Below are positions 1-64,000 of a stretch of DNA of 64,000 nt, piece by piece. The notes beneath the pieces were generated by a model, which saw only the letters and a program-made list of their open reading frames with translations, was not told the origin of the DNA and did not search any database. This DNA comes from Octopus vulgaris (taxonomy: Eukaryota). The DNA is taken from NCBI GenBank assembly GCA_951406725.2, contig OX597816.1, positions 143,096,001 through 143,160,000 of the forward strand, read 5' to 3'. The position numbers and the translations under genes were made by a program. Position 1 is the first letter of the stretch, and each line of letters starts with the position of its first letter.

Positions 1-719
1 ATGAAAGATTATTAAACAAAGTAAAAATTATTTTTATTAATCAAAATTTCTCTATCTTCACAATTTATTTTAATATATGCAGGACAAGCAATAGGATATA
101 TCATAAACAAAATTAATTATGGGAAAAAAAATCCAGAAGAAATATATTCATACACAGAATTACAAAGCCACTCTATTTAAGTGATAGTAGCATGAAATAT
201 GTTCCAATACCACATATAAAAAGAAAATGTTTGCTTCTGTTTTCAATCATTAATTATATATTGGTCAAATATTTCTTCTGAATATGTAATAAAATAGGAC
301 AAGATGTATACTAAATGCTACTAGTTTTTTTTTTTTTTTTTTATGGAGTGGGTAGGAATCCAGAATAATTTTCTGCTACATACATACAGTTAGGAGGTTT
401 TGTACATGTAATAAATAATTTACAGATAGGACCTTACCAGATGAAATCTTGATCCTGTTTCAGCTTATGGTTGAAATGGCTTAAGAAAAGATATCATCAC
501 AATTTATAATTTTCTTGCCCCCAAAATTTTGATCTTCCTGTTCAGCTAAGAAACAGGAATATTTTAATATTATATATATTTCAGTTTCAGCTTTGCTCTT
601 GCTGAAATTTCTCCATTCCTACCATAAGCACTACCATTATAAAGTCAACACATTTTCATTTCTGATATAACATAAATAAATTCTTGATCTATTTGTCTTT
701 ATTATTACTTATTTTTATT

Positions 720-930
720 ATTGGCAGAATCACTAACGTGCTAAACAAAATGTTTAGCAGCATTTCTCATGGTTTTATGTTTGGAATTCAGATTCCACTA
801 AGATTGATTTTGCCTTTCATCCTTTCAGGCTCAATAAAATAACTGCAAACCAAGCCCTGGGATTAATGTAATTGAGTAAACCCCTCTCCCCAAATTTCGG
901 GCCTTGTGCATGTCGTAGAAAGAATTATTA
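720..930 (+). mobile_element. SINE of the same family as 52721-52920
   Basis: GATTTTGCCTTTCATCCTTTCAGG core and GGCCTTGTGC..GTAGAAAGAATTATT tail. Further decayed copies at about 1012-1145(-), 13160-13305(-), 24650-25070(-), 48345-48520(+) and 63820-63910(-). Confidence 0.7.
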
Positions 931-3900
931 CATATTTTTTGTACTTTTAATAAACTGGAACTTCGTTTCAGACTTTCTTGATCAACTGCTATATACATGG
1001 TTGCTAAATATCAATTTCTAACATTGGCACAAAGCCACAAATTTTGAGGGATGGTATAGTTTGATTAAACTGACCTCAGTAGTCAACTGATACTTTCCTT
1101 TATCAATTGGAAAAGAATGTCAGGCATAGTTAAACTCAGTAGAATTTGCTGAGTTAAATTCACCAGAAGAATCATAGCTAAATAAGGCTGCTAACATCTG
1201 CATAACACTATATTTTGTATCCTTTATATCATTGGCAAAGCAACAGTTATTAGCTGTTTATAGATTTACAATTCTCTCTTTCACTCTTTCTTTCTTAACT
1301 GTTTTGTCCTCCTCTGTTTGGCCCAGTTTTTGTTTTGGTGTAGCTACTTTTTCTTATACATACTTTGCCTGCCTTTCAGGCAAAGGAACACATTGTTGCC
1401 AATAGAAAGAACATTCCTCTTAAAATTACCATAATACATTAATTGTGATGGTTGTTTAATATCAAAATTGGTTTCATGAAAACAAGCTCTTTTAACCAGG
1501 TAATGTCATAGAGCTCAGCAAGTAGAAACAAATGTGACTACACTGATCAACTAAAGCTTTAAAAAAAATCTACCTACCTACACACACACACACACACACA
1601 CATATATACTATCAGGGTTCTAATCATGTCATGATATAGCAAACTTAATAGAGATGATGATACTGTGAAGATTTTGCTATTAGCACAGTAAGAAAGGTTA
1701 TATGCAAAGGACTTCCTTATCAAACAAGTCAAGAAACTCTGAAGCTAACTTTATAGGAAAAGAAAGTAAGATGCACCATATTACTGTGCAAGCAGGACAA
1801 TTACTCCTTTCCTCAAAAACCTGAACTCAATACATTATAATTAGCTACTTTATCTCCAGTATTATCTATGTCGCTTCAGTAACACTGTTTATTACTCCCA
1901 ATAAGTCTGTTAAACAGACAGTCTCCCCTTCCTACTTGTTTATATTATTAATTACTCTAGTACAACTTGCACACCTAATATTCTGCTTACTATAAGGATT
2001 TCAATAAATGGTATTAATTTCAATGATGAACAGGTGTAAACTTTTGCAGTTGGATTTAATCAATGATGTACAACTGTCATTTTATAAAATTTAATTTTTT
2101 TTTACTACAAAACTACACAAACATGTTACTATGTACCCGTACTAGATATTCATTTATAGCTAATCAGCTTTTAATCATCACTGTATTAACTGCCAATGTA
2201 GATAGTCATATTTTTAGGAACTGGCTCAGTTTCTTCCCCTATGATGTATTTATATGAAATGTAAGTCAAAAAAGTAAGAGTACTTACTTGGCTTCAATAT
2301 ATGTAAATGCCCTTACAGAGTTGATGGTGTTGAAGTGCAGAAATGTGATCTTTATTAACTGCCAAAAGACAATCTTAACATCTTTATCATTGATTATATA
2401 TTTCCTGTAACTGCTTGACAGAAACACACACTAAGTTAAAAAAATAGTCCAAAAAGCTTTATTACTTACTTATTCAATGTCAATCTTTATAATAAATAAG
2501 AAAAGCTGTTATTTTGTTTTACATAGGGCTTAGAAATAACTTTTAACTAGGACAAAAAAAAAACTTGGAAATTAAATCTGAAATAACTTCCTGTTAAAAT
2601 ATTATTTTAGATCAATTGTTACTAAGTTTAAACTTCTTCAAGAAGTTTCAGTTTTTCCATAGCCTATGTTAAACATCAGACACCCTAATTATTATTCTAC
2701 TTTTTTTGCACTCTGATATTATATTCCAAGCCATCACTAAAATCTATTTTCAAATGTATAATTATATAAAATACCAACAATTTTATTTTTCCTTATAGTA
2801 ATTCTATATAAATAAACAATGCTCAGTTTTAATTATTATGAAACAACTGTTTTCTTAAGTTAATGTTAGTCACTTACTAATTACAATTACTTTTTAATCA
2901 GAGGGATTAATAGAAAAATAGTAAAAGGTTGGACTCAATACTTCAGAATATTTGTTTCACCTACTCACAACTGAATTCAAATTCTGCCATCAGGAAGATC
3001 ACATAGGACCCACTACAGTGTGACATTATTTTTGAATTATCAAGAACAAAATGTTTACTATGAAGGGAATAAAATTTAGAAAGTATAAACTTATAAACCA
3101 TGACTACTGCAGAAAATTAAGTTGTTAAAGTTTTTATGATTCAGTGATAACGAAGAAGAATAATTAAGGTGCTATAATCATAATATATTTATTTCCTTTA
3201 TATATATCACAGTAGAGTAGATGATGGTAAGAAGAGCACCTTTATTGATAACACAAACATACACTGATATATAGAGATTCAGAGACAGATTATTATAATG
3301 ATTAGAGATTAGGGGTTTAAACACTTCTTAATAAAATAAGCACCAACTGTAAGCAATATAAGATCTAAAAACAAAATAAATATTCTATCAGCTATCTCAA
3401 CAATAGTTTCCTCAAACTTATTCAATAATAAACTAATTCACTTTATACAGGAGAAAAAAATAAACCACAAAAGTTTAGATGTCCATTTTTTATAAATATA
3501 TTTACTAACCTAATTACAGCAAAGATTTAACTTTACAAGCAAGTAAAGTATATCAATTAGGTACCAGTCCATTATTTAGAGAAATGCATACTATTTTACT
3601 GACTCCTACTACAAAAACAAGGAAAGTATTTCTAACATTTTATCCTCTACATATTGTCAAATAACAACAATACTTTCGATACTATTTTAACATATTTACA
3701 ATATATCATCTCATTATGAAAGTTAAAGCAAGAAAGCTGAAGCTTACTTTCAAAAGGGCTATTTTCAATTTTCAAATGAAACTTTCTCCCAATAACTTTT
3801 CTTTGTCAGAACACTGAGAGTTGTTAGACTCTATTGAGCTGTAGTTGAGATTTATCATATTCTTGATATTTGTCATCTTGCTTTTTCTATGGCTAAATCA

Positions 3901-4185
3901 TTATATATTAGAAGACATTCATACTTCACCCACACTAACTCAAGAAAGTTCTTAATTATTTCTCTTTACCCCATCTCTCTCTCATTACATATGTTATATT
4001 AGCTAACTAGTTTGTTTTTTAATCCAGTTTAATCACCTATTTAAATACCACTTTAATCTAATGATTTAATAAGTTTTGTTTGGTTTATAAATGTTTGAGG
4101 CTTTGTATACAGCCTTAAAATCCCATCTTATCCCACACATCAATCATAACACATCAGTAAAGAACATATGTTTTATCATAGAATT

Positions 4186-4280
4186 GTGTGTGTGAGTGTG
4201 TGTGTGTGTGTGTGTGCGTGTGTGTGTGTGCATGCGTGTGTGTGTGTGTGTGTATGTGTGTGTGTGCATGCGAGTGTGTA
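4186..4280. repeat. (GT)n microsatellite
   Basis: Imperfect GT dinucleotide run directly adjacent to the maT element. Confidence 0.95.
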
Positions 4281-4282
4281 TA

Positions 4283-5555
4283 TAGGATGTCCCAAAATGA
4301 AGGCAACCAACTTTATTAAATTTTACCAAAGCAAAATATTGTTGTATTTCAGGTCCGAGGTTTGCAATGCAATGGTGAAGGAAACACAATTACAACATTA
4401 CCACATTTATTCAATATGACCACCTCTGTTTTGAATCACAGCCTTAAGTCTAAGTACAAATGCTTCACATGCAGCACACAGCTGTTCTTGCAGAATCAAA
4501 GCCTATTCATGGTGCAGTTTTGCCTTCAGAGCATCAGATGAAGCATGAGGAGTGCTTGGGACCCTTATCTGCAAAATAGACCAAACAGAAAAATCCAACA
4601 GGTTGAGATCAGGGCTGCTTGAGGGCCATACATCCTTGCCTATGAACGCAGGAATGTTTTTCTGAATCCAGTGTTGTGTCTGTTTGGAGTTGTGACAAGG
4701 TGCCAAGTTCTGTTGGAGGCTCCAAAGTGTGCCTTGAAAGTGCTCATTCACTCATGGAAACAGCTCAGCTTCCAGAATGTCACTAATGTATCACTGGATG
4801 TTAATTTTAACACTCAAGAGCACAAAAATGAGGTGAGAGCTTCCAGTGGCTGTCACAGCTGCCTAGACCATAACTAACTGTGGATTTTGACATCGATTTA
4901 TGAATCTACCCTCAAAGGAGCCAGACACACTCCAAAGTTGGTCATTCTGGTGGTTTGCTCTCTGTTCAATGTCAAATTTCTTTTCATCAGTGAACTCCAG
5001 GTAAGGCAGTGTGCCTTCAGCAACCTGATGCAGGATGACTTCTCTCCAATGTCATGGCTTTATAAACTTGCATGAGCTCATGACAATGGATCATTTTGTA
5101 GGGGTGGGTCCTGGGATCCTCGTTCAGCATTCAATGCATTAATGTTTGGCTTATTTTTACTGTGGCAGCCAGTTTGCTGACAGAATGATGAGAATTTTGC
5201 CGTATCTTTTCTCTGGTACTTTTGATAAGCTAAAGGGCCTACACACTTCTTTTTTGGCCACGTCCAGGTCAATCAGCAGAGACACCAGTCTCTTGAAATT
5301 TCTTGGCAATTTTCCAGCTAATTTTAAGCTATTTTACTATAGCTGTATTTCTTTCACCTCCTTTGTGGAGGGTTATGATTGTATTTTGGTCGATAACCAT
5401 TATCTAATTTATAAATCTGTATTTATTTAGTCTAAAACAAAAAGACTAAATAAACAAAAAGCTTTTATAATGATGCATAATTTTCATATCTTATCACATT
5501 TATTGATAGTTATTAAAGCCCGAAACTTTGATTGCTTTAATTTTGGGACACCCTG
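4283..5555 (-). mobile_element. Tc1/mariner superfamily maT (DD37D) DNA transposon, full-length but decayed
   Basis: TIRs TAGGATGTCCCAAAATGAAGGCAACCAA and TTGATTGCTTTAATTTTGGGACACCCTG with TA flanks. Transposase motifs FTDEKKF, QQ(N)LAPCH and WPSSSPDLNLLD, with 37 residues between the 2nd and 3rd catalytic positions. Contains stops and frameshifts. Confidence 0.88.
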
Positions 5556-8303
5556 TATATATATAGTGTTTGTAAGCATTATTTCACACATGGGAATTCT
5601 AACATTTTTGGAAGAGGAGTAAATATTTAATACATAGAGTTATAGATCCAGCTTACAGCATTCCATCACTCAGAGTTTCTTGCCTTGGGCAGTCCTCAGA
5701 TGAGTTTGGTTGGTAGAATGGATACTTCTTTTAGCAGATGTTTATCAGTGTGATTTGAGATATTGTTGACTTCCAGTTTGTCTCACATACAGTATGGTAA
5801 ACAAGATATTAACATCCAGCAATTAGATGTTTATATTTAGCCTGGCACAAAAGTACTGCAAAAGATGGAAGAAATGAACTTGTTTTCATAATAGCTCTTA
5901 GAAATTAGCTCTGACTGTGCGTTTAAAGTATTTGTTGTTTTAATGAGGAAGAAGTACTTTTTATCAATGCAGAGACCAAAGAAATTTCAGAAGATATGCT
6001 GTACACTTTTTATCAATTTTATTACTTATATTTAAGTTGTCAATATTGTGATGTTTCAAGTACCAGATGCAGCTGAATAATGTTGTGCTGGTTCTTTTGT
6101 CTATATATCTAAATGTTGATGAGTGATTTCAGAGGAAGAGCTAGAAGTTGCCCTCACAGCATTCCATTAAAATGACCTAGGATGATGCATGCCTCCTGGG
6201 ACAGACACTGTAGCTTGATAGAACAGCAATTCAGCATAAATTAGCATAAATTGTTCAAAGGATACAACTTTTTATTTTGACAGTTTCAGTTACCTAGATT
6301 GATAGGATTAATCAGATAACTACCCATGGAATTGATTTCCAAGTTCCTGAACACATTAGGTTGTTTAGAAGTGCCTCTTACCTGTGGTGGTGGTCCCCTT
6401 ATTTGTCATGTAATTGTAGCTAACTTTACCAGTTAAATAGTTTGGAATATTTGTGTCCTGTGGAAAAACGATTCCAGACTGCAGTTAGGAAGTTCTTAGC
6501 AATATCATATAGATAAATTAGTGAAAGAAAACATTCAATAAACCAAAACAAAAATAATAAATAATTTATTAACACAAAATATATTTAATTATATTACAGT
6601 TAGAGACAAGCTACCAAAACAACACTTCCTAATTCCAAAGCTCTGTTCAACTGATATGTATATATATATATATACTTCCTCTTCAAATTTTCTCATGTGA
6701 TTATATTCACTGTGGTTCAATCAAAACTAAATCCATGTGAGGTCAGTTGGTAGAGAAATAGTTGCTCGACCTGAATTTGAAATTTTAAACAATATAAGAC
6801 AAAGATATGAGAAAAACTAATCTTGATATAATAATTTTAATCAATAACTCTATGATAATAACCATAATGAGGTAATGGTTGCGATGAAAATGATCATGGA
6901 AATATTAATTTTCAAACTTACTATTATAAAAACTGCACACATGGTTTAATTGAAAAAAACATCAACAAGTTTTCAGTGTGTCAGCAACAACAAACTAGGA
7001 CATTTAGTTTTCATTTGTCTTTATATCTTACTTGTTCATTTATAAGCAACAGAAGTTCTAGTAGTTTAAAAATATGATTTTTTCCTTCATATGGTATCAA
7101 AACTTATCAGCAATCCAAAGAAACAATGGGACATAATCTTATGATCTGACACCCAAGTATTTTGTTCAAATAGTCATTATACTCAATAAGTACAAGTAAT
7201 ATGCCAGGATAACTAATCAAATTAATCTGAAATAAAACAAACACGCAATCAAAAACTCTACTAAGAAGTAGAGATTAATTGAGAGAGGCATAATCTTCAG
7301 TCTGTGTACTTAAATAACATATATACACAAAGTAAAATTAAATAATTATCAACTAGGGATAAAGCTGGAATGAAGGCAATTATCTAAGGTTTTTGAAGAA
7401 ATGCTGTTAAAATTTATATTTACATTTAATAAATAATAATGATTGTACATAAATTTTATAACAATTATCCTTTCTTAACAATCCTCAATGATATTCATTT
7501 ATTTATTTAAATCCTCTTTTTCAAAAAGATATAGATTAAACAACTCTATAATTTTAGATATTCATGTAAGATCTTGGTGCAATTACTTAGCTGACTTACA
7601 ACTAAGTGAGAATGGTACAACCTCTTTCAATATATGTATATATATGGCTTAACAACATTCTAACCCATCAAACACTATGTTTCTTTTTATAGTTAAGAAA
7701 GAAGAAGAAAAAAAGAAGTTAATTCTTTCTGAATCCCAATAATCTATAGGGCCAGTGTTCAATTCCAATTTCAATAACATTAAGCATATGTGAGATAAAT
7801 CTCCCCATGATAAGAAACAAGTCTATCACAGATAGCTTTTTCTTGAAGAAGGAATGAAATTGACTATTGTATTTCAATGAAATGAATTCCACAATGTTGC
7901 CAGTACTTAAAGAAATTACAACTGTTTGCATTACTTACATAGATTTCAAAATTTGGGTTCAGCAATTCTAACTGCATTGACAGAATATAACATCAGTACC
8001 AGAATACAAACATTAATCCATCTGCTGGTCATCCATGGCATTATCAAAGGAGCTATGATTAAACCATTATATGGCAATAATTTTAGCCACAGCTTTATAC
8101 TTGACACATTAGTTGCTTTGCAATAGACCTTATCTTTTAAATAGTTCCAATAAGTTCATTAAAATATGCGAAAGTTTAACTCATTTAACAATACCAGAAT
8201 CCAGTTTACAGGTTAATATCTCATAACATTCAATATACATACTTTACAAAATAATATTTCATAAAATCTTATATAATAAAGCTTAAAGAGAATAAACACT
8301 TAC

Positions 8304-8333
8304 CAAAGATCTTCTTTAAAATATATTCCACAT
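8304..8333 (-). CDS. 30-nt microexon following WSC domain 2 (HVEYILKKIFG), phase 1-1
   Basis: Strong acceptor ttttcttctttacacAG and donor G|gtaagt. It is in frame with the 13331 exon (C+AT=His). Confidence 0.6.
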
Positions 8334-8890
8334 CTGTGTAAAGAAGAAAATACATGGTAAGTACATGTGTATAGGTTATTTCATATTTTGGTTTTATCAT
8401 AACTATTTTGTCTTACTGACAATTGTTGCATGTTTCTTTACCCAACACATAATATGCAGCAGTTATTAGAATAAAATCATCACAATTTAGTTTTAAAAAG
8501 TTCATCTATGTTTATCATTTACTATATACATTTCTATTCTCATCCCTACTGTCAGTCATTCTCCTTTCACATTCTTGCAACCTTATCTACCCACACAGCA
8601 ATCCTCAATTCTTTGTCCCTACTCTCTCTTTATCTCTCTTCTTGTATTTTGAGGGTATGAGAACACTTCATTTCCACTATCGTTTCTCCTTTTCCTGCTG
8701 GGTAGCCATGTATCTCCTCTACAGCAAGACATCTGTTCCAGCTACCTATCATGCTTTATATTCTCAACACCTGGCACAAAGCCACCTCTCTTAATTCACC
8801 CCCATTTCATCAAAGGATCTTCTCTTGAAAGTTATTTGATAATCTCACTTGTGACTGTGCCACAAAAAAATTTTTTTTAATAATGCATCC

Positions 8891-9189
8891 TGTAAAGTGG
8901 TTGGTGTTAGGAAGGACATTCATTCACAGAAATCTTGCTAAAACAGACAATGGAGTCCAATGCAGTCCTCTAGCTAGTCAGATCCTATTGAGCCATCCAG
9001 CCAATGTTAACATGAAATATGGGCATTTGATAATGATGATGATTGTCATCATTATCATCCATCTTCCATGCTAGCATGAGTGGGACAGTTTGATGGGAGC
9101 TAGTAAGCCAAAGGATTGCACCAAGTTCCACTGTCTATTTTGGCATGCTTTTTACAGCTGGATGCCCTTCCTAACACCAACCACTTTAC
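8891..9189. repeat. Tail-to-tail inverted pair of RTE-related tail elements
   Basis: GTAAAGTGGTTGGTGTTAGGAAGG (from 8891) pairs with CCTTCCTAACACCAACCACTTTAC (to 9189). The (GAT)n/(CAT)n tails meet at about 9045. Confidence 0.8.
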
Positions 9190-11992
9190 TTGGTGAACTC
9201 TTTACTAATTTGACAAAACTGAAAATGACCTAATAAGGTAATTTCCATTCCACTTAAAACACCTTAAAACAGATAACCAGATAGCAACCTCAGATTTAAT
9301 ATCAAATATCAATTATTTAAATTGTAATCTACCATACACGATAGCTAGATTGATTCACATTAATATCAAACCAGCAAACCAATAGCAAAGCTTCTACATG
9401 GTCACTCAACCTGCTAGATAGAGTAGCAAACTTTCCTCAAACCACAACGTACCATCTCAAAAAAAGAAAAAGAAAAGAGACACAAGATAATGTAGTTTTT
9501 TTTTTATTACATTATCCTGTGAATCTTTTAGGAGTATCCAAGATATCCCTAAAAAGATGGAATGGACACTCCTGAAACAGTTTTGATTAAAGTACTACTT
9601 GGTCAGAGCTAAAGTACTGCTTGATCAGACTCAGTGTTGAACAATGACAACCAATACTAACCAGTGTAACAACAGTAACATGGAATTCAAGAGACTAAAG
9701 GAAAATTTAATCAAGTATTTCTTTTAAAAAATTATAGAAATAGATTAAAATTGGAGTTACTATTAGGAATGACATCCAGTGTAAACTTGCATTCTAGTTA
9801 AATAACTACTATTACAACATTCATTCAAGTGATGGATTCACAGTGATATCCAAGTAACTGATCTTAGTTATTAAAAGCACAATCCTCACCCCTCAGATGT
9901 TTTATGAAATGATGATGACAATATTAATAGTTATAAAAAATATTTTTAAGAACTATTCAACTGAGATAATCATTCTAAATAGACACATCACATTTATAAT
10001 TTAGCTCAGCATGGAATAAGATAAGCTAATAAAAATTCATGAAGCTGTTACAAGAAATACAACAAAAGAAAGACTCAGTGAAGTGGAAAATTTTAATGGG
10101 ATACATGAATGAACAGATCAGCTTGAATCAAGGCAAAGATATATGTATAAGAAAACATTTGAACTTGAGCTGATATAATATTAAGGTGTGTTTGCAATTA
10201 TAAAACATTCAAATTTTCTAACTTTGTCAGAATAAAAAGGCAACTTTTCTTCTTTATACTTGTGACCAATATGCTGATAATGGATAAAATCTGTTTTACA
10301 GATTTTAAAATTTACATATGAAAGAAAGCACAGATCAGCACAAACATTAATGATCAAAGAAAAATTCAAATAAATAAATTTAGCTCCTTTTAAATATATA
10401 AATGGCAAGTGAAGTAAAATATATTAAAAGAGAGGAAAAATTAAAAGACAACAAACAATATATGAAGTAAAAATTTCTAAACATGAATATGGCAGGTGCT
10501 CACTGTTTGCTCTGAAAATTTAGACAAGTTACAAAATAAATCAATTGTTAAGTATCAGATTTATAGCCAATTTGGAAGAATTATTTCTTTCTCAGATAAT
10601 TTGTTAGAAACTAAAAATTGTTTGCTAATACTCTAATGTAAATTTAAGTTCAAATTTAATATTTTATCAATAATCATTAGTTGACAGATCTATACTATCT
10701 CAGAGAGAACCTTCCAGGAGGAACAGATTTTGACAGTTGGATATAAATAGTGTACTTGAGATATTTTTGTCTTGTTGAGAGGAAAACACAATCAGAAATG
10801 AAGGTGAGACATAAGAAGATTGTACACGCTAGAGGGCTTAATGTCATCCATTCACACAAAATGTATCCCTTAATTCCAATAAAGAAACAAAATAATACAG
10901 TATAATGTATTGTTATAAGTACCTGTCAAATTCTAACATAACCTCCCTTAAAATGTGACTTGTGCCAATATTGCAAAATACGGTCATTGAATTCACTTTT
11001 GCTAATCTATGGCAAATAAATTATCTTAATTCCTTCATAGGCCTTTCTTTAAATACAGTTTAACTTCATGGGTTAAAACATGGTGTGATTAGAGGGAAAT
11101 TTCACTGCTATTTCTCATTAAGAGATCGTGCAGAGGCCTTCCATCATTGGCTCAAAGTAAACCTAGTTGTTGTTCTGCACTCCCTGACCAGTTATGATTA
11201 AGCATAACTGTAATGAAAGGTATTGCAGTTGTACAATTTTGTTGTTTTGTATAAGAGGGACTCTATTGCATGATATAACATTTATTTAAGATGACAAGAT
11301 GTAATCTAAGAGAGATTTGACTGCTACTTTCAATAGGCTAAATGATATGTATAAGCTGCTTGTTGAATAAACTTGTCTCCCTGTGTCTTCCACTTTCTAT
11401 TTCATATTTTGAGCAAGGTAGTTGAACTAAGAGGCAGGCAAAGATTTTAGACTTCAGTGTTCAGTGAGGTGGTAGCCATTTGAAATGGTGAGTTTTGACT
11501 TACTAAGGGAGGTTGATGGAAGAATTTTTTAAACATATAAAATAAAAGATGGACAGGCACTTGTTAATGACATCAAAAGTTGCCTATAGGCAATGAGCTG
11601 GTTGTGGTAACATATATACATATCAGTAGCTTGCATGCAAGTCATGCACTGCATGCCTGCTTATTTTTTATATAACTCAAAAATTAATTTAAGAACTTAA
11701 TGTATTTATAACCACATTGAAAAGTTATCCAAATCAATGGAAACTGAACTACAGTAGTTACTTTGTTTCAAAGAAACACGTCCAGATTCAATATTTTGCT
11801 GTACTCCCATTCTGCTTCCTGTAGGTATGCTTAAAGAAAAACACATCTGAAATCTTTTCTACTCTCCTTCCTATCTTTCAGTAACTATCATTTCTCTCCT
11901 GCCTATCTGTAAAGTCAACGCCTGTAAGATTCTTTTTTATCTCAATAAAATAACTATGGAAGGCACAGCTTTGGCTTTCCCCTCCTTTTCTA

Positions 11993-12198
11993 TCAGTTTT
12001 TCTTTGTCAACAATTCTTTGTAATTGATGGTTGAATGGTTGAATGGGATTGACTTTTTGACCCATAAACATTCTGACCAAAACATATCAACAATCTCATA
12101 ATTCTTAGGCTCAGGGTTGCCACTGCTCTCCTTCACATCCTCTGTCTTTGCTCTGTCATAAGTTTTGAAATTATCATCATTAACTATCCTCAAAAATT
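11993..12198 (-). CDS. Candidate alternative terminal exon (QFLRIVNDDNF...ELLTKKN*), possibly transposon-derived
   Basis: Acceptor tatttctgatttcAG. The phase-1 frame stays open for 68 codons to a TGA at 11993 (track ORF 11993..12193). No recognisable domain. Confidence 0.3.
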
Positions 12199-13330
12199 CT
12201 GAAATCAGAAATATAACATAGCTAATTAATGTTTCATTGATTTACTGAAATTATTTTCCAGTTTTGTTGAAACTGATTTACAATTCACACACACACTCAC
12301 ATGTGCACTATTACTTTCATAAGATCTTTTTAGGATTTTCAAAATATTTGTCCAAATGACTGAAACATACACACAAAAATATAAACATTCACATTGAAAG
12401 ATGTGTGTGTGCGGGTGTGTGTTTATGTATAAATCATTTTGTATAAATAATTTTTCTTTTACATTCTTTCAAATTTTCTTTCATCATTAGGTAGGTGTAA
12501 TTTATATTTCTTCATCTCGCATGTTGCAATATTTCACATCTTTACTACTTCCAACAAATGAAAAGAGACGCTAGGTTTTTGCTTAGTGTTTTTAGGGTTT
12601 TTTACAATGTTGGATTTTCACTGTCTGTCATTGTATGTATAGTCTTTTAGAGTTCAATAAGTATCAGAACAGACTGCTCAAGTGAGTGTCAACTATTTTC
12701 CCAAAATTGGTGAGTAGCCTGATAAAGCAGCTGATTTGTCTTTGACAGCATAATGGTCTAAAACCATGGCCATATTATGTAACTAAATGTGATCTCAAAG
12801 TTAAATAATTTCAAAATGATTCGGTGCAACCAATAAGTATTTATTGCATGACCAATGTCAGAAGTCACTGCACACCACTGACACATATCTACACTGTAGC
12901 AGCATTATAATAAGGATTTAGAGGCAGCTGGATGGGTAATTTTAAAACATTAAACATATACTGACTATATCATCAGTATATTAATATTCATAGGTTCTCA
13001 GTCAGCAAAAACTAAAGTTGAAGGAAAGGAAACTGGTAAATACTTAACTTGCATTCTTGAACTTGTATCAGTGTCTATAATATTCAGATAATGCTGACAA
13101 TCAATTATATGTAGTTAGAGTTTGATTTGTGAAATAAAACTATACACGTAGAGTATCTAATTTAGGCACAAAGTCAATTTTTATAGGAGTTAATTTTTAT
13201 AGGAGAAGGATGTAAACACTTAAATTGACCCAGTATATTACTGACATTTATTTTATCAATACTGGAATGAATGGTAAAGTTGACCAAGCAAGAAATTTAA
13301 CTCCCTCAACAGTGTATGACCATTACTTAC

Positions 13331-13458
13331 GATATACTTGAAATCGTCCAACACCACCACAATAGTCATTATTCTCCAAAAAGCATTTTACTGAACATTT
13401 GCTATTGTCTGATTTTATCGCATAATAATACCAATGATTTCCACAATAGCATTTTATT
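13331..13458 (-). CDS. WSC domain 2, C-terminal half exon (IKCYCGNHWYYYAIKSDNSKCSVKCFLENNDYCGGVGRFQVY)
   Basis: 128-nt exon with ttttttatttAG acceptor and C|gtaagt donor, phase 2-1. It lies within track ORF 13323..13535 and has CYCG...C...C...CGG...VY. Confidence 0.92.
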
Positions 13459-15565
13459 CTAAATAAAAAAATAAACAAGAAAAATAGAAAAAATATTTCT
13501 TGCTCCTTTAAATTATCACATAATTTATAATACAAAAAGTAAAAGTAGTTTTACCCTAAATACCTGTAACACTGAATAGATAATTAAAAGCCAAATGACA
13601 AGATAAAATTCAATAAACTTTCATTCTACAATATTTTTTTTTTTTAATTTAATATGAATTAACAAAGAAATTAAAAGAAAATGAAAACATTACATTTTAA
13701 AACTGAATTTTAAAGTACGATTTTAAATTCCATTTTCATACAAAATTTTTATCTTATAATAGAATTTCATTAAAGCATAAAGATATGACTAAAAGGACAA
13801 CAATCAATACAGAAAATTGCAAAAATATTTTCAAAACTAAAATGAATCAAAAATTTTTTATTGGCAGTTTTTAAAATGTCTAACAACTGGGAAATATGAA
13901 AAACATTATGGAAGAGTTAGGTCTATATTCATTTAGTTGAAATAACTATGTTGCTGTTTGATAGAATATTTCAATATCCAGGCCCTTTTACCTTTTACTT
14001 GTGTTTCAGTCATTAGACTGTGGCCATGGTAGGCTTGGCCTTGAAAAATTTTTAGTCAAATGAAATAACTTTAGTTCCCTTTTTAAGCCTGGCACTTATT
14101 CTATCAGTATTTTTTGTCAAACTACTAAGTTACACACCAACACACGCACACGCACACATATATAAAAATGAGCTTGAAGGGATATATTATTCATGCAGCT
14201 ACTGTATTAGCTCTCAGTTAAGTTCCAGTTAACAGCCAACTACAACAATCAATATCTAACAACTGTGTCTACATTTAGTTGTTAGTCGCTCTGTGAATTT
14301 TTTCAATGGGTAATTCTGTGTACTCTTTCCTAAATATAGTTGATGAAGCTCACATGTCTAATACTTATTGTATCAGCCCAAAAGGAAATGAAAGGAAAAT
14401 TTAGTCCTTATGGAATTTTAAAATTTGAATATAGAAATATGGAACTAAATGCTGATATTTTAATCCACTAATTTGTTTACTTAAAAAAAAAAACAACAAT
14501 ATTTTTCAGCTTCATAAAACAAATATGAAAGTAAATAAAAAGTGAGAGCCCAATTTGACATATTTCCCATCTAGTTTAGCCACCACTAAAATGAAATAAA
14601 TGTTTAAAACTTTTTACTTAAATTAATTCCTAAGTTAGAAATAAACCTAAAATCTTATGAAATGAACAGAAAATCAGAACTTATGTTCCTTGTTTCATCA
14701 GATGTGCTAATATCAAATAAAATAGCATTTAAGAACAACTATTTTCAAAATTAAATTATATAATAGATTAATGCAGATAAATAAATATTTTCAGTAGTTT
14801 TGTAGAAACCAGTACATACAGATATCTTTGAGTTGTTATTTTTTTATCTAGAAATTATCATAAAATAAGCTAATTACTTCAGTATATGTTACTTTGTTTT
14901 TTTAACTTAAAAAGGATGTAAAACTATGTCAACTATAAGACAAAAAAGTGAAAGAATTTAGCATAATATAGTAAGCAGTGGCAGATGACAGCATGATAAA
15001 AATTTAATGATGATTCTTTTGTACTACTTTTAAGAAAAACAATGCTATGAAACATAAATTTGATAAGAAGCTCACAATTGAATTAGTTCAGTTGGATTGG
15101 AAAATAATCTAAACAGTTTGAAAAGTAAAAACCATTGTAATAAATATATAAGGGGATCTAAGCCAATGGTGTGTGACAATAGTTGTGAAAATTATTAATG
15201 AGCTTGTGTGTCCAAAACAAATAAATTTTTCTTTTTATTGTTTTGTTTTGTTTTTCTTAAATACAGTTTTATAATATTTGAAGTCACAAGAGGAAATATG
15301 GAGAACATTATTGCAAAGCAGGTTTATTATGTACATTATGAAACTTTAGAGTTGCTAGTTTATAACCTCAGAATTCTCAATGTAGTTTTGGTTACATAAA
15401 AGAATAAGAAATTCCTAGTATACAAGAAGACAAACTATTGACTTATTCTTAAAAGTAATTTACTTCAGAAAAATTACATTATTACAAAATAAATTTCTAT
15501 TCTTATTTTAAAAAAACTAACAAATGATATGGTTTTCCTTAAATCAGTTTAAAAACGATTCTTAC

Positions 15566-15701
15566 CCTTTTTCTACAGCAGCATATGCAAAGCCTGATTT
15601 CCAACAGTATAAAAGGCACATGTTCAAAGTCATATTCTCATTAACTATTGCATTTTGGTTTAGTCTCATGTTAGTGGCTTTATAACATCCAAGGTAAAAA
15701 C
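15566..15701 (-). CDS. WSC domain 2, N-terminal half exon (GFYLGCYKATNMRLNQNAIVNENMTLNMCLLYCWKSGFAYAAVEKG)
   Basis: 136-nt exon with ctccttctAG acceptor and GG|gtaaga donor, phase 1-2. It carries the YLGCY, MTxxxCxxxC and YAAVExG motifs and an NMT sequon. Confidence 0.92.
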
Positions 15702-18010
15702 CTAGAAGGAGAATTGAAAAAGCCTAGGTGTTAATTTAAAGAAAAAATGTCATAGTTTCTTTCTAATAAAAAGGTTAAAATTCTTTTAGCTTTAAAATAT
15801 ATTAAAATAACTTGTTTGGTAAGTAACTTAATCAGGGAGTTTGGAAGTGAAACAATTACATATGAAAAGGTGATGGCAACCTATCTAAAATGTATATCTA
15901 CTTCTGTACATCCACTTTAATTTCATTTTGTAATAGTATCATATACTATTATGTAAAAGAAAGTTTCTTATACATCTATAACATAGTCACTAACCATTAC
16001 ACAGAATCTGAGATGCAGTAGGTAACAAAGTTGCAGGTATACATCAATAATTTTTAAACTTTATCGTACATAATATTACAAAATAAACGGTATGTATGGG
16101 TTTCAAATGGCTATAATGACTACATGATGAAACTTAAAAATAATTTGTTTTGTCTTATTTACATTGTATCTTCTTGGAAATATTTTTTCTACCCAATAGT
16201 CAGGGAGGGTCAAGCTGCCTTTGGGACTAGGTTGATTTAAGATATGTAATTAGATGAAGTAAAAATACTTAATATTATAGTTAGTAATTAGTACAGGTTA
16301 GTTGTGATGAAGCTATGACATACTGTAGGTTTTACAGTGATATGTGATGGACTGTGGTAAAAAAATCTCCCAGCAGTATCTTCTTATAAAAGCTTGTCTA
16401 TAAGCATTTACTTATAAGTAAAATACATATACACTTAAGTAAACTCCTAGCTAAAAAGGTTCACCATCACTAGTGTAGGTATAGTCTATTGGAAATGTAA
16501 GTAAAAAAAGAAATTTCAGAAGGATTACAGTTCTATGGGACAAAAGATCAAAGTCTCTCAAATAAAGTTTTGCTTATGAAGTAAAGTCAATGTTGAAAAG
16601 AAATAATTGCAACAGCTATGATAGAACTATGTGTGATAGGGATATGATAGAACTATCAAGTTTTGAAGAGAAGCAGTGAAGCTAGATATTTATTGGTTAG
16701 TATCAGGTCAGCCCTGACAAAGCAGACAGGATTAATGGCATTCTGGCCATGACCTATCTTTATTTTAAGATGGAAGAGTGTAGAGTATGATGTGAGAGTA
16801 TTTGGCTGCTACTTCTAGCAGACATAATTACCACAAAAGAGATTCCCTCATTGACTCCCCAAATATTTGCATTCTCAATACAAATATGTCTGGGAGAATA
16901 ACCTATCAAAGTAGTTTTTCTTTTTATGTAACCAAATAGTTTACTAACTGATGTAAGTGCTCTATTCTAGATATGCTAGTAATATTCTATTACAAAATCA
17001 TATACACAGCCTAAATGTATTTACATTTAATTTTATTTAGTTAAAGTGAAATTTCAACAAGAACACAATAGAAATTTTTTAAATGACATCAAAATTAAGT
17101 CACCTGGCACAGCTTGTGCATACTCTGCATACACCTAGTGAAGCTACTTGAATCTTGTAAATTATTGAAGGCTACATCTAAATTCTAAATGTTGTTATAT
17201 CACTGAACTATGAACTTAATCACTATACACTGAATAATCTATAATCTATAAAAACCAATTCTTAGAAAATGTGTTTATATCTTGACTTTCCTTTCTTAAT
17301 ACATATCATCTTCTTAAGAATGTTTTAATTTAGCTTTCGGAACAACAGCAACCTATTATCTCTCATATTCACTGACAAGAAAATAGCAAACAGTCTTTGA
17401 AAAGTGAACATCACAATTCCAAACAAAATCTTTTTGGCAATCTTTATATCCAACTTAAACATAGATGTATTAGAACACTCAATACTGCATTATATACCTT
17501 GAGAAGACTTCTCATGTGCACACATGGTGCTTAGAAGCACTCATATTTATATCATTGGCAGATGAGAATAACTCGTACAGATTCTGGAAATGCCCAGCCT
17601 CTTCAGTAGCATATGTCCAGTAGTGACATAACAGCTGAATCTCACTGTCAACAATATATAGAATTTCAGTGTTTTTTCAAGCATTGATGTCACAAATAGC
17701 TAGCAGGTTTATTAAAAAAAAAAAATTTATTATTTTTCAAAATCTATATATTGGTAAAATGTCAATGACAAGTGAACATTGTCATCTGAAAGTTAATCAT
17801 GTACTGCACACACATACACATTCATATATAACTTTACTATCAACACAATCACCACAATATTAACTATAAAACATTTTTTTAAATTTTAACTGAGAGAATT
17901 TAGCCAAGTTAAAGTTGAAATCAGACAAAAGTGCCCTACATGTTGTGGTGGTTGTTGTAGAGCTGATGTTATGACACTGTTTAAGGTTGTAGATCCAGCT
18001 GTACCATAGA

Positions 18011-18730
18011 CAAGGTCTGATCAAAAAGTATTGGAACTGTTGCTATGGTAACAAAGCTAAAATACACAGAATGTAGCTGCTTAGCACAGATTGACTTTGA
18101 ACTCTGTTGTACATGCATACTAAGTGTAATGCTCTCACCCACTTCTGTTGTTTATAACAGTGCTTGGAAGCAAAGTGTTTAGAAAGTGATTGTCTCACTG
18201 AGAAGATTAAACAGAGAATCTGCATCAAATTTTACTAACAGCTTCGTGATACCTACACAAACTTACACAAAGTTGTATAAAGTGTATGGAGAGAAGTGTA
18301 TGAGCCAGACATAAGTATACAAGTAGCTCAAATGTTTCCAAGATGGCTGACAAAATGTCAACAGTGATGAACATTCTGGGAGACCTACAATCAACAGGGC
18401 TAATGCAAACATTGCAAATGTGTATGCATCTGTTTGGAAAGGCCAATGAATTGCCATGCATGAGTTATTGGAGGATGTGAACATCAGCTATAGTTTAGTT
18501 CAATCTATTCTCACTGAAAATTTCAGAAATGTGTCTCACAAGTTTGTGTTAAAACTGCCTTTAGTTGCAGCAGTTTTTGGTCAAGCACAACATTCTCTTG
18601 ACCCAACAACCACCATATTCCCCAGATTTCACCCCTTGCAACTTTTTCCTCTCTCCAAAAATCAAACACCATTTGAAAGGAACATTTCACGACATCAAAG
18701 GAATCCAAGAGAATGCAACAAGGCTTGTTT
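18011..18730 (+). mobile_element. Mariner remnant, internally deleted
   Basis: The start CAAGGTCTGATCAAAAAGTATTGGAACT resembles a mariner TIR. HTH-region remnants (...DEHSGRP) and PPYSPDFTPCNFFLSPKIK (YSPDLAP motif) are present. The right end is approximate. Confidence 0.8.
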
Positions 18731-19792
18731 TCTTGATATATACAATGATTGTGTCTATGTTACAATTAAAGGAGCTTAAGATTGGTATGACTACATTAAA
18801 GGATGTTCGTGAGATTTTTGTACATGGAGTCAGTATAAATTTTCCATGAGATGTTTAGGTTGCACTAGGGTTCAGAAGATTAAGAAGGAATGAAAGATGG
18901 TGTTGCCTATACAAAAGTGAATATTGTCAGAGGCCATGGTATTTTCATATTGTCTTAAAACATTAACAAAATATAGAGTTGTTTTGTTCCCTAACCAAAC
19001 TTCATATACAAGAAGATAAAGAGATTTTTAAAAAAGAGAAAAAAAAAAGAAAGAAGTAGAAACTAAAAGAAACTAGAAACATTACATTCCAAAAAAAGGG
19101 ATCATAAATAAAGATGTCTTCCTTTATATGTATATTAAATGCTTTTTCTCCCATAACTAATTCACTCTGAAGGGAATTTTACAAACAATAAACAGAACAG
19201 ATTAAATTTTCATTACCCAACCTATTATCTTGTGCAGGTGATGAACTCCCAATATATTTTGAGGCTATTACAGCTTAAATGCCAGCAGTCAGCTCATGAA
19301 TCCTGAACATTTTTTTTCCAAATAATGTTAACTTCACTTATCTGGTAGTATCAATGAGCTGGAACCAAAAGTGTCGTAAAACCATTCTAATGATCCAGTA
19401 ATTCAGACTTAATGCTCCCACTGACAGGGACATGGCACCTGATTGTCTGCAACCAAGTAGATATCCAGCTTTAAGCATGTTTTGCTGTGTGGAATAATAG
19501 AGACTCCTTGCTGGGGCCCCCACTGCTGGGTTTTCAAACTCAAATAATATTTTTCTTTTTCTGTTTTTAAACTGAAACATCTCAGACTTCAAATATTGAA
19601 AAATCTGAACTATATTTTATGCTAATAAAAAGTTTCAAACCAAGACTATATTATTAAGCATATAAATGCATTACTATACCAAATCTTTCAGTTTCATGTT
19701 GTATTGTGTGTATTGTTAATGTTTAAGTATGAATGAACATTGCTTAATAAACTAGTTTATTACACCCAATCAGAATGCAATATTTTACTTAC

Positions 19793-19828
19793 CATAAGTT
19801 GTAAATCTTCCTGGGTATATATGTGCAC
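19793..19828 (-). CDS. 36-nt inter-domain linker microexon (SAHIYPGRFTTYG), phase 1-1
   Basis: ttatcatAG acceptor and G|gtaagt donor. It is open and in frame between the 23340 and 15701 exons. Confidence 0.7.
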
Positions 19829-21297
19829 CTATGATAACCAAATGATAATATTATATACAAATCAAGAGAACTCTAGAGCTCAAACTCAAAATATACATTA
19901 TTAAAATGAAAGAAACACATTAATCTAAAATACTTACTAACTTTTCATAATTATTTGAAATAAATAATATAAATTGCAAACATGCACAGACAATTAAAAA
20001 AGGAAAACAGTCTCAATTTGCACTTGCTTTTTCCCTTTTCTTTTTCTTCTATTTCTTTATTACCAACACATTTTGTTGTTTATTTCCAAGTTGGCCCTGA
20101 TCAAGCTGACATGACTATGTATTTAAACCTCCCCTCCAGCCATTAATAGCATATCTTGGACAACATCAAGTGAAACAATTTCATTTCAGAGGCTATTTTG
20201 CTGGAAGCTTACCTTTTACTTTACAATTAGTTATATTAGTCATTAGAAAGTTATTTTCCTTTCCATGATTTTAAAATGAAACTTGTCAGTTGGTGGAAAC
20301 AGTTAAGGGGGAAGTTCTACATAAATAGAATTTTGTAGAAAGATTTTACATTGAAAAACAGGGTTTAAAGAAACGTAAAGAGAACAGCAGGTAATGGAAA
20401 GACATTGCAGAATGGCTATTCTAAGAGACTGAGAAATTCAGTTAACAAGCTCAGAAAAAACAGCTTAAGTAGTCAATAAATATACCTTATGACATATGTT
20501 TAAAGTCACTACTAAATAAAGATTTTCTGACTAAATAGCTTTATTCCATTTGAAGTTCACTATACCAGCCTTTTAGTAAAATTCCATAGTTGTCTATGGT
20601 GAGAAAGAACGTGAAAAATAGACATCAACATGGTCAAAAAAAAAAGTAAAATCTTGTGGAAAGTCTGTAATTTTCTTTGATAAACATTAAACATGATACA
20701 AATTAATATAGTAATTGGCTACTTATTTCTTTTATGACCATATTTTTAATCAAATAGACTGTTTCAATTAGTTTTGAAAAGAATCAAGTATTTTAAAGGT
20801 TTTAATAAAATAACTAACATTGTTATTATGAAGCTGATGTTCAAACAGATATTCTGACATAAAATTACGAGGGCAGGTTTTGATTAAAACATTAATACTT
20901 CAAAATGGATAGTATTGCATGACAGAACCAAAAGTAGTCTCAGACAAGTTGATGCCAAAGAAATTATAACTATTTTATCAACAAAATAAGTTTTACAACA
21001 CTTTATACTTTTGCATACATAGTCACTGGTGACTTCACTGTCATATAATACATCAAAATTAAGTCAACTTAGACAAAGCATCTCTCCCCAGGATCTTCAC
21101 TGCAGATTGGATTGCTTCAGATACAAGAGCAAAGGAGTTAAATCCCTGACCAATCTGGACTGGGTGTATTTTATCAAGAAGGAGGAGAAAGAAACAGTGA
21201 GGGGCAGAAGGTGTGTAATCAACCAAACATGCTTTAAAACAAAGACACACATACATATATGTGAGTGAATGTGAGTGCATGTATGTGTATATATATA

Positions 21298-21681
21298 TGG
21301 ATCAAAGCAGTTTGATTCAAACTCCTTGGTACTCTGAGTGTCAAGTGTGACGCTAATCTTTGGTCATAGGAGTTTGAATGAGAGGTCGGTTGGAGAGAAT
21401 CAATGTTTATTACAGGATGCTAGCCTGCGATTGGTTGAGAAAGGTCATGTAGTGTCACAGTTTGATGTTGGTATTTTAGCCACAACAATTACTTGGAAAA
21501 TACTACGAGTAATTTTTGTCACTGAAATACCAACATCAAACTGTGACACTGCATGACCTTTCTCACCCAATCACAGGCTAACGTCCAGTAATAAACACTA
21601 ACTCTCTTCAACTGACCTCATTCAAACTCCTATGGCCAAAACTCAAATTCCAAGAAATTTGAACCAAACTGTTTTAATCCA
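21298..21681. mobile_element. ~385-bp fold-back (palindromic) MITE
   Basis: The left and right halves are reverse complements, e.g. GAGAAAGGTCATGTAGTGTCACAGTTTGATGTTGGTATTT vs AAATACCAACATCAAACTGTGACACTGCATGACCTTTCTC. TA flanks. Confidence 0.8.
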
Positions 21682-21735
21682 TAAATGTAATTCCCAATAA
21701 ATGTGTTGAGTGCCCTTCTTTTATTTGTCTATTCA

Positions 21736-21773
<38 letters not shown>

Positions 21774-21777
<4 letters not shown>

Positions 21778-22233
21778 GCTGAGTAAAAAGTAAGCAATGC
21801 TTTCAAACATGAAATTCATCACAATATATTTCAACAATGTGGAAATTTTATTCATCAAAGTAAGTACCATTACAATCAACACATTTTTACCAACAAGTTA
21901 CAAGTTTGTTTATTCCAGTAACATAAAAATCCAGAGTTCTGGAGCTGATGAACTCTTTGAGTGCACTTTCAGCATCGGTTTGGTTTTTGAACTCCTTCTC
22001 TCGCAGGAAACCAACATGGTGCTTGAAAAAGTGGCAGTCAGTAGGGAAAAGGTCTGGGGAATAAGCTGGGTGGGGAAGGACTTCATAGCCAAGTTCCCTC
22101 AACATATGGAGTATCATTAGTGAAATGTGCAGTCAAGCATTGTCACGAAGAATATGTTTTAAAAAATTCAAAACTCTGCAAAAATCCAGTACAAATTCTT
22201 CATGGTTCAAAACATTGCTTGCTTTTTACTCAA

Positions 22234-22237
<4 letters not shown>
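21774..22237 (-). mobile_element. Internally deleted mariner with both TIRs, inserted in (TA)n
   Basis: TIRs TCAGGCTGAGTAAAAAGTAAGCAATG and CATTGCTTGCTTTTTACTCAACC. ORF 21887..22117 gives LGYEVLPHPAYSPDLFPTDCHFF, a mariner C-terminus. Confidence 0.88.
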
Positions 22238-22278
<41 letters not shown>

Positions 22279-22339
22279 CACACACACACATGCACATGCA
22301 CCTGCGCATGCACACACGCACACACACAGAGACAGACTT

Positions 22340-23060
22340 GGGTCAGAATGATGATGGCTGTCCTAGAGGTGCTACATCTTACAGAGATGACAAAGGACTA
22401 TATTGATTGTTGATGTATGGTGCTGCAGAAGACTCGACCACCCATGGCAAAACATACTGTGACAAGGGTAGTGTTTAGAGGTTGAGATATTTTGTACCCT
22501 GCCAAGCCTACATTTGTTTTTCCCTCACCTTGCATCTCTGATACCTCCCTGTCATCTACCTATTGCTCACTACCCACTTCATCCATCTTCTTATCATTCA
22601 CCCCACTTCATCTCTCATCTCTACACCAACTGTACTGACCACATTATCCTCATAACTCTAACCCTCTCATCTTACACTAAGCCTATATATATATAAGAAA
22701 CTGCATCAGACATCCCACATTCCCTCATTCACCTAATACATTCTAATTTTGTCCTACTATGCAGCCAGCCATCACTTTCTCTCTTTATCTCTCTCTCTCC
22801 TCACTGGGTCACCTCTATTGTTACTCAGCACCAATATCTTTGCCCATCACTGCTGTTATCAATTTTTCCCCTTCTGACTCCACCTCAAATAACTGCTTTT
22901 TTTTCAATCATACTCTTGCTCCTTCCAATTTCTGATGTCATTACTCTCTTTCTTGCTTCCCTCCTTAGCTACCTGAGGAAATATACACACCCTGGGTTAC
23001 TGAGTACACACTACACTTACATTTATACCCTTGTCCCAACCCTTAGCAATGCATTTCTGG
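22340..23060 (+). mobile_element. RTE LINE 3' fragment (ORF end plus pyrimidine-rich 3' UTR)
   Basis: LTEMTKD...VLQKTR resembles the ORF ends of the other RTE copies and is followed by a C/T-rich tract. Boundaries are approximate. Confidence 0.5.
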
Positions 23061-23339
23061 CATATGCTGTCAGCACTCTCACTCCTTTTCGTGTTCTCAA
23101 CTTAAATGCATTGAAATGATTTTGTTCAGTTAATAGCAAAAGTTCAAAGAAAATTTCAACAGTTTTAACACACAAAGTATTATCACATTTAGGTTTTGTA
23201 TGTGTAGCAAGCAGATAATTTTCAAGTAGTCTTCATATATTTTAACTAGATAACTGAAGGTTATTTTTTCCAAAAATTTTGGCTTTATTTGGTATTTCTT
23301 AGTATATTAATAGTTACCAATAGAACAAAATGTACTTAC

Positions 23340-23464
23340 TATGTATTTGAAGTCTTCTATTACCACCACACATCTGACGTTCATTAGCTGGACATGTAAA
23401 ATTGCAATCAGTATCAGGAACCTTTATTAAATTGTCATAAACTTGCCCACATACGCAAAAGAAC
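23340..23464 (-). CDS. WSC domain 1, C-terminal half exon (FFCVCGQVYDNLIKVPDTDCNFTCPANERQMCGGNRRLQIH)
   Basis: 125-nt exon with ctttttAG acceptor and A|gtaagt donor, phase 2-1. It carries the CxCG, CxxxC and CGG motifs and an NFT sequon. Confidence 0.9.
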
Positions 23465-23754
23465 CTAAAAAGATTAAATCAACTTTGGCAATAAATATAA
23501 CATAAAAATAATTTTATATCATTTATTTCTAGATTATTACACAATACTAAAAAGAAAAGATACCCTCTTAAGTATCTATGAAAGAAAATAGAATAAATAT
23601 CATCCTATAAGTCTCTAAATTATTGAATTGTGTGAATGGATAATTTGTTTACTCAGTGTGCAAATGAAGTAGATACTTGACTGAGCATATTTTAGGTACT
23701 GAAACAATGATGTATGTATTTTAATTTGATGTATAAAAATTAGATAAGTTGAAA

Positions 23755-24030
23755 TTTATTTTATAAAATAGGTCTAGAGAAAAGGGCAAAGCCCCTTCAC
23801 AGCCAACTAAGACTGGAAAAACTGATGCTGTTAACATTCCGCTTAAACTTTTGAAAAGTAGGTGAAAACATGTGCAGGGCAGAAATTTCAGGGAGTCAAT
23901 GCTCTGGTGAGGAAGAACTGGATGTAGCGATCAGTACAAGGACTAAGGAGTTAAACAAAACATGAGTGATGAAAGGAGGAGATACAAGTGAGTAGCGAGA
24001 CTTGAGTGGCAGTGACAGAAATATGCATGT
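23755..24030 (-). mobile_element. Old L2/CR1-group LINE 3' end remnant
   Basis: Minus-strand remnant TDRYIQFFLTRALT resembles the SFFPRTxxxWNxLP C-terminal motif and ends in an A-rich tail. Confidence 0.4.
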
Positions 24031-24742
24031 GTAACAACAGTATTAGGTCAGCATGATTTAATCAATAATTCATGTATTTGACCTTTATAAACAAATTTGT
24101 TTCTTTCTTAACTCAAATTTTTCTCCAATATCATCTTTCAAAGTATAAATCTTAAAATATATAAAAGATACTTTTTCTTGTTTTTGTTTTTCTGTAACAA
24201 ATCTTATTTAATACATTACTTTTAACATAAGTCTACCATAATGCATATAAGTATTGAACTACTATAAACAGTACAAAATTCTATCTTTATAATATTTATC
24301 AATATTTAGTACCATTATAGTAAAGTGGTACTTATGCCCATAATATAATAATATCCAACTGAGTCAAGAAATACTTTATCACCTCTTGAAAGCTCTGCCA
24401 TGATTATGGTTTTCATTTTCTTCCTTTCTTTTTCTTTTTTTTTGTTTTGAAAGAAAGACTTCATCAAAACAAAATTAAAATTACTATTGTGGCTAATTCT
24501 TACTTTCTTAGGTAACTTTGAAGGTGTTTATCATTGCTTCTCATCTGTTGATCAATCTGTTTAGTTGTGTGTGCATAGATGTGTGTGTGCACATGTGTGT
24601 GTGTGCACACATGTCTGTGCATGCGTGTGCGTGTGTAATTTTTTTCTAACTTTGGTACATGTCACAAATTTGTAGGGAAAGTATAGTTGCTTAAATCAAC
24701 TGTATTACTTGATTGGAATTCTATCAAAGTCAGAAGGATTAA

Positions 24743-24963
24743 CCCTTTCGTTACCAACCCAGCTGAAAATGGCTCTGGCTCTTTAGTACAAATGTCTTGT
24801 TTACATAAGTTTTGAATTCAAATCTTCCACCAAATCTTAGTCACAAATTATGTTCTTAACACTAGCTCAATGATAACGATATTATTTTACTAAATTCTTT
24901 GTTATATTCAAAATAATTGGAAGAAACACAGAGCATCTCAAAATAAATACAGTAACGAAAGGG
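24743..24963. mobile_element. 221-bp piggyBac-type MITE nested in a SINE
   Basis: TTAA duplicated at 24739-42 and 24964-67, with perfect 12-bp TIRs CCCTTTCGTTAC / GTAACGAAAGGG. Removing it restores the SINE core GAAGGATTAAAGGCAAAATTGA. Confidence 0.9.
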
Positions 24964-27726
24964 TTAAAGGCAAAATTGAACTTAGTAGGATTTGAACAAG
25001 GCAAAATTGAGCTTAGTAGGATTTGAACATAAAGCTTAAGACTCAAAGGGCTGTAACTAAATATTGCAAAGCATTAATCTCATTAGTCCTTTTATTTACT
25101 TTAGAGCAGAGAATTTTCTAGGTCCATTGACAAAATGAAAAGCTGTTCCCCATGTACACACACACGTGTGTGTTTGAGCGCATGCACATTTGTGTGTATG
25201 CAAAGTAGAAAATGTTCTAAATACATGCCAAGTTTATTTATTCATTCAAAGCCACTGATGTTTCAATTTGTCAGTATTTTGAATTTCTTACTTATAACAT
25301 GAAATTAACTGATTTGTGTCTTCAGTAGCATGACTTTTGGTCAAAACTCTGAGCAGTGAAAACTCAGCTTCAATTCAATTTTATACCATTCATATTGAGA
25401 TTTCCTCAGGTTTTTATGAATATGCATTCATTCATTTTATACATACATTTGTACATATGCACGTGGATAGCCTGTGGAGATGCTAGAGCAGATACATATA
25501 TATATAGATATGTGCTGTGTACAAGAAGTAAGAAGGTGGCAAGCTTCAACAATTACTCATGCACAAACAGTAATCAAGTACACAGACTAGACACATTATT
25601 GGCAGAGAAATGTCCAGATAAAGTAATCAAGGTAGTCAGAGTGTATGCAATAGAATAATTGAGATTAGGCTAGTCTTGAATAATATGATAGTGAAATTTA
25701 TCACTACTTATGCACCACAATCAGGGTTCCCAGATGAACAGAAGGACTGACCATTTTTATGAAGCCTTCTTGGAGATTATCACAATAACAAATGACAGTG
25801 ACTTCGTTATTGTAACCGGCAACTCTAATGGACATGATTGATAAACTTATGACAGCTTTTCCAGCATACATGGAGACTATGGATATTGATACAAAGAATG
25901 AGGAGGAATCAAGGCTCCTGAAGTTTTGTGATACAAGTTATTTATTTCAAACATTAGTTTTAGGAAAGTGACCAGCCATCTGATTACCAATCAGTTGGGG
26001 TAACACACAAGCCAGATAGACTTTATACCCACTAGGAAATGGAATAAACAGATTGTTGTAAAATCTAAGTCTTTCCTTGAGAAATGTATCACTCAACATA
26101 GACTAATGATAGCTGATTTCAGAGTAAAAGTTAGATAGGCCCATAGGTACAAAGAAAATTTGAAAAGGAAGACATGGTAGCTGAAAGAATCTGCAACCAG
26201 CTCTAGGTTCAGATAAGTTCTTGTTAACATATATGACAGAACAGAGAAAGAGATAGTGATTTATAACATAAAAAGACAATAAGAAGTGTCTGTGGGACAA
26301 CTTGCTGAAGACTATAAACCAAATATGTGGCTATTGCAAGGTTCCAGTCAAGTGGAAAGTGGCACAATAGTGGAATAGTACTGTTGATAGATTTGTAAAA
26401 GCTAAGAGACTGGCTTAGAAAGAAATGAGGCAGCAAAGAACAATTCAAGTAGCTTGAAGTGAAGCTAGACCTCAGGTATACTTAGCAAGAGGAGAAGCAG
26501 GAAGTAAGATGTGTAAACTTCTTTCTTGCACATGTTGTGATGTGAAGATCATAAACATAAGGTATTCTGGATTGCAAAACAGTGCACTAGAGAAAATCAG
26601 TATGTTGTTGAGAAGTGGTTACAGACTGAAATGAAAGAAGAATGGAAATGCTATTACAAAAGGTTGTTGAATAAGGAGAATACATAGAAGAGAGAGGGTA
26701 TATCTTAAGTAGACCCAACAAAGGACCCAGCAATTCTAGTAGACAGCAGTGTTGTCACTAACACAATTAAAAATAAAAAAGCAGGGAAAGCAGCTGGTCC
26801 ATCAGAAATAATCGCTGAGATGCTTAAAATATCTGGTTAAGTAGAATATATGCATGTCACTCAAACAATCAATCAGGTAGTACAAGAAGGTGTCATACTC
26901 AATGGCTGATGCAGTAATGTTATCAACTACTGCAAGGTCAAAAGAGATGCAGCAAAGACTGGTAACAACAGTGGCATTAAATTGATGGACCAGATTATGA
27001 AAGCTGCAGAAAGTTAGGAACAGAATCAGTCTAGCTGAAATTCAATTGTACTTTGTTCTTGGAAGATTTACTATTGATGCCATCTTCTGAGTGAGACAAC
27101 TGCAAAAGTTGGGAGAAGATAAGAGTAAACCTCTATCCCTAACATTGTTGATTTGCTGAAGGCTTTTGATAGATTTCCATGCTCAGTAGTTTGGCAGTGA
27201 CTAAGAAAACTAGGAATAGATAAATGTTTTATGAAGCTAATACAAGCCATGTACAGAGGTGCATTCAACAAGGTAAGAGTTAACAATAAGTTCATGATTA
27301 ATTTAGTATGTATGTAGGGGGCCATCATAGTACAGTTCTTAACACCTTTTTATTATAGTAGCCTAGGCCAAACCAGAAGTTCAAGACCAGCTGTCGGTGG
27401 GAATTTTTTTTATTGCTGATAACCTTATTGTAGCTGAATTTGAAGAAGATTTAGAGAAGACATTCTAAGCATGGAAGCAAAACCTAGAACCAAGATAGTC
27501 TCATATTAAAGTTTGCAAAGAGTAAAGTTTTAGTAAGAAGAAAAGAAGGCAGTGCCTTGCTATTATCAGGGAAATAGCCATGCTTGATATGCAGAAATTT
27601 AATATGGTGTATTCAGTTTAAACTTTGGACTCTCAAGATGTTAGGGTTAGGGAATCATAGACAGGTTAGAGGAGAAAGTAGACTTCATATATGGTAGATG
27701 TGAAGGAATACCTAGTAATAAGAATA

Positions 27727-29460
27727 TGCCTTCCTTTACTGTCTATTTTCCATGCTGGCATGGGCTGGACGATTTGACAGGAGCTGGCAAGGCCAAGAGC
27801 TGTTCTAGGCTCCAATGTCTGTTTTGGTATGCTTTCTACAGCTGCATGCCCTTTCTAAAGCCAACCTTTACAGAGTGTACTGGGTGCTTTTTATGTGGCA
27901 CCAGCACCAGTGGGGTCACCAAGTAACTTCAGCTGGGAAGGGAGAGTAGTATTGAGGGAGGTGGCTTTGAGAGTAAGAGCAAACAAGTGAGGTGTTAATG
28001 ATGGAGAATAGTACAGGGGAGAGAAGGCACAGAAAGGCGGTGGTTGGGAGAAGATAATGAGAAATGGAAGTAGTCTAGAGTGGGGAAAAAAGGTAACTGA
28101 GAAAGCAGTGGGATGCCGTATATGCCTATTCTGGGGATGAAATGTGAAAAAGATGGTCAATGGGGCAGACCCCCCACCCCACTCCACCCATGGACAAGCA
28201 TTACAAAGTGGTTTGGGGATATCAACTTTGTTGTTGTGGATAGGTCTACTTGAGTGCTGTGAGGCACCTCATATCTCAATCCTCTGACATCCCCTTCATA
28301 AGGTTCAGTGTCTTAAGATCAACTCTCAATGCTTCATCCCATATCTTCCCAGGTCTCCCTTTTCCACAAGTTCCAGTACTATGCAACTGTCCTCGTCCAT
28401 ATGCATCACATGACCAAACCAATGCAGTCCTCTCTTGCATACTGCATCTAATTCCCCTTATGCCTAATTTTTCTTTCAATACACAAGCACACTATCATAC
28501 ATGTACACTGACATTGCACAGCCAGCAGAGCATACTAGCTTCATTCCTCTCTCATCTTTGTTTGTCCTCTGCATTCAGGACCCTTGTCTCACTACCACAT
28601 AGCATTGCTGTTCATACACAAGCATCATACAATCTTGCTTTTACTTGGAGGGAGAGAGACCTTTGGTTGCCAACAGCAGTAAAAGCTTTCTGAACTTTCT
28701 CCATCCTGTTCTTATTCTAGCAATTAAACTTTTGCTACATCCTCCTCTATTGCTAATTAGACCACATAGGTAGCAGAAATTATCCACTACCTTTAGAGAG
28801 CTTCTGGAGCATTTGAGAAAATCAGTTTCGCATGTATCTGTAGACTTTATGCTTCCTGTGCATCTTCCACATACAAACATTATTTTCTCTGTTAACCTTC
28901 CTATTATTCCACTGCACCTCTTGTGTGTCCATAGTTTGCGCTGGGTAGACTGAATGGAATTCATGCCAAGACCTTTCCTACATATCAACCAGGGCTATTT
29001 ACCTGAAGTGGGTGGGGTCCTGCTCATTTTCTTGCTTACTAGGACCTTGGTCTTTGCTAAGCTAACTTTAAGGCCCTTCATTTCCAGGTTTTGCTTCCAC
29101 ACCTGGGATTTCTTTTCTAGTTGTTACAGATTCTACTATCATCAGCATATAGAAGTTCCCATGGGCAGCTGATCTTAAATTCCTGTAATGGCCTGGAGGG
29201 TGGTGATGAATAGGAGGGGTGCTGAGGACCAAGCCTTGGTGAAAACCTACTCATACACTAAATTTGTTACAGCACACATGCCTAACTCTTACCTTATTAA
29301 CAACACCCCTGTACTTAGTCTGTACTGCTTTCACAAACTATTCATCTATCTCTCACTTCCTCAGAGACTATCATATCACAGAGCAAGCTACTCTATTGAA
29401 GGCTTTCTCCAAATCAACAAATTCCAAGTATAGCAGCTTATTCTTGGTTAAATACTACTC
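27727..29460 (-). mobile_element. 5'-truncated RTE LINE nested in antisense inside the plus-strand RTE
   Basis: ORFs 28641..28988 and 28276..28479 (KLGIRGIRC..QER...GRPGKIW). DLEKAF-type RT remnant near 29400. Shared RTE/SINE-like tail at 27730-27920. Confidence 0.85.
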
Positions 29461-30209
29461 TTTACATCTTATTGTTAAATGCTTGGAAGACTCACTAGAA
29501 GTAGTAAATAGTTTTCATTACTTTGGTGATCTAATTAATAGAGGAGGTAAGAGTTCTGAAAGCATAGCAACTGGACGAAGAATAGGTTGGAAAAACTTCA
29601 GGGAGCTATTACCTTTGCAGATAACAAATGGCATGATGCTTGTGTACAAAGTGTGATGCTACATGGGTGTGATATATGGGCTTTGAATGTAGATTTGCAA
29701 CAGCTGGAAAGAAACAAAGCAAACATGCTCCAGTGGATGTGTAATGTTAAGTGTGCACAAATGAGCTGAAAGAAATGCCAAAAGCGGCCTCAGATACAAT
29801 GTTTAGAAGAAAAGAATGCACTAGTATGTGTGTGTGTGTGATATAATGAAGGATGTTTGCTCAGTTAAGAAATGCTAAATACTTTAAGTGGATGGAATCT
29901 ATAATTGATGTAGGACACCTAGGAATTCTTGTAATGCAGTGGTGAAGATTGAGCCTCACAAATATGACAAAGAACTGTGATGAATGGTGGCAGGTAGTTC
30001 CAGAGAAGACCTGTCCATTGGTGCAAGCAGGGCAAAATGGTCATTAAAGTGGTAGTTGAAATGAAGACTGGATGTGTAACATATCTACATAGGATCTATC
30101 ATCCATTATATTCTTGCCAAGTAACCATCTACTGTCATCTTTACTCTTTCATTCACCCTCTCTTTTATTTACTGCACCATGCTGCCTGTGTTATAGGGTA
30201 AGTATTCTA

Positions 30210-31072
30210 CAGGGTGCATTGGGTAAATTGTTGCCATTTTATATTTTTAATGTTGCACATGCACATTGTTTATTTTAAATTTTGTCGACTACACAGTACA
30301 GTAGGGTCAGTTGGGCACCATCTATGAGAAAAACAGTACCATGACACAATTCACTCTGCCAGAAATTTGAAAATGACATGCTGTACTGCTTGGTATTCAT
30401 GCCAGAAGCTTCAATACGAACATTTCAACGTTTTTGGATGTCAATCTGAGGACATATACTGAGAGTGATAAAAGTCAAACATCCAGTCAACATCATGGTG
30501 TTTGGAGTGATCACTAGTGATGGCAACATTATTTCTCCATTCATCTTCCCACACAGCCTCAGACTAAACACAGAGGCCTACGTCAAGTGCCTGGAGGAGG
30601 TAGTGTTGCCCTGGGTCAAGAGGGTGGCTGCTGGAAGACCCTATGTCTAGCAACAGAATTCTGCACCCATGCCACACAAGCAGGAGAACCCAGTCATACA
30701 ATTTCTGCGACCACATCGCTCCTAACATCTGGCCACCTAACTCCCCAGACTGCAACCCCCTTGATTATTATGTGTGGGGCACAGTTGAGTGAGAGACCAA
30801 CAAAACTCCTTGTAACACCAAAGATGAAGTGTAGGCAAGGATTATGACAGCGTTCATCAACTTAAACAAGGAGACCATCCAGAAGAGTTTCAGGAGATTC
30901 CAAAGTCATCTGGAAGCCATAGTTAAAGCCAATGGCAATTTTATTGAATAAATTTACTCTTTAGTATTTCAAGATATTTTTATGTAATTCTGGTAAATAT
31001 ATGTTAAAATGAGATGTCAGCGTTATTTTCATTTTTGCGTAATTTTGACGACAGTTTATTCACCGTACCCTG
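30210..31072 (+). mobile_element. Internally deleted maT-like (DD37D-type) DNA transposon
   Basis: TIRs CAGGGTGCATTGGGTAAATTGTTGCCA and TGACGACAGTTTATTCACCGTACCCTG with TA flanks. Motifs KHPVNIMVFGVITSDG and WPPNSPDCNPLDYYVWG. Confidence 0.85.
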
Positions 31073-34000
31073 TATTTGTCCCTATTCAATCCCCACTACA
31101 ACCACCGGTTATTGCTCTTTCTTTCTTTATTCCATCACCCTTTATCATCACTTTTCTTCTATAATCACTCCTTTACTACTTTACATCTGTGTAACAGGGA
31201 GGGATGCATTGGATCTGTCCATATCCAGTATTCTTCTAGCATCACCCTTCGTTACCACTAGCTACAACTCTCACTCTCACCCACATCACTCTTCATCATC
31301 ATCTACAACTCTCAGTATCACCCATCTCTATTGTTATTCATCACTCATTCTCCCTTACTATTACTTATTTTTATTGATAACTCCTATCATCCCATTCATG
31401 CTGTTTTCCATTCGATCTCTTAACCAATAACCAACAAGTAGTTATCACTGCTTCTCTTCCATTACTCTCTCTCCCCTCCTCTCCTCCCTCACTTATTCTG
31501 TTTACGCCCCTCAAACTCATACTTTCTCTTTTTTCATCCTCTTAGTCATCACTCTCTTCTATTCACCTTTTCAATCATGTTTGCTTTGAAAGGAAAAACA
31601 CAACATAGAGTAGAGAGGACTTTTTAATCTTGCCAAGGACATGACAATCTTTCTAATGCTGATGCCATAATAAAATGCACCTAGTACACACCATGAAGTG
31701 AATGGTGTTAGAAAGGGCATCCAACCATGGAAACCAGGCCATAAATTAAGCATAAAAGATGTGGTTCCATGAACCATCTAGGAGGCCTGTAACTCTGAAT
31801 AAGACTGACTCGTATCACAGCAACCCATCCAATATGGAAAGTGAATGTAAAATAATGTTGATAACACAATTTCGTTTTTATGTCCATGCTGACAACACTT
31901 CTTGAGGTTAGATTCCTTGGTTAGATGCCCTTTCTGATGCTAACCCTTATTTTCACAAAAGAATTTTATTCCACATCTTAACATATCAAATCACTGAGCT
32001 TCTGGACATTTCATTTATGCAGGACATAAATAATATCACCACTGACCAAACAGTATCAATGCAAGGATTCACACACATATGCACACACAAATTAAGCAAA
32101 CACAAATCATATCCTTTTTACATTATAACCTATATATTATTTAGATACTTAGGTAACTATATATTATTTAGGTAGCGGCCTAGTGGAATTGAACCTAAGA
32201 TCATTATGATGTGAGTTTGATTCCTGGATTAGGTGGTCTATTGTGTTCTTGTTGTCTCCTTGAGCCAGGCGCTTCATTTCACATTACTCCAGTTTGCTCA
32301 GCAGTAAAAGAGTACCAGCATCTTCTGCCTCCTGCTGTCACATCAAGGATGTTCTGTTCAGTTAAGTGTGAGAGAGCCAAGAGAGTATCAATATTGACAT
32401 CTACACAGACAGCTGAAAACAATTAACAAAAGCCTGGTACATGCTATGATGCCATACTCACTTGCAAGTGACAGCTAAAGGCTTTTCTGGCTTTTTTTAC
32501 ATATGAAAATTCGAATACAGCTTTTGGTTTTTCTCCTAATAGAACTATTTTTCAAAGTAAAACTGCTTCACACTTGAAATTTCAATGAAAGAATGGTAAG
32601 AACTTATATAGAGGTAAGAACTTTTATAAAATAAAGCTGGCCTAGTTGTTGAAGTCATACTACTTTAAGGCAAAAATTAATGCAAACTATATTACATTTT
32701 CAAAAAAATGTAAATTTATGCTTGAAATATTTCTGCTTTGTCATAGATTTGAATTATGATTAAAAGGGAGGCAAAAAAAAAAGGTTCAGGTTTTGATTTT
32801 TCATTCTCAGATGTCTATAGAACATCCTCCTTTTTTCTTTTTACTACAAACAGTTATTTTGTTACAATTAGATATTATTTCCAAATTCATTACAGACCAC
32901 ACACTGAGTTACATTCAGTATGTTACATGTTGCCTACAGTGTGCAAGTCTGTTATAAAATTTAGAAACAGTATGACTATTTGTATGTGTGTGTATGGGGG
33001 GTCCTTTCTTGTGTAGAAAAGCAGAAACAGAGTTTAAAATTAACTAAATAAGCATATCACTCAATATTATTAAGTTGAATTAAACTGGAGATTTTCCTTA
33101 CTTTATTTCAAGAAAAGGTGCCAAAATTTTACATTAAATATGAATTTAACTAATTCATATAAGTTATCAGAAGAGTTTCTAAATACTTTAAAGGACACAG
33201 GAGATAGAAATGTTTATGGAAGGAATCTTTATCATGTGCCCCTTGAAGCAGTTTTCTCCAATTAAGTACAAACAGGTGACAGCATATGCTGCTTGAACAA
33301 ATAAAAAGAAAAAAAGAGAGATAACAAAACAATCTTATAGCCAAAAATTTTTATCAGCAGGCATAGAAAGACATAAAAATAGGAAACAATCACATGTTCA
33401 AAGATAGGATATTCAAATGTTCCTGCTGGCTTTATGAGTGGCTTTCAACAATGGACCATTTCCATGTCATCAACTACTTTACTGAAAACTTATCTGAATA
33501 TTGCAAACTAGCCAGCCTAGCCTTGGCAGACTACAAAAAAAAAAAGTATTCCATTCTTTGCACAAGTTGCTGTGATGAAAGAAATAGTTTTAACAAAAGA
33601 TCAAGGTTAAAATAGAACTCCATGATACTATCTACCATTATTTGTAGTGGGGGTCAGCAGATCAGACTACATTGTAGTAACTATGAATCCAAGGCTTCTT
33701 AAGGAAGGCTAAAATAATAACTTTGATGGATATTAGCTAGGGAGATACAATAAAAGGATATGTACTCTTTTCTTTAATGTATAATTTATAAGGAAAATTT
33801 GCAGATGATAGATTGAAAAATTGTCAGCACAAAAGCAAATGAGAATTTGGTAATGGTGGTTGGACAGAAGTATAAAAGATATAAAAATACTTTGTTATAT
33901 TAAGAAACAGTCGCTATTTACTTGTGCTATATGACAGCCAGTAGGCTAAAGGAATAAGTCCAACAACACCTGTCATGCAATAATTCCACTGCTGTTGTGT

Positions 34001-35224
34001 TAAATATTGTTTAAGACTTAAATAAAATGTTCACACATGATAAAATATGGAGGGAATTATCAAGCTACCAATTCTTTTTTTTTTAACGAATATTATATAT
34101 CACCATACATATATACATATATATATATATGCATGCACACATACACACACACACTAGCATGATTATAAATCATAGGAATCTACAAGCATAGAAACAAAAC
34201 TACTGAAATGAAATAAAACTGTTAATTATTTTGTAGGAATGTGTATATTGTGTACAATGTATATGTGTGTATGTGTATGCATATGTATGTGTGTAAATAC
34301 ATATATTTCCATTTATATGCACAACTTACCATGTTGGTATACATGTACGGAGAAATACACACAATTTTAAATTGCATACATAGATACACACACATTCACA
34401 CACGTGAATTCTCTTTCATATAGATGTTATATTTTCCTAGCTTTACTGCTATTGTATTGCTAAACAGAGGAAGTAAATGAGAGACTAAAAATAATAAATA
34501 AATAAATGAATAAATAAATATTTAAAAAAAATGATTTTGGGGTTGTCACTGCTCTTGTTAGATTATATATTAGCAGCTGCATGGCGACCAGCTGCTACCA
34601 GCAGATGCTAATCTGCTAGATTGGCTAAGCTATTGTTGAACACTGATAGCCCATGCAATTCTCATTGTGCTTTTTGAACACTAGAAACTGATGACAGCTA
34701 GCCATGTGGACTCTCCTGAAAACATTAAAAAATAATTCAAGAGTAGCAAACACTTCTCAACTAAGAATTTGTTTTTGTTTGTTTATTTTAGTAATTTTTC
34801 CCCTATTTCATCACAATTAAATTCTACTATACTTTAATTGTTTAGAAATAAATAAAAAATAAAAAAAATACACAACTAAAGGAATTTACTCTCTGGAATT
34901 GGAAAATGGAAAAAAAACTGAAATCTTTTTATGGTTTTACCTAAGTTAATGTGATTCCTTTATTTTCTGCAATTCATTAGCTTCATTAAATGATGAAAAG
35001 TTTTATAGTACCTATATGAATATATAATGACAACAAGCACATATACATGGACAAATAATTGCATATGTGTAGGAGTGAATGAGTAAATGTATATCTTGCA
35101 TGTGGATACATCTGTAAGTTAATATGTATCTGCTATAGATACAACAATGTGTGTATACACGTGCACACATCTATATATATATACATACAAACATTCATAT
35201 ATACATTATACAAAAATATATATA

Positions 35225-35640
35225 TACACACAGACAGACATATACATATATATGAATATAAACTTATATATATATATATACATACACACAGAGATGTATG
35301 TATGTATGTATATACAGCAATAAGGAAATGGAGGAGATCAAGAGGTGGTATTCATCAACTTTTAGACATTATATTATGTCTATTTATCTATTTTTTAAAA
35401 ATTCTCATACATACACGCAAAATTCTCATATATACACACAGACAGACATATACATGAATATAAACTTATATATATATATATGTGTGTGTATATATATATA
35501 TATATACGTACACACAGAGATATATGCATGTATGTATGTACGTACGTATGTACAGCAATAAGAAAATGGAGGGGATCAAGAGGTGGTATTCATCAACTTT
35601 TAGACATTACATTATGTCTATTTATCTATTTTTTAAAAAA
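35225..35640. repeat. Local tandem duplication (~240-bp period) embedded in TA/CA microsatellite
   Basis: TACAGCAATAAG(G/A)AAATGGAGG(A/G)GATCAAGAGGTGGTATTCATCAACTTTTAGACATT occurs at about 35312 and 35551. Confidence 0.85.
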
Positions 35641-36149
35641 CAATTATAACAATATGCATACATGTATAACATATTATGCATTACATATATAATATATAAA
35701 ATATAAAAATACCAGTAATTATTAAAATATATAACGTAGAGCATAGAAAGTAGAATAGTATTTCCTGTGTTGAGAAGGGAGGATTACTGTAGTAGTTCAT
35801 ATTTTTCTTTTTATATAATTATAATAATTATACACAAACATATATATACACATATAAACATGCGATATGTTTTCTATTGAGGACTTAAGGTAACGGTCCA
35901 CAATAAGTGGGTTAAAGTTTATATTAATACCTGTGATATTAGTCAGGACTAAAAGTAATAAATTTCCAGGTATTAATCAAGATACTTTATTATTTTCCAT
36001 TACTTTTGGTTTATCAAGTAAAAAAAAAGTAAAACACTTATGTATTAATAATTGGGTATTCTACCAGCAGTGCATTGGATGGATATTATCCCTTAGTTGG
36101 TTGGATTCACAACCTCTAACTCTCTTGGAATTTTATATATATATATATA

Positions 36150-36415
36150 TAGTTGTGTGATAAGAAGTTTGTTTCCCAACCACATGGTTCCAAGTTCATC
36201 CCCACTGCATAGCACCTTGAGCAAGTGATTTCTCCTATAGCCTTGAACCAATCAAAGCATTGTGAGTGTATTTGATAAATAGAAACTGAAAGAAGCCCAT
36301 CATATGAATGTGTGTGTCTGTGTTGGTTGACAACTACTATTGGTATGTTTATGTCTCTGTAACGTAGCAGTTTAGCAAAAATGATTGATAAAATAAGTAG
36401 AAGGCTTAAAAAACA
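36150..36415 (+). mobile_element. tRNA-derived SINE, second family
   Basis: A/B-box-like head, GCACCTTGAGCAAGTG core and AACTGAAAGAAGCCCATC. Related pieces at about 47700-47930(-), 49057-49100, 60100-60230, 32170-32310 and 61795-61920. Confidence 0.65.
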
Positions 36416-36420
36416 AATAC

Positions 36421-37790
36421 CATAAAACCCATGTAATTTACACACTTTTTTTGCAAAAAAGTTGACTTTTATTTATGCTGGACAGTATAATGCTTACTTT
36501 TTCTGTATAAATTTACTAAAACAATTAAATGGTTAACTACTTTTTGAAGTTTGACATTCATGCTGGTAATCATGGTCCGGGCCATATTTTGCATTGCTTG
36601 GAGTTTCTACCTATCGCAATGGAGCCCAGCAATTTCCTTAGATAGATCAGTTTTTCTCTGCTTAAGAAGCCTACCTTATGTTTGCTTCCAGGAAGCTATT
36701 GCTTGCTTTATCCGTGTTAGAGCAATGAAATTCATCACTGCTGATATCGTCAATGATAACATCATAATTCATTCTTTTGCGTGTAAACTCACTAAGTGAA
36801 TATGACTTAGCTTTCCAACAGAAACCTTCATTTACCTTATACGATGTTTAATGTTGTCTCATATTCATGTTGAATTATGCAGCAATCTTATGCTTTCTTC
36901 ATAGAACATTTGTAATGTATGTATTACCAGTTCTTTTGGTATAGTAGACTTATGCTATTCTTGTTAATGTCTCCTCACAGATGTGCATATTCTAACAAGT
37001 TGCTTCTTAAATTTTGCACCTCTCTTGTTCAATAAACACTGAGTAAAATTTGCAAAGCTGTTTATTTTCTTCTTTCGATTTTTAATGTTTATTTGAGTAA
37101 GTTACCAAACTATTAGTTTGGTCTCTCGGCTAAAATGTTAATGACAAATTTTAAAGTTTGCTTGACATTTTATAAGTGTGAAAGGGATTAAAATTTCAAT
37201 ACTCTGTATCAAAGGTTCCAACAAGAATGGGCAGAAAATCAGAGCTTGAGACAAGAAAACACTTTCGAATTCTGTTTACATAATCAGTTTGAGTGGTCAC
37301 CTTCCTTTGTTGGTTGAGTAAAGTGTCATCCCAGCTGATGTTTATTGGTAATTAAACTTATTTTGCAACACTGGTGAATATTTATCAGCTTTGTTTTTGT
37401 TGATAGGAATTATCAACAACTTTTTCTGTGATCGTGATTTGAGAAGACATACAGAAGTATGCTAGAGATAGGACATAATCTCTTGTGGGCAAGAAATGTA
37501 AAATAAAGTTTATTTACAAACAACAAAATATTTCATAATTTAATAGCTTTCAATGTAATACCTGTTAACAGAAATTATTTTTATTTAATGAAAATTTAAT
37601 AAAATCTAATCATAAGTAAGTGAAATTATGCTAAGTACAACTAAATTGAAAACCATTTCCCCTGGTCATATCGGCAATTCTGAAAACTTTTGGGTGTGAA
37701 TTTTACATGAGTAGAAGCTTTTTTTAACAATTTTTATCCTGAAGATCATCTGCATAAATTACACAGGCGTGCAAATTTCATGTGGTCACA
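36421..37790. mobile_element. Possible Tc2/pogo-like non-autonomous DNA element
   Basis: The left end taCCATAAAACCCATGTAATTTACAC and an inverted motif TAAATTACAC near 37757 resemble CpG-decayed termini. No transposase recognised. Confidence 0.3.
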
Positions 37791-38094
37791 AAAACATAAA
37801 TTTCCCAGCTTGTGAAGTAAACACATTGATGTCACTCGGCACACTGCCTCATGAAGGTCACTGCTAGCTATCCACTCCTCACACAATTTGTGTGCTGCCA
37901 TCTGTTGGCTCACTACAGAACTAGTCTGGGAACTTTTTGATACCACCTCATATATCTATTACAGCCACTTTTACCAATTGACTTCACACTACATAATCAG
38001 GCTGTTACCTAACACTCCATTGAACCCCTAGTATATATGTATATCTATGCCATCATGAAAACATATGTTAAAGGATGATGATGATAATGATGAT

Positions 38095-38128
<34 letters not shown>

Positions 38129-38902
38129 AGATTTTCTTGTTGTGAACGACAGATGAGGGTTCAGTGAAATAAAGTGATAATCATGTTCTATGGACATGAG
38201 TGTATCTCTTGAGGCCTGCTTATGCCTTGCAAACCTTTTAGCAAATGGAACAAGTTGAGGACTCAGTTTGCTTGAGTGCTTGTGGACCATTTATTATGTG
38301 TTTTCTTGAGTAGACAGCTAGGCCTTCTTTGCTTCATGCCACAAAACCACAATGACAGGTAAGGTTTCCATTTAGAGGAGCAGCATTTTGGCAGTGTGCC
38401 TTCATGCTTGCATGAAGTTGGCCCCAACGATGGAGTTGGCTTTGCTCAAATCTTTGAACTGAAGAGAAGCAAGGCTAGTGCCAGGTCCTGTGTTCTGGTG
38501 CTTTGTTTGCCCAGGAAGAAAAGGAAATGTTACATCTATAATATGTGTGTGTAAATGTATATTTGAATGAGTCAGTTCATATTTCCCTTTATCTTCACAT
38601 GTGCTTGCTATCTTCAAACAGAAAATGAATTCAGACCAGGTTCTTCACATAACTATGCCAAGATTTTTGATAAGCATTATTATCTTGATTGGAAACAGGT
38701 CAGGGTTAGCACCAGAAAGGATATCCAGTCTTAGCAAACTATGCCCCAATATAGTTTCATCTGATCCATGCAAGCTTGAAAAGGTAGACATTAAAACAAT
38801 GATGGCGAAGATGGTGATGGTGATGATGATGAAGATAATGATAAATATATGTGTGTGCATACACACACCCACACACACATATACACATCCTCCTCCTCCT
38901 CC

Positions 38903-41900
38903 TCATCATCATCATCATCAACATTTAACATCCACTTTCCATGGTGGCATGGGTTGGACAGTTTGACTGTAAACTGGTAAGCCAGGGGGCTGCACCAGGT
39001 TCCGATTTCATTTGGCAAGGTTTCTACAGCTGGATACCCTTCCTAAAACCATTCACTCTGAGAGTGTAGTGGGTGTTTTTTATATGTTACTGGCACATAT
39101 GCCAATGACTTGAAACCAGTATTGGCCACAACTACAATCTCAGTTGGCTTGACAGGTCTACTACAAGCACAGTATATTGCCAAAGGTCTTGGTCACCTGT
39201 CTCTGCCTCCATGACGCCCAACACTCAAATAATGCTTTTTATGTGCCACTGGCATGGGTGCAAGTCAGATGGCATTGACATCAGCCACAACTATAATTTC
39301 ACTCAGTTTGACAGGTCTTCACAAGCACAGCATATCACCCAACACTGAAGGGTGTTTTCAACAAGCCAGTTACACGACACTGGCATCAGTCACAACTATG
39401 ATCTCACTTGGCTTGATGAGGCCCAATGCTCGGATGGTACTTTTTACGTGTCACTAGCACAGGTGCAAGTCACAGTGCACTGGCATTGAACACAACTACA
39501 ATTTCACTCGGCTCAACAAGTCTTCACAAGCAAAGCATATCGCCCAATGACTGAAGGATGTTTTTAACAGGCCAGTTACGCAACACTGGCATTGGCCATG
39601 ACTACGATCTTACTTGGCTTGATGGGTCTTCTCAAGCATGGCATATCTCCAAAGGTCTCAGTCGCTTGTCATTGCCTCTATGAAACCTAACATTTCAAAA
39701 TCATGCTTCACCACTTCGTCCCATGTCTTCCTGGGTCTACCTCTTCCATAGGTTCCCTCCACTGTTAGAATTCAACACTTCTTCACACAGCTGTCCTCAT
39801 CCATATGCATCACATGACCATACCACTGCAGTTGACTCTCTTGCAAGTCCAACTTTTCTCTCAGGACACTTACATTCTGTCGTGCAAGCACACTGACATT
39901 ACACATCCAACAGAGCATACTAGCTTCATTTCTTACAAGCCTACACATATCTTCAGAAGTCATAGCCCATGTTTCACTGCCATGTAGCATGGCTGTTCAC
40001 ACACAGGCATCATACAGTCTGCCTTTCATTTTGAGCAAGAGGCCCTTCGTTACCAACAGAGGTAGGAGCTCTCTGAATTTTGCCCAGCCTATTCTTATTC
40101 TAAAAGCTATGCTCTCAGAGCATTCACCAAGGTAACAGAAGCTATCGACTACATCTAGTTTTTCCTACTGGTATGTGAATGAATCTATTTTCTGTACATC
40201 TTCAATGTTTACTGCCACTGCGCACCATCCACACACAAAAACTATCACCTATGCTAACCTTCCTCTGATATCGTTGCACCTCTTATGTGTCCATAGCTTA
40301 CACTGGGTATATCTTATGGAGTTTCTAACTATGCCTTTTCTACAGATTGAGCAGGGCCATCACCTGAAGGGATTTGTGATTTATCTACCTCCCTACTTTA
40401 TTTCATTAAGATTTGCCATAAAGGCAACCGGGCGGGGCCCCGGGACGATGGGATCCTGGGGCCGCAATGTGCATTTGAGGTGTCGATGTTCACTGAGTCC
40501 CGTAATTCGCATCAGTTCACGTGGATAGCCATGCTCTTCATCGACGGACAAGCCGAGTGATCCCCCATCCAATCTATACTTACCTCCCTACTTACTAAGA
40601 CTTTGGTTTTTACTAGGTTAACTCTAAGGCCCTTTGATTTTAGACCTTGCTTCCATACCTGAAACTTCTCTAGTTCTGGTAGTGATTCAGCTATAAGAGC
40701 AAGTTCATCAGCATAGAAGAGATTATAGCCTACTCCACCAGATATTTTAAGCATCTCAGTGGTGATTCCTGATGGGCCAGGGGCTTTTCCTGTCTTCATA
40801 TCCTTAATTGCTTTATCTACCAAGGTACTGTCAATTTGAACAGCTGGTCCTTCAGTTGGGCCAACATTTGGCAGATTCTCTTTCTCTCATTCATTCTCTT
40901 CAATCAGCAACCTTTCATAGTGGTGTCTCTAAGCCTCTTTCTTTGCAGCATCATTAAATGCAAGAGAGACATCATCTATGCAGACACATTTCTCTCCTAT
41001 GACATTGTGATTTTCTCTCACACACTGTCTTGCAATTTGAAACATATCAAGTCTCTAGTCCTCACAATGCAGAACATTAGCAAATATCTTCTTTTCTGCT
41101 TCTTCTCTGGCTAAGTAAACCTGTCTCCTAGCTTCCCTTCTGGCTATCTAATACAGTTTCCTGCTACCACCACATTTCCAGTCCTTCCAGACTTGTTTCT
41201 TTTCCCTAATGGCCCTGTCAACTACATTGTTCCACCACCATGTCACTTTAGGTCGAGAGGGGACTTTGCACCAGTCACAGCTCTGGTCAGTAGCCCTCAG
41301 CAGGTTGTCCCATAGGAACCTCCAGTTGACCTCCATGTTATACAATGCAATATCCTCCTCTTTTTTGTCAAAAGCTTCAAGAAATATGTCTCTGAATCTC
41401 TGTCCATTCAGAGAATCCTTAGGCTTCCAGACCTTCCTTTTCTTGGCAGGCATTTAGCCCTGATCCTGAAGTCACTAACAACTAACCTATGTTGTGGGGT
41501 GCAATCTTCACCTGGGAAAGTTTTGGCATTTATAAGCAGCAGTCTTTCTCACTTCCTGATGAGAATGTAGTCAATCTGACCAGAGCATGCACTGGACTGG
41601 TAGGTGAATAGTTAACTGGCAAGTTTCCTGAAGTTAGTATTACAAATCATAAGATCTCTGGCATCACAGAACTCCAGCAGCCTGGTTCCCTCCTCATTGC
41701 AGGAACCAAATCTGTTGCCACCATGCACACCATGGAAGATCCCTGAATGTTGTCCAACATGCCTAGCGAAGTCACCAGCCACAAAGATAAGGTACCTGTC
41801 ATTTGTCAACAAGGTAGTCTGCAAGAGGGTGTAATAAAATCAGTCTTTCTGTTCATCAGCCAGCCCTGGCTGAGGAGCATAGGCCAAGATAATGGTTGCT

Positions 41901-41960
41901 ATTCCATGTTGCAGCACTAGTTTAAGCTTAAGTATTCTATCACAGACACTGACTATCTCA
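38903..41960 (-). mobile_element. RTE-clade LINE with internal RT deletion, repeated 3' UTR and (GAT)n tail
   Basis: GDFARHVG, LLEFCDARDLMICNTNFRK, TWWWNNVV, MKTGKAPGPSG..EMLKISG joined almost directly to FYADEL (central RT missing), and MLHGSETW...LQWYGHV. Confidence 0.9.
40399..40580 (-). pseudogene. Retroposed 5.8S rRNA copy with a short non-rRNA 3' tail, flanked by a 13-bp TSD
   Basis: The minus strand reads GGGGGATCACTCGGCTTGTCCGTCGATGAAGAGC...GTGAACTGATGCGAATT...GAACATCGACACCTCAAATGCACATTGCGGCCCC, which matches the conserved 5.8S motifs. TSD TACCTCCCTACTT lies at 40386-40398 and 40581-40593. No 18S, 28S or ITS sequence is adjacent. Confidence 0.9.
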
Positions 41961-43564
41961 ATACACGCATATATTTACAGGTATACACACACACACACAC
42001 ATATATATATATAAATAGGTGTATGAGTTACATTCTACAAGACTGTTTGCAAATAACGCTGTTTAAAACACATATTGAGGAAATATATTTTTTGGAGGTA
42101 AAGCTCCACATGTACATTTATCTAGTTATGTTTTTCATATAACAGCCTAGTAATATAGGAATTTAAGAAAAGGTTGTTTTTTTTGTTGCTGTTTTTTTAA
42201 ATAGAAAGTTGTGTGTTACTTTGCGATTGCTAAGTTTGTGTCTTTATCCATTATTTCTTTGTTATATTCAGTCACTATAGGAAAAACACATACATAAAGA
42301 AGAGAAAGAAGAGAATTACATATGAAAAGATGGGTATACTTTTAGAGGAGATGGGTTTAAATACAGTTCTTGTGTAGAGACTGTTGTTGGAACAAAGAGT
42401 AAAGAATATTGTTTGATATTGATTTAGAGGTCAAAGGTTATCAATAAAGCAGCTTTTGGTAATCAACAAAATACTTGACAATAACAACTTAAAAACTCTG
42501 CGCAGGAGTCTAATCTAGAGTGTGGAAAGTTTCAGTTTTGCAGTGGTTTAGCAGCTGCTCAGTACTAAAGAGCTTCTTTGAATAGGAAGTAAAAATTTCC
42601 AAATGTTAAGAATATAATTTTTCTATTAAAAGCCAAGCTAATATTTATTTGCAGTGTGTACTTTGAAGACAATTTTTCAAATTGGCAGTATGGATAAAAA
42701 TTGGAGGAATGGAGAGAGAAGAGAGTGTGTGTCATTGTTTCGCTTTCCTTTGCTGCTTATTGCTGTAATCTAGCATGCATTGCTTCAAATTATGTTCAAT
42801 TACACAGACAATTCAATACTCTCGAATCCACTTTTATTAAATTAAATTGAAAGGGATGAATGAGTGATTCTAAAAATAACATTCTCTTCATACATTCTAA
42901 ACTTAAGAATTATTTGTGATATAGGAAGTGACTCACCTTTTGAGATAAAGAAACTGAGGTGTTTTAATTATAGACTAATGTTTTCATAACAGAAGAAATG
43001 AGAGAAGAGTCATAAAAGCAAAATATGCAGTTGTTTTCACTCATTTCCTTGGATAAAGAAATTTCAAACAGTTTGGAGCAGCATTTCCCAAAGTTTTAAT
43101 TCTTGTGGAACCTTTGAAATACACATCTCAGGGAAATTACAAAAAAATTATTACATATCTTTAGTAATCTTTTTCTCTCTTAAATAAAGTTAAATTTCAG
43201 AAGGGACTATAGAACCACTTTTGAAAGGTTTAACAGTGCTATATCCATCAGATACAACACAGAACATTTAAGAAATTTTATTTTAACAGTTGACAATAAC
43301 AAGAGTTTCCAGCTCTAAAATCCCTGTCATCCAGATTATGCAGTTAGACAATTATGAAGCCAAAACATAACTTAATATATTCTATTTACAACAAGTATTT
43401 TTTTTCAATAATTTTATTACATATCATCCTATTCCTTTTATTTGTGCATCTAATTGACATACTTTATTTGTTTGTTGTTGTTGTTTTTTGCTTTATGTTT
43501 AAAGTTAATTTCTTATTTTGACAGAAAAATGATATAAAAATCTGTACAGAAGAGATAATCTTAC

Positions 43565-43706
43565 CCATTTTCCAAAGCAGCAAACTGAAATCCTCTGAAA
43601 TAGCAAGCTTTTAGACAAATATCAATACTGACAAATCGACTTTTTAATATTTTTTTCATCTGTTGCAGAGCACCAATTCTTCCCTCAAAGCAGCCAATAT
43701 AAGTTC
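43565..43706 (-). CDS. WSC domain 1, N-terminal half exon (GTYIGCFEGRIGALQQMKKILKSRFVSIDICLKACYFRGFQFAALENG)
   Basis: 142-nt exon with ttttctAG acceptor and GG|gtaaga donor, phase 1-2. It carries the WSC motifs YxGC, CxxxC and FAALExG. Confidence 0.9.
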
Positions 43707-45059
43707 CTAGAAAATATGTACAGATTTTCAATTACAAACATGAAAGATCAACAAATTTTCTTTTGCTTTTGTTACATACTCATGTGGGTTACACAGGTTT
43801 CTTACTGTGATACAAATGCTTAGGCAATTAATTTATACAAAAGCATTTCAGCACCATACCTGGACCCATCTGAAACTAAAGATGCAAATAAATTTCTTTC
43901 TTTCACTAGAGTAACATTAAAAGAATACTTTAACTGCACTCAGAGTCCTTAATATGCTTTCTCATACTTTTTCCCATATATTTGATGGATTTTATGCATA
44001 GTGAAATGACAGGAGGCTGAAGGGAAAAATCTACTGGCTGTCAAATTACATTTCAGAATTAATGTGAGAAATAGACATTGCTTCACAAAGACATCTGTCT
44101 TAATACAAACTGTGAGATATTTGCTACCATTCTGCATGCTCATAGTTTCCTTAAAATATATAGCAAATTAAAAACCACTATATCTCAAATGGCAGATTTT
44201 GAAGCTAAAGTACTCTCTTTCTCTCATAAAAGTATATGATATATGACTTTTATATTTTAATTCTTTGTTTTAATTTTACTTCTTTGTTCTGAACAGTTAC
44301 AATATAAAACAAGTTTTTAAATTACCTGGTTTAAATTCAAGTGTTAGCATTTAGAAAAGCTTTTAATAAAAGTAAATACTAAAGCGAATTTGAACCTAAT
44401 TTTCGCTGATAATTTTTTTTAATGCCTCCTTTATAACAGCAATCCAAGCAGCATCTGGTAGTTAACAATAGATGATGACTCAAATCATTGAAAAGATTCT
44501 TTCTTATATTAACACAGAGCTGTTCAAACATTTTCATCAATTGACTCCAATAAAACTAGAGAAACTACACTCTTGCATAATTTCTCCCCATTTATATGCT
44601 TCACCTGAAATAACATGTACTGAATAAATGCAAACATTACTAAGTAAAACAGTACTGGCAGACAAATAAAAACATAAAGCAATCTAAACACAAGTTTTGC
44701 ATCAAAATAATAAAAAAAAAACTATCAAGTTAAGGTATTTGTCAAGTTTGCCTTCAAAACAAAGGAGTTAACCCTTATCAAGCAGACTCCAAAGACATTC
44801 TAGCCATGACCATCTCATCTGTTTTTCAGATGTTAGCATACCTCAGACTACATTGTCCAATGTATTATATTTTTAATACAGTACAGTGTGTTTTGAGGGA
44901 GATTTTGCTGCTACTTTTAGAAGGTCAAATGACCACATATCCTTATTGGTTCATGTTGTTAAGTGTAGTGATTGTTGTATTCTATGTTCTTCAGTGTTGC
45001 TGGTAAGAAAGAGAAAAATAACTGAAGTTATTGTGTAGCTACACACAAGAAAATTATGA

Positions 45060-45900
45060 GAGGAGGTAATTCTAAGGTCATCTATTTAAGTTGTGTGTAC
45101 AATTGTTAGTAGTGGGAAGATGTAAGTCCAAGTTAGAGAGATTAAGTGAGGAGGTACAGCATTGTGGTGTATAATGAAATTACTTTTAGATTTGTTATTG
45201 TCATACTCTACATAGGCTTGGCAACTTGAGTAATATTTTGCAAGGCAAAATTTGTTGTTTCTTAATGCATAGTTTATGACTTTGTTTACGAGTGGGTAGC
45301 AAACAATAGTCAAATACTTTGCTAATGTTAATGGTGGTTAGAATAGTGTATGTTGGGGGATTTTGCCAATAAATTCATCATCTGTATAGATTTGTTAATT
45401 GTGCAGTTCTCTGGATATTGTTCTCTGAAATCATATTTCAAATTGAAACAAGAAATACAAGAGTTATAATGACAAGAATGAATTTTTCTAAAAATGTTTA
45501 TGAATATACATCAGAGAGTGATGGTTATGTATAACATTGGTTCAGTTAAGTTTTTGTTTGTAAAACTGTGATTATTATCAGCCTTTCTGAGGAATTGGCA
45601 ATGAAGGCATAAGGATGAGAAGATAGTAGTGAGTGAAATAATTCTTTCTGGTCCTAAGTGTTTTAGGGGTACAATACTGATACTGTAATCCGTTCTGAGT
45701 TTTTGTTTAGTGATTTGTGTTGTCTCTTTATATATGACTTATATATAAGTATTTTGTACTGGAATACTACAACCTTTTTATATTGTCTGAGTTTGTTTTG
45801 GATAGTCATCTATTATGTACAAGTCGGGGGTGTTTATTTGTGTGGATAGCTATGGCTGCAACACTAGTTACTCAACTAATATTCTGGTATGCCATTTTTC
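45060..45900 (-). mobile_element. Ancient non-LTR retrotransposon RT remnant
   Basis: Degenerate INISKVFD (D-SKAFD motif) and ...SERLI motif remnants. Heavily decayed. Confidence 0.3.
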
Positions 45901-46009
45901 AGACAATCCACTATAGAATCAACTGGTAAAACCTATGGCATGTAAGTGATCAAATGACAGGACATAATCTATAGGTCCCTTGAAAACCATAGTATGCACT
46001 CCAGCATGC

Positions 46010-46251
46010 TATAGTTTATTGTGTGGAGTGGCATGTAAAAAGCACTATCCAAATGTGATCAATGCCTGACTGGCTCTTGTACTAGTGACACATTAAAAGG
46101 ACCCACTACACTCATGGAGTGGTTGGCATTAGGAAGGGCATCCAGCTGTAGAAACATCACCAGATCAGATTGGAGCCTAGTGCAACCATTGGCTTTCCAG
46201 ACTTCATTCAAACCATTCAACCCATGCCAACATGGAAAACAGACATTAAAC

Positions 46252-46290
<39 letters not shown>
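46010..46290 (+). mobile_element. RTE-related tail element ending in (GAT)13
   Basis: GGTTGGCATTAGGAAGGGCATCCAGCTGTAGAAAC...GACATTAAACGATGATGAT. Confidence 0.8.
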
Positions 46291-46292
<2 letters not shown>

Positions 46293-49200
46293 GGTAAGTG
46301 TAGAAGTTGAGCCTATTAAATTTTCTCTACTGTCCAGTTTGTTATTGTATACCTATTAGATCTTGTGTGACCACAGTGGAGGCCAGCAAGGTACACTCAA
46401 TTAGAGCACAACATTTGTCCTTTTGTATTTATTATAAGTGTTTAGAGATAATGGCAATATTGATGCTACAGGTATTTTAGTGTGTACATACTTTTATGGT
46501 TGCCTAGAATGGGTGTTCTTAACATAATTGTATTTTAAGGTGTCCTGGTGTTAAGTAATAGTTATACATTTTGTGCCAGAGAGTGTGAAGGGTGGAACTT
46601 GCTGCAACAACAAACTGTCTCTGACATGACCAAGTAATCTCAGTTTAAATGTTTTTGTTTCATTGTATAGGTGATTTGTAGGTATGATCAGTGTGCAGCC
46701 AGTGGTAATGCAAAATGTGCTGTTCTAAGTTCTTTGTAATTTGTTGAGAAGAGACTGGTTACCCAGGTAGACACTAATATAGACCATGATGGAATAATAT
46801 AGTTTCCATACGTAAGTGATGATTCTATATTGGTCAATTATGATTGATCTTATTGTATTTAAATGCAGTATCTATTTACCATGTCTTCTATATGTGCAGG
46901 GAATGTTATAGAGGGAGTCTCTATGCAACCACCTGACTGTTAGATTTAGCAGCCAAATGTACCTTGAACCACAGTCTTAAAAGTAAAGTCCATCATCATT
47001 TTACATCCACCTTCACAACAGTATTGGTTGGACAGGTCATCAGAGGTCATACTGGATAATTCAGCAATATCTGTTGTTCAAAGAGGTTAACTTTTATATT
47101 TCTATAACTGTTTACTTCTTTTTGTTTGCTGCAGCCTTCAACTTCTAGGTATTAAACTCTATTTTATTCACAGGCCCAGCTGATCTTTCTGTAAAAAGCA
47201 TTTGTCTTCTGAGGAAGTTAACAGCATTTATGCTTTTGTCAATGACAAATATTCTGTACTTAATCATAATTAGCATCTTAACAAAGTAAATAGAATAATT
47301 AATAGATTTAGGCTACAACTCTTCCTTTTGTTAGTTTGAAAGCATATCAATAACTTAAATGGATATCTACTTTCCAGCTTTCTCATCTATTTTCTCTAGA
47401 AATTACTTTTTATCTTGAATTTTATTTACCATTTTACTTAATGTTCTCCCACACAATATTTCCTGTGATAAAAATAAATGAACATAATTTAATATTCCAT
47501 GTATCAAATGAATATTGTTTTTGTGTTTCATTGCTACCCACCACCATTATTGAAAGATGTTGTGGTGATTATCCCAACTTTTCAAAACATCAAGCATTTT
47601 AAAAACATCTGTCACTCTCTCCCTTTCTCAGTGTGTGTGTACACATACACACACACACACACACATGATGGACTCTCCCGTCGATAGATGGCATATGAGG
47701 GTTCGACAGATTTTTACCAAACAACCACACAGATGATTTGTTTATAGTGATGAAATGTTTGTATACCTATAAGCTCACTCACTCCATGAAATCAATATTA
47801 CTTGTACAGGTGCAATGGGTGCAGAGCAATGTGAAATGAAGTGCTTTGCTCAAGAACACAATGCAACGCATGGTCTGGAAATTGAACCCACAATCTCGCA
47901 GTCATGAGTGCAACACCTTAACCACTGCATAGGAAGTCATTTCATGTAAGTTTGGTCTAATGTAAGATTTGAACTTGGCACAAAGTTAAAGAACTGGCCA
48001 CCAATGACTCCCACATAGTATTTTATAACTAGTTGAGTTGAGGTAGTCGTAGTTAGGTGTCTTCTGTCTGAATAAGGTTAGTTAAGCATGTGAATCATGT
48101 TTTGTTTTTTTTCTTTTGTTTTGTTTTTGTTTTTCTTTGCAAGACTGATAATTTGACTACCTATATAATTCCACAGAATAGATATAGTATTTGTATTAAA
48201 TTTTACACATGACTGCATACTTTTATACAGCAAATTACACTCGTATTTGGTTCCTTAAATAAGTGAAATCATTAAGATTATGGCCAACTGGAGCACTGAG
48301 TATAATTATACTTTCATTAGTCTGGACTGGTTGAATCATTAGAGTATCAAAGAAAAGTTTCAAGGCATTTATTCCAGCTTTTTATTTTACCAAAGATGAC
48401 TTTAAGTTTCATCATTCTGGGGTCCAAAAAATAAGTACCAGTGAAGTAGTGAGAGTGATATAACTGACTATGCTCTCTCAACAAAATTTTGGCTTTGTGC
48501 CTATGGGAGAAATTTTCAATTGGAATAACTAATCTAAGCTCATGTGTATTTAAAGAAAGAAACACCTTAGTATTACTATTACTGACCATGTAAATATATA
48601 TATAAACTAATATGCATATGTACTTAGTATAAATATAAAATTGGCCCATACAGGTCTTTTTGGTAGCATGAAATGAGGATCAGACTGACCATTTCATTGT
48701 TATTTAACAATCCATCAAGAATCTTTCACCTTTCACTCATAAACTGCAAATGATAGTTGCAGAAGCCTACTTATAAAAATGTAAATACAACTTATGACTA
48801 ACAAAGGTCATTTGCATAATGCTACAAGGTGTGCCAATAATCACTAAAGAACAAATACAGTATAGGATGTGACTATTTATATAAAGTTCATATTAATAGA
48901 AAGACAAAGACAGGTGTAGGAACAACAAACAAGTGTATTAGTTTGATGCTCAGGAAAAATAGAAAATACTTTTACGTTTCAAGCCTATGCTCTTCGACAG
49001 AAAGGAATAAGAGGAAATAAATAGAGAGAGAATGAAAAAAACATGTTGAGTTAGCCTTAAGAGTGGATTTGATAGATGGAAACTGAAAGAAACCCATCAT
49101 GTATGTGTGTGTGTGTGCGTGCATGTGTGTACTCTTGCCTAGACATCACACAATGGTTGTAAATGAAAATCATCATCATACAAGTGATGTTGTTCTTTTC

Positions 49201-49588
49201 CAGTTTTCTGTGGGAAACATTTCTGGTCATGGAAAAATATTTTCTTACTTGAAAACAGGTGAGGGTTGTTGACAAGAAGGGCATCTAGCCATAGAGTATC
49301 TGCTACAATAAAACACTGTCTGACCCATGCAAGCATGGAAAAGTGAATGTTAGAATAATGATAATTCATATGTATTTAGTCTTGTTGGGAAATTGGATCA
49401 ACAAAAATGATACATTAATCAGACTATGTTAGTATTAGAAAACAAGAATATTAATAGCATATTAGGATATTTTGGTAAATCACTGATGTAAAATAACAGC
49501 AACAGTTTTTTTTCCAAGAATATGTAGTAAAACATTCTTACTACAAGGAATTAATAATAATAAACAACAAAATTAGAGAAATTCTTAC

Positions 49589-49624
49589 CATTTGGAGAAT
49601 AAAACTGATTTGGGGTTTTGATCA
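49589..49624 (-). CDS. 36-nt linker microexon of the WSC-domain gene (xIKTPNQFYSPNG), phase 1-1
   Basis: Acceptor ttttcttcatttttaattggaaatAG and donor G|gtaaga. The frame is open and joins the 43706 exon in phase (G+GA=Gly). It has the same length and phase as the 19828-19793 linker. Confidence 0.6.
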
Positions 49625-52600
49625 CTATTTCCAATTAAAAATGAAGAAAACATATTATTATAAATAAATTAGAAAAAAAATTTTATAGTCTGATTTTAAT
49701 GCTACTGATTTCCACACTTGAATCTATTTATTATTAACATTAACCTCTTCATCATAAAAAGAGGATCTTGGAAACCCTTCTGTCACATTCCAAACAATAT
49801 CTCAGATAGCTTAGGTGTTGTTTCCAACAACTAAATTTGAGTTTTTAAAATTATTTCTGTCTTTCCATAGTATATATGAGGCAAGCCATAATTTTTACAA
49901 GAGAATTATAAGATATTTCAGTATAGAAGAATTTAAAGAAATAAAGCTGATATTTAATCATCATTTAAAATGTGTTTCCCCATCTTTTACAGCAGAAAGC
50001 AATGAGCTAACTATATTACTAAAGCATATTAAATTATAATTATCTTACAATTAAATTTTATTCATTTATTTATTATAAACTATTTACAATATCTATCTAC
50101 TAGAAAAACAAAAACAAATTTAATTTGATTTGCTTACAAGATGTTTATGAAAATTTAGGAGTCTTAAATTATTCTGTTATTCATATAATAATGTCGATAA
50201 CAACATGACAATTTTCAGTTTTATCCAAATTTTATTCCACCCACTTAGCATTATTTAAATTTTTTTTAATGAACATCATTATGAGATAAAAAAAGTTAGA
50301 TACATAAGAAATTTTATGTGACATTTAGTGGGAAGGGAAAAGTGAGGTAGAAAAGCTATTAGACTATTAGTCCTTGTATGGGTCACTTGTTCTGTCACAA
50401 CATATATTTCATAGTGTCTCTGGTTAAGATAAATTAAATATCTTTTTCTAAGGGACAAATTTCAATTCCTTAAGGAATTTTTTACAAACATCACCTACTA
50501 AATTTAATGTCTAGATTTATAAAACCTACTAAATTTAATGTCTAAATATGTGAAATGAATTGTTAGTAATTTTATAAGTTTTTGAACTATTTAACCCCAT
50601 TTTTAAAGATGAATTAATTTTTTTTGCAGTATCTACATCTATACTATGTTTTGATGGTGGTTTTGTTTTTATTCCTAGGTGAGTACATAGTAACAGATTA
50701 GATTTCATTTAGAAATCCTAATTTCTAAAGAGTAATAACATTTTCTAAAGATAAGGTTAACAGTCCAATTTTCCTGATGAATAAGTACGAGAACTTTCTG
50801 GGTAATTTACTAGCAACAGACAATAAAATATTATCTAAGAGATGCATCTCATACCTTAACTCTAATATATCTTAATTTCTCACTATCTGGCTCTCTGTAT
50901 TTTATGAAAAGATGAATTTTACTAATCAAATACTGTTTACTAAATAGGAATTTGTTACATATAATTAATGATTGACATTCAAATTTGATTTTAATATATT
51001 TTTTTATATGTGAGTAAAAATTAGTTAAATCAATAATTTTTGTTTCAGACATTTTGCTTTCAGATTTTTGTCCTTGTAAATATATTATTTTCTTAAAAAT
51101 TGATTGTAAACAAACCAAATAAGAATAGTAAATCCAGTAACTTTATCATCTAACCAGCTACTCCATTATGCTTGATATCCATGCCATTGAGCAGTATATG
51201 AATATACATTAATATAGCCCTTCCTATCCAAGATAACTGTCTCTATTAGTATCAGCTCATTAGCCTTAACTAAATTGTTAGTTTCCTTTGTTCTATCTAC
51301 ACATTAATTATACTTGCTTCCTTAATTTCCCAAATTCATTCTCATAATATGTCAATAATACTATGTTCAGTTTAGTAAATAATATTTTTTAGCTTTTGTT
51401 CTTTTTTAACCCTTCTTAGTCTACAAAACTATATTTTACCTTAGATTTATATACATTTAATAAACATTATTCTCATGTTTTTCCCTCATCTTAATCAGCC
51501 AGAATTTTCTATGATACTAGATTATAACCTCTAGTGTACAATACACTGTTCAAATGGTCTATTCTATGAATAGAGAAATCTTTCATTGGTATAAAAGAAT
51601 CTGTCAGCAAATACAGGCTTCAACTACCATCAACATTAACCACATTATCAACACCATTGAAATTGCTTGAACTATAAAAAAAAATTATTCTTTCTAATAT
51701 TATATGTTCTCATCATTATTCTTTGCAATTCTCCCATTAATTATTTACATTTGAAATGAATCAATCAGAGTGTTACTGCCAGCAGCTATTGGAAACACTT
51801 ATATTACTAAAGATAAAGCAGGATAAAAGTCTTGCAGGTGATGGGATGTTTTAATGGGTGGATGACAGTTTAGAAAAGTTATATAAATAGCCAGTTGTTT
51901 GAAAGTAAATATATCAAATAGTAAAAGTACTAGGTACCCATGAAGAGAGGTAAAATAATTGTGATGTTATGAGCTGAGACAGCAAGTAAAGTGGGGAACA
52001 GAGGTGACAAGCTGTGTGTAGCTGTTATTCCTTTTCTTGGCATAAGCAGGTGTCGCCAATGTGCCAGGAGAGAGAGTGAAGAGCAAGGGAGAAAAAGGAA
52101 AAACATCTCCACACAAGGCAGTCTTTCCTTCTACTTCCTTTCTGCAGTGTAACCTACTGTCTCTTTCTCCTGTGGTTAAAGTAAGGATAAATTGTTTTAC
52201 ATCCAATTGCCTAATCCCTGCTACAAGCTATTCCAGCTCATAACTGTGTGAACATGTCAAACAAAGTGAAAATCTCTAGCAATGTGATAAGACCATTTAG
52301 TGATGAGGGAATTGTAGTTATACAGGTGAAGATGGTTAGTTTGGTCACAAAACTGCAGGGAGTTAGCAATTTCACAAGTTTTATTATCTAGAGGGGATGG
52401 TGTTGAATGAATGAAGAAGCCTTGCTAGATGCAAGAAGAATAGAAGCCAGGTTAAAGGAAGCTTTTATTGAAAGAGCATCTGTGACCTGCAGCAGACAGG
52501 GAATAGTAAGATAGGCTGAGGAACTGGTGAATGTGTTTGCCAATGAAGTCAGATAAGCTGGACTGGTTGAATACACAGAAAGGCTGAAGAAGACAGTAAA

Positions 52601-52720
52601 GCTGGTGTTTGTGACTTATTTCTATGATTACTTTTCAATAGAGCTACAATAGTATTGACTATAGCTATGAGAGATTTAGTGACCAACACTAAAATGCTAA
52701 CAACAAAGGCACAAAATATT

Positions 52721-52920
52721 ATTTTCTATACTAGACACAAGGCCCAAAATTTTGTGGGAGGAGGCCAGTCGATTAGATCAACTCCAGTATGCAGCTGGTA
52801 CTTGATTTATTAACCCCGAAAGGATGAAAGGCAAAGTTGACCTTGGTGAAATTTGAACTCAGAATGTAACAACAGATGAAATACTGCTAAGCATTGCACC
52901 CAGTGTGCTCGCCACCTTAC
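52721..52920 (-). mobile_element. Full-length tRNA-type SINE with a 15-bp TSD
   Basis: Minus-strand core GAGTTCAAATTTCACCAAGGTCAACTTTGCCTTTCATCCTTTCGGGG (B-box plus conserved core). TSD AAGGCACAAAATATT at 52706-52720 and 52921-52935. Confidence 0.85.
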
Positions 52921-53201
52921 AAGGCACAAAATATTGTGACAGTGGTTACAGTGGGGAAGAGTGAGATCAGACAGCAATCTAAGAACAGTGCAATCTTTCA
53001 AGGGGCAATGCTTCAGATGTATTGGGCTATCTGTATTGCAAAGTGAAGAAAAATAAGAGAAAAATAAGGCAGATGTCCTTACTAGGGTAAGGAAAGCCTA
53101 AGTGAGGTTGCCAGAGGATTTGGAGAAGACTGTGACTGTAGCATGCTGCTAGGGGTAACCTGGAGTTGAAGAAGAATCATGACATGAATTATATGGACAT
53201 A

Positions 53202-54504
53202 CACTTGCGTCAGAAATTAATTAGCACTTCTCAAATTTCTACATTTTCTTACATTTTCTTAATTTAATTAACTTATTATCAGAAACGAACCCGTTTTTAA
53301 TCAAAAATTTATTAAAACATATCCCAGCATACCACATAATAGTCAATATCTTGTTGCTCCTCCTTTGGCAGCAATGACAGCTGCTACGCGGGTCGGCATG
53401 CTGTCTATGAGCGCCTGCAGGTACTGTGCAGGGATAGCCCTCCATGCAGCAAGAAGTGCCCCAAACAGCTCGTGTCGGTTCCTGTATTGCTGCACATTCA
53501 AATCCCTACCCAATCGACTGCTGCACGGTCCATGTCTTGTGGGCATGGGCCCAGAGCAGCCGCCTCTTCCGGTTTTGGGCTGTAAGGAGCGGCTTACGGG
53601 CGGCCCTACAGGATTTTAGACCAGCTTCCAGTAATCTGGTCTTGACGGTGGTTGTAGACAACTGCTTCCCTGTCACCTTTTGCATCTCCTCCGCCAGTTG
53701 CCGGCTCGTTGCCCTTCAGTTGTTCAGCGACTTTCGGATCAGCATCCGGTCCTCCCGCTGGGTCGTCAGCCTCTTCTGTCCCCTACCCTTTTTGTCAGCT
53801 GCTGATCCGGTTTCTTCGTATTTCTTAAATAAGCACTGAATTGTGCGCCTGGCTACACCAAGTTTTCTGGCTATTGCAGCCTCCGACAGCTTCCCACGCC
53901 ACGAGAGAGCCTCGTACCGTCTCTCCAAGGTCATGCGAGGTCTTGGGCCCATCTAGGAATGAACGATAAAAACCAGTTATTTTCATTAAAACTATTCATT
54001 TGAATAATGTTATGCTATAACAAAACTACTATGAGTTATTATTCATTAAACAAAAAAGAAAGAAAGCAGAATTTCTCACTTTATTTGATGTATAACAGAA
54101 AGTTTTGTGAACCAGAAGTGACGTCACGAAGCAGAGTGTAGGAGAATTTGTGAGGAAAAAAAATCTTGCAAATACACAAATCAATTAACCTACAAGCTGT
54201 TCAAAACATCTTACACGATGAGAAAACTTAGTACGGTGTGATTTCGGTCCTTGCAAGGTGCTACCTATATCTATTAAACAAAGGAAGATTTGTCTGCATC
54301 CGCACTCCAAGTTGTTGTTGCACTGCTATGTCAACATCATTAGGCTGTAGACTATCAAACCGCTCTGCAAACAAAGTTACGTCATCGTTCTGCGCAACAG
54401 TGAACTCACAACAAAGCAATAGTTCGAGATATGGCCATTAGGTGACAGCACATACCTTGAGTGAAGAGCAAATCAAGGGTGCTAATTAATTTCTGACAGT
54501 AGTG
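53202..54504 (-). mobile_element. Young Tc1-family DNA transposon, catalytic core deleted
   Basis: TIRs CACTTGCGTCAGAAATTAATTAGCAC and GTGCTAATTAATTTCTGACAGTAGTG with TA flanks. HTH (ARKLGVARRTIQ, GRGQKRLTTQREDRML), RRKPLLT..RKRRLLWA and C-terminal LIDSMPTRVAAVIAAKGGATRY are present; the DDE region is absent and there is one premature stop. Confidence 0.92.
54118..54127. promoter_or_regulatory. Perfect CRE/ATF palindrome GTGACGTCAC upstream of the Tc1 transposase
   Basis: Exact TGACGTCA core within a 10-bp palindrome, about 165 bp upstream of the transposase ATG at 53952. Function untested. Confidence 0.35.
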
Positions 54505-55334
54505 TATACAGAACACTGCTTTTGACCAGAAAGATTGATCCAATGTCACAAATGAGTGTTCAGAAAGTGGTTAGAAGCTGAATGTGAATAAGAGAGAATA
54601 TATTCAAATAAGAAACAATTGCAAGTAGTTGGTGGTGAATGTGACAAATTATTGCCCAATTCACTTCTGGCCTGGTTGAGCAACTATTTGGAGAGAAACT
54701 TGCAGAGAAACTGCAGTTGAAATTACTAGAATTAAAATAAGGACAAATTGTTTATCTTCTGTTTACCAATCCTGCTACAATAATGAATAACTGAAATCAA
54801 TTTAAAGAAAAGAATAACTAAAACTGATGCAAAATCAATGATGGATCTAGTTTTTTTCATCCACAAAATATGCATTTTTTAAAAGGAAGTATAAAATTTG
54901 AAATTCAGCTATAATAATGTAGCTTTCCAGTCTCATTTCCTTGAGGGTATGATGTTGTGGAGAAAAAAGATGGAAACAAAAGTTACAGAGGTTTAAAAAT
55001 CACAAAAACTGGGTATTTTTAGCCAATAGCAAAACAGAAATTTTTTGCATTTAGTAAGCGGTGTCAACTTTAAGGATGTACCCTGTGAAATTTATAGTTT
55101 AGCATCTGACCTGTTCATTGTAGGTTCCTAAATAAACATAAATACCTAATTTCATTATAGGTTTCTAAATAAACAGAAATACCTAATAAAATCAACATGT
55201 ATCATCTTACTGTTTCTTTTGTCTCTTCATTGATTGTATTTTTTTTTTGTCATTTTAAAAATTTGTTATATTAATATATTTGTCTGCATGTGTTTACTTT
55301 ATGCATATTTCAGTATTATGTATACCTGTCATGT

Positions 55335-55373
<39 letters not shown>

Positions 55374-55744
55374 ATGAAAAGGGGGTGTCTGTCTCCAAAA
55401 CTCCAAAGTTAAGTAACGTTTTCATGCTTGGGTTTGTAAACTACAATAAGAAAAACACTGGTCGACAAAGAATTTGTCTCCAAAGAAAAGAATACCTGTA
55501 TCTTATGTTTTCAAAAATAAGAATTCAAAAATAATGTCAAATTATCTGTATCACCCACAGTTTCTCTGTTCCACGATATCCCTCTCAGTTCCTGTTACAT
55601 GGGCTAAATTTCAGTAAAGCTGTTGAAATGTGAAGCTAACGGTTTAAGAAATACTCCTAATTTAAATTTTTATGAATAGAATTAACCTAGTGAAATCATA
55701 AATCCAGTTATCTGAGTCAATGAGTCCCAAAATATATGAAATGA

Positions 55745-55840
55745 AAAATATGTAAGAATACTAACACACAGAAAAAGCACAGAAAAATACTAACACACAG
55801 AAGCACAGAAAAATATGTAATATACTAACACACAGAAAAA
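55745..55840. repeat. Short imperfect tandem repeat (ATACTAACACACAGAA x3)
   Basis: The motif recurs at about 55758, 55787 and 55822. Confidence 0.7.
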
Positions 55841-56254
55841 TTAAAACAAAACATGTGGGTGAAAAGAATCTCAAGGTGTGAAGAATCAAGTGTGAAAAAT
55901 CAACATAGACAACAGTGGCACAGACAAAAGTGAACCACAATTGTGAACACAACAATTGTCATGGTAACAATTTGCTAATGCCACACTGTCTTATTGATTG
56001 GCTAAAATTACCCAAATTTTCCAACTTTAATTCATTAGATTCTTTAATTTATGAGATTTTTTGTAATTGGTTGATCATAAACAAAATTCAGAGTTACATC
56101 GATACACCAAAATTGAAAGGGATCTGAGCAAAATTAAGGGGAGTCTCATTTTGTGAATGAGAAAGCTAGATCCTCAATCATTTTCTCTCATAATAAAACA
56201 TTAAAAAATAAGATGATATACTATTTCAAAATAGCTATTAAAACAAGCCAATAA

Positions 56255-56445
56255 GGGATCCTTAGCATGGTCACTCAACTTGGTAGAAACTGCAGCCAAC
56301 TTTCCCTCCAACTTATACTCTGTATTGAATAATGTAGCCTAGGGTACACTATCCTTGTCAAAACTAAAAAGGTGCAATACTTACAGATACCTTTGATTAT
56401 AAATTTGCTCAGTAATGGCTAGCTTGGGGCTAAGCAACAACAAAT
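56255..56445 (+). mobile_element. Dispersed repeat, third family (CATGGTCACTCAAC..GCTAGAAA..GCAGCCAAA)
   Basis: The same motif occurs at about 9390-9650(+), 11180-11360(-), 16695-16855(-), 44760-44950(-), 46915-46980(+) and 59685-59880(+). Confidence 0.6.
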
Positions 56446-57128
56446 ACATATAGATTAGAAACATTAAAAAGATAAAAGATTTCAGGGAAATATTTAGGAG
56501 GTATCCAAGTTACTCACAATAAACTTGTAAAAAGATAAGAGCATCTGAAGACTGAGAGCCACAATACTGCATTGCATTTCCAGGACATCTCTGATCACAA
56601 CGAGAACTAGGTTTTTTATGATGTTTAGGGCTTTCAGGAGTAGCAAAACATTGTTTCCTAATCAAAAAGATTAAAAAATGTTTCTTTACTTAAACAGATA
56701 TTAAAAGTTCAGTTTTAATTAAATGCTTCAAGGTGCTGTACTAGAAAAGAGTTAAAAAAAAGAAGATATAATAGTTTTGAGGGATAAGAGTACTAGATGA
56801 AATTAGTATACTAGCTTCTCTTGCTTTTATTATGAATTTGATTAACTGTTAGATGGAGTAAAATTTTAAGAATTCATGGTTTGAAAATATCAGAAAAGTG
56901 AAAAAAGAAAATTGTTTATTATTCCTACAAATTGTTAGATCTTTCATCTATTGTTATTTGAGGACAATATCAACTTTAGTTAACAGTAGCTATTCTAAAT
57001 GATGGCTATCACAATATTACATTACATCTTAAGGATATTATAAAGGTCAAAAATTCAATCATCAGTAACACGCAGTATCTAATATATAGTAGTAAGCTAT
57101 TCTAGACTATAGGAAGAACATTCTTAAC

Positions 57129-57171
<43 letters not shown>

Positions 57172-57291
57172 AATTTTTTGCGTAATAAGATAAAAAACCA
57201 AGGCTGTATAGATATTAGAGCATTTATAGATATCTGTAAATGCTCTAATATCTATACAGCCTTGGTTTTTTATCTTATTACGCAAAAAATT
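57172..57291. repeat. 120-bp spacerless palindrome with a single mismatch (probably a small MITE)
   Basis: The arms are reverse complements about the centre 57231/57232. The only mismatch is T57227/G57236. It abuts (TA)n. Confidence 0.9.
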
Positions 57292-57500
57292 ATTATATAC
57301 ACATGCTGACAACCAAATCTCAAACTATTTATGCGAAAGTATAGCTGAGGAGGTGCCCTCTTTAAAACTTAACAGTTTGCAATTTAGTTGAGAACTGAAT
57401 TAGTGGTGAAACTTGGAAGCTGCTGAGATTGATGAAATGATGGACTTAAGAATATATTCAACCACTACCGTGGTTGAATGATATATATATATGTATGGCA

Positions 57501-57702
57501 TTTTCCAAGTAATTGTTGTCACTGAAATGCCAACATCAAACTGAGACACTGCGTGACCTTTCTCAACCAATTGCAGGCTAACACCCAGTAATAAACAGTG
57601 ACTTTCTCCTATTGACATCTCATTCTAATTCCAATGGCTGAAGACAAACACCACGCGTGAAACTCGAAGTACCAAGGAATTTGAATCAAACTGTTTGATC
57701 CA
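57501..57702. mobile_element. Single arm of the fold-back MITE family seen at 21298-21681
   Basis: Reverse complement of 21298-21500. Track ORFs 21338.. and 57400.. share LVEKGHxVSQFDVGI. Flanked by (TA)n. Confidence 0.8.
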
Positions 57703-57707
57703 TACAT

Positions 57708-57751
<44 letters not shown>

Positions 57752-60269
57752 ACACCCACACACATCACTATATCAAACAGACTGTTAGATGTTGTTATAC
57801 AATGCACTTCCAATTCTTTTTTGATTGCAAACTTTTTTTCCCTCTTGGCCCAAATTGTTTAACTCAATCATCTAAATCATCTTTCCATCATCATGGAGGT
57901 CTTCTGGGTAGCCTTTTCAGATCTCATATATATAAGATTATAATTAAACTGAGAAATAGATCAGAGCCAGTAGCAAATTGGTAATATGCTACTAGCAAAA
58001 GATGTGGATTTGATTCCAGTTTAGTTTTCCCTATTCCTTCTATCTACACTTCCACTTTCAATCAATATACATACACACACACACACACACATGAAGATGC
58101 ATACATTATTAACAGATATTTTCTCTTTTTTGTATTTTTCCATTTATTTGAATATTTGCTGTTCAATCAACTAGAATGTTAATTGAAACAATACTAATGA
58201 ACATATAAGTGCATGAAAGACAATAAACTGCCAAAACAATAAGAAATATCAAGAATGGTTTCAATATTATTCATATATGAAAGTATTACTATACAATTTG
58301 TTTATTTAGCTGTTTTTTCTTTTAGTCTTGTTTTGATTGTTGTAGATTGTCTTATAAATTTGCTGCAGCAAAGGGGTTTAAGATTAGAACAGTAGGTAAC
58401 ATGCAACTCCTTAGTGGGTTAAACCAGAAAGTTATTTATCTACATAAGAAGCTAGTTTGCTATCTTTTGTATAACCATGTAATTACTTTGCAAGAAAATG
58501 ATGGATCTTCCATAAAATCTTATCTCAAAGCACATGGGAAAACTTATAAATGCTTTGTGCATTTAAAAATATGTTTATTATCTAATTGCATCAGCAGTTT
58601 ATGAACTAACAATATTCGTGGGTAATAAAATTAAAATAATTTTATTTCTAACTAAATTTATAAAATATGCTCTATCAAAAAAAAAATTTTGAACTATTTT
58701 GTATTAACGAAAAATTTTTTTTCCAAGCATTTCCTATACTTTTTAATGATTTGATAATCAAAAGGAACAGGCAGTTCTTAATAACCTTAGCAAGCCTTCC
58801 AAAACTGGTATAATTGATATGGTTACTTTTCAGTTTGAACATCTTTAACCATTCCAACATCAACCTGCCTGAGATCATTCCTGGTTCAATGGTACAAAAC
58901 AGTTTGTTTTAAAGTGTTTATATATATATATATATATATTTTTCTAGTTTCAGCTCAGAGCTGCGGCCATGCTGATGCACCGCCGTTATATATATATATA
59001 TTTAAGTCATGTGTCATAATTTTATAATAGAACCATTTGTTATGTAATGTTCTAAATGGCAGGTTAATAATGCAGAAAGTTTTTTCTTTTTCTTTTTTTC
59101 TTTCCCTAAAGCCCTTTGAAATCCTGGTTATTTAAAAAAATACTAAAACTGAAACATTGACAGTATATCTCATTAAGTGCATGGCCAAGTTTATGTCTGT
59201 AGATGCTAGAAAGGAATTCCAGAGAAGTAACATTCTGGAAAGAAAAGATTGGGAACAGTATTTAGTAAGAACTTGGGGGTGTCAAGATTAAAAAAAAGTG
59301 ATGACAGATGTGTCTCAGGTAGTCCTCTGTAGAAGTAGTATGTAATTTACTAGTTCTCAAAAGCAGAGGCTATTGAAGTAACAGTAGAATAGGTATAGTG
59401 TGGAGACAGGTATAGCTAGAGGTTACTATATTTTGCATGTCCTTCTTTTGAGTGTGTTCTAAGTTATTTGTATGTATAGCAGCAGCATCAACCCACATAT
59501 AAGTGGTATTCCATTGTAAGTGTCACTTAAGCGTTACAAAGCTGTGATACTTTTTACAACTGTTTTGTTCTGGATTCAATATTTATTCCACATTAAATCC
59601 ATTGCCATAAAAATTTTTACAAAACTTTTACCCATAAAATTTATCTAAATAATGGTAATCTTTCTCTTTAAGCCAAAGAATCTTTACATAGTTATTCAAT
59701 ATGTTAGAAACAGCAGCCAAAGTTCCTTCAATGTTATCAAATTAAAAAAGGAAATGCACATTGGATTCTGTAATCCTAAATACACAGTACCAGGAAAAAA
59801 GATAAGCTGTACATGGTTAGAATGCCTTTGACCCAAGCTCTGCTGGATCAGTTATTATGGGGTTAAATACTAAAAACAACTGTTCTTGTGTTATTATAAG
59901 GAAGTAAACAATTTCTATTTTACTAATTCAGTAACATGTCTATTATTGTTTTGCCTGCACAGATGTATTAGAAATAAGGATCTAGGAGTCAATCCTATCC
60001 CTATCTGTGTGGATATAGCTGGAGAAAATATTGACTGCGATTTAGAAACACAAAAAAACATATTTATACTTAATATAAAAAAAAAGATACATCAAGGTTC
60101 AAGCACAGCCATGTGGTTCAGAAGTTCACTTTATAGTCAGTAGCCTCTGGTTCAATTCCACTGTGCAACACCTCAGGCAGATATCTTCTACATTAGATGA
60201 ACCAATGCTTTTGACCAGCATTTAGTACATATACATATACACTCACACACAATGTATTATGTATGTATG

Positions 60270-60590
60270 CATCATCATCATCATCATCGTTTAACGTCCG
60301 TTTTCCGCGCTAGCACGGGTTGGACGGTTTCGACCGGGGTCTGGGGAGCCAGGGGCTGCCCCAGGCTCCAGTCTGATCTGGCAGTGTTTCTACAGCTGGA
60401 TGCCCTTCCTAACGCCAACCACTCCGCGAGTGTAGTGGGTGCTTTTTACGTGCCACCTGCACAGGTGCCAGAGGGGTCTGGTATCGGCCACGGTCAGTTG
60501 GTGCTTTTTATGTGCCACCTGCACAGAAGCCAGTCGGGGCGGTGCTGGCATCGGCCACGTTCGGATGGTGCTTTTTATGTGGGGGGAGGG
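60270..60590 (-). mobile_element. Young (GAT)n-tailed RTE-related SINE or 3' end with internal tandem units
   Basis: (CAT)6 CGTTTAACGTCCGTTTTCC...GGATGCCCTTCCTAACGCCAACCACTCC with CpGs intact. GGTGCTTTTTA(C/T)GTG recurs three times. Confidence 0.8.
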
Positions 60591-60839
60591 TGCAGAAATA
60601 TAGGGGAGCACCAGTGGGGAGGGGTGTTCGGAGAAACGATGACAGGTTCTAGACAAGTAGAACATAGGATATCACGAGAGGGGTGATGCATGGTGAAATA
60701 GCGTATTGAAGAGGGGGTTCGAAGAGTAGACACCTATAATGGTGGTGGGAGAAGCGACATCCGGTATAGATGGAGCAAAAATATAGAGATATCCGGTATT
60801 GGTGGTGGTGGTGGGGGTGGGCAAGGGCGGGTGCACCGG

Positions 60840-61348
60840 GAATATGCGAAGGTTGAACTTGACGGGCTGGCTTAAAAATGCTCTTAGCAATGGAAGGGGG
60901 GAAAGGAAGATGGGGGAGGGCATACAACGTAAAAGAGGGAGAGAGAGAGAGAGAGAGAGGGAATAGTGGAACCCCGCGAAAATCGGCCGCCATTGAAAAA
61001 ATCCTGTATGGAGAAACTCAAATATCTATTCTGTATTTAGCGAGACACGAGGCCGGAAAACCGATGGTCAACAATAACTAATAAATTATACAGAATATGC
61101 AATACGAGGCGAAATAATAATACTAATAAACAAATTGTCGACTGGGGGTCAAAGGGATAATACTAATACTAATAATAATAATAATAAACAGCTTAACCAC
61201 TAGAGATCAGACAAATTTGCATGAGAATATTACTGGTACAGATTACGGGATGAATTAGATTAGAAAGATTTTCTTATCTTGGGAACATTTCGTTTTTCGG
61301 CCTGACACGGCGAATATGCGAAGGTTGAACTTGACGGGCTGGCTTAAA

Positions 61349-61350
<2 letters not shown>
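60840..61350. repeat. CpG-rich unassigned element bounded by identical 39-bp direct repeats
   Basis: GAATATGCGAAGGTTGAACTTGACGGGCTGGCTTAAAAA at 60840-60878 and 61312-61350. Confidence 0.75.
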
Positions 61351-61409
<59 letters not shown>

Positions 61410-61436
61410 GTATATATATATGTATATATATGTATG

Positions 61437-61505
<69 letters not shown>

Positions 61506-61512
61506 GTATATA
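61346..61512. repeat. Poly(A) followed by long (TA)n/(TATG) microsatellite
   Basis: Seen directly. Other arrays lie at about 1580 (CA), 21740 (TA), 22236 (TA/CA), 55337 (GT) and 57133 (TA). Confidence 0.95.
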
Positions 61513-64000
61513 CATGTTTGCGCTCGTATATGTATATCTGTTTATGTTAACAAGTGTAAACTAGTGTGTCAAGTGGACAAGCTAAGAAATAAATATCGAT
61601 ACGCATAAGACAAAAATAAATACTGGGTCTGATATGGTTAACTAAAAACACTTGATGGAAATGTCCCAGCATACCCACACAAGCCAATGACTGAAACCAG
61701 AAAAAGAATATTCCAGAGCAAATATGAAAGAGGTGGTAGTTCTAGGGATTGTTAATTCGTGATATGATCTCACAAATGTAAAGAAATGGTTGAGCACATG
61801 GTTTAGCAGTTAGGGTCTTGAGCACATGACCATAAGGTCATGAGTTTGGTTTTTAGACCAAGTACCATTTTGTTTTTTTAATGTGTCCAGTCAACTCAGC
61901 TGAAAATAAGTATCAGCTGAGTGTTAGTACCATCTTTTCACCCTCCAGCTGTTCACATCCTGATTGTTTAGATGGATTGAGATGAGTGGGCCAAAAGGGT
62001 GTCTGTAATGCTTGAACTACATAGGCACCTAGAATAATTAGAGAAAACATGATTAGACTATCAGATTAAATTTGTTTTTGAGTGATGGTTAAGCTTTAGG
62101 CTTCTCACATACATATAAAATAAATATTAAAAGAAAAAAAACACTGCAAGTGTAAAACTCTAGAATATATCTCTAAGAATCAAATTCTTACAGCTGCATA
62201 AAAAAAAACCGAAATAATGAAGACTTTGATTGGTTCAGTGTTAGAATGAATAAGTTACAGCCCAGACAAAACTCATCCTATATAATGATGGAACACTGAA
62301 ATAAAGTAAACATGAAATTTGAAGAAAAAGATTAATAAAAACATTAATAGAATAGAAAGAGAAAACAAAATAATAGTAATAAAGAGAAAATGTACCAGAC
62401 AGAGAGAAGTGAGAACGCATGTTTATACAATGAGATTGTGTTATGTGCAAATGAGGATGGTAAGAGGACAAAGAACACAAGAGACTGGGAGTGGGGAAGA
62501 ACAACAAAAGAAAGATGTCACAAATAAAAAAAGAAGGCATAATGATTTGGGTATGTTGACAATAAAAAGGAAATTACTTTCTCCCTGAATCTTTTTTGGA
62601 TACTTCATGGGGTAAGATTATATTTGATGAATATATTTTATTCTCTATCTTCAGACTGGTATATTTTCAACATGTGGTGGGTATTTAGATATTTTTTTCA
62701 AATAATCACCCATGTCAGCACCCACTAATCTTGGCAATAATCTAATGGTTACTTCCTCCCCTTTCTTGATTTGTGAAGGATTAATCTAAAGAAGAGCAGT
62801 ATAAGTACCTAAATCTCTTTTAGGGACATCCAGACTGGAGTGTACAGTTAAGTGTCATATTAGTACAGTTTACAATTCTATGTAAATTGTTTAATGAAAA
62901 TATTAAAATAACTGCAGAGAAAATTAAATCAGGGGTTGAGGAATATAGTTCTGATTAAAAAATGAAGATAATCCCATCAAGAGTCTCAGGAAACTATTAG
63001 AATACATTGGCATGTCTTCATAAAGAAACAGCAAAAAATGAAGTGTTTTTGAGTGCCCTGAAGAGTAGAAATATCTGGGTATATTTATTTTGATGAGAAG
63101 AGCCTTACCCAGATCATTATATTTTCTTATTTTCACATTACACCAATACATTTCACCTCATTGCTTTTCATTGGGCAAGGAAGATTTAAGTAGCTTCAAG
63201 ATTATAGTTGAAATGACAGGATGAGAAAATGTGGGCATATTTGAGTGAGTGTAAAAGGTAACATAAAATCAATAAGTTCAGATGAGCTGAAACAATTGTA
63301 GTAGCAGTCAGGGATCACTGCAATAACAGAAAGAAACCATTGACTGTAGAGAATTTCAGAGTATAGAATGTAATGTACTCTGCATTTTCAATAAAGTAAA
63401 CTGTTTGAAATATATATTTACTCCCTTCAAGGTAATACCATATCTCTACAACACTGACTCTTACCAATGCAACACTAATCTTAAAATTTTAGTGATTATT
63501 AGAGGTGTCTTTAGTGTCGCTCATATTGTGATAAGAGAAAAAAGTGGAAATTGTTTTTATGAATGGTAAGGCTTCATGAGTATATATGTCAATACTAAAT
63601 CAATTTTATCAACAGTCAATCAAAGCAAAATAATAATGAAGATGAAAGAAAGCAACTTTTCCTCTTCTTGTTATTAAATGGGTGCAAAAACTGTCATGTT
63701 GATGTTAGGTTTGGTTCGTTACTGGATTTAAGTAATCTATTTCTATATTTAGTTTGATAATTGCTATCATTTATATATTATATTTATTTTGAACATTGGA
63801 ATAAATCTATAAATTATTAAAACCAGGGATAAAGTCAATCAAATACACTCTTTACTTTATCAGTCTTACAAAGATGAAAGACAAAGTTACTGAACTCAGA
63901 ATATAGAGTAACAAAATTACTGTTTATTTCTTGTTACATGACAAAGTTTATAATTTATATACTCTATTAAACACTGAATATCTTCTCACATAAGAGAATT

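Follow-up and report, generated by a model that had tools for sequence, protein, structure and literature searches.

A very probable one-off chimera of 5.8S rRNA and a retroposon 3' end inside an old LINE of Octopus vulgaris

In mammals, U6, 5S, tRNA, 28S, 7SL, Y and 7SK RNAs all have known chimeric retrocopies, according to the available text of PMC11838501. Retroposed structural RNAs of another kind were surveyed in human with 5.8S in the search library, and the part of PMC5322556 available reports tailless nucleolar RNA copies only for 18S, 28S and snoRNAs. The available portion of PMC4494074 supplies an argument for separating independent chimeras from a SINE: abundant unfused copies with the same 3' end, together with unique junctions, indicate chimeras that arose independently. 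In the largely open-access literature searched, no report of a 5.8S chimera was found. At the locus described here, 5.8S rRNA is fused with a retroposon 3' end.

The window, a 64,000-nucleotide stretch of Octopus vulgaris DNA, contains an insert of 182 bp (40399-40580, minus strand) with an exact 13-bp repeat on both sides. This repeat, TACCTCCCTACTT, lies at 40386-40398 and 40581-40593, has no third occurrence in the window and is not extendable. The features of the locus are as follows:

40581..40593, minus strand: 5' target-site duplication (TSD), 13 bp; the minus-strand GT just before it gives GT^AAGTAG, the target motif of the donor family
40572..40580, minus strand: nine extra bases in the gap between TSD and rRNA, without match to rDNA or donor
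40427..40571, minus strand: 5.8S rRNA retrocopy, Rfam positions 6-150, from alignment to the genome's own rDNA array
40399..40426, minus strand: 3'-terminal 28 nt of a non-autonomous, ORF1-only element of ~2 kb, beginning at the base of a 4-bp hairpin
40386..40398, minus strand: 3' target-site duplication, 13 bp, exact repeat
39600..41850 (approximate bounds), minus strand: degenerate host LINE interrupted by the insert, putatively RTE-like

On the minus strand, Rfam RF00002 has a match at 40418-40576 with 71.2 bits (gathering threshold 42; E 3.4e-17). Alignment to the genome's rDNA array, which lies on C20 of the 2.8-Gb genome with a period of ~18.4 kb, narrows the true 5.8S homology to 40571-40427, or 145 nt at 92% identity. 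The focal 5.8S differs from the array at 12 positions, and eight of these differences are CpG-type. Neither ITS1 nor ITS2 of the array is present in the insert. The tail measures 28 nt; counting its first two bases as CpG-decayed rRNA would shorten it to 26 nt. ITS2 as the source of the tail is ruled out, the tail being unlike the ITS2 downstream of 5.8S in the array. The nine extra bases at 40572..40580 are likely untemplated or the product of 5'-junction repair. The sequence-only reading had given the same insert coordinates and exact 13-bp duplication, about 145 nt of 5.8S rRNA with an RF00002 search proposed for its boundaries, a non-rRNA tail of about 26 nt and CpG-type transitions; each of these held, and both transitions that it named are among the eight.

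Private non-CpG changes of the focal copy number three in ~107 sites (2.8%). Together with the exact TSD and the exact tail, this suggests that the insertion is fairly young. On the scale given in the available text of PMC13282606, where 0.065 corresponds to 18 My, a rough inference would place it at ~8 My. The copy is likely inert, as it has no internal promoter and shows CpG decay.

The host LINE, which we take to be RTE-like from its motifs, gave no Pfam domain in the three short fragments searched. Its frame reads ...KTKVLVSREV on one side of the insert and SREVDKSQIPSG on the other, and the shared residues SREV are encoded by the TSD. Removal of the insert and one TSD copy restores this frame, as the earlier reading had claimed. 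Two paralogous host copies (L102, L047) contain a single equivalent of the 13-mer and no insert, and run through this position uninterrupted. Contigs from four runs of four organisms are fragmented and dominated by paralogs, and among the pieces listed none bridges a junction and none is an orthologous empty site. At ~40700-40740 on the minus strand, most of the reverse transcriptase (RT) core of the host is apparently missing, an early RT motif leading directly to a YADD-like motif.

The tail corresponds exactly to the 3' end of an ORF1-only element of ~2 kb. Searched genome-wide at up to two mismatches, a 25-nt tail pattern gave 143 matches, as compared to 0 for the reversed control, which bears out the proposal that the tail is a retroposon 3' end. 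Exact tail places listed number 57, the focal one among them. In the 29 others that were examined, the tail is the 3' end of a repeat, with homology up to 1.5 kb upstream in the flank covered; AAGTAG directly follows it in 20, and in none is it fused to 5.8S. After donor tails, AAGTAG is a position inside an abundant SINE (S2), presumably tRNA-type by similarity; ARAGORN found no tRNA gene in the 11 loci tested. Eight longer copies show the donor to be a 2.0-2.3-kb element having an ORF1-like zinc-knuckle frame (a weak zf-CCHC Pfam match, E 0.006) and no RT frame. The start of the focal tail coincides with the base of a 4-bp hairpin, and tails of the autonomous LINE also form a 4-bp hairpin, with a varying loop.

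A resemblance of the tail to the old LINE end at 23757-23789 had been pointed out earlier. This is chance: its local score of 7 is attained by 38% of 3000 random 45-mers from the window. A tblastn search with ORF2 of the partner LINE also gave no match inside the window. The true donor is an ORF1-only element elsewhere in the genome, tied to a site-specific L1-group LINE.

Other members of the donor family show further arrangements. Loci L061-L068 and L150:4831-7025 form an ORF1-only, ~2-kb non-autonomous family resembling HAL1 (half-L1) elements, with a target common to it and the LINE. At single sites in L150, L153 and L157, this family is arranged in tandem, its neighbour being either the LINE or a further copy of the family. 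Inserts consisting of the tail alone, ~29-38 nt long and flanked by 14-17-bp TSDs, are present at L035 and at L158/L159, and the latter two look like duplicates of one event. At L146 (~250-330, minus strand), ~40 nt run directly into a 39-nt stretch belonging to this tail family, with no 5' TSD seen. We take the ~40-nt piece to resemble part of tRNA-Gly; it has no Rfam tRNA match and is negative in ARAGORN.

The autonomous partner is represented at L150, where a complete LINE with Pfam endonuclease (PF03372) and RVT_1 (PF00078) domains lies immediately upstream of the ORF1-only element at the same target. Five 5.45-kb copies contain ORF1 and an endonuclease-RT frame and have 9-16-bp TSDs. All five of these full-length copies occupy one SINE position, and at L190 ORF2 is open over 1140 codons. 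Across 25 LINE loci, the tail lies 2-7 edits from the focal 28-mer in 24 and has no match in one; none among the 25 is identical to the focal tail, and the same target follows most of them. Among PDB structures, human L1 ORF2p is the best match (E 3e-62), zf-RVT is present in close homologs, the nearest named homolog is from Argonauta, and no Tx1-named protein occurs among the homolog matches. The feature set found is that of the L1 group: ORF1; an ORF2 combining APE endonuclease and RT; and a sequence-specific target in a multicopy element. Judged by the description in PMC4494074, these domains and this target specificity point to a site-specific L1-group LINE, probably of the Tx1 clade, as the likely mobiliser.

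The focal site has GT followed by AAGTAG, as in the SINE target. The 8-mer GTAAGTAG occurs once in 128 kb (both strands of the window). GT-AAGTAG at the focal site is thus a link between the insertion and this LINE group that does not depend on the tail. Loci L190-L194 (e.g. G000:C10:39537400-39545000) represent a young 5.45-kb L1-group LINE family at one position of an abundant SINE. Several LINE subfamilies have the target in common with a slightly different preference, AAGTAG or AAGAAG. The 3' region of another SINE, S1 (L011 tail), resembles the LINE 3' end (L150:4768-4830), and S1 targets are similarly A/G-rich; these similarities suggest that S1 may be mobilised by the same LINE group.

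Genome-wide, the focal rRNA/tail junction has one match at up to three mismatches, which is the focal locus. Similarity to 5.8S was found at 103 places, a lower bound since 40 of 131 candidates were scored and the patterns allowed three mismatches. Of these places, 39 are ITS-bearing (rDNA units or fragments) and 64 are ITS-free. A partner was recognised by pattern in 43 of the ITS-free copies: SINE S1 in 27; S2, S3 and S4 in three each; the short tail module tailR in four; an S1-type tail in two; and the focal tail in one. BLAST or inspection supplied a partner for eight more, so that 51 of the 64 run into SINE heads or retroposon tails. The other 13 have no identified partner, and two of them duplicate each other.

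An anchored test for TSDs was tried on 33 S1-type or focal fusions, and the tail end was located in 26. An enclosing TSD is present in 13 of these 26, as compared to 6/650 mismatched pairs; the remaining 13 have none at the first tail end, and some of them continue into another SINE copy. This test replaced an unanchored scan (15/64 as compared to 5/192 in the control). Decay of the 5.8S copies from the rDNA sequence reaches 0.18 at CpG and 0.058 elsewhere. The genome holds ~50 similar but separate 5.8S fusions.

Fusion of small RNAs to retroposons is general in this genome and not special to 5.8S, as U6 and 5S join the same partners. Of 30 U6 loci examined (48 scored; five form a tandem array), 17 run into the partners seen with 5.8S, and 10 carry tailR. 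For 5S, the family search is dominated by the gene array; when dispersed places are examined separately, nine of the 12 non-array places are fused to the same partners (two overlapping loci counted once). In L197-L226 and L229-L260, U6 and 5S are fused to SINE heads or to a ~50-nt tail module with a constant start point. The 5S fusions retain a T-rich trailer like that of 5S genes.

The focal insert is very likely a single chimeric retrocopy of 5.8S rRNA and the 28-nt retroposon 3' end. The two were likely joined in one target-primed reverse transcription, in which the enzyme of a site-specific L1-group LINE would have jumped between templates. Target-primed insertion had been proposed earlier and is supported by the enclosing 13-bp TSD at the donor family's target motif. 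If the retrocopy formed by such a jump, the reaction would involve: an off-target endonuclease cut at GT^AAGTAG in the old LINE; initiation of RT on the donor 3' end and synthesis as far as the hairpin base, where a ~28-nt RNA would have its 5' end; continuation on a 5.8S RNA lacking ~7 nt at its 3' end, with a stop ~5 nt before the 5' end; and second-strand synthesis, which would generate the 13-bp TSD.

The joining step alone admits a second route, in which an RtcB-type activity, as for U6/L1, would first have ligated 5.8S and a short donor RNA fragment, the chimera then being retrotransposed. The focal junction alone cannot separate the two, as it lacks a U-rich linker and its microhomology does not exceed 1-2 nt. 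Ligation would suit a focal partner that is a 5'-truncated fragment and could bear a 5'-OH, as well as the recurrence of short tail modules at fixed start points (tailR in 5.8S and U6 loci); it is shown for U6/L1 in the available text of PMC6789731. However, most 5.8S, U6 and 5S partners are SINEs from their own 5' end, presumably with a Pol III triphosphate, and the same text states that RtcB requires a 2',3'-cyclic phosphate and that a 5' triphosphate strongly lowered ligation. Because most partners begin at the SINE 5' end and the triphosphate blocks RtcB, template jumping is favoured over prior RNA ligation, by about two to one; ligation is possible, and the less probable route.

The remaining explanations concern the insert as a whole. 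Amplification of a 5.8S-headed SINE family from a master copy would account for clustered starts (Rfam 5-9 in 33/64 ITS-free copies) and ends (153-157 in 29/64), for T127C in 39 of 49 covering copies and for the one SINE partner, S1, common to 27 copies. Common ends, however, are expected from one RNA substrate, and T127C is also found in 9/27 ITS-bearing rDNA fragments, which marks it as an older rDNA state. Other non-CpG variants common to any pair of copies number at most three, and no diagnostic mutations from a master copy are shared among the 5.8S copies. The focal junction is unique, and every S1 fusion listed has a different linker. A family is thus very improbable. The sequence-only reading had left a SINE family and a one-off chimera side by side; the unique junction and the differing partners speak for the latter. 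By the argument of PMC4494074, in the text available, the abundant unfused copies and unique junction make the focal element an independent chimera and not a SINE, and we hold with high confidence that it is one-off. Separate insertion of a 5.8S retrocopy without a tail and of a tail alone, side by side by chance, might be considered, as tail-only inserts of the donor family are known (L035, L158/L159), but one TSD surrounds both parts, no second duplication is seen, and the same enclosure recurs in other fusions; this too is highly doubtful. Least credible of all is a DNA-level rDNA fragment or an assembly artefact. The 39 ITS-bearing places among 103 and the lack of a junction-spanning contig among the pieces listed would allow it, but the insert has no ITS1 or ITS2, an exact TSD, the donor target motif and CpG decay, and the paralogous host sites are intact.

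Beyond the focal chimera, the linkers of the other fusions bear on the state of the captured RNA. The bases before the S1 head motif have a median of 4 nt in ten solo S1 copies with TSD, drawn from 29 full-length copies, as compared to 12 nt in 29 fusions. Linker composition was compared in the 51 partnered fusions minus six ending at 158-161, leaving 27 that end at 150-157 and 18 that are truncated. In the 27, T occupies 80/135 of the first five linker positions (59%; background 0.283, p 7e-14) and still 59/108 when the first position is dropped. In the 18 truncated copies, several of which have A-rich linkers, the count is 24/90 (27%; Fisher p 1.6e-6). In this comparison, alignment ends are fuzzy by ~2 nt, and linkers that are short take in the A-rich leader of the SINE itself. 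Untemplated addition by RT should not depend on the 5.8S end point, making RNA tailing the better reading. The T-rich linkers at the mature 5.8S 3' end therefore suggest a record of uridylated RNA. The available text of PMC7472701 describes uridylation of 5.8S by 1-6 U in the C. elegans germline. At several loci (L106, L114, L131, L076, L086), the junctions contain short repeats, either of the 5.8S end or of the target, as if priming had aborted and restarted.

A wider proposal is that in octopods, LINE enzymes jump as a matter of routine onto structural RNAs with U tails, so that the genome would preserve germline surveillance of 5.8S rRNA as a fossil record; we regard this as an even bet. 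If true, LINEs would take up 5.8S in the form of a uridylated intermediate of its decay, much as U6 and 5S would be captured via their natural U ends, and such fusions would be raw material for RNA-headed SINEs.

The single locus is an inert curiosity, and the set of fusions matters more. The RNAs captured by LINEs come to include a Pol I product, 5.8S, with ~50 such events in one genome. These events supply a natural junction series for weighing template jumping against RNA ligation outside mammals, and they suggest that genomic junctions may record RNA 3' tailing. The set also serves as a negative control for the origins of SINE heads, in that a head lacking a promoter was tried many times and founded no family. 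As a SINE-targeting LINE with intact ORF2 is at hand, the mechanism is testable in vitro.

Compared to HAL1, the tail donor has the same ~2-kb size, ORF1-like frame only and L1-group partner; it differs in being site-specific, without a poly(A) tail and non-mammalian. Tailless retropseudogenes, as described in the available text of PMC5322556, are likewise retroposed structural RNAs with a TSD but lack a tail. The 28S rRNA-derived SINE (PMC4994717) also places a Pol I rRNA in a retroposed element; that is a family, whereas the focal 5.8S copy is unamplified. Crocodilian SINEU and Tx1-Mar, in the text available of PMC4494074, provide another promoter-less RNA head with a Tx1-type mobiliser inferred via a target inside another transposon, but SINEU comprises amplified families with common junctions, in contrast to the unique focal junction.

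Closest are the mammalian small-RNA/LINE chimeras (available text of PMC11838501 and PMC6789731), which likewise combine a sense small RNA with a retroposon 3' part within one TSD at a LINE target motif, every event being independent. The focal insert fits this description, with no precursor flank, a sense fusion to a mostly unfused 3' end, and one TSD at the target. It differs in that: the RNA is 5.8S, a term with 0 occurrences in the available text of those two papers; the mobiliser is probably a site-specific, non-poly(A) L1-group LINE; and the partners in this genome are mostly full-length SINEs or short tails and not truncated L1. Small-RNA/LINE chimeric retrocopies are thus a known class, and 5.8S as the captured RNA is, with respect to the literature searched, what this locus adds.
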